Assembly: GCA_023920165.1 (NCBI GenBank)
Contig: CP089279.1
Location: 1,054,001 to 1,118,000, forward strand
From: Curvularia clavata
Lineage: Eukaryota
Length of the DNA: 64,000 nucleotides
Reading direction: 5' to 3'
Position 1 is the stretch's first letter; the number at the start of each line of letters is the position of its first letter. This document shows positions 1 to 64,000 of this stretch, one piece after another. The translations under genes and the position numbers were made by a program. The notes beneath the pieces were generated by a model. That model saw nothing but the letters and a program-made list of their open reading frames with translations. It ran no database searches and had not been told where the DNA came from.

Positions 1-1917
1 TAGACGGTGCACCGGCGGACGGTGACTCATCCAGCAAGCTTCATACACTGCAGTCTCTCCCTAAGTCTAACGTATTCACCACGAATCTTCCCGCGGATAC
101 CGAGTTCCCCACGCCCAAAGATTCACACAATGCGCCCCGCGAGAAGCTAGGGCCCCGCATGGTGAAGGGAGCATTGTATACCTACGTGCGTCCAGACCCT
201 CAGGGAGAGGCCGAGTTGCTGGCAGTCAGTAAACGTGCGCTACAAGACATTGGTTTGAAGGAAGACGAGGCCGAGACCGAAGAGTTCAAAGACGTTGTAT
301 CAGGTAGAAAGATCTTGACATGGGATGAGAAGAATCCGGAAGAGGGCATATATCCATGGGCGCAGTGCTATGGTGGATATCAGTTTGGACAGTGGGCTGG
401 CCAGCTGGGTGACGGACGTGCCATTTCGCTGTTCGAATCTACGAATCCTACGACGGGTACACGATACGAGATTCAGCTTAAAGGTGCTGGCCGAACACCG
501 TACTCGCGTTTCGCTGATGGGCGAGCTGTTCTACGCTCTTCCATCCGAGAGTTCGTCGTTTCTGAGTATCTGAATGCGATTGGCATTCCGAGTACACGGG
601 CGCTATCTCTGGTCCTGAATGACGGAAGCAGAATTATGCGTGAACGAATCGAGCCTGGGGCGATTGTTGCGCGTTTTGCGCAGAGCTGGATTCGTTTTGG
701 AACTTTTGATCTGCAGCGCATTCGTGGAGATCGCAAAACATTGCGTATATTGGCAGACTACACGGCAGAGCATGTGTATGGTGGCTGGGACAAGCTGCCG
801 TCAAAACTCCCTTCAGGCGAGGCCAAAGATGTGCATTCCCAGACTCATGACGGCATTTTAAAGGATACAGTCGAAGGCGAAGGCGAAACAGCAGAGAATC
901 GCTACGTCCGACTGTACCGTGCCATCCTCCGCCGCAACGCCGAGACTGTTGCCAAATGGCAAGCATATGGCTTCATGAACGGCGTTCTCAACACAGACAA
1001 CACATCGATTCTTGGTCTCTCAATCGACTTTGGCCCCTTTGCTTTCCTTGATACTTTTGATCCCACGTACACGCCCAATCACGATGATCATATGCTCCGC
1101 TACAGCTACCGCAACCAGCCTACCATCATCTGGTGGAACCTCGTCCGGCTCGGCGAGGCCCTTGGCGAACTCATGGGCGCAGGAAGCCATGTCGACAACG
1201 AAACATTTGTAGAAAAGGGAGTAACGGAAGAACAGGCACCAGAACTGGTCAAATGCGCCGAATCAGCCATCGATCGCGCCGGCGAGGAATACAAAGCTGT
1301 TTTCCTCGCTGAGTACCGTCGCCTCATGACCCTGCGCCTTGGACTCAAAACACAGAAGGAATCAGACTTTGATGTCCTCATGTCTGAACTGCTAGATTGT
1401 CTCGAGGCGTACGAGCTAGATTTCCACCATGCGTTTAGAAGACTGGGTGACGTACAACTGTCTGACGTCGACACCCAAGAAAAGAGGATAGATACTGCCG
1501 GACGCTTTTTCCGCCGCGATGCGGCGCCTAGACGCGAAAGTGAAGGTAGAGAGCGAATTTCAAAATGGCTTGATAAATGGGCGGAGCGTGTCAGGGAAGA
1601 CTGGGGTGAAGGAAAGGACGCTGAAAGAAGAGAAGCTATGAATGCTGTCAATCCAAACGTATGTTGTCCCTCCAGTACCTGATGCTTTTTGATTGATCAA
1701 CTAACGGAAAAAATAGTTCGTCCCCCGTTCCTGGATCCTCGACGAACTTATCGACCGTGTTGAAAAGAAGAGAGAACGTGATATCCTGCCGCAAGTGATG
1801 AACTTGGCGCTGGATCCCTTCCGTGAAAACTGGCAATGGAATGCAGATGAGGAAGAGAGGTTCTGCGGCGACGTACCGAAGTATAAGGGCATGATGCAAT
1901 GTAGTTGTAGTTCTTAG
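1..1917 (+). CDS. FMP40: Protein adenylyltransferase SelO / UPF0061 (5' end outside window)
   Basis: Frame is open from the window start into ORF 159-1682. Motifs: YGGYQFGQWAGQLGDGRA, QLKGAGRTPYSRFADGRAVLRSSIRE, GVLNTDN, IDFGPF. Intron 1659-1716 (GTATGT..CTAAC..TAG); last exon reads FVPRSWILDE...MMQCSCSS*, stop at 1915-1917. Confidence 0.95.
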
Positions 1918-2029
1918 ACATCGATAGGCCTCTTAGAAGAGTAGCAGGTCTTCGTGTTGACACGAAAAAGAAGATGAATAAGAAAAAACGTTGATTTGCC
2001 TGCTTCATATGCGTGCATAGTGATACAGT

Positions 2030-3571
2030 CTAATCCACACCTCCAACCAAGTACTCTCCCACTTCTAGATTTACCGTGCGCCCAAGAGCCCTTGCATATT
2101 CCCACCCGAAATTCACCCTCCACCTAGCCCCTGCCTCTAATGCATCGTTTGAGGCTGCACCCCCCGCGCGCACGAGCAAACGCATGCTTGTGAGCGTCGC
2201 AATCTGTGTGTACAGATCTGCCACCTGGGGCACTGTTCCGTCCAGCAGAGCGCGAAAAATAGCAAGTAGACGGTCCAGAGTGAAGGGGCTGGGTGTCAAG
2301 AGATGCCGACTGATTTTGCGGTGCTTGGAGCCAGAGCGTTTGCCGGTTACACTGAAGGAAGAGATAGCTGGGGCGCGCCGCTTGTTCTTCCGCTTGTCGG
2401 TATGCTTCATGAAATATGTTACGTCTGTGCGAGCAGGATTGTACGAAGCTAGGTATGCGGCAATGAGGATGTGAGTGGTGAAATACGGTAGAGTATGAGC
2501 GGTCATGTTTGCTAGTTTCTTTTTGCTAGGAGTAGCTGGAGTAATAGCATCATTGGTAGTGGGATTGGCGACGCTGTCGGCAGATATGATGCGGTCGAGG
2601 ACTGAATCTTCGAGCTGGAACAGGTGGCGCCGGTTCACCATCAAACGGGAAAAGTCGCGCGTACCGAATTGACCCGAGAGTATAGGTTCGACGAAAGGTC
2701 GCCATAGTCGCATTGCGCAGCTTTTGAAGCTGACGAGGTCTCGACCAGTGTGTTTTGCAAGGGAGTCGTACACAGCTTGTAAGAAGCGGCCCCAGAGCCA
2801 TGCATCGTCCTCGGCAGCAAGATCCGGGGTATAATCAGGAAAATTTTCGAGAGATGGTGGATCAATGAAGATTTTCGGTGGGTTGGCACCTAGGATTGTA
2901 AGAAGTTCGGTGCGTGTATAAGATGGGAAATGAAGGAACAGCGTGGAGGCGGAGTGGAGGACGGAGGGCGCAAGTGGCAGCGTTGTAGACAGGATGATGG
3001 AAAGATTGGGTATCTTTGAGACTTGGTCAGTACTGAATTCTTGTGCTCATATAGCCAGAAGCCTACCGATTCTCCCAGTCGTCCCAGCGCAGCGATCAAT
3101 GTTCCTCCTCCTTCGCGCAGTTTATCCATGCCATCCAGCACCAGAACAAACTTCCCCCTCCCTTCTAAGATCTTGCCCATATTTACGCATAGTGCGCTCA
3201 GGTTTTCTGTTCGTGCATATGGTCTCCTGTCCGTCTTCTCGTCGTGGAACTCATCAAGCGCATCGAGACTAGATGCGACGATGCGCTCAACGAGATGGCG
3301 TGTTGTTATACATTCGCGGACATTGATGATGACATGCCATGCGCAAGACAGGTGGAAATAGGAGCGTAGGATCGAGGATTTTCCAGTTGCAGTCAGGCCG
3401 TGGATGTTAAGGAAGGGAGGAGACGGAAGATGGGCCTGTTGTTGATTAGCATTGTGCATACTGGGGATGGGGAATTGATCGCACGCTATAGAGAGCTGCG
3501 AGACTCTGTATCTGGTGATGACGGCATTGGAATTCAGCGTCAAGCTGTGCAATGATTTCGTCGGGCAACAT
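2030..3571 (-). CDS. ORC5: Origin recognition complex subunit 5 (two introns)
   Basis: ATG at 3571 (MLPDEIIAQLDAEFQCRHHQIQSLAALYS). Walker A GLTATGKS, Walker B-like VLVLDGMDKL, and C-terminal LIAAYLASYNPARTD..F and PSPFTLDRLLAIF typical of ORC5. Confidence 0.92.
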
Positions 3572-4849
3572 TGTCGCGAGATGTGCTTGTTGAAGCCGCA
3601 GTGCTAGGGTTGGATGGGATGTGATGGTCGCGCTAGATCGACGCTAAACGCGACTGCACGTGCCTTTCAGCATAACACAAAGACCCTTTCATCGTCGTGT
3701 GCAATGTTTGCCATTGCCCGGCGACAGATCCGTCAGCAGGGAGTCGACCGCCATCTCATTCCGATATAGCCTTTTTAAATCTATCACAGATGGTGGCCAT
3801 CCACTATCTTCGCTGAGCAAACGCATTCTCTGCCCAACTTCCAGTGTCCATCAGACCGTTTACGGATTCACACTTTCCATTCGCAAAGTGCCTTCATTCG
3901 TTCATCGCTCCTGCCGTCAGAGATATAGGAAGTTTGACGCTTCTTGTCGAGGCCGTAGTATCAGGAAAGGTCACAAAGTGCATCGACACCGTCTCTGTAG
4001 CCATCTTCAAATGAAACCACATTCAACGATTCTAGGATCCTCAGACGGCCATGTCTAAGATTCTACGAGGCTGACTTACAAGACGAATCTTAAATTCCAT
4101 CACAGGCTCAATATTTAGGATATACATGACCAGTTTGCGTGGGGAAATGTCGAACAACAGCTTGAACACATCGAAAAGGTCCAAAACGACATTCGAGGAC
4201 AGGCAAAGCAACTGCCCCTTCCTGGTACTTTGGCCTACCCCGAAGCACTCACCGAAACTCACTATGTTGCGTGCAATCCACTACATGGGACATCAGTGGC
4301 GTGATCATATCGTTAAGCAACAGGTTGGTCATGATTCTGCAGTCGATCTGCTCGTATTTACGTACACAATTGCTTTTTCACCATACAGTCGACCACCCGC
4401 ACAATCCACGTGTAAGGGTATTACTCAAGAAATGAGCTAACTTTCATGCGGCCGAAGTTCTGCATACACTACGTGCCGTGAAAGGCGGGTCCTGCAGCTC
4501 TTGAGATCCTTCTCAATTTCCGCACGTCAACTAAGACTTTCCACGAAAGGCGACCATACTACGGGAACGGCTAGCTACGGTGTTCTAACATTGTCTTTAC
4601 AATCCTTGAAATCCTTCTCGCATTTCGAGCAACTCTGTGCTTTACGACGGCCGCCTGTTTGCGCTGAGGTGTATAATGATTTCATGCTTTACGCTCGACA
4701 CCTTCGTAGCGAAACGCTCAGTTCTCAAATTGTTCGGGTATTGATATAAATATCTAAAAACGATGCTGAAGCCTAGCTTCTTTTGTAACCCGCCTGCTTC
4801 AACAGACATAACCCATTAACTGTCATCATGCTCCGCCGCGTGCCAACAT

Positions 4850-6546
4850 CTACATACCCTTGTTGATATACTCAACAGGTCCAATGTATACCTTACGTCC
4901 CCGAACGAAGAAATAGATCAAGGAAAAGATGACAACAACTCCGTAGATCAGGATATTCCAGTTCATCAAATCGGCCGTTGGGTGAGGGAAGGTAGGGAAG
5001 AAAACAAAAACAAAGGCTATGCAGAGATACACAACGGAAATGCCGTTGATCCAGATGCCAGCACGACCAAGAGAGAACTTGCATGGCAGAAGTGTCTCGC
5101 CGTTCCACCTCTTGACGAACATGCACGAAATACTGATGATGTAAGACGACAACAGTGCGCACGTACCGAGCGAGGCAATGGAGTTGAAAGCGACGGTGCT
5201 GCCGATGTTGATGAGCGAAAGGGCGATAGCAACACCGAATGACATGAAGACACTGTTGAGGGGAATGTCCCATCCTGGCTGAACACGGGCGAAGAACGAG
5301 CTAAAGGGCACACCGTTATCGCGGGCGAAAGCGAAAAGCTGGCGCGAGCACGTTGCGACGTTGTTGACGCAACCGAATACAGCCATGATGGTTGTGATAG
5401 ACGCCAGGGCAGTAGCACCGGGAACCGACTTTGTCGCGTTGTATAGGACCTGGATATGTGGCTGGCCGGTTGGCGTGTTGAGAACGCTGTGTACGTCGCC
5501 GAGGCAGAAGCAGAAAGTTACCAGCATAAGGAAACCGAGAGTGCTGTTGACAACTGCCGTCGCAAGCATGGCCCTAGGGAGCGTGTGCGAAGCGTCCTTC
5601 AGCTCCTCGGACATGTGTGTCGCAGCATCTGCACCCAGAAGGGCGAAGATGGGTGTCAGTTGTCCTACCAGCACGGACAATCCCACGCTGCCCCATCCTG
5701 CGTTATCCTGGAAGCTACCGAATACCTCTTTGGCTTCACTGCGTGGTCCCAACACCCACATAGTGATGAAGACGGCGAAGAAACCGAAGATATGGAGGAC
5801 CAGGACGATGCCTTCGACGAGGGGCAGCTTGCGTGCCAGCAGCGTGTTGAAGAGGATCGAGAATGTGGCGACAGCTATGATGAGGAGAGTACCGTGCCAT
5901 CTCTCGGGAACGTAATCGGGATTATTGAGGATCACAAGGCCTTGTATTTGGCCACCAGCGAGGAAGGCAATGGACGCAATACCGGTCTGCCAACCCAGCA
6001 CACAGAGCCAGCCCACGAGATAGCTGAGGAATTTCTGGTGTTTCCTGGGCGCAAACTCTGATACCCAATGGTATTGTCCGCCAGATGTAGGTGCCCTAGA
6101 TGTGTCAGTGACTGTTTTATTGGCCATGGAAGCATTTTCCTTTCACGGCCACTCCCTCAAACCACACTTACATTGAAGCCATCTCGGCCATAGAAACAAT
6201 CACGAATCCCATGCCCAGTGCCGATATAAGGAACATAACAATGGCGCCACCCGTGCCACCATTGGTCAGTGGAATGATCAGAGTACTAGGGGTTGTCAGA
6301 TATCAGAAGAACAGTCGTACAAACATCCACTTACGTCAAAACCGTTTCCCAGGTCGCCATCAGCACCATAGAGTATCCGAAGATGGACACAAAGCGGAAG
6401 TTTCGACGCAGTTCCTGTTGCTTTCCCATTCGATACATGTCTTTCTGGTCATTGGCAGTTCCCAGCTTGTGCGAAGCAGCAGCATCTTGGGGTACTCCAT
6501 TGTCGCAAGGGAGGACTGCAGCCTCGAGGCCTTTGGAGTCCGACAT
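4850..6546 (-). CDS. APC-family amino acid/GABA/choline permease (several introns)
   Basis: Exon 1 has DMYRMGKQQELRRNF. Later motifs EMASM..APTSGGQYHWVSEFAP, HMSEE and SRQLFAFARDNGVPF, with about 12 hydrophobic segments. Confidence 0.92.
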
Positions 6547-7531
6547 AATGGACTAACTGATGCAAAAAGGAATTAAAGGTAAAGAAAAAGAAGAATTCAC
6601 GACTACAATGTGGCTATAGGCCGACAAAAAACCAAGGCGACACTGGCGCTAGGAGCTGGTGGAGACAAGCAGTCGTACGAGGGAGAGTGCGGTATGCACC
6701 AATGTATGTATCTGTCTCAAGCACACTCACCCGATTACGACCGGTTATTGTCTCTGGCACGCTCCTTGTCGGTCCTTCTGCGCTTAATCTACCAAGTACC
6801 CAACGCCGTGTTCAAGACGGCCTAAGCGAAGGGTCGAGGTCTCTTCAGACTATGCGCGTCCCCGCGGCACAGCAACGGAAGACCAATGCGCCACAATCTC
6901 ACAAGACAAATCAGATGCTTGTACGTCTTTGGCGCAGTACAAGGGTGCTCCTTTGATTCGCTCGGTATCAAGAATGCTGGTTACTTATGCATACATATGC
7001 CGCAAGAGTGGCCGGTTTTTGCGTTTTTTTCCATGCGGCGTAGTTGTCGAAGGGCCGTGGGAGCTGCTGCCCTGTTCACTCGCTCGGAGGAATCCTAGAT
7101 ACAGCTAACATATCAACCGGGGGGCGGGTCGGGGCGGACGGCAGCGCTCCCCATTTTATCTTAACGATGCAACGTCCACCCCCTGTCCTTTTCCAAATGC
7201 GCTACTTGACACGGGATGAAGGAGGATGCAGAAGAGAATCCCCATTCTACGGTTCACCAATGCCCGTACCCTGAATTACCCATTTTCCCTGTCCCGTATT
7301 CCTACAGAACACGGGTTGAGTGCCGGCCGGCCAATTGCAGCGAGATCTTACCCGTGTTCTGACACGCCGCAAACCTAATGCTCGAAGCAATGGCAACACA
7401 GGGGCATTCGGGATCCAAGGCTGCTATGTGCTACGTGAGCATTCTTCAAATGGCGTGCTGCCGCGCCCCCCTCTTCAAGTAGTCCTGACGGTTCCAGTCC
7501 CGATCAGCGCGGGTCCACACAACTTTTTACC

Positions 7532-8878
7532 ATGTCAGCGGCATCAACTCCACCGTTCGACGATGGACGTTACCGGTGGGCTGTCAACACAAGCGACGAT
7601 CATAGCGGGACATTGTATATTTTTACTTTTCTCGGCTTCACGTATAGCAGTTTCACGTTTCTCACTCGCCTCTATATAAAATGGCATATGCTGGGATTGG
7701 ATGATGCGGCCATGCTGGCCGCGCAGGTACTTACACTTGCGATGTCTAGTGCATCGACATTGATACTGACACAGAGCTAGGTGGTCGATGTCGTTCAATT
7801 TTCGTTGATACTCGCGTGTTTGTCCACGGGACTGGCAAAGTCCTTTGATATTCTGACTGAGGCGCAATACTCACAGATGGCTTCGGTACTACACCTGATT
7901 CACTATTTCCATTGCTTCTAGATCTGACATGCTCGACAGATTTATGCCAGTAGTCAAATAGCCATCTATATCACTCTCGGCGTCTCAAAGCTCGCCACGA
8001 TCCTCTTGGTCCAGCGCCTGTTCACAAAGGAAATGCGAGACGCGTGGAAAACGTGTACCGCCGTCATCGCCGCCATCGTCATCTGGACTATCGCGTCTGC
8101 ACTCCTCGTCTCCGTAGGCTGTTCACCCGACAGTCTGTCACCAAAGACCGCTTCACAAGCGTGTCCTGGCCTTGAAACTCGATATATGATTGTCATCATT
8201 ACCGATGCCTTGACGGACGCTGTCCTCGCTTTCATCCCTACATACCTCATCCGCCATCTCCAAATGCCCGTGGCATTCAAACTTCAAGTCCTCGGCATCT
8301 TCGCGCTACGACTTCCTCTCATCGTTTTGACAGTTCTCTTCTTCAAGGCGTGGCAGATATCGTTACACAGCGAGAACCCTGGTGTCTTCCGCACAGCGGC
8401 ATTGGTGTTGCAACAGGCACATGTCTGTTCTTCACTTCTCGCCGGTACCATTCCTTGCCTAAAGTCTTTCCTCCGAAGTTTCGATACGGGCAGCGGCGTG
8501 AAACCCGGCCTTGGATCCAGTTCAAAATCGTCGGGGCGGTACGGCTACGTTTCGACCATTCGCCATAGCAAGCCACAGACAGCGCAGCACGAAGAGGGGT
8601 ACCGCATGGATATACTCAAGACCAATGCGAGCGGCGGATCGATATCTCCTTCGGGAGAAAGAGAAAGAGCTGGCGAAGCTAGCGCCAGTGGGAGGCACTC
8701 AGCCGTGGAAGAAGACGCGGTAGCGAGCAACAAGAGCGTCGATCTGGATCGCCGCTCAAGCCAACGAAGTACTGATCAGCTCTTTATCAGAAAAGACGTC
8801 GAGTGGACGGTGAAAAATGAGCCTGCCCGCGACGGTGCCAAGAACTACAAACCAGGCAAACTTCAACTGCCCAAGTAA
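7532..8878 (+). CDS. PTH11-like integral membrane protein (fungal rhodopsin-domain GPCR-like, no CFEM seen); two introns
   Basis: TRLYIKWHMLGLDD, a TLGVSKL-like segment, TDAVLAFIP..LQM, IFALRL, AGTIPCLKSFL, then a Ser-rich cytoplasmic tail. Confidence 0.75.
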
Positions 8879-9043
8879 AACTATACCCTCATAACATTCT
8901 TTGCTCCCCCATTTTTTATATGTAAATAGAAACGCACAGCACAGCTAGATACCCCCAACTTGATTATACATTCGTTTGCAATGCAAATTTTCATTACCGA
9001 GATGTCCATATCAAACTTGTCTATGTGAACACCTGCCATCCCA

Positions 9044-9766
9044 TCACCTCTCCTTCGGCCACATGAACAAAATATCCCCACCCTTCACCTCTGACTCCTT
9101 CAGCGGATTTCCCTCCCCCTCATTCGCATTCCCCACTACCTCGTCAAACCCACAGCGAAGATAAAACCCATTTGTCCCTTCACTGGACGTCACGCTCGCA
9201 GCCACCCCGTCTTTCTGCGCGCGCTCAATCCCCCACCTAACCAGCAGTCTTCCGCACCCGCGCCCCGCAAACTCCGGATCAACCGCACACAGCATCAGAA
9301 ACCAATTTCGTGCGTTAGACCCGGCCCAGTAGTGCTTTGTGAATTCTGCAGACTGCTCGAGGATATTCTTTTTAGTTGGGTCCAGAGCGCGGTTAGGATG
9401 CTGCAAAGTGGGTACAAGAGGGGGAAAATGAGGGCGCGGATCACGCCATGATTGCGTTATCTCTTGTACGCTGGTGTTGTTTTCATCGTCGCCCTGTCGC
9501 TGCCATATTGCGGCACCGACGACGCGGTCTTCGGGTTGCGAGGGGCTGCTGGGGCTAACGACGACAAAGACTTTATTGCGAGGATTGACCCAGTCGCCGC
9601 GAATTGTTTCGTGCCAGAAGATTTGGACGTCGTCTGGGTAGAGGGACCGGTGGGGATGGATTACTCGGCCGAAGAGGTCTTCGTTGAAGAAGGCGCGCGT
9701 GCAGAGAGAGGCCATCGCTGGCTCGTCCGAAGGCTCGGCGGGACGCAGGTACATGGTGCTGCTCAT
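9044..9766 (-). CDS. GNAT-family N-acetyltransferase
   Basis: LRPAEPSD N-terminus; acetyl-CoA motif A LCAVDPEFAGRGCGRLLV; GFYLRCGF. First ATG at 9766. Confidence 0.88.
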   Translation of the reverse strand: MSSTMYLRPAEPSDEPAMASLCTRAFFNEDLFGRVIHPHRSLYPDDVQIFWHETIRGDWVNPRNKVFVVVSPSSPSQPEDRVVGAAIWQRQGDDENNTSVQEITQSWRDPRPHFPPLVPTLQHPNRALDPTKKNILEQSAEFTKHYWAGSNARNWFLMLCAVDPEFAGRGCGRLLVRWGIERAQKDGVAASVTSSEGTNGFYLRCGFDEVVGNANEGEGNPLKESEVKGGDILFMWPKER

Positions 9767-10248
9767 GACCCTGGTGAACTTGGCTGACTGTTCTACCAAC
9801 TTAAAGTTCCTGCCTTTGGGGGTTAAAGCGATTTAAATAATTCCTGCAATTGGCTAGTCTTCATACAGTTAAAACATGTACGTTCCTTCGTGGCTATTGA
9901 ACTTCATTGGGCATCGCCTTGAAAACAATCGGGGCAATTCTCCGTACACCTTTGCTGATGAATCTCAATGGAATTTTCAATCTTGTATTGAATCGTCATG
10001 AATGTCGTCGTCTGGACAATCTCCTTCCGGTGCCAGCTATTCGACTATCTCTGCAATTGATCCCGATGAATCCCGAAATTCGAATCTCATCTTCTCCAGT
10101 TCCAGAGACTTGATTGCTTCCACCAAAAGTGTCGTCTTTGTTCTAATATACATAGCGGCGGCCATCCGAGAACAGCTGAAGCAAGAGCGTAACTCAGGCC
10201 GTCATGTGGGTACTGTGCATCCAACATAATACATGACGAATCCTCCAC

Positions 10249-11589
10249 TTAAGCATGTAAGGTATCCTTCATACCAGTCCTGGCATCAGTAGCCTTGTCC
10301 TCCTCCTTGAACTCCCAGGTTAGAAGCTTCCAGTTGAGCTTGTTTGGTCGCCAAAACAGACCGTTCTTCAATCCAGGGACTGCTGGTGACGATTCACTGG
10401 AGTCATCTGATGTCATACCTCCAGTATGAGGCATGCGTTTACCAAAGACGCATCGTCTGAACCTTGAATGCAGGATGGCCATGGAACACATGACACACGG
10501 CTCGTGGGTCAGGTAAATGTCTAGGTCGACACATAGATAGCCAGAGGCGTTAATGTTGTCCTTGGAAAAGTATTCCTTTTCGAGCGAGGTGATGGGGTTG
10601 TCACAGAAGAAAGGGCGGTCGAGGTTTTCAGGGTCTTTGTCGCCAGCACGGAGTCGCTTCTTTCCAACCATGGCGATGGCACGTAGCGCAGCGTGAGCCA
10701 TGACATTGCCGGTGCCGGTGTGGGGTTCTGTACAAGATTCCCAGCGGCAGTCGCCTGCGACAACAACAACGTCGGAGTTTGTTTTGGTTTGGTCGACAAT
10801 AACGACGCCAACGTTCTCACCCAGACCCTCATCGGATGTCTTCTGGCCAACCATCTTCGCCAAGGCAAGGAATTCGCCGGCCCCGAGCTGTATCTCGCTC
10901 TGATTGCGCTGGACGAGGCTCGGATGGGGGCCGTAGGGATTGGTGTTCTTGTACGCAATGGGCCAGTACTGGTTGCTCCACTCGTCGGCTTGCTCGGCAG
11001 ATATGGGTGCAAGAGCTGGTACAGTCACCTGGAAAATGCGCGGGAGCGCAACAGTGCCGTCGTTATAGGGCTCGATTTTGCGTAGGATGTCCCGGAGTTC
11101 AGGCTGAGTCAGAAACCGCGTAGGGCAAAGCACAAAGAAGCGCACTGTATCAAGATAATTAATATCGTCCTCACTGCCTTGTTCGACAGGGGCCGCGGAT
11201 GCATTAGGAGAAGAAGAGGCAGAGGCAGGGGAGGAAGATAAATATATTGAACCAAATTCATTATTATCTTCCGAACCTTTGGGAAGCCTCGAGGGTGGGC
11301 GATATTCCTGCTGTAGGTGCTCTGGCAAGAACCTGAGCTGGCAAACACGGCGCAAGTGGGAGATCTCAGCCGTCTTGAAATCTGGCAATGCTGCGTGCAG
11401 GGCACTGTAATTTTTAGTACAACCGATCTAGCAGCTGAATGGCGAATGCGTAGCTTACTCTTTGATAGGGTTGGTATGCTTGCTCGGCACCTCGGCTACA
11501 TAGACGGTATGCGTCTCTAGGCTGGCCCGCACCTCTTCCTTGGTACGAAGCGGGACGAGGCGGCCTGACAGTGGACGTAGGGTGCTCAT
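10249..11589 (-). CDS. TAD3: tRNA-specific adenosine-34 deaminase, non-catalytic subunit Tad3 (one intron near 11405-11458)
   Basis: HLRR motif, YWP, HAALRAI (catalytic Glu absent, as in Tad3), YLCVDLDIYLTHEPCVMCSMAILHSRF, LNWK. Exon 1 starts MSTLRPLSGRLVPLRTKEE. Confidence 0.9.
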
Positions 11590-12339
11590 AGCATCGCTTG
11601 TTGACTTGGAACTGCGCTCAGGCGTCGACGGGACCAGACGCTGCTAGGCGTTGGACAAGCTGGGTAAGCAATGGCACTGCTCGAGCGGTGAGTTGTTCGC
11701 GTGGGCAGGTAGAAGCAAGACAAGAAACAGCTGAAAGAAAAAAAGACAACCTGATAGGCTGCCGCAATGGGCGAGTTGGCTGGTAGTAGAAGAAAGCATG
11801 ATGACCAAAGGGGAAAGAAAAAGTTACAAAATGCAGTAGCCAGGCACTAGTGGGGCGGGGCTGCCGTTGCCGCATGCCTTCTGGTTTGGGACTAAACCTA
11901 CCCGTTTGGCTCTTCCCTGCTCCCCAGTCACCAAACATCATCAACGCACCATCACCATGTCAAATTCTACCAGAGAGAGCGACATCGGAGTTAAAGCATG
12001 GCGAGACTAACTTATGGGGGGCGTCTGGGGTACTCCTCCCCACATTGCTAGAGCGGGGATCCCTAATGGTCACGTGGTAGGAAACCCCGCATGCCCTACC
12101 CTGATCAGCTACGGCAAATGTCATCCAAACGAGTCTTGGACTTCTTTTAATCCCGTACATTCTCCATTGCCGATATGCAAGGCGCTGAGGAAGAAATGCC
12201 CGAACCGTCAGGCCGCATGCTAGGCTGCCTAAGCCTGTCACGTAGAGACTCTTGTCCCTCTACAAATATATACAAGTACCGCCATACTTGAGAACTATCT
12301 TCCTTGTCCGCACACTCTTGCCGTCCTGAGGATACAATC

Positions 12340-14299
12340 ATGGACACCAAGGCAGAAACTACTCATAACGAGGCTGAGTACAGCCATAGCACACGCATCG
12401 TGCCCATCGACCAAGAAGCAAATGAGAATGTCAGGCATGTCAATCTCTCTTGGAGGTCCTGGGTTGTCGTTTTCTGCTGCTGCTTTGCGTGCGTCATACA
12501 CCCGTTAATTTGGAAGAAAAAAGAAATCTCACGCACGAATACAGTGTCATGTCTCAGGTCTTCGTCGTCGTGGCTGCAGGTTCCGTCCTATCCTTCATCA
12601 TCCGTGAGCTTGGAGAGCCTGCCATTGCGAGCTGGGTCATCCAGGGCCCTCTTCTCATGCAATCAGTCCTCTCGCCTCCGGTTGGCCGGCTGTCAGATGT
12701 CTTGGATCGCAAGTTGTTCGCCACCATACCACCGTTAATAGCCTGCATTGGTGCTATTGTCTGTGCCAAAGCCAGTAGCATGTCCATGCTGATTGGCGGT
12801 GGTATTCTCATTGGCACTACCCTCGCAACAATATCTATCGTCCAATCGATTCCTTCAGAAGTTCTCCCTCTAAAGTACCGTCCGTTGGCTAATGGATTTG
12901 CTGGTGTTGCCGGCGTAATGGGAGGCACGTAAGTTCATTGCCCAACAATCAAGCGCAATAACTGTCGTCACTGACGAATCTATAGTGTGGGTAGCTTGGC
13001 AGCAGGGGCTGTTACTGACCTAAGCGCTTCTGGCTGGAGATACATCTTCTGGATCCAGGTCGGACTTCATGGCCTCACATCACTCGGCCTTTTCGCATTC
13101 TACTGGCCCAAGAAACGCACCGACTATCCGCGCATGAGCTTCAAGGAATGGGCATGGGCTTGTGATCCTATCGGCTCCTTTTTGTTGGTTGCTGCTGCTA
13201 CGCTAATGCTCCTTGCTCTCAACTGGGCAGGCGGCGCGTATCCGTGGAGCAATCCGCACGTATGCGCAAGCTTGACAATCGGCATCGTTCTTTTCATAGC
13301 TTTCTGTTTCTACGGTAGGTCGTTTCAGGGTCAACTTTTCAATCAAGTCATTCCTAATATAGTCGCCAGAATGGAAAGGGAGATCCGACGGTATCGTCGC
13401 CCATGTGTTCTTTTCTACTGGACCAAACTTCTGGCTCTCGACATTTGCCTTTACAATCGAGGGCTGGATTTATTATTCAGCAATCAACGCCGTCACTCCA
13501 CAGCTTATACTCAATATTGGTTTCGAGGATGATGCTTGGAACATTGCAATCAGGCAGCTATCGTTCAAGATCGCTTCCGTGATTACCTCAATAGCAGTCA
13601 CATGGTGGGCAACGAGATTTAAAGACATGAGTGCGCAACCCTCCCACAAATGCATAAGCAAGCATACACTAATCAAGTTGTACAGAGACCCCGCTCGCGG
13701 TGACCTTTTTCATCATGCTTATCGCATCAATCTGCTTCGGCTTTATAAAACCCGGCTGGGGCACCAATCAGATCATCTTCACAGCATTGACTGGTGTCGG
13801 CTGCGCCGGGCCACTTACACTCTTGGTAGCATGCATCCAATTCACAGCGCCCCACGCTTTCCTCTCCACGGCCACCGGGCTCGCCTTTTCTGCTAGAGCT
13901 ATTGGTGGCGCATTCGGCACTGCAGTTATTTACGCCATTGTCAACTCACGCGTCGCCTCGCATCTCAGCCGTGACATCAGCTCCGCCGCCTTAACAGCTG
14001 GTTTGCCTGCTTCGTCTATTCCCGCCCTGCTGGCTGCGATGAAGGGGAAATCAGAATCTACATTCAAATACAGCACTGTTCCTGGTGCTAATCAGGAAAT
14101 AGCTTCTGCTGCATGGAACGCAAGCCATTGGTCCTATGCGCGTGCTTATAGACTGGCGTACTGGAGTATAGTCCCTTTTGTAGCGCTTGCGACGATTGCG
14201 GTAATCTCGATGAAAGGGGTCAAGCATCTTATGACGGAACGTGTAGAAGCAACGGTCGAGATTGAGAGTGAGGACGAGAATAATGAGAAGAAAGTCTAG
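12340..14299 (+). CDS. MFS transporter, TRI12/siderophore-iron-transporter-like (14-TM type), four introns
   Basis: GRLSDVLDRK motif A, SEVLPLKYR, GWRYIFW, DPIGSFL, LNWAGGAYPWS, ARAIGGAFG. Exons are spread over ORFs 12304, 12450, 12987, 13405 and 13700. Confidence 0.85.
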
Positions 14300-14403
14300 G
14301 GAAGAAGTGGAGAGCAGAGAACTTAGAAAAGAAGTGTGGTTTGATCATGACGGGTTGACTGAGATAGTCAAATACATTTTACTCGGCGAGGCTGCTTCAC
14401 AGT

Positions 14404-14424
14404 CCCCCCCCCCCCCCCCCCCCC
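14404..14424. repeat. Poly-C homopolymer (C21)
   Basis: 21 consecutive C between the convergent 3' ends of the MFS and cyclase genes. Confidence 0.95.
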
Positions 14425-14543
14425 GCAAGCTACTTCATCATATCATGCTGCGTCATATCTACTTAGACCTGCTTTACTTCATCACTTGCCAATTTTATAT
14501 ACACCCACGAATCTGCACTCAATCCACCACCCAGTTACCTTTC

Positions 14544-15927
14544 TCAAAAGATCGCGTTACCATTAACATGCGAGCTTACGCCACCTGTCAAAAGTCAGTA
14601 AACCTAGCACAATCAAAGCCATGAAACGTATACATACCAGGGCAATTGGCCGGCGCAGAAGAGAAGAAAAAGAACCATCTCCCCTTCTCACGACACGTCT
14701 TCGCCAGCTTCTCAAGATCCAGCATCTCGCCCAGCGGCATACCCCACAGGGAAAGTATGTACTCGTGGAGATGGTACTCTATACGTCTTCGTTAGCTTCT
14801 CCTTCCCCAAAGCGGAACCTGCCAGGAACGAAGGGAATTCAAACCATACCTTCATGCGTAGGCCATGCTTCAAAAGCTGGTGCATCTCCCGCCACAGTCG
14901 CAAAATAGCAATCATGCAGCCAATCCAGCATCTTCTCCTCCTGGCTCAACCCCGCCCATCGTTGCCCATCCTCCCCATCCTTACCCGACCCATGTCTTAG
15001 CGCCGCCTTCGCTCTATCCTCATCGCTCTTGCTATCGTACGCTTCTTTCCAGCCGCTGCGGACAAACAGCATATCGCCGGGCTTGATGTCGCCGCCTTGG
15101 GCAGCAGGCCGAATGTCGACGCCCTGGTCTTTGCCGCAGCGGTAGAGTTCCTCCCAGGAGATGGGGTAGTAGTCATACGGATCGTAGTTGATTCCTTTTT
15201 TGTGGGCGTAGCCTCGGTAGTCGAGCAGGATGCCGCGGCCGGCGATGCCGTGTTCGGCCCAGTGGTGGATTGAACATTTGTGGTTGGCGCTGGGACCGGT
15301 GATGTCGCTTCCTTTGGTCTGGAGTGGTTGTTAGTTTGGGGGTTTTGTTGGCATGGGAATTGAGCTGTTGCGTACGCCGTTGTAGAAAGAGCCGCTGGGA
15401 ATGTGTGCAAAGTGCCGGAAACCATCCCATTGCGTGCCGCTCTGGGTATTCATGTGGTATAAGTCATCGTAAGCGATGCCTTCGGCTAGTGTCTTGATCT
15501 CGTGCTGGAATTGTTCACGGCCAAATGCCGGCACGTTAGGTACATTGAGAGGTAGACTGTTTGCGTCAGCATGGAATTTCTTCGACTGGGCTAGCCTTGC
15601 TTTACTTCACAGGTACAATCTCGCCAGACCTGATCTCTTTGGCGGCTGCGGCTACGCGAGTCGGTGTCAGAAGGTTCAAGCGTCCAATCTGTTGCATATT
15701 AGCGTCGTGCCGGCGCATAGACGGCGGTGCTGTCATTTTACATAGTCGTTGTCACCCCAGACCCAAGCCGCCTCCTTGGGAGCACCAGGAATCTCCGGAA
15801 GCTCCTTTCGCGTGGGGAACTTGGTGCTATCCGGGTCCCAAGGGATGGTCGTTGCAGTCTTATTCATAGTCAGGAAATCCTTGATTTGCGTCAAGCGCTG
15901 ACTCGCGGTGTTCTTGGGGTCCGCCAT
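14544..15927 (-). CDS. Cyclase-family (kynurenine formamidase/isatin hydrolase-like) metallohydrolase, several introns
   Basis: AAWVWG..D..GRLNLLTP; HMNTQSGTQWDGFRHFAH metal motif; GRGILLDY; GDMLFVRSG; VAGDAPAFE; spliced C-terminus LHEYILSLWGMPLGEMLDLE..GGVSSHVNGNAIF* ending at 14544. Confidence 0.88.
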
Positions 15928-17073
15928 GTTGTTGCACGAAGGGTCTCTTGCTGCACAATGTTGTGATTTTTCGCTTTCTGGAATCAATCACATCACCAGA
16001 AGATGCAATTCACTCTCTACTGAAATACTTGCAACGTCCGAGGACGTCATCACGTTTACCCCGCATTATTCTGGGCCTGGTGGGCTTGCGCCGAGGCTTC
16101 CGTGGGCCGTCTGCGCGCCTTTGGCTATCGTGAACCGATTGGACTTGTCGCAAAAGCCATCATCACATAGCTCTTTCTATTGTCCCAAATCCGGGCTTGC
16201 GGTCTGACTCCCAGACGGAAAATAAGGATGGCATTACGGCTGGCAGATGATTGCGTCGTTCGTCCGAGATTGGAGTGGTGGCGTAGAACTTCCGGGTGAC
16301 CGGTTAATTAACAGCCGTGCGTGGCCCCCTTTCGTGGGAGGGGGCGCTCTTGGCCCAGAAGCTTATTGTTGTCAAGAAAATCTTGAGTGTGCAGGGCAGT
16401 CTTGTTCTCAACATCGAGTTATCGTACGTGGGTTTTGAGTTTGACAGCAGGGGCTGTACCGACAAGATGGGGGAACAGTTAGCGCATATATAATGCGCGA
16501 TAACGCGTGATGACATATACTAACTAATCACGCCTTTATTATGATTAGTGTAGATGAGGTATACCGGCAGACGGTACGGACCATCCCAGCCATCTAATAG
16601 CACTCCTCTTGCCTCTCGCTGAACCATGGACTGCATTTTATGTCTGCTTGCACCGCTCACTCGCCTCCTTTCACACTGGTTCAGCTGTTGTCCTCAAGAC
16701 CGAGCTGTCACTTATCAATCTCTCATCAGAGCTGCAGCCTCATGCGTGGAAAGTTCTTAGATCACAAATCCATCTAACAAACGTTGATTTAACCGGTTGC
16801 TGTCGGCGTTTTTTATACAGCATAATCATTGGTCCCGGTACTAGCGCCGATATCAGCAAACTGTCCAGATGAAGGACAGTCTCCCATCCAGCCTGATCCT
16901 AGTCTGCTTACTCGTTGGAGGGAAAATTCATGTCCGTCTCGCCGCTCAGCCGTGGCTGATGGGTCTGTGCTGGTAGTCCATATAAACACACTACCCCAGA
17001 CCACTACCCCAGACTCCAGTCCATCCCCACATTACTTCTTTTCTTCTATACTTTGGACATTTGTTCTAGAGTG

Positions 17074-18704
17074 ATGGCTTCAGCTGCTGAGAAGTCAACC
17101 GCTCAAGGCATTGAATATGCCTCAGATGCCTCCGTGGACGTCGCCGTCGCTTACGAGGAAGGCAAGGTACAGGGATTGGGTGAAACCATCATCTGTACCG
17201 ATGAAGACAACAAACGGATCCTCCGCAAGACAGACACCTGGATGCTATCTCTCCTTTGCATGGTTTACTTCCTCCAATCCGCCGACAAGGGTATCATTGG
17301 TTTGACAGCCGTCTATGGACTGAAAACCGACGCACACCTCAAAGGAAACGACTACTCCAATATTGGAAATATTGGTTACTATGCGCAGCTCGCGGTACAG
17401 CCTTTGGCAGCATGGATCTTGGTCAAACTTCGATACCGTCAAGTCCTACCAGTCATCATTGTATGCTGGGGCATCTCTGTTGCTGGTGGTCTTGGAGGAT
17501 CAAAGAACTACGCTGGACTCCTCGCATCCCGCTTTTTCCTGGGTGCGTTCGAAGCAGCAGTCGTTCCTCTCTTCTCAATGATCACGATCGCCTTTTACAG
17601 GCGCTCTGAACAGCCTTTCCGAGTTGCATGCTGGTACAGTTGTTACGGGCTCAGCACTCTGATCAGTGCTCCCATCGTTTACGGATTTGGTCGCATCCAT
17701 TCGGCTCACCTGTACCGGTATCAGATTGTCTATCTTTTCTTCGGACTGCTCACCATTGTCATCGGTGCTTTCACTTACTGGTGGGCGCACGACAGTCCTG
17801 GAGAAGCTCGTTTCCTAACGCCTGAGGACCGTCTAAAGGCTATTGAGCGAGTCAAAGCAAATCAGCAGGGTATCGTCTCGCACAAGTTCAACTGGGCACA
17901 CGTTTTCGAAGCCTGGACCGAGCCCAAGTACTGGTTGTACATGATCATGGTTATTGCTGTCAATGCCGGTGCTGCCGTCTCCTCAGTTTTTGGTGCCATC
18001 ATCCTTCAAAATCTTGCTGGTTTCACCGCCGACGAAGCTGTTCTGCTCAACATGCCATTCGGCGCACTTCAGTTTGTGTCTATTCTCCTGGCATCATGGT
18101 TGGCGTACCGCTTCAAACGCAAGTCTCCGTTCTTACTCGGACTCGTCACCATTGTCATTGTCGGTGTTGCATTGATGGTCGCTCTTCCAAAGACCAAGGC
18201 CAACAAAGGTGGACTTCTTGCTGGATACTATCTGATTGCCTTTGTCTACGCCATCAACCCTCTACTTATCTCATGGATGGGAGCCAACTGTGCAGGACAA
18301 ACCAAGAAGGCTGTCTACTACACATCCTTTAACGCCGGAAACGCCGTTGGAAACATCATTACCCCATACATCTTCGACAAGAAGTTTGCTCCACAATACG
18401 TAAGTAACCATCGATACGCTTCGTGTAAAGTAGTACTGTATTGACAGTCTTCTAGGTCAACGCTCTCAAGGGCATCCTCGCGATTTGGTGCATCCTTTGG
18501 GGTGTGGTGATTGTGCAAATGTTCGTCATCACATGGATGCAGAAGAAGAAGTGTGATGAGCGTGAGGCAGCTGGTCTTCCCAGGAACCCTATTGACTACT
18601 CGATGAGCGGGCATCAGCAAGATGCCGATGCCGATGTACATGCCGAGAACGGTCTGCAAGACATGACAGACAGGGAGAACATCTACTTCCAGTACTTGTT
18701 GTAA
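17074..18704 (+). CDS. MFS anion:cation symporter, allantoate permease (Dal5) family; intron 18400-18455
   Basis: ILRKTD, FLQSADKG, RFFLGAFEA, FYRRSEQPFR, DSPGEARFL, NCAGQTKK, and C-terminal DMTDRENIYFQYLL*. Confidence 0.92.
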
Positions 18705-18998
18705 CATGGCTCAGGGGCCCATATGTTTAGATAGTTCATTTTTAATGGAAGCCACAATCCTCGCGTTGATCTGATTTGTTCTTGTAATCCTGGACAACTA
18801 GCACCGCACCAGATTTCGTGGGGCCCCACTTATGTCGTGTTCTTAATCAGGTTAGCGCATCTGGCTGTTGCCATACGGATTGTACCAACTTTTGTCACAC
18901 CCTCTGTTTCTCCAGTCACCTTTGGCGTAACGCCGTTCGCCCTCAACATCTCTCAGCGCTCTCGGGGGTGTCCTCGTGCAAGTTTGCCTATTTACCGA

Positions 18999-20300
18999 AT
19001 GACTGGACCTCTATCACGTCTTTTCTACTACATCCTCATCCCTTGTATTTCTATTGTACTGTACTCGCTCTATACACCCGCGCAGCACCCTACACAGCCA
19101 ATGCCCGTGCCAAGCTCAGCGCGGGAGGTAGCGACTGCTCTTCTCGCTGAAAAAGGACTACAGCTCAAGTCTCTGGAACGCATCCAGTCGTTATGGGCAG
19201 GCTATGGCGAGATATCCCGAGTCACTGCTGTTCCAGTGTCTGCATCGACTGCTCCATCTGAGTCGTATGTGCTCAAGCTCGTTACACCACCTCCAACAAA
19301 GGCAGATGATGAAGGGCATACGAGGAAGATATTGAGCTACAGGGTGGAACAATACTTCTACACTCATCTCGCACCTCAGATGCCAAGTTCGCTTCCAGTC
19401 GCTCAATGCATAGCAAGCATTAACAAGCACAATGCAGACGGTACCTCCATAACAGCAATGTTGCTGAGTGATCTCAAGCAACAGTATCCCGTTGCTGGTG
19501 AGAAACGAGCGGTGCTCACAGATACCCAAGTCTTTGCTGCGCTAGATTGGCTATCTGGCTTCCATGGCTTCTGGTGGTCGCGCGTGAAGAGCTTTGCTCC
19601 TTCATCACTCGTGCTACCTCCACTTGAGGAAGTCCAACGTCATGGCCAAGACACCGACGAGAAAAGCGTTTGGCTGAACGGTGGTTATACGTACCTTGCT
19701 ACACGCCGAAAAGAGTACGCCTCGCTAGTCGAATATGACGACACTGAATGGAGCGCGCTGCTTACCAGTCGCGTCGAGGGACACGAGCTGTCAATCGCTG
19801 AGATGGTAGCTGTTTTCCTTGCGCCAAAAGGTTCCGGAGGCACCCCAATAGACAAATACCAGACGCTAATTCACGGCGACGTCAAGTCCGAGAATCTCTT
19901 CACCAGTACTTCGGGCAAAGACGTTGCATTCTACGACTTTCAATACACGGGACTTGGCTTGGGTGTCTGCGATCTTGCAAAATACTTCACGTGCTCGGTC
20001 CCACTCAGTATGTTGGTCGCCGACCAACACGTACCGGAGAAACTTCCTATGCAGACGGGTGAAGAGCAGCTCTTACGCAGATACTGGGAGAGGCTACGCG
20101 AAACTGGCGAGCGAGAATACGACTGGGCTACTTTCATCCGGCATTGGGAGGTGGCGCTTGTGGACTGGTTGCGGTTCCAGGCGTCTTGGGGTTTCTGGGG
20201 AAATACTGAGTGGTTGGAGGCGAGGGTTCGAAGTGTACTAAGCGATGAAGAATGGCGAGGGTTTTTGATCAGCAATGTGAGCGGGACTAATAGTACGTAG
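18999..20300 (+). CDS. APH/ecdysteroid-kinase-like small-molecule phosphotransferase
   Basis: SLWAGYG P-loop, YVLKL, SYRVEQYFY, Brenner motif LIHGDVKSENL, FYDFQY, DLAKYF. First ATG at 18999; alternative ATG at 19101. Confidence 0.82.
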   Translation: MTGPLSRLFYYILIPCISIVLYSLYTPAQHPTQPMPVPSSAREVATALLAEKGLQLKSLERIQSLWAGYGEISRVTAVPVSASTAPSESYVLKLVTPPPTKADDEGHTRKILSYRVEQYFYTHLAPQMPSSLPVAQCIASINKHNADGTSITAMLLSDLKQQYPVAGEKRAVLTDTQVFAALDWLSGFHGFWWSRVKSFAPSSLVLPPLEEVQRHGQDTDEKSVWLNGGYTYLATRRKEYASLVEYDDTEWSALLTSRVEGHELSIAEMVAVFLAPKGSGGTPIDKYQTLIHGDVKSENLFTSTSGKDVAFYDFQYTGLGLGVCDLAKYFTCSVPLSMLVADQHVPEKLPMQTGEEQLLRRYWERLRETGEREYDWATFIRHWEVALVDWLRFQASWGFWGNTEWLEARVRSVLSDEEWRGFLISNVSGTNST

Positions 20301-20468
20301 ATAAATGAGCGTCCAGCGCGTCGAAACACTAGCATGCGCGTTTTACGCGTGGTGGTCTCATGGAATGATTGTGGAGATCTACCCCACCACCCTACCCCTC
20401 CTCTCGTCCAAAGCAACACCGGACAACAAGATTGCCAAAATTATCTTTCTCTTCAACAATACCAAGCT

Positions 20469-20550
20469 GCTTGAGTGGCCAAGTGGTAAGGCGTCGCACT
20501 TGTATTAACTTGCAATGCGAAGATCCATGGTTCGACTCCGTGCTTGAGCA
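20469..20550 (+). tRNA. tRNA-Thr(UGU) with a 10-nt intron (20505-20514)
   Basis: Acceptor GCTTGAG/CTTGAGC+A; D arm GCC-AAGTGGTAA-GGC; anticodon stem TCGCA/TGCGA with loop CT-TGT-A^A; T arm CATGG-TTCGACT-CCGTG; downstream T-run Pol III terminator. Confidence 0.92.
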
Positions 20551-21573
20551 ACAACTTACTTTTTTGCTTTGGAAGCATACTTTTTGCACCTTAACGGACC
20601 TTACCCGTCAACATTATCTCTGTTTAACAGCCTCATGACCAAAATTCACTTTTTCATCCAGAGGGGTATTTTTTGCTTTGGTCCAGATTGCCGTCTGGCG
20701 GCGCCGAAGTTGTACGGGCTAATGTCACTTGTGGCATGGTAATGGCACAAGCTCCCACTTTCGTCGAATAAACGTGCATTCTAAAGATCAATTCGTGTCT
20801 TACAGTTCGATAACAGCGATGGAGGATGGCGTGAACATGATGCCAAAAACTATCCGCATACAATACCGCTCGCGAGACCTTTGCCTCAACAGTACATGCG
20901 ATCTAAATCTCTACTTCGTCATTCCGATAGAACAAGTGATTGTAGTTTTACAAGAAAAAGTCTTCACTAATCGAATGCGGGCACCCATGAGGCTGTAATC
21001 TCTAGCCATTCCTGTAGAACATACATCTAATTAGATTTGTAGCTATACCAGGTCAATGATGACCCAAAAATCCTAGATTTGTGTAACTGGATTTTTCAAC
21101 TGTTGAATTCAGACCTCAATATTTCTTTCTAGGAATGCGAAAGTAGGGAAGCGGAACCACAATACCCTGAACAAAGTACCGTGTCCTTGTACTCGTCCAA
21201 TTGTAATCACCTAATATACCGAGTTGTGAAACATAAGACACTGGAAAGAATACTGTACTGCAGAGACAAATTTTAGCCTTGCCTTGTCCTGATCGTCAGC
21301 CTGGGTACGCAAGTAGGCAGCGAGATGAGGATTTCGTCGTACCTATAGATCACAGTCTCGGAACCGCCGCGGCTTTGCGGATTATTATCATGCATAACCA
21401 TCCCTTATATTCTTTATCTTGACTGCACTGCATTCCCGTCCGCAACGCTTTCTTGAAGGCCTGCACTAGCAAACCACCACACGAGGGGAGTTTCCAAAGA
21501 AAGAGAAAAAAAGAGAGAGAGAAGACGAAACCTCAAAGAGACAGCACCTGCAAGCACACCAACCCTTCTTAAT

Positions 21574-22146
21574 ATGGCTACCACTACCACCTGTATGGCA
21601 GCGACAACGCCTATAGATACTGTCTCACCAGGCTCCCCAGCTCCTCTCGCCCCTCCAAAACCAACAGTGGAACCAGCATCAAAACCCTCCCCCCTTCCAC
21701 CTTTCTCCCCAGTCTCATATCTGAAATCCGCCATCTACCACATCAGCGCCACCTTCGTTGTCCTTATATCTATCCTCTTCGCCCTCTCCTTCATTTACCA
21801 CATGTTGACCTTCTACACCGCGCTCCTCATCATGCCTGACCTATTATCCTTCATCCCCTTCATCCATCTACTCATGGCGTACGCCATAATTGTCCAAGTC
21901 GCGCTCCAAGTCGATCTTCTGCTCTTGCATGAGCTGTGGAGGCAGGAGGAGCTGTATGAAGGAACGTTAGTCCAAGTGGTGGGGTTTTGGTTGGTGAGGG
22001 TGAATGTGGCGGTCAGCGGGGTGGTGGTGGTATGGAACGAGGCTTGGAGGATCAGAGAGGGCGTTCAGTCGGTGATGGGGATGGTGCTGTGGATTTGCAA
22101 TTTTGTTCTTTTCGGGGAGATGGCGCGCTGGGTGATTGGTGTATGA
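21574..22146 (+). CDS. Hypothetical membrane protein (Pro-rich N-terminus, about 4-5 hydrophobic segments)
   Basis: 190-aa ATG-initiated ORF with plausible TM helices; no family recognised. Confidence 0.5.
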   Translation: MATTTTCMAATTPIDTVSPGSPAPLAPPKPTVEPASKPSPLPPFSPVSYLKSAIYHISATFVVLISILFALSFIYHMLTFYTALLIMPDLLSFIPFIHLLMAYAIIVQVALQVDLLLLHELWRQEELYEGTLVQVVGFWLVRVNVAVSGVVVVWNEAWRIREGVQSVMGMVLWICNFVLFGEMARWVIGV

Positions 22147-22621
22147 GATAGAAGGGGCGTTTGGGAAAAAAGGTCAATATGGAGTATGGATGTTTCGAGT
22201 GTCCTGGGGGTTATCAACATGATCAAGTCTGGGTTGTTCTATTATTTCTCTGTCTTGGGGTGTTTTATGCTCTGCAGGGAACGGAGTTTGTTGTGCGTGA
22301 AAGTCAGAAAGGGCTCAGGGTGAATCGTGTATTTCTAGTTTATATACCTGCGTCTGTTTCAGGTACCTTGTATGATAAATATTAGAGAGAAAGGAATAGC
22401 GGATGAAAGACACAACAAATTCCCAATACGAATCTATGGGTCTTTCTGCATTATCCCAGTCCCTTATCTCATTCGACTTTCATAATCGTTACAGCCCGCT
22501 TTCGAGCCTGCTTGGGTTTCCTGTGTCAGTCTGAATATCCAGCTCTGCACACTCTTGCTTCCGAGGAAACGACAGAGCCAGCGTGATTTTACATATGGTT
22601 GAGAAGTCTATCCGACTTGGG

Positions 22622-24109
22622 TCAACCCGACCCTCCTTCACTCGTCTTCTGCACCTCTGCCACAACGGAAGACCGAGCAGAAGCTGTTGTGTCTACACCC
22701 CCTACCAACTCATTTGCCATTCTTTCTGCCTCCAAACCGTCAAAATAGTCCTTGAAGGGATCTTCACCAAACTCATCCTCCTCTTCTTGCTTTGGCTTGG
22801 TGAGTGAAGGCAAAGTATACTTTGTCCGCAATGTCTCCGACATGTCGAAAGGGGTCCCTGATGTCAGTTCCGGTGTCCATTTATCCATGCCCTCGTTTGC
22901 CAAGGCGTCGGCTGCGATATTGCCTGGATCTGTGCTGTGGCCTTTGACCCAGGTAAAGGTAGTCTTGCCCTTGGATGTCAGACGCTCGCGTATCCTGGCG
23001 AGTATTGGCTGAATGAGCTCCTTATTCTCTACGCTCTTGCCAGCTGCATTCCTCCAGCCCTTTGTCTCCCAGTTGTGGAACCATTCGCGCAGGCAGCGGA
23101 TGGAATAATATGAGTCTGTTCGAATCTCGACATCACGGTCGATTGGCACATGGTCGAGGGCTCGAGCTATGGCGACGAGTTCGGCTCGCTGGTTAGTTTG
23201 TCGTTCTCCTCTCAAGGGCTCTCCAATATTTCTGTGGTCATGTCAGCAATGGAAGATTATGTAGCATTTCTGGGCACGAACCTGGGGTCTCTGGGGCCAA
23301 AGTAGACGCCGACACCAGCCTTGGCGCCTACTTTGCCGTTGCCTCTGGAACCTCCGTCTGTGTGCACGACCAGTGGTCCCTTGAAGTTTCCAGTTGGATG
23401 TCGCTTGGTCGCATTTAGCTCTTCCGCGGTTTTTGCTCTGATCTTCCCAAGAGTCTCGTCCAGCTTGATTGTTGGGTCGAAGCCGTCTACTGCGCCAGGT
23501 GGAAGAGGTCCCGTGCCCGGCTCGACCTTGTTCTCTCCATTGGTTGCGATTATCGCAGGCGACGCATGCTCCCTTTTCTGTCGCTTGGGCGCATGCTCAG
23601 CTTCCTCCATCTTGTGCGTTGTTGCTGATGAGGCTTCGGACAGATGGCCCTGCAAGCTTATGGGCGCGCTGGAACCTTTTCTAGCTCGGTCAACAAATGC
23701 TTGGGCCTCTTCGCGTGTGGCAAAGCCCTGTTGCTTCGCGCCCTTGTAACCTTTTGTATGTGATTCTACAGTCGGCCAGTTTGTATAGACTCCAGGTACG
23801 CGCCCGACTGCTACTCCGTAAAACTTTGGTTTAGGCTTGGATTTCCTGACGAGGGATCCTTTCACGAATGCTTCTGCTTCGGTATAGGTGGGAAAAGACC
23901 GTACTAGCTAGGTGTCAGTACAAAGATGGACACTGCATTTGACGTTACACACCCACGTGGTTGTTGAAGCCCTCGGTCTGCTGGCGCACGTCTTCCCAGT
24001 TCTGATAGACGCCCGGCACTCTCCCAGCTTTGACGGCGTAAAATTTAAGCGGACCGTTCTTGCGCTTCGCACTGGATGTTGTTGAGGTGTTGGATGGGGC
24101 GCCTGCCAT
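22622..24109 (-). CDS. RNH1: Ribonuclease H1 with two N-terminal hybrid-binding (caulimovirus viroplasmin-like) domains; two introns
   Basis: KFYAVKAGRVPGVYQNW and KFYGVAVGRVPGVYTNW repeats; catalytic TDGGSRGNG, TNQRAEL, RTDSYYS, WVKGHS..GNIAADALA. The 3' end may include a further small exon. Confidence 0.93.
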
Positions 24110-24491
24110 TGAGCCTTGCTCGGTGACGATGGTATCGGGGTGGTTTTCCCAGGTAGAATGTAGGCGACGGAGGGAGTAGGGTAGGCGGGTCGGAGCGTGG
24201 TCAAGGTGCAGTGTCAATGCTAGGGTATTAGGACGGCGCACAACTAGGGTATCGGAATAACGATGGCGAATTTCTGTGTCCCTGGAAGAGCAGCATTAGC
24301 TTGCGACCGTAGTAGCAAGCAAACTTGCATGTTTGGGGCCGCAGTGGGGTGTTACCATGCGTTGGTGTGACCTGGGAGAACAGCGGCAGGCCGGGAAAGA
24401 GATAACCCAGCACGGCGGAGCATGCAGCGGTGTTCTAGTATAGCGGAGGGATACAGACGCGCTGCAGTGGACACGAGAATTGGCGACGGAC

Positions 24492-24512
24492 CTGCTGCTG
24501 CTGCTGCTGCTG
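24492..24512. repeat. (CTG)7 microsatellite
   Basis: Read directly in the divergent RNH1/DUF202 intergenic region. Confidence 0.85.
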
Positions 24513-24938
24513 TGTTTACTGTTGCGGCTTGCTAGTTGTGGGTTGACGAGTGCAGGGCTGCGGGGACCCTGCAGCAGCTTCACAGGTACGTAGTTGGCGT
24601 CCCATGTCAACGAGCTCCCCGGCTTATCGCGTGAAACACTCAAAAAGGAAAGTTGGGATTCGCAGATATTGATATAAGCTTCGGCTCCCTGCCCATATCA
24701 GAAATTGAAAAAGACACTTACTCCTGTGCCTGGTGTGCCTACGACGCGGTGACACGCTTCTTCGGAAAGCATATCCAAGACGCGCCCTGAAGCGTAACCT
24801 CGGTGAAGCATTTACCCCACTACGTCACTCATCGCCGACTGCTGGCACTCTCCTCTACCTACTGTTGAATTGCATTAGAGACATCTTCACGTCGACACCA
24901 ACAGCTCTCCCTGCCCCGCGTGCACTGCGCCGTTGGCC

Positions 24939-25462
24939 ATGTTCGAGGTGAGCCAAACAAGCCGACTGCTAATCTACTGTGACTGATGACGCGCCAGGGC
25001 CGTCACGCAGCAGACCGATACCGTCTGCATCTGCACCGCGCGCGCTCCGTGGTACTGACGAGCGATGAGCTGGTGGAGATTCGGGCAGCACAGCGCACGT
25101 TTGAGGGCGCCTATGTTCGCACAGCAATCGGGCAGTTCTCATTTGCGCTGGTAGTGCTCAAGATCTTCACCGCAGAGTTCTATTCGATTGGTGCTTTGTT
25201 TGCCGTCTACGGAGTTGGTATCCTCTTCACTAGTCTGTTCCGGCGGCAGCAAGGTAAGTGTTGTGACGAAACTGTGCATGCGCCTACACACATGGGGTGC
25301 TGATAGTCGTTAGGAAACAAACAGTTCTTCTCCGAAGTCGGTGACGACGGTCTGTACCGCAAGAAGTTCCGCACCAGCGGTAATGTCGTCTTCGCCTTGA
25401 CTGCGCTCAGCGTTTCAGCATACATCTGCCTGCTGGTCCTCACGCTGAAGCTTGCAAAGTGA
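24939..25462 (+). CDS. DUF202/YidH-like small membrane protein (two introns)
   Basis: MFE^GRHAAD..EIRAAQRTFEGAYVRTAIGQFSFALVVLKIF..RRQQG^NKQFF..FRTSGNVV..LAK*; three hydrophobic segments. Confidence 0.78.
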
Positions 25463-26324
25463 AGATGCGTCTGCGTGCTACCTTGGAGGCACAGGACCAG
25501 AGTATGGAAATGCGCCGTGAGCAAGCCATGTGCCGGCAGCTCCACATGACTACGTCAGGAAATCTGGGGAAGCCCCGTCGTTTATGCACATGTGTTGAAT
25601 ACCGGGGGGTATTGTTGAGCGATCCGTGCCCGACGCATAGGTTGACAGCGGACAGAGACAAGACAAAGACAGATGGATATTCCACAAGAATACCACGTTT
25701 ACCAGTCGACACGAGCCACAATGACTTGCGAGTACCGTCTTTGTTATCTTGACATTGAGCATTATGTATCCGGGCCACCGGGCATCGGGGCTCGGAGCGT
25801 GGGGTTTTCCAGTTCGCGCAATAGCGACATCAAGCGGGGTGTGGCTTGCAGGCGGATGCGAGCACAGATTGCGCGGCCTGACCTCTGACCTCTTCCTGTC
25901 TGGAGTAGAAAAAAGGAAAGAGGAGAAAAGGAGTTGCTCAAATTGCCCATTATTCCATTGCAACCGCCTGCGCGTGTTCTTGAAGTTTTTGACGTTTGTT
26001 CAGTCAGTCGGCGACTTTGTTTGTGGCGGGGAAGCCGTGGTTAGTCTTGAGCCTCATCGAGAAAGACCGACTCCGAACAGTCACAGCCGCCTCCGATCCT
26101 ACTCAACGGGTCACCTGGCCCCTCGCCCATATAATTACTACTACAACAACCACGACAAAAGGAACCCCCTCCCACAAACCTACCCCTTGCAACCCCATCC
26201 CCAGCCTCAATCCGCGCCCGTCTCCACAGCTGGCTGCAAGTCATCCAACCGCCAGTACCTGGGCGTCGTCTCTTGGCGCAGCGGCGGCCGACTTTAGCGT
26301 AGCACAGCTGTTCTCTGCCTTGGC

Positions 26325-28658
26325 ATGACGCCAGACATGGAAGCCATTCCGACGCCGATGGTCACCGACCTTGTCCGACACAAGCATTCGCGTCCCCGCC
26401 CGCCATCCGCCTCTCCTTCACCCGACAACGCCTCTGCCTCCACCCCTCGCCGCTTCAGCTCCCATTCTGCTTTCGCCCGATCTGTAATGAGCAAACTCGC
26501 CCTACCGCTCGACACCCAGCAGCAGCCAGACACTCCCGCTGACAACGACCTTACCCCCCGCCCTGTATCCGCCGAACCAAAGTTTCCCGCAGTTGCGCCC
26601 GCGAAGAATGTCCAGGCGCTCAAAGAACGCGCCCAGCAAAATGGTCAGCTAAAGGCTGTTCCCAACCCGGTGCAACAGCAGCACCAGAACGGACAACTCT
26701 CAGCGAACAATGGCGTGGGCGCTGCCTTGAGCGACACCCCGCTGCCATCGGTTCCGGGAAGTCCGCGAGAGTACGGAGAGGCTCCCACACAGAAAACCTC
26801 CTACTTCGCTGACCGTAACAGCACCCTGACACGTAACAGCTCTGCTGCCGGTACCCCGCGACTACGCCCGACGACGCTCGACATTCCGGGCTTGACAAAG
26901 TCCAAAGTCTCTCCAGATGGCAAGATTGCCCAGCGCGATGTCGGCTCCAAGCTCGTCATTGTCATGGTGGGACTGCCCGCTCGGGGCAAGTCTTACATCA
27001 CAAAGAAAATGGCCCGCTACCTGAACTGGCTGCAGCACGACACAAAGATTTTCAACGTGGGAGAGAAGCGGCGAGTGGCGGCGAGTCAGAGCGGATTCCG
27101 CTTGTCCCAGGCAAATCTCGAGCGCATCTCATCCAATGTCAAGCGCGCCATCGAGGAGCACCAGGACACATTGCCACAGATTGCTGCAAAAATCCTTATC
27201 AATGGCGACCCCGCGCACGACGGGGCAATTGACCCACAGAACCTGCCGGACCCACGCCGGGGTAGTACCGCCATTATAGACGACGATGACGAGAACTCAC
27301 AGCTTCCACCGCCCCGAGTCGAGGTCACATCCCCAGGCCCACAAGTGCCCACGCCCAAAAATGAGCCAACTAATGCTGCTGAGAATGAGTCAATGGACCA
27401 ATCGGCCGATTTCTTCGACCCCCAAAATCAGCGTGCCGCTGCGCTGCGAGAGCAATGTGCCATGGAAACACTAGATGACTTGTTGAACTACATCTTGAAT
27501 GGCAATGGTTCAGTCGGCATATTCGACGCGACCAACAGCACGCTTGCGCGACGACAGCAGATTATGGAGCGGATACGGGCGCGCGCAGGACCAGAACTTA
27601 ACGTTTTGTTCGTCGAGAGTGTGTGTCGCGATCAGAATTTGCTCGAGTCGAACATGCGCCTGAAGTTGTCGGGGCCGGACTACGCTGACAAGGACCCCGT
27701 TGCTGCCCTCGCAGACTTCAAGAAGCGAGTAGCCATCTACGAGAAGAACTATGTTCCGATTGGCGACTACGAGGAAGACCACAACATGCCCTATGTCAAG
27801 ATGGTGGACGTGGGTCGGAAGATGATATCTCATCAGATTCGGGGTTTCCTTGCTGGTCAAGCTGTCTACTATCTCCTCAACTTCAACCTGGCGCCACGCA
27901 TGATTTGGATAACGAGGCACGGCGAGTCCACAGATAACGTCGCTGGTAAGATTGGCGGCGATTCTGATCTCAGCCCCAACGGAGAAAAGTATGCAAAGGC
28001 CATGACCCGCTTCATCGCTGCCCAGCGCAAGGAATGGGCGGTTCGTCAGGCAAACAAGAAAGCCAACTCCCACTTCCCACCCATGGCAGGTGACACAACT
28101 CCTCCAAACCCCTACTACAGCCACGAGCTCGAGACCCATAACTTCTGTGTCTGGACTTCGATGCTGAAACGCTCGATCCAGACCGGGCAGTACTTCTGCG
28201 ACGAGGACTTTGAGGTCAAACAAATGCGTATGCTTGACGAGCTCAACGCAGGTATCATGGAGGGTCTCACATACGAAGAAATTCGCACAAAGTACGCTGA
28301 CGAGTACCTCCGACGGCGTCGGGACAAGCTGGCATATCGCTATCCTGGTCCCGGTGGCGAAGGCTACCTCGACGTCATCAACCGCGTACGCCCTGTCATT
28401 GTAGAGTTGGAGCGAATGACGGACCACTGCCTGCTCATAACCCACCGCAGTGTTGCTCGAGTGCTCCTCGCCTACTTCCAGGGCCTGAAACGTGAAGACG
28501 TAGCTGATCTCGACTGTCCCCTCGGCATGCTCTACCAGATGGAGCCCAAGCCATACGGTGTCGAATTCAAAGCCTGGCGCTACAACCCCGAAACCGACGA
28601 CTTTGACCACCTGCCTAATTACAAGCTCAGGAGGGCGCCTACTCTGACGACTAATTAA
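26325..28658 (+). CDS. PFK26: 6-phosphofructo-2-kinase / fructose-2,6-bisphosphatase
   Basis: VMVGLPARGKS Walker A, IFNVG..RR, IFDATNST, KLSGPDY, and a histidine-phosphatase domain ITRHGES..LDELNAG..YRYPG. Probable in-frame intron 26771-26821. Confidence 0.95.
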   Translation: MTPDMEAIPTPMVTDLVRHKHSRPRPPSASPSPDNASASTPRRFSSHSAFARSVMSKLALPLDTQQQPDTPADNDLTPRPVSAEPKFPAVAPAKNVQALKERAQQNGQLKAVPNPVQQQHQNGQLSANNGVGAALSDTPLPSVPGSPREYGEAPTQKTSYFADRNSTLTRNSSAAGTPRLRPTTLDIPGLTKSKVSPDGKIAQRDVGSKLVIVMVGLPARGKSYITKKMARYLNWLQHDTKIFNVGEKRRVAASQSGFRLSQANLERISSNVKRAIEEHQDTLPQIAAKILINGDPAHDGAIDPQNLPDPRRGSTAIIDDDDENSQLPPPRVEVTSPGPQVPTPKNEPTNAAENESMDQSADFFDPQNQRAAALREQCAMETLDDLLNYILNGNGSVGIFDATNSTLARRQQIMERIRARAGPELNVLFVESVCRDQNLLESNMRLKLSGPDYADKDPVAALADFKKRVAIYEKNYVPIGDYEEDHNMPYVKMVDVGRKMISHQIRGFLAGQAVYYLLNFNLAPRMIWITRHGESTDNVAGKIGGDSDLSPNGEKYAKAMTRFIAAQRKEWAVRQANKKANSHFPPMAGDTTPPNPYYSHELETHNFCVWTSMLKRSIQTGQYFCDEDFEVKQMRMLDELNAGIMEGLTYEEIRTKYADEYLRRRRDKLAYRYPGPGGEGYLDVINRVRPVIVELERMTDHCLLITHRSVARVLLAYFQGLKREDVADLDCPLGMLYQMEPKPYGVEFKAWRYNPETDDFDHLPNYKLRRAPTLTTN

Positions 28659-29328
28659 GCCTCGGCAGATTTTTTGGGGGTTCGGGAATCGGGAACTATG
28701 ACATATATGTATTATTATTGAGCTAGATGAACTCTTTTGTTTTCCTCTGAGGCTCCGATATCGGGCCGTGGTGGCCTTTTCTTTAATCATCACACTCTCC
28801 CAGAACTACTCTTTCTGGAAACAATCGTTTCCAAATCCCTTTTCTCTCTACCTTTTCTTCTTCCGCAGCCTAGAAGAGAAGCTAGGCTTGTATAACTGCT
28901 TACGAACTCTGTTTTTTTTGCTTCTCTTCTGCATTTACAGGCGTCGTCTTCTTTTATTTTCTTGACGAGGTTTTCCCTCCTTTCTGCTTCTTACTCTGAA
29001 CAGAGTGTTCTATATGAGTAGCTCGTATGCTCTACATAGAACTAAAGCAGACTGTATGGGTCGTAGTGACCTGAAAAAGGGGAGAAATACCATTATATAT
29101 ACACTTTTTCTTGTGTACTAATTTTTGCCCGCTGAGTCGCATCGTGAAATAAATGTTATATAGGTGCATAAGACGATCGAGTGCACTGTCATACTGGAAC
29201 GTCCATTTGAAAACATTGAACGATCGTGTATTGTCTTTCTACATAAACTCATCTCTCATGTACTTACTCTTTCTACTTTCCGTCTACGCCACATACCCAC
29301 TCCACCCCTCACACCCTTTCAATCACAT

Positions 29329-32300
29329 TCACCTCCTCGCAACAATAACACACGCCTCCTTCACCCCCCAAGCCCTCAACCTCCTCTCCCCCAAGATATC
29401 TCCCTGCAACAACTTCTCCATCTCATAATCCCCCTTTCTCTTCTTCTTACTCTTCTTCTCGTCGTCCCCCTCCGCCTCAACCTCAGCCTCCACAACCTCA
29501 ACTTCCTCTACCAAACCACCAATTTCATACGTACCGCTGCACAGCGCCACAAGGCCTACTTCACACGTGGTACTTGCGCCGGGCGCGAGAAGGGGCAGTC
29601 TGCGCTGCAGGACACCCGTCCACGACAGGCGCTTGTCGAGATCGAGAGCGAGGGCGTGCGGGAGGGAGGCGATGTGCGGTTGGAGGCGGAGAAGGGGCGA
29701 GATGGGGTGAGGACTTCTGTTTCGGAGCGTGGTTTGCAGAGTCACGAATGTGTCGATTGGGATGGAAAATTTGGAGGGGCTGAGTTGGTCGATGGATGCG
29801 AGTGATGAGGATGTGGTGTCTTCTTCCTCATTGTCCGAGTCAGAGTCATCTGAGTCTTGTTCTTCAGATGCGTGGTCTGGGATTAGCGTCATGGAAATGG
29901 CAATATCGTCGAGCTTGATTGCCTCAACCATTCGAGGTGACAACCGGATACCGCGCAGTTCCAGAGTACCATGTCGCCCGTTGTCGATCTCAGTCCATGT
30001 CCCGCGTACCATGGTGAGAAGCTCTTGGCGGTACCAGAATGCTTCTCTACTAGCGCGCTCGGTTTCAGGCGAGATTTTACTTGTGCTGACGACGAACTGG
30101 CGTTGGTTGGCGGGGTTCAGAGATGGTACTGGAGCGTGCGGGCTGCGCAGGTAGACTTTGGGTAGAATGAGGACGACACGGCTGACATGGCCGGGTTGGA
30201 TGACTTCACTGACTACATGGGCATTCTCCCAGAGACTGTCCTCATCTTTCGAGTCGTTGTCCGTGGGACGTCGGGCTTCGAGCGTAACGGATAATGGGTT
30301 TGGCCATGAGTTTCTCAGGTCCAGAAGAAGCATGCAGTATTCGTCGTCATGTCCCTGGCCCTTCTTTTGATGTATGAATGAGCGGAGATGGGCGTCTGCT
30401 TTCCCTGAAGCAGGAGGTTGTGGCGGCTCGGTCTTGGAATCTGAGTTTGGTGCAAGGCCCCGCAACCAACCGACACCGCCTGATAAAGGCACTATTTCTG
30501 GGCGTTGAAGTTGAACGCTGGCATTCACAGTGATGGATATGTGAGCAGAGACTCTACGGGTGAAGAACTGCTCCTCAATCTCAGATCTCCGCTTTCCAAG
30601 GTTGGCGTAGTCGATTTGAATAGTTGCATCGGTTAGTCTGGTGCGACCGATGACCTCGATCGTAAAGTTCATTTCTGCGCCTGGTTTAATGTAACAGGAT
30701 TCTCCGTCTACCTCCGTACACCATCGCAACGAGGGATAGTGTGCAAGCTGAACTTCCAACTCATGCAGTTCGGCTGGCGCAAGGTCCTTATTTGACGTTG
30801 CTGTGTGTATTGCAGCCATCGCTGTATCCTGGAAGGAAATATGAACAAAATCGACAGCAATTGTCGAAGATGTGTTCTTGACAGTGACTGTGAATTTCTT
30901 CCTTTCGCCCTCTAGTACCATGACTGCTGCTTGAGGCAGAGAAACGTTGGTTATGGTGATTACGGGCTGATCTGGTATTACAGAAAAAGTAAGCGATTCT
31001 GCTTTGGGCTGGGACGCCGCTTTGCAATCAATAGCAGGAGCAATAGTGGATGAAGGCCTAGAGTTCGGGGTTCCTAAACAAGCCTTGAGTCCCAGCTGCT
31101 TCATCTTGGGTTCTCGTTTGGGCTTCCATGGCTCAGGAAAGATAGGGAAAAGCCGCTCTCGACATCCCATAAGTTTTACATAGCAACCGATGATTTTCAG
31201 TTCACCGGCTGAGAGCGCTTTCCCCGTTATTTGGAACTTCTGTGTTCTGTATGGGCCTAGCAGAAAATGCTCTTCTATTCCCACAAATTCGACACCCTCT
31301 GCAGCAAATCTCAAGGACTCGACTGCGAGCTCAAAATCGTATGGATTCTGCAGGGCAATGACGAACCGGTAGCCCTCGTTGGCAACTAGGACGGCATTTG
31401 CATCTGTGGACTGCGACTTTTCAACGGCCCAGGCGTTGTGAAGGAAAGGGCCGTCTTTGCCTTTTGTATCCGACTTTAGCTCCGTTCCTTGACGTTGCGT
31501 CAACCGAAGGGCTTCGCTTTCATCCAAGATGAACAATCCACGGACAAGGAAATCATCCCAGTATTCTGTTTCAACGTGCTCAAAACCGAGTTTCTTTGCC
31601 GCAGTGACTGTTCTCGAGATGTTGGAGTACAAGCGGACCTGTTCCTCTCGCGGAAGAGACACATACACATCGGTGCTATTTGGTTTAGGCGCTGTCCCAG
31701 GCCCCGCGATTCTCAACAAGAGCGCAGTGAAATGGAGAACGCCATTGAAATCTGGCAATGCTTCACAAAAGCTCAAACATGTTCGGAGAACTTCAAGTTT
31801 GAGACTGAGGCTCCCGAACGATCGCATAGACGAGACTGCGAGAATTGCATCAACTATACGTTGGCTTGCAGCATTGTCCGATGCACTCTCTCCACTTTCT
31901 GCTCTTTGAGTGGGCACGACCATGTCAGGCATAGTTCCTTTCGAATTTGGAATCCCGTATATACGGCCAAGCAGCCCCAGGAATTCTTCGATACCTTTCT
32001 CAACTTCTCCTTCTCCTACATTGAGGGCACCTGCGCCTGAGCCACTACCACTTGCAATGTTAAGAGCAGCAAGTCCAGCAGCTGGATGAACACCCATTTC
32101 GGCCGCCCCGACTTTCCTTGCTTGGATCAGACCAGGAACAAGAGATGTGATAAACTCTTTCATAACAATAGCTTTCTTCCGCTGCAATCCAAGCGATGAC
32201 AACACAGAAGCAACACCAGCGAGTATCACCACCCGGTCAGTGGGACTCATGCCACATGCTTCGACAGGGCCTGGTAGGGCGCGAAAAAGTATCGAAGCTA

Positions 32301-34044
32301 TGTCGTTTCGTGTAGGGTGCACACTTAGTCTAGGAACACCAAGTCGTGCCTTTTGCTTGTATGGCACATTCTGGACAATGTGGCGCAACGAGTCTTCGTC
32401 CAGGTACCCCGCAGATAGATTAACAGCGGCTAATAACTTTGAGAATCTTATAACGCATTCCGAAAACGCAAGTGGCGGTAGTGACTCGCCAGCAAAATTG
32501 GCCGCCCGTGTGTACAGATTTAGAATCATGTGGATAAGGTCCGGTAACAACGAACTTAGCGCGTCGAGAGAGTTGTCATGATTTTGCTGCTTCGCCGAAG
32601 CAGACACATCCGCCGTGCTGTTAGTTGGAGTATGTTGTGGTGATTTGATGCTATTGGATTTATCAGACCCTGGGTAGCAGATTGGTGGTATCTTCTCAAG
32701 TCAGTGCTTTTGCACAACATTGCAAGCTGAACTACACTGACCTGAAACTCCATTCCTGACCAAGCAAATAGCAGCATGCAAACCATGATGTTCTCCAGAG
32801 CCTTTGCATGCCATAGATGGTCGCTCAAAGAGCGTGCTCTCGTTGCACCTTCGCTGAGTTCTCGTATTGCCTCAACCCATTGTCCAGCACACATATACAT
32901 GGTACCAATCACGATACTGATGCGACCACGACCCTTGTTCCGGGCTCTCTCACCCACTCCGCCAGATCCAAATCCATGGATTGAGACGCGATCAGCTGGG
33001 TTCTTTGTTGCCCCACCAGTTTTCACAGGGCTGCTTGTCGGTTGTGGAAGATTATTAGTTGCATTGATTCCAGAAATTTCGTCAAAGGTAGTAGGTGGTG
33101 TCTTTGAACCCTGCGAGCTTATTGAGCCAGTTCGTTGGTCTTCTGTGGACACTGAACTTCCCGAACTTGATGGCAGTATGGGCATCGATGCACGGTGCGC
33201 GTCTCTTTGCACATTTCCCACGGGTGTTACTGGTCTACTTGCGCTCGGTGTTTGCGAGTTGCGTCTAGAGAATTGCGATATGGAATCCGATGCAGCCCAA
33301 CTTGGTGTCGCTTCTGCCATGCCACTTTGAGAAGCTGGTGATGTTAAAGTAGGAAGGGCCTGAATAGACTTGGCCAATGTTGTCATCTCTGCCAGCAAGG
33401 TCGCGGTGAGATCGCACATGAAAGTCTTCATCGTTGTTGTCTTGAGCTGTGATTTGGGGGGAACTAGGAGTGCTTCTTGAGGTAAGCGCGGATGACGAGA
33501 CTGAGACACAGAATCGAACATCATAAGACGGTGCAGATATGCCCTCGGAAACTGCTCCCTAAGATCATCGATACTGAAAAGAATAGAGTTGGCGCTTTCA
33601 TCTTCAGCTGGAGGATCTTCGAATGTCTCTGACGAGCCTTGGTCTGTTGCACGTGACGGGTGTAGCCATGCATACTCGGATGCATCTCCCAGCCCAATCA
33701 CAAGCAGTGGCTCCCTGAACTGTTCGAATGGGGACAATGACAGGTGAGACACCGAAGGCATAGATGTCGACAAGTCATACAGCAGCGTTCCGTTAGGCCA
33801 AGCCAATGGAGAAAACATATCTATTCGTTGCCAAGATCAGCAAACGGGGTAGCTAATACGGGCCATCAGGGCGCATACTGCGATCAGGTCGAGGATCAGG
33901 ACTTATGTCGCCCAGCCGAACCAGTGATTCCTGTTGCAAGAGCTCGACGAAAGCTAGGAATCGCGAACGCTTAATGCGACCCATGGGGAGAAGCAGAGCC
34001 CTAATGCGCGCAGGCGCGATCGGGGACAGAGGGTCGACTGCCAT
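29329..34044 (-). CDS. TRS120: TRAPP II complex subunit Trs120 (two introns)
   Basis: MAVDPLSPIAPARIRALLLP, MFSPLAWPNG, PFEQFREPL, DHLWHAKALE, GAAEMGVHPAAGL, EYWDDFLVRG, LQNPYDF, LDLRNSWP. Confidence 0.92.
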
Positions 34045-34591
34045 CTCAACATCGGGAATTTTTAGACCTTCCGGTCGATGATGGTTCGGTGGATTAGGGA
34101 TGTGACGCCGTGATGGCGGATGCTTGCATGGCGTGTTGGATGTTTGAACAGCGGCATGGTTGGCGATCTCCGAGCTTTGGCCCCGTGGCGGTGGCTCAAA
34201 TGCACTAGGCCATTTCCAGCACTGGTCCCTGCGCAAGTGTCCTGCGACGTCTATAGACACACGAAACGATACATCTCACCGACACCCTTTCATCCTTCAC
34301 GAGGCCGCCCTAGAGCCTTTCATGGTTTTCTTGGTATCCTTTGCATAGCGTGGGCATATCTAGGAGTTCGACCGTGCTACACTTTGTTACACTTCGCCAC
34401 GTTTATTTTCCAGGGTCAGACTGCATCTTCGCCACTACTGCCACTCATCCTGCCTGGCAAACCTGTCTGGCTTTACTACATCTTCACTTTCACTTTGTAC
34501 CCTCTAACTGTCTTCCTGTACGAAATTCCTAGCACTGAGGGCCCAGCCTTTTCTAAGTCCCATCCCCTCACCCGGCTGCTGGCACCAAGTA

Positions 34592-34616
34592 GCATCAACA
34601 TCAACATCAACATCAA
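34592..34616. repeat. (CATCAA)4 tandem repeat in the 5' leader of the GHKL gene
   Basis: gcatcaacatcaacatcaacatcaa read directly. Confidence 0.8.
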
Positions 34617-34673
34617 CCAGTCTTGCAGACTCACTAAGGACTCCCCGGTTTCATCCCAAAAGAGAATTTCAAG

Positions 34674-37600
34674 ATGGCTGCGATAGATTTCGCGCGGTTG
34701 CGCAACCAAACCATGGCCGATGGCTTCGATAGCGAGGTTACGGTCAACACGCGCGCCCTGATCGACAAAGTCCTGGCACGTTACTCCAGCGAACATACGA
34801 CACTACGAGAGTTGATTCAGAATGCAGCAGATGCAAAAGCAGATCAAGTCATCATCAAGTTTGAGACAGACCCCTCTCTAACCGTACCAACTCCCCAGGG
34901 TGCCGCGGACCATAATTTGCTAAAGCATATTATTCAGCATCACACGCTCAAGCGGCTTGTCGTCAGCAATAATGGCCAGCCTTTCACTGTTGCTGACTGG
35001 AGCCGTTTAAAAAGTATTGCAGACGGTAATCCGGACGAGACAAAAATTGGTGCTTTCGGTGTTGGTTTCTACAGTGTCTTCGCCGATTGCGATGAGCCTT
35101 TCGTGATCTCTGGTGACAGGACCATGGCCTTTTACTGGAAAGGTAACATGTTGTCCACAAAGGCCGCGCCTGTACCACCAGAGCACACTGCTAGAGATAC
35201 GATCTTCATGCTGGAGTACCGGCAGGCAAACCCAGCGTCTCCTTCGTATAATCCGTCAAAGCTCCCAAACCTGCCCACTTTATGTCAGTTTCTGGCGACC
35301 AGTCTGACATTTGTGGGCCTTGAGAGTATTGAACTCCATATAGACGATTATGTGGTTGCTTCATTTACCAAGAAGATTTCCTCTCCTGAGATTGTTCGCG
35401 TACCACAGGGCTTAAAGACTGAGACCGAGGGAGGGTTGATGAAAGTGACTGATGTCACGCGACAGCACTCTCAGCTCGATGCTGCCTGGATGAATGTGAT
35501 TGCGACTGCTCAGTTGCCACCTAAGAAGGCCGCCGACCTTGTACAACAGGAAGTGCGCAACGCTGGTTCAACCTTGCGAAGCTTCTTTTCCAAGTTCTCA
35601 GCTCCGCCCCCAGCGCCTGTCAAGACCCCCAAACCCGCCCCTGAGAAGCAAAACCCTAGCGAAGAAATAGCTGGGGACTCGAAAGGAACAATTTTCTTGC
35701 AGGTGTGCACAGTGGTAGCGGCCACCAAAGTCTCGCGAAACTTTGCAGCAGAGATTGAGAGAGCAACCAAGAAGTCTCCGCCAAAGACTACGAAGATTGC
35801 CCTCTTGACTTCTCCTTACCAAGATCCTTCAGCTACTCTAGCAACAGGGTCAGGATCTTCTGCCTCGCTTGCTTCCAAAATTTTCTCTGAGGTTCTTCCT
35901 ACGAAATCTGGACGTATCTTCATTGGGTTTCCCACAGCACAAACAACAGGATACCTTGCACACATCTCAGCACCATCGCTGATCCCAACAGTGGAGCGTG
36001 AGAATGTGGACATGAATGCTCGGTATATATCCACCTGGAATATCGAACTTCTTCGCGTTGCTGGTCTAGCGTGTCGCATCACGTACGCAGCTGAAATGTC
36101 AGCTTTGCAGGCTCAATTTGGCAAGGAACCTTTGGAGACATTGATCACCAAAACAGCCTACGTTTTCAAACAGTACACTGCGAAATCATCCCATCCATCT
36201 ACGGCCCTTGGTGATCGAATCGACGAAGCTTTCTGGAACTGTTCCAAAGAGCGCTCGATTGACATACTCTCGACTAAGGGTTTTTTGCCAAGCAGACAAG
36301 TGCGCATGCCTGCGGAAACTCTCAGCTTCTTGGGTGAAGTGCCCATGGTTCCTCAGGAACTAGCCAATGCCGCGGTTGACTTTATGCTGAATTTGCACAA
36401 TCGTGGTTTCATCACGGAACTCACCATGCAGGACATTCGGCAAGGTCTGGAATCACGTGCTCTCAACGAAGAAGAGCTTTGTGAATTCCTCAAGTGGTGT
36501 GGATCTAAACTGGAAAACGGCGAAATCGATATACCAGGCTCAAGAAGCCTTTTCGAAAACACAGTTGCCAACATTGATGTCGTGCCGGAGAAGAACTCTG
36601 GAAGAATTCTGGCACTAGGAGATATCAGTACATTCGTAAACCCAGCCCGCATCGGTCCGCACCTGCCACTTCCTCCTGATACGATACCATTCTCTTTCAC
36701 TAGGGGCATGACAATGAAACAACTTCAGATGTTTGGATGGATAGAGCTGTCAATGGTACGGTGGTTGCGGCACATGACGACACGGCCACAGCTTGATCAA
36801 TTTACATCTGACGAAAATCTTGCTCTCTCGGTACTCACATTGACCTCCAAGTGCTGGGAACAGCTTGACGGAAATTCTAGAGAGTCGGTAATCAAAATTT
36901 TGACCCCTCACAACATCATGCCTACGAAGATGGGCATGCGTCGACCGGCCGAGTCATACTTTCCGACTGTTAAACTCTTTGATGACTTGCCGACTGTCAA
37001 GCCATTTGCCGGCTCAAAGGAGAAATTTTTGTTGTCGCTTGGAGTACGAAAAACTATCGACCTCCCCATGGTCTTCGACCGAATGCGGAGTCGCGATGGT
37101 GAGCAGGCAGAGAAGTCGGAGCGGCCTTCTTGGAATCACGTTGATCTCATTCGATACTTTGCATCTGTGATCAACGAAATTCCCAAAAAGGATCTGGAAC
37201 GACTACGCGAGACGGCGTTCTTACCAGGTGAGGGTGCGACTGTCAAACCCGGTCAGCTATTCAAAGCCTCGGATCTCTACGCCCCGGATCCAGCGATTGT
37301 TGTGCTGGGTCTGACACAAATTAAGCTGCCATTCGAGTTCAAGCCAAGCACCCGAGAAGGTATGCTTCTTGTAAATCTTGGTTTACGGGCGTGGCCAGAT
37401 TCTATCACCATTGCCAACATACTCCATCGCGCCGGTCAGGCGAAGGACTTGCAGCTTTACACTCGTGCAATGGATTACTTCTTGGCAAGTTACTACAAAA
37501 ACAACTATACGGCAGAGGCAAACAAGTTTGCTGCCGTGACTCTTCCAATATTGCCGACTGAACAAGCCCCCTTTCCTGCGTTGGTCAGTCCGTTCCAATG

Positions 37601-39821
37601 CTACACGAACGAACACGCAGCGTGCCTAGGGTTCCCAATACTTAGGAGTGACCTGCGCAGCCACGCCGAGAAGCTGGGAGTACATCGCGATCCGAGCATA
37701 GCACCTTGTGTCCAGTATCTCATCAAGAACCCGCCCAAAACCAAATTAGATGCTGAGATGCAATTTGCTTACTTGGCTTCACGGGGTTCTGATCTGGATC
37801 AATACAAGGGGCTGGTTCAAAATTTGGGAGCTGCTAATATTGTGCCAATTTTCCGAAAGTACTACCTCGATCCTAGCTGTAGTGGATTTGAAGATCGATC
37901 AAAGAATCAGACAGGAAAGTCGGAGATGCGCATCCATCATTATGATCCACCTGAGCATGTCTTCGTCGGTCGCGATCAAGAGTATCGTGGGATCCTTGAC
38001 TATGTTCATTACGGTGCTGAAGCCACTGTCTTCTTGCTCAAAGTCGGTGCAAAGCATGAACCCACGACACATGATTTGGCGTATCTGCTGGCTAAGAACC
38101 CTTCACGTTTCCTTAACACCATTGGCCAAGACAAGTATCTCGATCTGCTCAGGAAGCTGGCCGAGCATGCTGGAAATCTTTGGAAAGATAAAGAGTTAGT
38201 CAAAGCACTTGTCGCATCCAGGTTACTCCTTGGATACCGTGACATCAAGGAAGATACAAAGAAGGCAGAGGCAGGCGACGAAGACATGGATGACCTGGAC
38301 GAGGATAGCGTTCATCGCGAATGGTCGCTCAACAAAGCCAACGAAATCGTCATCATCGACAATGTCAACTATATGACAAGGTTCCGTGACTTCATCATTG
38401 CGGCACCTCAGGAGGAGCTACTTGAGGAGTTTTACGCTCGCTTTGGTGTCCAGAAGGTCTCGGATCTAGTCAAGACCGACCAACGTATTGGGACAGTGGT
38501 GCGTGACCAGACGCCTGCTCAGGACCTCCGACGCGACATACTCGAACGTGTGCGGCTGTTCCTTCACGAGTATGAGCGTGATGCTTCATCAAAGGCAATC
38601 AGACATGATGCCAAATGGCTCAGTTCGAATTTGACGGTTCAATGTGTGTCTGACATCTCTATCCGGTACTCACTCGCAGAGCGAAATGTCGCTACCTCGT
38701 CAAGAAAGTCCGCTGTCATCATCAAAGTTCGCGGTGTCGGCTATGTGCTAAACATCACACCAAAATATGATCTGTACGAGGTGTCAAGCGAACTTGTCAG
38801 ACTTTTGGTATCACGACCAAAGCGAAATGATGCGATCGCCCTCGAGCGTATCTTGACTGAGCCGCTCCGTCGCCTGCAACAGAAGGGTATTAACGTAGAG
38901 CGTATTCTACGCAGGAAAGAGCACGAGGCTCGCATCGCCAAGCAGGCAGAGCAAGAAAGAGAAGAGGAAGAGCAACAGCGGTTGGCTGAGCAGGCCAAGT
39001 CAGGCGTGGTCAGGTCGGAAGATCGAGAAAATGTGCCGCCCGCGACACCAGAGAAGAGCAATCGCATACCTGGTGCGTTTGACAGTCCAGAAACTGGCAT
39101 GGAAGTCGCAAATCATGGACGTCAACCCGACGACGGAGGTCTCATCAACAACTGGGCAAAGAAGCTCGGCTTTAAGACTGCACCTACTCCGCCAAATGGA
39201 GGTACGGATGGGCCTCAGATTAGCCGTGATATCCAAGCCACCAAGTCGAACATCCAGAATGCGATCAAGGAGTGCCGCCCAACTGGTATGACAAACATCA
39301 ACACGAAGCACCACCAAGACTCTACCGAGCTCGACCGCGGCGGCTACTGTACCGGCGAGCAATGGGAAAACCTGCACAAAGCATTCTCCGTCCCCTTCTC
39401 CGGCCGCCACGTAGACATATACTACGGCCGTGATGAGAGCGCCCCTCTCACTGAACTGCAACCACACCTCCAAGCTTTCCTCCCCCTCATCTTCGGTCTC
39501 ACATCCATATTCACTGTGAACCCTGCCGCTGTCAACATTTTCCTTGACAAGAAGTCCAACACTGTCGCTTTCAACATGAACGGCAGTCTGTTCTTCAACC
39601 TTGCCTGGTTTATCGCGCTGCATAGTGAGGGGTGCCAGACAAAAGAGGGCAAACTGAGGGCTCTGGATAGTTGGTTCTGTACCTATTGTCACGAGTTGGC
39701 GCATAATCTTGTTGCCGATCACAATGCAAGGCATAGTTGGTACCAGCAGCAGATCATTATCGAGTATAGTCAGCAGTACCGCGCTGCATTGGAGAATTTT
39801 ACACAGGGCTTGTTGATTTAA
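34674..39821 (+). CDS. Sacsin-like GHKL (HATPase_c) ATPase, DUF3684-type central region and C-terminal zincin HExxH motif; 1715 aa, intronless
   Basis: Bergerat motifs RELIQNAADA, NNGQPF, IGAFGVGFYSVF; GRIFIGFPTAQTTG..HISAPSLIPTVERE (S5-like second domain); charged coiled coil near aa 1410-1440; YCHELAHNLVADH near the C-terminus. Confidence 0.8.
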   Translation: MAAIDFARLRNQTMADGFDSEVTVNTRALIDKVLARYSSEHTTLRELIQNAADAKADQVIIKFETDPSLTVPTPQGAADHNLLKHIIQHHTLKRLVVSNNGQPFTVADWSRLKSIADGNPDETKIGAFGVGFYSVFADCDEPFVISGDRTMAFYWKGNMLSTKAAPVPPEHTARDTIFMLEYRQANPASPSYNPSKLPNLPTLCQFLATSLTFVGLESIELHIDDYVVASFTKKISSPEIVRVPQGLKTETEGGLMKVTDVTRQHSQLDAAWMNVIATAQLPPKKAADLVQQEVRNAGSTLRSFFSKFSAPPPAPVKTPKPAPEKQNPSEEIAGDSKGTIFLQVCTVVAATKVSRNFAAEIERATKKSPPKTTKIALLTSPYQDPSATLATGSGSSASLASKIFSEVLPTKSGRIFIGFPTAQTTGYLAHISAPSLIPTVERENVDMNARYISTWNIELLRVAGLACRITYAAEMSALQAQFGKEPLETLITKTAYVFKQYTAKSSHPSTALGDRIDEAFWNCSKERSIDILSTKGFLPSRQVRMPAETLSFLGEVPMVPQELANAAVDFMLNLHNRGFITELTMQDIRQGLESRALNEEELCEFLKWCGSKLENGEIDIPGSRSLFENTVANIDVVPEKNSGRILALGDISTFVNPARIGPHLPLPPDTIPFSFTRGMTMKQLQMFGWIELSMVRWLRHMTTRPQLDQFTSDENLALSVLTLTSKCWEQLDGNSRESVIKILTPHNIMPTKMGMRRPAESYFPTVKLFDDLPTVKPFAGSKEKFLLSLGVRKTIDLPMVFDRMRSRDGEQAEKSERPSWNHVDLIRYFASVINEIPKKDLERLRETAFLPGEGATVKPGQLFKASDLYAPDPAIVVLGLTQIKLPFEFKPSTREGMLLVNLGLRAWPDSITIANILHRAGQAKDLQLYTRAMDYFLASYYKNNYTAEANKFAAVTLPILPTEQAPFPALVSPFQCYTNEHAACLGFPILRSDLRSHAEKLGVHRDPSIAPCVQYLIKNPPKTKLDAEMQFAYLASRGSDLDQYKGLVQNLGAANIVPIFRKYYLDPSCSGFEDRSKNQTGKSEMRIHHYDPPEHVFVGRDQEYRGILDYVHYGAEATVFLLKVGAKHEPTTHDLAYLLAKNPSRFLNTIGQDKYLDLLRKLAEHAGNLWKDKELVKALVASRLLLGYRDIKEDTKKAEAGDEDMDDLDEDSVHREWSLNKANEIVIIDNVNYMTRFRDFIIAAPQEELLEEFYARFGVQKVSDLVKTDQRIGTVVRDQTPAQDLRRDILERVRLFLHEYERDASSKAIRHDAKWLSSNLTVQCVSDISIRYSLAERNVATSSRKSAVIIKVRGVGYVLNITPKYDLYEVSSELVRLLVSRPKRNDAIALERILTEPLRRLQQKGINVERILRRKEHEARIAKQAEQEREEEEQQRLAEQAKSGVVRSEDRENVPPATPEKSNRIPGAFDSPETGMEVANHGRQPDDGGLINNWAKKLGFKTAPTPPNGGTDGPQISRDIQATKSNIQNAIKECRPTGMTNINTKHHQDSTELDRGGYCTGEQWENLHKAFSVPFSGRHVDIYYGRDESAPLTELQPHLQAFLPLIFGLTSIFTVNPAAVNIFLDKKSNTVAFNMNGSLFFNLAWFIALHSEGCQTKEGKLRALDSWFCTYCHELAHNLVADHNARHSWYQQQIIIEYSQQYRAALENFTQGLLI

Positions 39822-40230
39822 GTGCATGAGTTTGTGTATATGAGAGTTGTAATGTGGAAGAGTGAACAAGAGGATGGACACCGGCGTTTTAGATTGCTGT
39901 TGTTTTTGATAGAAACGTAGAGTAACGAATTATGCCATTTGATATTGATCTGATTTGCATCGCTCGAATAACTTTTCAACGCCCGAGAAGAAGCCAGAAC
40001 GCGAATGATAGCAAGGCGGACGACGATGCAATTCGTGAGGGTATTGGAACAGATGACAAGGCAAAAAATGCATCATGATTTCCAGACATTAACTAAGCCA
40101 AAATGCTACGCTGACTGCTGAAACAGACGAGAAAAGAAAAAGGGTATAATACTTTTCGATGGATCAAATCTCCAATATGCCAGGATGAAGAAACAAAGGG
40201 AAAACAACTGGCCGTAAGGTCATTACCCAT

Positions 40231-41756
40231 TCATGCCTTCTCCACCTCCTTCGCCTCGCGCTTCATGCGCCATTTTGGTCCCATTCTGATCTCCAGCAGC
40301 ATAAGCGGCAACAAGGTGCAGCACACAGCGCCCCAGAAGGTATATGTCCAGCCGTCGCCCCAGGCCGTCGTCATGCGGTCGATGACGGAGACGAGGATGG
40401 CAGCCAGCGAGCACCTGACTAGGTTCGTGCAAGCGGTTGCGCCAGAGCTACGGGACTGCAGGATATCGATGTTGAGTGTCATGGTGGTGTTGAGGATGCC
40501 AATGGAGGTCCAACCGAGCAGGACACCGAGGATCAGTGGAACGGCAATGTGTGCTGTTGCTTGGATAGTCCAGCCCCATGCTATGACACAGACGATGAAG
40601 AGGGAGAGATAGAAGGGCATGATGCGCAGACGGGCGTGCTCAATAGTGAAGTTGTCGCCGCAACGGGCCTTGATGCGGGCGTATTCCCAGTCAAGCATTT
40701 TGCCAGTGAGTGTGGAGCCGATGATCATGCCGGCGCCGACGGGGAGGTAGCAGAGACCAAGGACGGTTTCAGAGAGATGAGGATAGATTTTCGCGAAGGA
40801 GGAGGAGATGGTGGCCGTGATGGTGTAGTTGACGGCATAGACGAGACCAGTAAAGGTGAGCAGGACGATGACGTCCGGGTAGGTGAAGAGGACGAATGGG
40901 TTCACTGAGTGCTTGGGCTTTGTGCGCGTCTCGGGATCGAAGGCTTCTTTTGTGGCTTTTTGGCCGACAATGGGGATGATGGCGCGTTGGATACGGGGAA
41001 CAGGAATGCTGCCGTTGCCAGCAATGGAACGCAGGGTTTCTGGGAGAAACAGGGCGATGCACAGGAGGCAGACGGCGACCATGATAACGATGGACCAGAA
41101 GATAGAGCGCCAGCCCAGTCCTTGGGATAGGGCACCTCCGATGGCAGGGGCGATACAAGGAGCCAGCATAGGACCAAGGTTAAACATGCCAAAGTATCCT
41201 CCTCTTTCTTTGCTCGTCGAGATGTCTCCAATGACACCCGCGCCCAGGGCAATGGTACTTGCACTGCCACCTGATTGGAAGCATCGCAGGAAGAGTAGCA
41301 GCCAGAACTGATCCGTAGGGCACAGCGCTAGCCCAATGCTCGAAGCGACGAGAATGCCCAGGCAGACTAGGTAAACAAGGCGTCGGCCGAAGCGGTCGCT
41401 AATGGGACCCCAGAGCATGGGGCTGATACCTTGGAAGACTAGGTACACCGTAACGGTTTGGTTAAGGTCGTCGACTGTTTTACCAAAGGCGCGGGCCAAG
41501 GTGGGAATAGCAGGGAAGTAGATGTTTGCAGGCAGAGGGCTGACGACGACGTTAATCACAGTGCTCACAATGGTCTCAGATGAACAATAAATACATACCT
41601 GTAGAATCCTGCCAGCGCAACCATAGCAACAATCATCCATTTCTCTTTACTGGTGTAGATGCTGTATGGTACTTCGACCTCGCCTTCGACAGGCACAATT
41701 GCACCTTCGTCAACGGGAAGAGGTTCCTCCTTGTCGCCATTGGTTGCTTTAGCCAT
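40231..41756 (-). CDS. MFS drug:H+ antiporter DHA1 family (QDR-like); one intron
   Basis: PYSIYTSKEKW, SPLPANIYFPAIP, SDRFGRR, LRCFQSGG, IGDI...ERG, GWRSIFW, LPETL, IEHARL, NLVRC. Confidence 0.92.
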
Positions 41757-42684
41757 GACTTGACGTCAAAACAAGCTCAAGGCTTAAAAGAGAAACGAAT
41801 AAACGCAAAGGTGGGTAGAGGGAGTTGGGGAAAGGGACGAAACAGAGCCTCATGCTAGGCATGACGCCCACAAGCGCTCTTAACAAGTTGCCTCCCATAA
41901 TCAAGCTCTAATCGTCCGCATCTCTCCCGAAAACAGGACCCGCAATCACAAGCTCAGCTTCGGCGTATCAATCACCGCATGCCATCTGGTTGGGCGATGC
42001 TTCTCCGTGCCCCGACCAGTGAAGAGATATGGGGGAGAGGACCGCGACAGATCGGCGAGAAATCGGCAAGCGCGCTTGTTGCCCGTCAGGCCATTGTACA
42101 GAGGGTAGAATCCGCCACGCTATACGTGCCTCGACCGTACGCTCACATTCGTCATATTTCCAGATCAGCTGGTTGCATCTATGCTAGACTGGGTTAAGAC
42201 ACAGTTGCTAGACGAGTTTGTCGGCCTAGTACAGCAGGAGGGGGCTAGATTGTGCTTTTGGCCCGGTCCCCGGCTCCTTGCCGGCTTGCCCTGGTCCTGC
42301 CCCGACGGGTACGCAAGGGTTAACTCGGTAGCGTATCCTCCTTCGCCAAAGCGAATATCGGGGAGAATTTGCGACAGGCGGCAACGCCACTCCGATGGAA
42401 AATGGGAGTCATGTTGACGACGGTTGCGGTGGAGCGGCTGACTCAAAACTACTTATGCCATAGGCTTAGAACCTCGGAAACACCGCTGGGGCTAGATTTT
42501 TTTCTTCACCTTTTGTTTGGACGCCTTGCAGTGGGGGTCACTCGCTACCCTTCGATACGACCGTTGTTTTTACCGCTGTCTCGGGATTACGAACGACTGA
42601 CAAAGTCACGGATACCGTTATCCTACCCGGGTAGAAGCGGCGAAATTTCGAATTGGAGGACGTTGGGAGCAAAAGAAAAAAGAG

Positions 42685-44297
42685 ATGGAACACACGCCTG
42701 ATGCGGGAAGAAGTAACCATGGTGGGGTGGGCAGGGTCCCATCTGAAGACGACATCAAACGACCGAATCTCGTCAAGGTTGGAGGGTTTGATAGTGATGT
42801 CACGGAAGGCAAGCAAGAAAGACTGAAGGGATGGCGGGGTGTGCTGGACTTTTTGGAAAAGAAAGGAGACGTTGAGGTTAGAGGGTGCACTCCGGTCCCT
42901 TATGAAGACCGGACGGAGGTAGAGTACTCGAAGATCTTCACGCTTTGGTTTTGCATGAGTTGCAATCCGTTGCCGTAAGTGATTGGGTAGACGCGAGTGC
43001 GAAATTTAGTAACTGACTATGACATAGAGTCACGTTTGGCATGGTGGGGACCATGTCCTTTGCACTCAGCTTGCGAGACGCAACGCTGGTTATCCTCTTC
43101 TTCACGCTCATCTCCACAGTGCCAGTAGCGTATATGTGCACGTGGGGCCCCATGACCGGTATGCGACAGCTTGTCCAAGCGCGTTTCTCGTTTGGGAAGT
43201 ACTTCGTATCTCTTCTGATATTGCTCAACCTCGCGACGCTGACTGGCTTCTGCGTGGTCGACAGTGTCATTGGCGGTATGGCACTTTCGGCCGTACAAGA
43301 TGGGACCACCATCAATGCAACTGTAGGCATTGTGGTGATTGCTCTATTGTCGCTGGTTATCTCCTTCTGTGGTTTTGGCGTGCTGCACCACTACGAGCGA
43401 TGGGCATGGATACCAGCATTGCTGGCTCTGATCATCGCTGCGGGCTGCGGAGGAGAGCAACTCAGTCGTCAGGTTGTTGTCCCTGCTGCGAGTGCATCGC
43501 AAGTCCTCTCGTTTGGCGGTCTGGTGGCCAGCTTCATGCTGCCGTGGGCCGCACTGGCCAGCGACTTCTCCACATACATGCATCCAAAGGCTCCCCGGCT
43601 CCGCGTTGCACTGTACACATATATTGGCCTTGCACTTCCCACTGTTCTCTTAATGACCTTGGGTGCAGCCATGGGCGGCGCAACGCCCAACGTGCCATCA
43701 TGGCAGGCTGGGTACGACGTTAATGCAGCAAGCGGTGTTCTGGCAGCCATGTTGCACCCAGCAGGAGGCTTTGGACGGTTTGTCACCGTTGTGCTGGCAT
43801 TCAGCATGCTGGGCAACTTGTCAGCGACAACATACAGTGTCACACTGAACCTGCAGATGCTTGTCCCCTGGCTGTTCCGTGTGCCGCGCATCATCTTCAG
43901 CATCCTCATCACAGGCATCGTCATTGGTGTTGCTGTGGAGGCTTCAAAGAGCTTCTTCCTCAATCTCGAAAACTTCATTGGCGTGATTGGGTACTGGAGC
44001 TCTGCATTCATTGGCATTGTCCTGGTTGAGCACGTGTTCTTCCGCGGCGGCAGCTTCGCAGCCTATACCGAGGATGCAGATGCATGGGATGACGCAAAGA
44101 AACTCCCGCCGGGCCTGGCGGCGTTGGGCGCGTTCCTGTTGTCGTTTGGGCTCATCATACCTTGTATGGGCCAGATCTGGTGGACAGGACCCATTGCGGA
44201 AACTACGGGTGACATCGGGCTTGAAGTAGCCGTGGTGCTGGCAGCGCTTTTGTACGTTCCCTTGAGGACGTGGGAGAGAAGGGTATATGGGAGATGA
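42685..44297 (+). CDS. NCS1 purine-cytosine/pyridoxine permease (FCY2/TPN1-like); one intron
   Basis: VEVRGCTPVP, FTLWF, GPMTGMRQLVQARFSFG, HHYERWAW, ASDFSTY, LENFIGVIGYW, MGQIWWTGPIA. Confidence 0.92.
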
Positions 44298-44742
44298 GCT
44301 GGGCTGTATTCCGGTAAATTCCCGTAGCGGCTCTAACAATGCAACTGCGCACGTTGAAGATGAGACTCTTGACGACTGCTTGAAGCATAGTGCATGATGA
44401 TGTGTGTGGTTGGAGCATGGCGGCTGGCGGAGAATTACCCAAAGCGACTAGGCCGGGGTCTTGTTGCCTCGGTTGTACTACTTACCCCGGGAAACTGGCT
44501 GAGTGACGTTCACAAGCCAGCCCTGGAGCCGCAATTCAAATGCGGAGACGCTGACCATGACCCGCAGCCATCCAAGATTCTTTTTTTCTTCTTAGCCAAA
44601 CTCTCTCTCCTTGACATCACCACCACTCCTTGCTCGACAACGACCGCCTCCTCGGCTGCGCCTTGCACACTCCTCGACGAACCCCGCCTGCGCTTTCCCT
44701 CCTTGCCAAACCATCGCGCGCCTCTCACGACTCCACCCGACC

Positions 44743-45903
44743 ATGTCTCAAGCACAGGAAAAGGCACAGGAGAAGCTGGCTGAATCCACCTCGGCAGTGC
44801 CCCAGAGCACGGCTGCCCAACAGAGCGACAATGTTGCCCATGCACTTGCGGGCGCTGGTGGGGGACTGCTGTCCATGGCCCTGACGTATGTCTGCTCCCC
44901 ACTGCCACTGTGCGCTGCGCGCCACTAACAAAACACCATCACAGCTATCCCCTCATCACCCTGTCCACTCGCGCCCAGGTCGAGTCGAAGCGCGCTCAGT
45001 TGTCGACGCTCAATGCCGCTCGCCGCATCATCAAGCGCGAGGGCGTCGCCGGCCTTTACGCCGGCATGGACTCTGCCCTGTTCGGCATCACCGTCACAAA
45101 CTTTGTCTACTACTACTGTACTTGGTCTCTCAATTCCCTATAACAGCGCGAACCGCATATTGACCTCGTCCAGGGTATGAGTGGACGCGCTCCTTCTTCG
45201 AAAAGGCTGCCCTCAAAGCCGGTCGCGCTTCTTCCAAACTCACTACCATCGAGTCCATGATTGCGGGCGCCATCGCCGGCAGCGCCACGGTTCTCATGAC
45301 AAACCCCATTTGGGTCGTCAACACGCGCATGACGACGCGCAAGTCCGAGGCCTCGGAAGAATCGCTGCCAGGTGCCCCCGCTCAAAAAGCGCCCTCTACG
45401 CTCGGCACGCTTTTCGCCCTGATCCGCGATGAGGGCCCTGCTCGCCTGTTTGCAGGCGTCATGCCCGCTCTCGTACTCGTCATCAACCCTATCCTGCAGT
45501 ACACCGTGTTTGAGCAGTTGAAGCAGCTGCTAGAGAAGAAGAGGCGCGTTACTCCCAAGGATGCTTTTTACCTTGGTGCTCTGGGCAAGCTGCTGGCAAC
45601 CAGCATTACCTACCCATACATTACCGTCAAGAGCAGGATGCACGTCGCGGGCAGGGATGGTCCCAGGGAGGACATGATGACCACATTCAGGAGGATTATC
45701 CGCGAGGAGGGATACACTGGTCTCTATGGAGGTACGTTGGACGTGGTTGATAAAGCAAAAGGAGAAATTCTAACCCGTGTATAGGTATCGGACCCAAGGT
45801 CACTCAGAGCGTCATCACTGCGGCCTTCCTCTTCGCTTTCAAGGACGCTCTCTACGCATACACGGTGCAGGCACGCAAGAAGCTCGCCATGCGCAGGCCA
45901 TAA
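44743..45903 (+). CDS. PMP47: Peroxisomal adenine nucleotide/cofactor carrier (mitochondrial carrier family, PMP47/SLC25A17-like); three introns
   Basis: HALAGAGGGLLSMALTYPLITLSTRAQ, TNFVYYYWYEW, TNPIWVVNTR, LVINPILQYTVFEQLK, TYPYITVKSR, GIGPKVTQSV. Confidence 0.9.
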
Positions 45904-46631
45904 ATGGCTGAGAAAGTGGACTTGCAAACATTTGTATAAGTGATGCAAGCTCGATATAAGAAACCAGAATCCATAGAGTCCTGGTTACGAAAACAAATAC
46001 CATACCTCAAGAGCTTACACAAGCCATGGCTGTTGTAACTTTAGTACTAAATCGCTTTTCCCAAGCGCAATCCATACAATTACATATACCCTAGAATAAG
46101 ACAATTGAATATACTATATAAACATCATTTTAAATGAGAGACGAGTGAACATCGCTTCACACGTGCATGTGTGATTCTCGTATCAGCAATATCAGGTTGA
46201 GGCTGTGCGTCGTGATTTCGAAACTGGTGTTTCCCATCCAGGTGAGAAGAATGAGTTTGTATTTCACAAAGACATACACGAATCATCAACAAGCCAAGGA
46301 GAAGGAGTTGAGTCAAGTGTAAAAAGAAATCACTTTTTTATAGGAGCCTGAGATAGATAGACTTTGATTAGCATAGTATCTGGAAAGAGTCACCGCTGAA
46401 ATCATAACAAGAAGCGCCTTTTCACTCGAAGAGCGGTTGTACTAAGGCGTCAGGCTTGTATCCCATTTTCCGCTCTGATGCTGGACTGGATGGATGTGAT
46501 ATAGGAAGGTCAACACAGAGGAAGGGAGGTGGGAGGTTCGTGAGGGTGAGTTTAAAAAAAACAGGGTATATGACTAGGAAATGCAACCTATCGTTTGGTA
46601 TTATGTACAGTGGTAATTTGAAAACAACAGG

Positions 46632-49600
46632 CTATATCCAGAAGGTATGTTTGGTGGGTGCAATGTCATCATCGTCCTCGTTGGAATAAACAGAGAACGG
46701 CCTTTTCCTCTTTCCATCTGAAGGATTCATGAGCTTGTGCATACGTTTCAGTGATTCCGATTCGTCTTCTTCGCCCTCTTTGTCTCCAGATTCCAGATCT
46801 TCGGATAATTTGACATCTCCATGTCGCCGTTCAATGGCATACTGCAACGCACTTCGGCCGTGTTTGTCTTTATCAGTCACTCGGAGGCCAACGACGTCCA
46901 CCAAATATTCCAAGTTTCTTGCATCCAGTGGTCCTCGAATAGCCATTATGTGCAATGCTGTCTTTCCCTCACAATCTTTCTTCGTTAGGTCGACATGATC
47001 GTGGAGAAGGCGTATCATATCGAGTTTGCATGCCCTTGATCCCGCACATAAGTGACCAAGGTTCCGCCCATTGCTGTTGCTGTACAATGCAGTCCCTGTG
47101 ACTGCAAGAAGAAGCCTAGCTATCTCGATATCATAAGCTTGATGTCTGTAGCCAACAAGAATTGCTAGCGGTGTGTTCTCAAAACTGTCAACCGCTAAGC
47201 TGTCGGCTCCCTGGCTGAGCAGCCAGTGCACTGTCTCAATAGGTATTTCTCTGCTTCTGGCAAAGAGGTGATGAAGTACATTCTTCCCGTTTCTGTCTTT
47301 TGAAGCCACAAGTCCTGCCTTTTCCGCCTCTTCTGTTTCAAGAATGACAACCATTGTCTCATAGTTTCCCGTTCGAGCTGCATAATGAAGTGCATTGAGA
47401 CCCCGGTCGTCTTTCTGTCCCACTTTTGCACCGAGATCGATCAAAGCCTTCACTGATTCGTGATCGCCAGCTCTACTTGCAAAATGTAATGGCGTCTGTT
47501 GACTCAGGTTGCAACAAGTTGGATCCGCTCCGTGTAATACCAATTTTCGCAACCAATTGGCACTATCTGGCCTCCCGTACGTGATGTAGTGTAGTGGATT
47601 CTGTCCTAAGTAGTCCCTCATATTCGAAGAGGTCCTTGGGTGTCCCAGCAATACATTTCGTACATCTAGGAACCTATAAGAGCCCTTTCCTTTTATTAAA
47701 TTTTTTTCGTTGTCCCATGTTAACTTTGAGAGATAATTAGAAAATTTTCTCGCAAGAAGGGCCATGTTCCAAATGTCTCGGTATCTTATACCAGGAAGGT
47801 TACTACAGAAGGCCAGGTGTAGTGGGGTTTCATGGTAGTCAGAAAGAGCGTTGGGATCAGCGTTATACCCGAGAAGCAGCTTGGTCATCTCGACCTTACC
47901 TGCCAGAGCAGCCAAGTGTAAAGGGGTTAGACCTGTTTCGATGCCTTCAGAGGTCAATTGTATTGGTTGATGAAGCTCGGTTCCTACCCTGGGTGGAATT
48001 CGGTGTCCAGTTCGATGAACTCGCACGTCAACGGGCACGTGTGCGTCAATCAGTTGTATCGCTACGACACTATAGTTGCGCTCGACACAATAGTGTAGAG
48101 GTGTCATATTTTTGGCATCAATTGTGCTTGTCGGTGCACCAAACTCGAGTAACATACTAACCAATGAAGGTGTGCAGTTTGCCTTATCAACAGCATAATG
48201 TAAGGCACCTCCTGATTGTTTGTCAGGACCAACATTTGCGCCTGCCTCGAGCAGTATTCTGACGGTGCCTTCATGCCCATTCGTAATAGCCGCACGGAGG
48301 GCACTGTCTTGGGTTCCTCCAGACCCATTGACGTCAGCGCCCTTGGCAAGGAGCATGCTTACCAAATTCTCTAGACCGAGAAGTGATGCATAATAAAGCG
48401 GACTGGGGATATCCAAAATGCTGAGACCCCTATTCATCACGACTGGAGAGTCTGGGTCATATATCCGAACCCAGTTAAAGTACGCGGGGTTGTCTGTTGA
48501 GAACAATCGGAGCGCACATTGATCCACTTCTGCTGTTCGAGCTCCTACTTTTCGAGCATGTTGGTACCAAAACTCTGCCGAGTATCTTGCCAACTCGGAA
48601 TCGCGCAATCTTGCCTTCAGCATGGCTCCGGTTTCTTGAAACTGATTAAGGTAACCGAGACATGCCATAGTCAGAGCGTTGTGGCACGCTGCAGCTTGCA
48701 AGCCGTAACGCGCTGCCGGACCTCGCTGTATTCTGTCTGACACGAGGAATTCTTTGACAGAGTAATGTGCGAGAGCAATTTGCGTGCTGTTTTTCAAATA
48801 TTCGTGGGATTGCGTGATAGTAACCAGACTAGAGCATATTTTCAGTGCGTCTAAGGGGTCCTCCAGTATTTCCTCTGGATCAAATTCTGGGTCACGTGAT
48901 GTATCAATCGCAACTACTTCTGCAATCTGACGAAGCGATAGAGGGCGTTCTGAGAAAGCCAACCACTGCAAGATGCGGATGGCATACTCCGCGTATTCGT
49001 CGTCGATGTTGTTCAAGATTCGTTCATAAGTTTCATCCAGAGTCGACGGGAGTGTTTTGAGCGCTTTCCGTAGCAACGATCGATTAAGACACTTTGCTAA
49101 CGCGTCCAACTGGCAAGCAGCCCATCGGAACCTAGAAATTTATCAGTCTTTGAAAAAAAGCGCATCGCATATCACACACATTCCCTTGGAACCCCTTGTA
49201 AGGGTATCCTCGATCTCTTGTCGAAGAGTGGCATCGTTTCTCCACTTCACCAGGCTCTTGTCGTCAGAAAGCCGTTGACGGATGTACAACTGTATGTCCT
49301 CATCGACCGCATCTCTTTGGAGACATATGTTGTCCTGTGGGTTCACAAACCCTTCTAGACAGCTCTTGATTTCTTGTTCCTGACGGCTTGTCATGAGGAG
49401 ATGTAGATTTGAAATCTTCCAGCTGGCTATTTCTTCAAGCACTTCCATCAGCTCGGGGCGTTGGGTGCACTCATCCAAAGCGTCCAGAATAATGAAGACT
49501 TCGGGGTACTGCTGGAGCATATCGCATAACGCCTTCAAAAGCTCGTCCAGAGCTGGTGATCGCCTTCCATTGCCATGCGAGGAGAAAAGAGCATCTAGAC

Positions 49601-50687
49601 TCGGAGGTATATCATCTACTTGCTTTGAAAGCTGAACGATCACTGAGCGTAGCATTCGTTCGGAATCCTGCTTCTGTACATCGTTGAAGTCGAAATAAAA
49701 GTACGCAATGGCATATCCGGAATGACTGTCGCAATACTGGGTAATGTTCTCAATGATGGTAGAACTTAAGATTGTCTTGCCGCAGCCGGGAATGCCGTAC
49801 AACCATAGATATGACATACCACCAAACTTCCAGTTCGCGTATCTCTCACCTTCCAGAAACCACAAGCCTGTGTTGTGCTGTCGCTGCTTAAGCGCCTTCT
49901 GGTAGTTGATAGACGGATCTGGTGCGGATAGCCAATGTTGTATATTAATGAGTTTTCGCGCTTTAATCTCCTCGGACTCTTCAAGAAGATTCTTCATTCG
50001 CCGGCGTGCACGGTCTTCACCTTCGCCGTATAGGAGTGGCATGCAAATGTTGCAAATTCCTAAAAGAGAGTACACTTGATCTTCCTTGCGGGTCGTCTGA
50101 CGGTTTTCAGCCCACAGCATTCGTTGCTCAACACTAAACCTAGATAGGTCAGGTCCTTGGACAGCTTCGATCGGTATGTTCGTAATTTGAGAAACCTCTT
50201 CTGCTCGCGAATGTTTGTCGCCGATAAGGTCTCCTTCTTTTGAGAAAAACTGCACACACTCTGGAGCAAGAAGCTCTTGTAGTGTCCATCCCCTTGTGAA
50301 CCATCTGGACCTCGAGAACGCAATGCTGCCTTGAGCAGAGTCGCTGGTTGATACATCGGAGAGGTAAACGTAACATTTCGATGCCTTGCGATACCAGTTG
50401 AACATGGAATTGATTGCTTCGGAAAGCTCTGCGCTGCTGGACTTGTCGATGCAGCAGGTATCGATCCAAAAATAGTGGAGGTCGTCTTTTGCAGCTTGGC
50501 TTTTACAGAAGTCCAGCTTCTTATACCCAACCTTCTCTTGTCTCGTGTTGTTGCCCAAGTCCTCATACGTGACTTCTTCTCCATCAGCACCCCAAGTGTG
50601 GGACAGAATGGCATAGGGAGGAAGCTCCTTCCCTTGAAAGTTGACAAGGCTGAAGCTGCCGTTACTTTGTGCCTTTAAAAGACGCAT
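46632..50687 (-). CDS. NLR-like HET-NACHT-ankyrin protein (about 1335 aa; intron 49132-49179)
   Basis: HET: YAILSHTWG, FWIDTCCIDK, ELSEAINSMF, WFTRGWTLQELLAP. NACHT: LYGIPGCGKT, IILDALDE, LMTSR, GM^FRW, LPSTLDETYERIL, AHYSVKEFL. Many ankyrin repeats (SPLYYAS, TPLHLAA, TPLHFAS, ALHYAA). Confidence 0.93.
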
Positions 50688-51435
50688 GGTGAAGGCACCA
50701 CGGCGTGGCGCAAGGAGTGAGAAACTAGCTGTGGATTTCGAGGGCTGGTACAGACCAAGGTGGCCGGAAGAGTTGTGATGATTGCTAGGGGTACTTGGAG
50801 GAAGGGATGCAGATAGACAGGCTGAATTTGGGGGGCTAACCTGTTTGGTCGCTTCGATGAGATCAACCGGTCAGGTTAGGCGGCAAGGCTGTCTGAGATA
50901 TCCGTATACTGTTACCCGCAGAAGGGACCTGAAGAGAAGGGATGTTATTGTTGTTGTTTTCTTCGAAGAAAAATACTTACTAGACACATCGATGCGCATG
51001 GAGCGACCTGCCTGCTGAGAAGAACATACTCTCGCCAGACAGCTCCGGAGGCCAAGGGGATATGGACGCACACCGTGAAAACGGACCAGCACAAGCAGAC
51101 GGCCAACAATATGCAATGTGCAAAACAAACACTGGACAGGCATTCATGATCATTATTTGAAGTCGTATCGCATATACTTTCGCCCTTCCCATACCATTCA
51201 AGTTGCCCGACTTTTGGTTCCGGTTCCATGTCGCAACCATAGATATAAATACATGCGTAGAAAAGTACGCCGCTCCAGTCGACCAGAAGCAGTGCCCATA
51301 GGGCTGAGACTATAAAGAAAGAAGATACTTGCCGTGCTTGAATCGCTCAACTAAACAAGACTGAATTGAGAGTGCATTTCATGGCGTGCACGAAGCAATG
51401 GTAACTCCAGTGCGAGAAGGTTCGAGATACTCCGA

Positions 51436-53447
51436 CTAAGCAGCAGGCTGGACACCGAGGTCGGCACCACCACGACCACGGGGAGCGCCTCGGCCGCGAT
51501 AACCAGATCCACGCCCACCACGTCCACGGCCTCGACCACGGCCACGTCCACGGTAGCCATCAACACTGCCCTGGCCGAAAGTTTCCATGTTCTTCTGGCG
51601 CTCTTGGCTACGGAACTCTTGACCACGCGCGGCTGCTTCTTCTCTGTCCTTGAGTTCACTCGAGATGTTGTCAAAGAAAGAGCTCTTGTCATACATTGAG
51701 CCGCTGGGGATGATGACTTCTTCCTTGTCAGCAGATGCATCCGCTGCAGTAGCCGCGCCCTCACCAAGGGGCGAACCGGAGGCGATGGCCTCCTTGATCA
51801 AATCTTGCTTGTTGAACTTGGCATTTGCGGATTCGAAATCAAAGTCAGTTGTAGGAACCTCCATCTTCGGGTGTTGTGAATGAAGGCCGCCTCGGCCTCC
51901 CCTTCCACCCCTGCCACGGAACTCGCCAGTACCTCTTTGGCGTGGTGCATGTTGGCGGCTCTGGTCGCGCATGCCCTCAACCTTCTGGGCTAGATTGTTT
52001 GTGGGATCCGAAGCAGGTGCTTGACCTTGAGGCAGGCCCTGAGCTTGTGCTTTGTTTTGGAGGTTGAGCTTTGCCATAGCCTCAGCCACAGCGGCAGTCG
52101 CCAACTGCGTAGCGTTCTGCTGTTGAGCAGCGCTAGGAACCTGGGCAGTGGCAACAGCAGCGGCGGCTTGCTGGTGCGTATGGGGCGCTGTCTTGTTAGC
52201 TCTTGGGCTTGGAATAGGGACAGCAGGGATGATCCGTCCACCCTTTGGCCCACCAGGTGCACCCCTCCCTGTAGCAGGCTGTTGGGTGTTCTGAGGTTGA
52301 GGCGGCGCTAGCGCAGCCGATACATCGGGCTTGCTCTCGACAGGCGGTGGGGGAGCCTGCTTCGCACCAACAGGCGTAGGAGTAACGCCAGAAGCCTTCG
52401 CACCATTCTTGGGCTGTGGCTTGGCCGGCGCACCGTCTGCCTCTGCAACCTTTGGCTGTTGTGCTTGACCAGACTTATCATCCTTGCCAGCCTGGGGTCC
52501 TGATGGACCTCGGGGACCCTGTGGAGGCTGGTTCTGGTTCAAGCCGGGAGGACCAATGGGCATGTTTGGTGAGAATGGCCCTGGAGGTTGATGGAAGCCT
52601 TGGCCAGGCGGGAACCAGCCAGGGGGCGCTCCGAACGGAGGCATGCCAAATGCGCCTGGCGGACCACCGGGAGGGAAAGGACCTGGGCCACCAGGGAATC
52701 CACCCTGGGGACCAAAGCGGTTACCATATGGACCTCCTGGGCCACCAAAAGGTGGGTAGCCCCCAGGAGGGAACTGACCAGGCTGAGGGAAGTTCTGAGG
52801 TTGCTGTTGATGTCCCGATACGTCTTGCGGACTGCTTTCTTGTCGCGCCTGAGTTTGCTGTACCTGTGGCGCATGCGTCGCGTCAGCTTTGGGCTCAAAG
52901 AGAGAATTGAGAAAAAGCAGTTTGTACGTAAGGGTCTCAGAAGGAAGGCAACGGAAAATATCCACACGGTTTTGCGCTCTCGGTGGTTTTTTTGATTTAC
53001 ATCCGAAAATTTTACATCACCGGAAAGGGGGAAGGGAAGAAAATAGCGTAGACTTACTCCGATGATGGCGGGGTCCTGTGGCATGGCAGGCTGTGCCTTT
53101 TCCTTGACTGGTTCCTCAATGCGCAAATCCTTCACGTCACTGCCTCGGAAGACAATCTGCTCGTATACGACGTCTGACGGAGGGTACTCATCCTTGCCAC
53201 CCTTGCGACCCTCTGTGCCAAAAGATCGCACATTGTCTAATGAGACTGTGGAGGCTTCTGAGTTAATCTCGACGAGCGTACCGACATAGCTATGGCGGGT
53301 CAATGGCTGCAAGAACCCACCATTGACTGGGTACTAACCGAATGTCGCTTTTTGAGATGAGGGAAATGCGAGATCTACGCGTCGCGGGTCAGCTGAAGCT
53401 CGAGACGAATTGGGCGCAGCCGCGACTTACCCGATGAACTCGGACAT
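51436..53447 (-). CDS. SCD6: LSM14/Scd6/Sum2 P-body translational repressor; three introns
   Basis: Lsm domain MSEFIG^SRISLISKSDI^RYVGTL..SFGTEGR..FRGSDVKDL; FDF (DFDFESANAKF), FFD (SSFFDNIS) and TFG (NMETFG) motifs; RGG boxes. Confidence 0.95.
52937..53020 (-). ncRNA. Intronic box C/D snoRNA, snR52-like (guide for 18S Am420, yeast numbering)
   Basis: Lies in the 194-nt SCD6 intron (52864-53057). Box C GTGATGT at 53020-53014, box D CTGA at 52940-52937, preceded by GTTGCCTTCCTT, which is complementary to conserved 18S AAGGAAGGCAGC (one G.U). Confidence 0.85.
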
Positions 53448-53834
53448 GGCTGCGTAAGGTGGGTATCAAAACAGGTATCAAAGGAATGGAAGCTCAATGG
53501 GAAAAGAAAAGGCTGGTGGAAGGTGCAAAAGTCGTGAAAAGTCGATAAGGGAGAAGTGAGGAAAGGATGGAAAGAGGGTGGTCGTGGGATGAAGCTGAGA
53601 GAAACTTGGCGCACGTTTAGCGAGGCGTAGCCTGGGAGCTTGAGCCTCCTGTCGGCCTACCTTTACCCCACACTGCCTCATGTACCACGTTCACGACGCA
53701 TACTGTTTGGGCTCACCGGTTCATGCGCATCATTTCAATCCATGATCAATCGAGTCACATGACCCTAGAGGTCGCGGAGTGCTCTCTTTCTTTCACCAAA
53801 TTTCGCGGCGAGTAACGCGATCTACTAAACAACC

Positions 53835-54544
53835 ATGAGCGTCACTACAGATGGACTGAACGACGTCTACGAAGCGCTGGAGTCCTACAACTGGGATGAT
53901 GATGTAGAATTCCAGGCCGGCCTACAGGCCATCATCGGCAGTAACAGTACGCCAGAGCAGACGACTGAATTGGCACTGCGGGCGCGATGCTTCTATTATG
54001 CAAGGTATGTACCCTGGCAACTAGTGAAAGGAGCTCTCTCCAACCAAGTCATACGCAACTTTGTCAATTGAATACCTTGCACCTTGACAAGCTTTTTGAC
54101 CCACACTTACTGAAACCGTACAGAAAATACAACAAAAACATAGACTTCGACGCCTACAAAACATACCGCAGTGCACGCAACCGACCGCCTCCCACACCCC
54201 CCAGTTCAACAAACGTACTGGCAACCTCCGTCGTAGACCAAGAGCTAGCCCAAAGCAATGATCCGAAAACCACGTCAAACGCTACCGCACCAGCTCCAAC
54301 CACCGAACCCAGTGGAATCCTCCCTTCGCCTCCAAATGCGACCGAACCACCTGCACCCTACCCCACCAGCTTCGCCCACATCGTCGACTTGATAACGAGC
54401 GGCAAACCAGTACCGGGTATCAAGGAGATCCCACCCACAGTGCTAGAAGGCCAAGGGACGCAAGCGACAAAGCCAACGAGGAAGAAGCCTTGGGAGAAAG
54501 ACGAGGCTCCCGCCGAGGCAGCCAAAGAAACAGGTGCTGCGTAG
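53835..54544 (+). CDS. PEX39: KPWE-motif peroxin, PEX39-like (DUF5572/C6orf226 family); intron 54005-54123
   Basis: N-terminal YNWDDDVEFQAGL..ARCFYYAR^K..IDFDAYK; C-terminal PYPTSFAHIVDLITSGKPVPGIKEIP..RKKPWE. Confidence 0.75.
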
Positions 54545-54925
54545 TACATGACTTATTCGGTGCCAGCAAGAATATAGGAAGTGGCTCGATCATGCATGAA
54601 TTCACGATGCTCATAGTGAAGATTTACAAAGGGCAGTCATAACAACGAATTTATGTACACTACAAACCGTCTACGTGCAGAAGAAAGAATACGATGAATG
54701 ATACCCTTTATCTGCAGTCAAGAACAGTCCAAAGATATATCATGAATTCAACAACACTGGGGTATATAACAAATCCCAACCTCTCAACCTGTCCAAACCG
54801 AAAAGGGAAAAAAATGAACCCATATGTACGCCAGATGCTATCATCTCTTTGTGACCCAAGACCAAGCCTGGTGTGACAAAAGCCCTTCATTATCCCCCTC
54901 GAAGAAAATCGATCGAAGCAGCAGT

Positions 54926-57577
54926 CTACAAGACCGCCTCGAGGATCCTATCCTTGAGCTTGCTAACCTCCTCCTTCGCCTCCCACAGCTTACTCTGCGC
55001 ATCCAGAAACTTGCTTTTCCAGTTCTCGTTATTTGCATCAGACCGTGACGCATCTCTTTCAGTAGAAGCCGCTTCGTCACCTTCGGGAGCAGAGCTCATA
55101 TCCAAACCCTTAGCGACCCATTCACCCGTCAGTCCACCAAAGGCGACAGCGAAAAAGACGTCAAAAGTTTCTTTGATCTTGTCTCCGCTTCTCGCAGCAT
55201 TCTCGGACTCTTCGTCGTCGTCTTCTTCGTCGACAGGCGACTCGTATCCGTCGCCTCCAACGCGAAACCGTATACATTCCACACGGCGTACGCCACCAGT
55301 CGGCCCACCAATGCCCACACCCACAGTGCCAGCCAGCCCAAGACAACTGCTGATTGCAATGCTGAGGGCATAGTCGCTCATGACTTTTGCTGGGGGCGTA
55401 GAGCCAGGCGAGGGCTTGGCATGGAGGGGCTGCAAGATGGCGGAAGCGAGTCGCTTGGCCTCATTCCCTCGTAAGCGCTTCCGGCGACCAGTCAACGGGG
55501 CGCGTATTAGCTCTGCAGCTAGCGCGCGGTTCAGCGTCTCCAAAGGAACCGCTGTTGGCAAGTTGGATGGTGTTGAGAGTAGTTCTGAGTCCGTCTGTAG
55601 TCGTGTTGGTGGCGGTGGCTGCTGTTGTGCAGGCGTCTCGGATGGAGTCAAGTTGCCATGGTGTGTCTGGTGCGTTGGCCGATGTTGTTTCTCGTACACG
55701 CTTTGTTGTTCGTAGGCGTTTGCAGATGAGACTTGAGCTGAAGCGGCGCTTATCGGGGACGGTCCTATTCCTGTGCTTGGCGAGTCGTTCTGTAGTCCAT
55801 TGACGAGCACAGTTGGCGTAGTCAACCGCACTACTGGATTGCCAACATTAGGAGGAACCTGAAGACTCAGCCGTTGCTTCTGCGGTGCCCCACCCATAGG
55901 CGGTCCCTCTATCTTGGACTGGGAAACGGCGGACGCTGGTGTGGGTGGGAAACGGAGAGAATTCTCTGGAGCTGGTGGGTCTGAATGCGCTCGCTCGACG
56001 ATTGGTGTCAGGTTACCCGGGTTTCGATCTATGGGTGGCCCTTCTTTAGTCTTTGGGTTCGCCGGGAAAGTCACAAAGGGCCCATCTCTAATCGAGCGAT
56101 TACTAGGCGGCCGGCCGCGAAGTTTGCCATTGGAGGTTCCGCTGTTAGTTGACCATGCCGACGATACAGCGGGACCGTGTCGCCGACGAGAGCGTGATCT
56201 GGTACTGGATGGTGTGACTGCGGATTGTGGTTCGTCAAAGAACGGGTAAGCAGACTGCGGAGTTACAGCGGAAAGTGGATGAGGTGTGTGTGGTGTATCT
56301 TGTGGGTTTACGCGCCACCGCCCATGTTGACTTGACATGGGTGAATCCGTGTAGGGTGTAAGTCCGCTCTGGCCGAGACGACTTGGAGCGGAGGCAGCAG
56401 TATTGGCAGATGACGGAGTAACAGTTGAGACTGCTGTCCATGGATCCTGTGGGGTCAAGAAACCACCATGCATGTTGTTTGGGTGAGCGCTAGAAGGGTA
56501 TGCTGATTGCGGCTGCAACACATTGCCGAATGCTACAGAAGTATCGAGCTGAGGCCGTTTACGAGCCGGTGTGCCTTCTTCAAAGTCTATTTCGTCGTCT
56601 CCCTCGTCAGCCTTGCGGCGCCCGCGCTTGGGCTTGAACTTGGGATCGAGAGCCCTGATGGCCAGGTCTTCCTCCAGGGGTACGCCATCACGCCCTTGGC
56701 TTGGAAAGGGCTGGTGCGGTGGTGGTATTTGCAGAAAGTAAGGGTGCTGCTTGCCTAGCAGATATTCGAAAAAGGCATCGATATGCATAGCACGCATCCA
56801 TCGCTTCAGCCTAACAGAGTACTGTTGCACCTTTTGCGTACTCTGTCCCTCGTCAGTGTTTGGCGGTTTCACACCCAGATCCAGAGCCAGCTGTGTCCAG
56901 GTCTTTATTTCCTTTGCGTCAAACTTGCGAATCAGCTCAAAGAGAGCCCATGTGCTGAATGCGTTGCCATCGCTCTTTGGTGGGGTCCGGAACAGCTTGA
57001 CCAGCTCGGTGGTGTCAGTGGTAGTGGGGAAGTTGGGATTGCAGTAGAGGATAAATGCGGCATAGGCATGGTCTATGGTATCGTCGGACACGTCGCGCGG
57101 GGGAGGTTCGCGGTCGGTGGGTTCAAAATGGGCGGTTCCGTGGCGCGGCTGGCTGGTGGGCGATATGGCGGAGAAGCGCGGCGAGGCATTCGCAGAGGCG
57201 GGGGGAGTCTGTGAGTTGCGCATGTCGCCATAGAAGCCGTGGGCAAGGTGACCGGCACTGTCAGGCTGAAGTAGATGGCCTGACTGCGCCTGATGGGGGA
57301 CGGCCGACATGGGCGTGTGCACATTGCGGTTGGCACCTGTGCTCTGATCCAGTCCTGAGTCAATCGCGGGTACACGACCACCGCTTCCACTGCTGCCACT
57401 ACTGCCGCCGCCGCCACCACCACTACCGTTTGGATGTCGGAAGGGCGAGTAGGCCGGGCCGCTGCCGGGGCCTGGGTGGTCGTAGTGTGTGTGGGCGTGG
57501 GTGTGGGTGTGGGTGTGACCGTTGGCTGTCAGGAGATTATGCTCCGTCTGTCCCTCCTCGCCAAAGTCGACCTGCAT
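54926..57577 (-). CDS. abp2: ARS-binding protein 2 (Abp2)-family nuclear protein
   Basis: AYAAFILYCNP, FRTPPKSDG, IKTWTQLALDLGV, QKVQQYSVRLKRWMRAMHIDAFFEYL, RDGVPLEEDLAIRAL, PKRGRRK, AT-hook KLRGRPP, C-terminal coiled coil. Confidence 0.85.
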   Translation of the reverse strand: MQVDFGEEGQTEHNLLTANGHTHTHTHAHTHYDHPGPGSGPAYSPFRHPNGSGGGGGGSSGSSGSGGRVPAIDSGLDQSTGANRNVHTPMSAVPHQAQSGHLLQPDSAGHLAHGFYGDMRNSQTPPASANASPRFSAISPTSQPRHGTAHFEPTDREPPPRDVSDDTIDHAYAAFILYCNPNFPTTTDTTELVKLFRTPPKSDGNAFSTWALFELIRKFDAKEIKTWTQLALDLGVKPPNTDEGQSTQKVQQYSVRLKRWMRAMHIDAFFEYLLGKQHPYFLQIPPPHQPFPSQGRDGVPLEEDLAIRALDPKFKPKRGRRKADEGDDEIDFEEGTPARKRPQLDTSVAFGNVLQPQSAYPSSAHPNNMHGGFLTPQDPWTAVSTVTPSSANTAASAPSRLGQSGLTPYTDSPMSSQHGRWRVNPQDTPHTPHPLSAVTPQSAYPFFDEPQSAVTPSSTRSRSRRRHGPAVSSAWSTNSGTSNGKLRGRPPSNRSIRDGPFVTFPANPKTKEGPPIDRNPGNLTPIVERAHSDPPAPENSLRFPPTPASAVSQSKIEGPPMGGAPQKQRLSLQVPPNVGNPVVRLTTPTVLVNGLQNDSPSTGIGPSPISAASAQVSSANAYEQQSVYEKQHRPTHQTHHGNLTPSETPAQQQPPPPTRLQTDSELLSTPSNLPTAVPLETLNRALAAELIRAPLTGRRKRLRGNEAKRLASAILQPLHAKPSPGSTPPAKVMSDYALSIAISSCLGLAGTVGVGIGGPTGGVRRVECIRFRVGGDGYESPVDEEDDDEESENAARSGDKIKETFDVFFAVAFGGLTGEWVAKGLDMSSAPEGDEAASTERDASRSDANNENWKSKFLDAQSKLWEAKEEVSKLKDRILEAVL
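57485..57516. repeat. Imperfect (GTGTGG)n coding microsatellite giving the HTHTHTHAHTH tract in Abp2
   Basis: Read directly; a GGS-rich coding repeat lies nearby at about 57380-57428. Confidence 0.75.
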
Positions 57578-60500
57578 TGTTCTGCTCTGTTTCGCGCAAT
57601 GCGACGCTTCTCTCAGCTGCTTCCTCTGCCGATCAGCATGCCATGGGCGCGCAATGATGAGTCGCAGTTGCGCTAATGCCAGCTATAGGCCATGGATATA
57701 CCCCGTAGAGCGCGCGCGACAGCCTATTCCTCCGCTCCACAGGTTTACTTTATTGCGAAAAGACGGCGAGAGAGAGCGGCTGCTGTCGCAATAGATCCAA
57801 CAAAGCGAGCGCGAACCAGTCCAACGATAGGATGCGAAGCGCCCAGCACTGTCGCCGTTCGATTATTACTATTATTTTGTTTTCTTGTCGTCGCCGTGAG
57901 GGGTGCGGTCCAGCAGAGGCTAATGCGTCGATGCGCGCTATCAAGTCGCGTCGTGGTCGGGTCTCGGGTTGATGATGATAATTTGCGGTCTTGATGGTCT
58001 TTGGGCGGGTCAGGCCTGGCTGCTTCGGGGACATTTTGTTGACTTAAGGCAGCTGAGCCCGTACCCCAGCTTCGTCGCTTCTATTTTTGGCCCCGTCCGA
58101 ACCCACCTCTCTCACAATCCATCCCCCCATGTCGCCGCTGCTGCACCATCATCACGCCTGCGTCCTGTACATCGCCTTGTGACTGGCTGTCTGCCGCTGC
58201 TCCACCATGAACATGCGACGCTTTCACACGGAGTGGCCGCCTCACCAAGCCCTTCCGGGACTATCATCCATACGGCGGACGAAACATTGGCCTTGGCAGC
58301 TTGCCACCACCCGAAAGCCACACAAGTGTCTGCGAACAGGTCATTGAGACTGTACGGCATGTTGCGACAAACCCAGGGGGATGATCTCGCAGCTGGCAGT
58401 TGTCGCCACCAACCATCCAAACTGCTGTATCAGGACACAGAGTCTTAGCATCGCCAACATCAGCCGGCCTGATTTCTAAATCGGTCCACCATACACGCTA
58501 ACCTCCGTTAACCCAAGACACTCAATGATATGACGAGACTCTCTCTCCGTTCGATTTCCGCGTGATTAATATCCATGCATATCGTGGTCCGCATGCTTCA
58601 AACTTCCGTCGCCCAACAAACGCATCCATGGTTGTTTCAAATGTAGTACGCATCAACCGTCATTTGGGGTTACCAATCTATCTCAGATTTAGTCAGTATT
58701 GGAGCTCAAGGAGATATTGTGACAATATGAAGTCTCTGTTCTTCGGTAGCGACACGGAATGGATTCAACAAATACCCGCACTGATATGGTCTATGCTATA
58801 AATTTGTAGCGAGCACAAAACAGCCGGCCAGTTGCGGAGTGACATATGAGAGCTTTTCGAGGAATGCGAATGAGTAAGATTCTATCAGCAACAACTGATA
58901 AATCTCAGAACAAGAAAGACTCTCGCGAAATCTATGCGCCTTGTAATCGTCACAGGATGGATACAGTAGGCACATGTTCACACAGGCGGTTTCAAACCAA
59001 TATCTCGATCTCCGACCTTACTATACTACTGGCCGTTCGGCCGCTCAGTCTTCATCACATCCCTGGTCTAGCTTAAAAAATCTCTGCATGTCATGCTATG
59101 CTTCGCCGTGCTCATGTCCACGTCTGTGATGACGCAAGCTCACTGAGCCAAAGCAGCCCTGCTCCTTAGCTTCAGCTGCGAGGAACACAAAGCGTGAAAA
59201 CTTTTGGATGAATTAACCTCTCTCAGTTATGTGCTACAGTTCGGTGTTTTGGCTACGACATGCTTACTACGTATGTTCAAAGTATACAATTACGATGATA
59301 ATACCATTGATTCTAGCAGAAAGATTGTAGATTGAAGCAGAGTTTGACTACCTCTATGGAGAAGAGACTATCTTGAGTGTCGATAGGGTTGACGACACCG
59401 GGGATGTGAAAGACAGATCCAATGATATACGATTACTGCACAACATGCCCAATGGACAGCCAGGAGCTGTATTATTCTTCGGGTACTTCTTCAGGCTCTG
59501 ACACTTATTCTAAACTGACAACAAACCCACTGGGAACAATTGCCCTGATGGTGCCGCTCTTGGCGATTAATGGCGTCAAATACGGCATTACATGTCAAGA
59601 AAGATCGACAAAAGTATCCCAACTTAGATAACTCACCGAGGACGACGGGCAGCGACCCGACAATCGGGCAGCTAACAGTCAGAACATACCCAGTGTGTCC
59701 AATCCACGTTCAAAAGGGTTCATGCTCCACAGGCGTTAATGCATCATCTTGCACCTGGGGATTGGCAGTCAAACAACACGACCAGGAAACTCCCAATATT
59801 TCTGTGTGGTATTGCCAAACTTGCATTTACCCATATGCCACTACCAGGGCTATTTTGATACCTTGTCAATATCCGGTAGACTGTGACTGGATGCCGGTCG
59901 TTACCCATTAAACCAACCAAACAGGCGGGCCGCTCACATGTGACTAAAATTTGAGTTTCCGAGTCATACCAAGGGAAAAGTTGAGCTAAGTATATATCGT
60001 AGGCTCAGGCTCGTCTTCTCTACATCATGGCAGTACCAATGTCCATCATCTCAGAGCCTTCTGCCGCCTCTTGTCTTATTGTGCTGCTGTTATAGAAAAA
60101 GTGGAGTAAAGTGACATCATGATATTTCAGGGAACTGATACCTTACTGCGAGGTATTTGGAGAATCTACGCTCGACCACAGGGATGAACCTTGTATTTTA
60201 TACCAGATACTGGGTATTTGGAAGACGATAGTTCGAAGAAATGTCCTTGTTATATATGCTAATCCTGTCTTGGTATGTATGACAAAGATTCGTCTCCACA
60301 TGAGGCAGATCGAGAGTAGGCCGTATTTGGTGCTGTAAACACAAAGTCGACCAATGTAGAGATGTAATGCGATTACTCTTGAGTCTTACCAGTACCGTCA
60401 GTTACATCGAGGAGTATGAAGGAAAACATGACACAATTGCACATTTACATATGAATGATGTGGAATAACTTGGTGACAAGAATTGCAAAGGTTGTTGTTT

Positions 60501-62155
60501 GCATAACAGGAGAATAAAGAAAACGAGCACTTCCATCCATCAGTTATGCACAACCTCACAAAGCACTACCGAACCGAAACCTATTTTTACCAAAAAAAAA
60601 GTACGAGTACGTATGCAGAGACCGTCATCGCGTCAATCTTACACAATCGGATTCTCCTTATCCATCCTACTTTCATATCTGATCACTCCATCCCATTTTA
60701 TGCCTGTCTCGGCACTAACATAAGTACCGAACACGTCTTAATACGGCCGAACTCCCCCAGCACCGCTATCGGAACAATGATGTGCACAAGGTCCAACACA
60801 GACTGTCGATCTCCAAGTACCGAATGCAGTACCGCATCGCGAGCATCCAACGTAAAAGGGGCGAATCCATCCATGGATAGAGACGCAAGATAGGTTAGCC
60901 CGATCTTCTCATCGTATTCGCAGCGCCTCGATGAGGTCCAGACTATCTAAAAAGGCAGGTAGGTCACAAGTAGATACACAGTAGTCTTAGTGTACTTTTA
61001 TGCTATTATCTGAGTACAAACATAGTACATGTGTACGCCAGCATCACGCCACGGAAAAGGGCCTTATTTTCCTCAGCGCTAATATGTCGAATAAACAGCC
61101 ACAAAATTTCGAAAGAGCCGTTGACACGGTGCGGGCCGAATTACCCAGGTCTTTAGTTTCTTTTGTTGATGGAAGTTTCCGCCAGTCAGCGGAAGCTGCG
61201 TGCCGGTGTCTGAGTAATAGTGAAGAAACAAGTCGATGGAAATGCACATACGGTGCAGTTATGTGTAGTCGTGTTTGCATGCACGCGACATTGAGCCGCA
61301 CCCCTGATCTACCTACCTGCACTCCAAGTCCCACCAACTTATCCTTATACACCCGCCATCCTCTCTTCGTCCCCTCTACGGAGTACAGCGCCCTCATCTC
61401 CACCCCGCCACTTGCCTAACCATCAACACCCCTACCCCCATTCCCTGCGCAAATCCCTTCCCCCCGCTCCACCTTCTCCTTCATCTCGCACCCATCATCT
61501 CCCTCCCTCGCATCACATCCCCCTTCATCTCGCCTTTCTGTCCCTTGTAAAATTGAACTTACCACCCCCGTCTGCGCACGTATGCACTTTGTTTCATGTC
61601 AAGAAGGGCAGATGGTGGTCTGTGTGTAGTCGTGTTTCGAAACGGACAGGGGGCGTGGCGTCAGACACGGACACATGGACACATGGACACACAGACGTGG
61701 AAGGCAGGCGGGGCGGGCGGTGGACAGCGGTGATGAAGGGAGGATGGAATGGTGCGATAGAGAGGGAGCGGGAATGAGAGCGGGAGAAATAAATGAAGGA
61801 ATGCAGAAGTAGGTTTAACTAGCAGTGGAAGGAAGGAGAGAATTTGGCGGCGGGAAAAAAGCAAGCAAGGAAAGATGGTAACTAACAATACTAAAGCAAC
61901 TTTGTCCGTGTGCTAGAGAGGGGTGTATGAATTCCTGCCTAAGGACAAAAGAGTATACTATACCCAGTTCAACCATAGCAAGCGTATGGAAAAAACACCT
62001 ATACAAGATACGTCTAAATTCGTAGACTATATCCACAACCTACAACCTACATCCAAGCATCCCAACACCCTACCCAACTTTCATACTCTGCATCCAAAAC
62101 ATTCATATAATCGTGCCACCTCTGCCCTTCCCAAAACCCCTCCACTTCCCGTCCT

Positions 62156-62190
62156 CAGTCCAGTCCAGTCCAGTCCAATCCACTCCACTC
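62156..62190. repeat. (CAGTC)n pentanucleotide repeat, degenerating to CAATC/CACTC
   Basis: cagtccagtccagtccagtccaatccactccactc read directly. Confidence 0.8.
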
Positions 62191-63602
62191 CTTCGGCCCC
62201 CCCAAAACCGCGTTCGTCACCGCACACGCGGTTTTACACGTACGTGCTCCATATGCCACCGGCTCCATAATAATTTTTCCGTCCGTCTTTTGTCTAGGAC
62301 TCACCGAGCCCGTCCCCATGCCGTCCGCAACAAGCATGTTTTTTTTTATTTCACCGCAGAATTGCTCTGATGTAGGGTCGCGTGCGTGGTTAATTAATTC
62401 AATATCCCGTGGTCCCGGTGGGCGGAGTTTGTCGTGTATATAAGGCTGTTGCCAAGACGACTTTTATATGGATATATGTGTTTATTTGAAAGAGTGGGGT
62501 GGGGTGGGAAAACACAGAGAGAAAAGATGCCCCATTTTTGCCGGTTAGCCTTTTGCCGGTTTGAGCTATTATGGCAAAAAAACAAACTGCGGGACGTTGA
62601 GATTGAAAAATGCTGATAAGAACGATAAACAAATGTTGCGATAGATGACCAGGCGTCATGACATCACCAAGTAGTAGCCTGCCTGTGTGAAATTGAAATA
62701 CCAATATTTTTTTGAACGATGAACAAGATATTCCAATTTACGTTGTAGTACTAGTAGTTTTGAAACTTTCAAAGACAATCCGACGTCACCAAATGTAAGC
62801 GTCTAAATGCCTCTTCTAGTAGGAACCTTCTTGTCCCGCGCGAAAATTTGACCCTTTGAAATCACACTTTCTCCTTCTCTCTCACTCTTTCTGGCCCCCT
62901 CCGACTAGATTAACCGTCCGACCCGACTTTTCCCCCCTTTGCCGAAAAAAGGTATCACTTTCCAAACCATGACCGTAGTAGGAGATGACCAAAACCAAGG
63001 AAAATAAAAAAGGCGGGGTAATAGAAAGAAGTCCCGCCGGCCGACTCTCTCTCCGAAGATGGAAGGAGGGGGCTAGAAGAAAAAAAAGGTCGAGGAGAGG
63101 AAGACAACCGAGTCCTGAGACATTGCATGTTTCAAGATCCGTCACCGCCCCCCTCTCCCGGCCCAACGTGAAAGATTGTTGTTTGTCCGTCTCTTATCCT
63201 CTCATTCAAGCTCATGTGAAGCATAACCCAGGGAAAATGAGACCAGAAAACCGGTTGACCTAAGATTGGTACAAGGAAATCGGACATGGGAAAGTAAAAT
63301 AAAGGTTGCGTGTGTCTGGGGGGTATAACCCTGGCGTGCCCAAAAATAAGACTGCTGGTGCTGTCACGAATAACGTATGAAACTGCTGGCGCACAAATCC
63401 CAATAAATAATGCCGAGTCGAAGGGGGTAAATGAACAACACCTGGCAGGCGTGTGTTGAAATGGAACCAAGTAAAACGAAGCGAGGGTGGTGCACTACGG
63501 ACATGATGAACACCAATATGCGCCATGATGGAGATAAGGAAAGATTACAGTAAACAGCAAGTAAAAAGAAGAAAACATTGGCGAATGTGGCAGAAACAAA
63601 CA

Positions 63603-64000
63603 TTATGAGTGAAACAGATCCCAAGCTCTTGCACATAGGCCAATGAATTCTTCCTTCTTCCTTAGCTGGGTTTCTGGCGAGTCCCGGCCAGCGCCAAAGG
63701 GACCAAGACGAGGCTGTTGGCGGCCCAGCGGAGGAGTGCCATTGTCTTGCTCGTACTCATCGCGGCCACGTCGCCGCGAGCTAGAGCTGCGCTGCGATTC
63801 TGGACGGACATGGTGTGCTGACGAGGCGTTCTTATTGGGCATTGGCGATGGGGGTGTTGGTGGTTGGTGGCCACCGTAGTGGACCAATCGGGGCAAGAGA
63901 TCCTCACGGCCACCCGCCATTTGCTGAACCGCCTCCTCGGCCGACTTGTACTCACGAGGCCTTGATGTTGGGGGAGGCTGGGTAAACTGTGGTGGTGGGA
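63603..64000 (-). CDS. 3' end of an unidentified Pro-rich protein (starts outside window)
   Basis: Frame is open to the window edge: PPPQFTQPPPTSRPREYKSAEEAVQQMAGGREDLLPRLVHY..KKEEFIGLCARAWDLFHS*. A long T-rich (minus strand) 3' region follows. Confidence 0.7.
   Translation of the reverse strand, partial: PPPQFTQPPPTSRPREYKSAEEAVQQMAGGREDLLPRLVHYGGHQPPTPPSPMPNKNASSAHHVRPESQRSSSSRRRGRDEYEQDNGTPPLGRQQPRLGPFGAGRDSPETQLRKKEEFIGLCARAWDLFHS

Follow-up and report, generated by a model that had tools for sequence, protein, structure and literature searches.

The closest described relatives of the locus reported here are fungal and animal box C/D snoRNAs of the snR52/U83 type. In N. crassa, where 45 of 55 C/D snoRNAs are intronic, CD42 is given as an intronic RNA with a single D guide that targets 18S-Am417, as a homologue of snR52 and U83, and with the experimental codes N and R, its expression having been shown (PMC2780460). 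The snR52 of S. pombe lies on chromosome I and is described as sharing homology with yeast snR52 in the 3' guide alone (PMC4138321), and snR52 and snR56 have been united in clan CD_19 via target switches (PMC5824354). The alignment in PMC3116282 has a U2921 guide (L2921) in budding-yeast rows only; in its supplement, a row labelled 'Abra' (Alternaria) is near-identical to the snoRNA described below, and Aspergillus-type rows carry S1428 guides. An intronic, single-guide snR52, which the original prediction implied to be surprising, is already published: Table 1 of PMC2780460 has it for N. crassa and the supplement of PMC4138321 for S. pombe. The present snoRNA is a member of a known and already modelled family, for which both the proposed GGAUGU pairing and the single-guide state are in print. 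All of these papers are cited for their accessible portions.

We analysed a window of 64,000 nt from Curvularia clavata, the features of which are collected in Table 1. When the whole window was scanned against Rfam, two matches exceeded their cut-offs, a tRNA and RF00335 (snoZ13_snr52), the latter covering positions 52926-53029 of the minus strand at 75.8 bits (gathering cut-off 47, E 3e-13) over model positions 1-101 of 101; this match is single in the whole genome. The family assignment expected from covariance models therefore held at the level of RF00335, but not for the budding-yeast snR52 model RF01195 (18.1 bits, cut-off 45) or U83 RF00593 (22.7 bits, cut-off 35). The tRNA gene (20469-20550, plus strand; RF00005, 54.3 bits) carries extra bases in its anticodon loop region.

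Table 1. Positions in the window of the SCD6 gene and of the snoRNA elements in its third intron
Feature	Positions	Strand	Evidence or remark
SCD6/LSM14 coding exon 1	53431..53447	-	start codon at 53447; junction 53431/53374 in RNA contigs (runs X1, X5, X11)
SCD6 exon 2, 36 nt	53339..53374	-	flanking introns 56 and 49 nt; joints CT..AC on +
SCD6 exon 3, most of LSM14 (Scd6-like Sm) domain, end ...DPAIIG phase 0	53058..53289	-	Pfam PF12701 E 1.8e-23
SCD6 intron 3, snoRNA host, 194 nt by canonical AG	52864..53057	-	sequence; branch A 52883; skipped in relatives' RNA contigs
Box C/D snoRNA core, box C to box D	52937..53020	-	84 nt; RF00335
Box C, GUGAUGU, last base variant	53014..53020	-	same variant end in L087 and L128
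GGAUGU accessory element	52999..53004	-	complementary to 18S 407-412 (yeast 410-415); -8.8 kcal/mol; may pair UCC 52955-52953
D' guide region, A-rich, no credible target	52984..52997	-	variable across orthologues
Box D', CCGA	52980..52983	-	co-varies with C'
AGCGC in D'-C' loop, candidate second accessory element	52974..52978	-	-8.1 kcal/mol with 18S 400-440
Box C', GUGUGGA	52961..52967	-	co-varies with D'
D guide, 12 nt	52941..52952	-	pairs 18S 413-424, one G-U; -21.0 kcal/mol
Box D, CUGA	52937..52940	-	54 nt upstream of branch A; orthologue median 56 nt
9 nt, in frame A-P-Q, exon in relatives' transcript contigs	52864..52872	-	preceding two bases AT here; joint 52871/53057, skips 185
SCD6 exon 4: Pro/Gln-rich linker, FDF domain, RGG tail, to stop codon	51436..52863	-	Pfam PF09532 E 1.1e-20; ORF end

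The anatomy of the snoRNA agrees with what had been predicted: box C (GTGATGT) and box D (CTGA) are present, span 84 nt and have the guide directly before box D. Box C departs from RUGAUGA by one base, ending in U rather than A, and internal D' and C' boxes (CCGA and GUGUGGA) are recognisable. A metagenome scan, whose pattern required box C, then 50-80 nt, then the guide and box D, returned at least 117 loci with 123 hits; among the matches listed, 78 of the 123 hits have the fungal layout and represent 64 distinct sequences, which without L047 make up the 63 parsed below. All nine fungal-type loci tested pass the RF00335 cut-off. Across the 63 parsed orthologues, among the matches listed, the internal boxes co-vary, with the pairs CCGA/UGUGGA in 44, CUGA/UGUUGA in 8 and others in 11.

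Target assignment used the genome's own rDNA. The guide, of a length within the 10-21 nt of antisense sequence beside D or D' that defines such elements, pairs with 18S 413-424 at 12 of 12 positions, and the D+5 nucleotide is A417 of this 18S, equivalent to yeast A420, as the original prediction had it; the CC preceding the guide pairs with 18S 426-427. The guide pattern occurs once in the window, and 3 of 100 shuffles contained a match (mean 0.03). RF00335 score and duplex together bear out the identity as a box C/D guide of snR52/U83 type for 18S A420; ribose methylation of A417 we infer from orthology. Very probably, then, this RNA is the filamentous-fungal orthologue of snR52/U83, a single guide that would methylate A417, derive from SCD6 pre-mRNA and make accessory contacts with 18S. 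Counted against this reading are the final U of box C, the capacity of GGA to form an internal stem, the 4 of 63 orthologues that break GGAUGU, the weakness of GCGC and the 19 of 64 orthologues outside SCD6.

The D' side of the snoRNA differs from that of budding yeast. The predicted lack of a guide for 25S U2921 was confirmed, GAACAATC being absent here and in all 123 motif hits among the matches listed (0/123), so that the D' guide that marks budding-yeast snR52 is missing. Where relatives have a D' guide, it is instead of the snR56 type, directed at 18S G1428 and not U2921; it abuts D' in 7 of 63 orthologues among the matches listed, and no such G1428 guide precedes D' here, as it does in snR52/snR56 double guides. 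Three double-guide copies (A420 + G1428; L019, L049, L054) sit in an intron of a host that is not SCD6 and seems to be non-coding, the one in L019 lying ~470 nt downstream of an eRF1 reading frame. Of the original alternative, 'single-guide or different D' guide', the first half stands and the second found no credible candidate: the best D'-anchored helices on 18S, 5.8S and 25S reach 6, 5 and 8 bp, the last being A/U-rich, and none is credible. It is very improbable that the D' region serves a second, unrecognised target (another rRNA, snRNA, tRNA or mRNA site). The intact and co-varying C'/D' boxes, the real G1428 guides of the seven orthologues and the 8-bp helix on 25S 3020-3027 would speak for one, but the region is A-rich and differs even between the window and its close relatives L087, L128 and L064, and 8 bp of A/U-rich helix falls below the range of 10-21 bp given in PMC2780460. 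The target scan covered 18S, 5.8S and 25S. On our preferred reading, judged from the sequence, the D' guide would be non-functional here.

Guides for the two missing sites were sought elsewhere in the genome. For U2921, the pattern GAACAATCC gave 222 hits against 150 in the control and is too short to be informative, and GAACAATCNCYGA gave 7 against 5, none in a proper C/D frame by eye and none with an Rfam match, which is weak evidence of absence. According to a review, snR52 and Spb1 redundantly deposit U2921 methylation in yeast, the review numbering the site U2918 (PMC7277114, accessible portion); by analogy with this redundancy, U2921 methylation is probably left to Spb1 alone here. A G1428 guide with a canonical D' box had no hit in the genome scan. 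A looser pattern had 17 hits, of which 6 are the rDNA itself and 1 is a plausible snoRNA (L136:1459-1539, minus strand; G000:C2 near 528191), an unannotated snR56-like box C/D RNA with a G1428 guide and a variant D' box that resembles N. crassa CD19 and scores 36.6 bits (E 0.0012) against RF01188, below the snR56 gathering score of 54. G1428 would thus be guided by this separate snoRNA.

Two further elements may contact 18S on either side of the guide duplex. The extra pairing originally proposed for an internal GGATGT is borne out as an exact complement: 18S 407-412 is the sole GGAUGU-complementary site in 18S and adjoins the guide duplex on its 5' side, and the supplement of PMC3116282 (van Nues 2011), in its accessible portion, labels the GGAUGU/18S 410-415 pairing 'S415-10 CCUACA'. 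In the yeast snoRNAs tested in the same paper, extra pairing raised methylation by as much as five-fold. Of the 63 parsed orthologues, among the matches listed, 59 have GGAUGU exactly and 4 break it, and it occurs in 114 of 20,000 spacer shuffles. The D'-C' loop has GCGC in 56 of 63 and GCGU in 7 (same set), and this element could pair with 18S 427-430 or 429-432, just 3' of the target; it offers 4 bp only, is self-complementary and has six sites in 18S (276, 427, 429, 1459, 1461, 1587). From its position, pairing just 3' of the target is probable; such pairing of GCGC or GCGU was not found in print, and the text layer of the PMC3116282 supplement holds no label for it. The counts for both elements are partly circular, because the orthologue class was defined by GGAU and GCGY; as an independent check, all 55 SCD6-hosted hits among the matches listed carry GGAU and GCGY, neither of which was demanded by the collection pattern.

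It is possible, if doubtful, that in the same snoRNA these elements are structural or protein-binding, through an internal CGGA/UCCG stem and C'/D' loop contacts, and make no rRNA pairing at all. Conservation of GGA need not mean rRNA pairing, because GGA also fits an internal stem with UCC, as in the Rfam consensus structure, which pairs CGGA with UCCG; the flanking pair is C-G in 55, U-A in 4 and U-U in 4 of 63 orthologues among the matches listed, so that four show the change from C-G to U-A, and snR52 is absent from the 24 yeast extra-pairing snoRNAs in the accessible main text of PMC3116282. Yet the UGU after GGA, conserved in 59 of 63, has no internal partner, GCGU as a variant (7/63) would still pair with rRNA GCGC via a U-G wobble, and the S415-10 label stands in the supplement of that paper. 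The same GGAUGU stands at the end of N. crassa U14 (CD37), ahead of box D, from which we infer that U14 and the snR52-type RNA would compete for 18S 407-412.

The host gene is SCD6/LSM14, a translational repressor and decapping activator. Four coding exons splice into a protein of 570 aa (573 aa with the upstream acceptor discussed below), in which an N-terminal LSM14 domain (PF12701) and a C-terminal FDF domain (PF09532) both exceed their Pfam cut-offs, and the named relatives of which are Pleosporales proteins and 'Sum2' or 'Scd6-like' proteins of other Pezizomycotina. Splicing was read from assembled contigs of public runs of near relatives (4 of 24 listed runs, 2 of the 4 only guessed to be RNA), from which RNA ends and levels are not readable. 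Three of the four runs have contigs that bridge introns 1 (56 nt), 2 (49 nt) and 3, and within intron 3 the bin 52920-53000 has zero depth in all 4; with the two domains, the skipping of intron 3 in relatives upholds SCD6 as the intron host of the snoRNA. The intron has the donor GTAAGT, the branch sequence GCTGAC (A at 52883) and the acceptor CAG, and its 5' splice site is backed by relatives' RNA contigs. Its length of 194 nt, given by the original prediction, holds for the canonical AG, but 3 of 4 runs (relatives) put the 3' end 9 nt upstream, giving 185 nt. The accompanying statement that most introns here measure 45-70 nt agrees with the RNA-backed SCD6 introns of 56 and 49 nt but not with a crude motif scan, in which 6 of 13 candidates fall in that range and 5 of 13 exceed 180 nt.

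We give almost no credence to the idea that the snoRNA segment is a coding or retained SCD6 exon in which the motif is incidental. Two of three frames are open across much of intron 3, and an in-frame, GTG-started ORF (52965-51436) does run into it as predicted; moreover, several public protein entries (P0084, P0121, P0123-P0126) contain the translated snoRNA in differing frames, 1 of 120 in a first protein search and 5 of 6 new ones in a second, so that the foreseen risk of mis-annotation is real. These entries look like intron-blind gene calls, because of their origin in ENA/JGI contigs, their run-through of introns and their different frames. Against an exon stand not only the behaviour of these proteins but also the relatives' contigs, which skip intron 3 and leave 52920-53000 at zero depth in 4/4 runs, and the stop that retention would bring after 267 aa. 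Intron 3 as a constitutive exon is contradicted by the spliced contigs of near relatives. Intron-blind gene callers, in short, translate an snR52-type snoRNA into protein.

The 3' end of the intron is less simple. Contigs of runs X1, X5 and X11 (3 of 4 runs, three studies) join exon 3 to 52872 and not to 52863; by the record coordinates, exactly 9 further bases match, and the joint can be moved by no more than one base. On this genome that acceptor would yield a 185-nt GT...AT intron and add A-P-Q in frame. The same intron end, with AT at the site, recurs in the more distant loci L087 and L128, and over the 18 nt that run from branch point to AG these loci match the window exactly, the remaining intron having diverged. 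Run X17 leaves the junction unbridged, and its one contig ending at 52863 is evidence neither way. Annotated Pleosporales proteins mostly read 'DPAIIG|VQ' (P0001, P0006, P0008, P0010, P0011), as the canonical acceptor would give; two more searches for annotated proteins of close relatives that span the junction yielded none but those of Clathrospora and other Pleosporales, which read 'G|VQQ', and a scan for the intron end in viral contigs returned none. X1, X5 and X11 share many differences from the window and therefore probably stem from one sister strain or species, and the simpler reading, still a candidate, is a single T-to-G change that would create an ordinary AG in these relatives. Use of a non-canonical AT acceptor is unlikely in our estimation; were it real, this would be among the rare non-AG 3' splice sites, a conserved one in majority use in a fungus, and could readily serve as a test case. 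Upstream splicing in relatives at the site that reads AT here was not found in print.

We regard with similar scepticism a joint reading in which a Pleosporaceae-like SCD6 intron is mainly spliced GT-AT, 10 nt after the branch point, and the snoRNA acts as a switch. The nine bases (A-P-Q) would be ancestral exon sequence that has been kept, and the choice of acceptor could be tied to snoRNP assembly; a closed GGA/UCC stem would open on the target and hold 18S 407-433 clamped to either side of A420, over the binding sites of U14 and snR87. The 18-nt branch-to-AG identity of the window, L087 and L128 would be explained thereby. In the host intron of L064, an AAG 6 nt past the branch point could serve as an acceptor, in frame and 12 nt before the usual one, and Pleosporales seem to have a shifted acceptor region when compared with the 'G|AARP' start found in other Dothideomycetes.

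Boxes and guide were expected to be conserved in orthologous SCD6 introns, and this is what we found. Among the matches listed, profile searches place 45 of the 64 distinct fungal-type orthologues inside SCD6, mostly in the same intron and in a few cases on weak matches (e.g. L018, L050, L118), and none of the 45 non-fungal-type hits is placed there. The SCD6-hosted introns that were measured (43 of 45, among the matches listed) have a median length of 202 nt (range 178-250), and in 40 of the 43 the preceding exon has a DP/PA-type end in phase 0. From donor to box C the median is 44 nt (33-86) and from box D to branch A 56 nt (35-67), among the matches listed, the window having 37 and 54; the splice signals of orthologues were picked automatically by rule, and some acceptors may be wrong. 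Divergent, intron-richer SCD6 hosts (e.g. L025, L031, L070) were taken for Basidiomycota. This placement of 45/64 orthologues, among the matches listed, was not found in print, nor was any link of snR52 to SCD6, Sum2 or LSM14 in the literature searched, in which the supplements of PMC5824354 (clan CD_19) and PMC4138321 and Mitrovich 2010 may name a host; the accessible portions of PMC8476143 and PMC9606315 do not mention snR52 or SCD6.

The SCD6 host is not obligatory, as 19 of 64 orthologues (among the matches listed) lie elsewhere, mostly also between splice signals. Copies in L015, L092 and L127 sit in an intron of an apparently different protein-coding gene; two frames of the L015 host had no match in Pfam. 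Near-identical snoRNAs are in SCD6 at one locus and in another host at others (L059 vs L069, L081, L111), and L084 has two copies in tandem, in adjacent introns of a host other than SCD6, sequence patterns that suggest duplication or relocation. The three copies of Pleurotus (PMC5040776 Table 2), of which one is intronic and two lie side by side outside genes, fit such an origin. Animal-like U83 hits (L017, L020, L023, L024, L037, L060, L072, L110) are often in tandem, and in place of the fungal CGGA/UCCG they have a complementary pair of their own, AUGG after box C and CCAU before the guide; one of them, L020, matches RF00593. The spacing also bears on whether the snoRNA might be transcribed independently, by Pol III or from an internal promoter, and merely overlap the SCD6 intron. 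S. cerevisiae snR52 is a Pol III transcript (PMC7277114, accessible portion), but the sense orientation within introns of SCD6 and non-SCD6 hosts alike, the narrow distance to the branch point and the 33-86 nt from donor to box C (among the matches listed) make this a highly improbable account.

With an SCD6 pre-mRNA origin as the preferred reading, the snoRNA would be transcribed within the host transcript, released from spliced intron 3 and trimmed to ~90 nt. Work in mammals has indicated that snoRNP assembly is favoured by a fixed distance to the branch point, and the fixed distance between box D and branch point may favour assembly here. In the snoRNP, the D guide would pair with 18S 413-424 and fibrillarin would methylate the ribose of A417. 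GGAUGU after box C, in the published proposal, would pair the six bases just 5' of the guide site, and GCGC in the D'-C' loop may pair just 3' of it; pairing on both sides would clamp ~26 nt of 18S and so help to open local structure. By the same reading, deletion, re-coding or cDNA replacement of fungal SCD6/sum2 would remove the only Am420 guide, and the resulting phenotypes could be confounded.

Set against described systems (papers again cited for their accessible portions), N. crassa CD42 shares with the present snoRNA the boxes, GGAUGU, GCGC, the D guide, the intronic location and the single target 18S Am417, but has CUGA/AUGUUGA as D'/C' in place of CCGA/GUGUGGA and lacks the final U of box C (PMC2780460). 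S. pombe snR52 (SPSNORNA.29) is likewise intronic with one target, 18S Am423, and has the same CCGA-GAGCGC-UGUGGA layout (PMC4138321). Eurotiomycete-type snR52 with an snR56 guide (clan CD_19, PMC5824354) has the same scaffold, and 4 of 7 such loci among the matches listed are in SCD6, but it is a double guide (A420 + G1428), and the present copy has no G1428 guide. Animal U83/SNORD83 (RF00593) has the same 18S target and nearly the same guide, but its model stays below cut-off here (22.7 bits against 35). S. cerevisiae snR52 (RF01195, 18.1 bits here) shares the D guide for 18S A420 and differs in being an independent Pol III transcript, in its D' guide for 25S U2921 and in having no GGAUGU; budding yeast, not the SCD6-hosted snoRNA locus, is the exception. 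The S. pombe SCD6 orthologue sum2 is presumably on chromosome II and snR52 on chromosome I, so that the S. pombe host is probably another transcript. SCD6 intron 3 joins the introns of RPL7 (snR39-59) and NOG2 (snR191) as a position-conserved intron that many fungi have kept with its snoRNA (PMC8476143); RPL7 and NOG2 act in ribosome biogenesis, whereas SCD6/LSM14 is a gene of mRNA repression.
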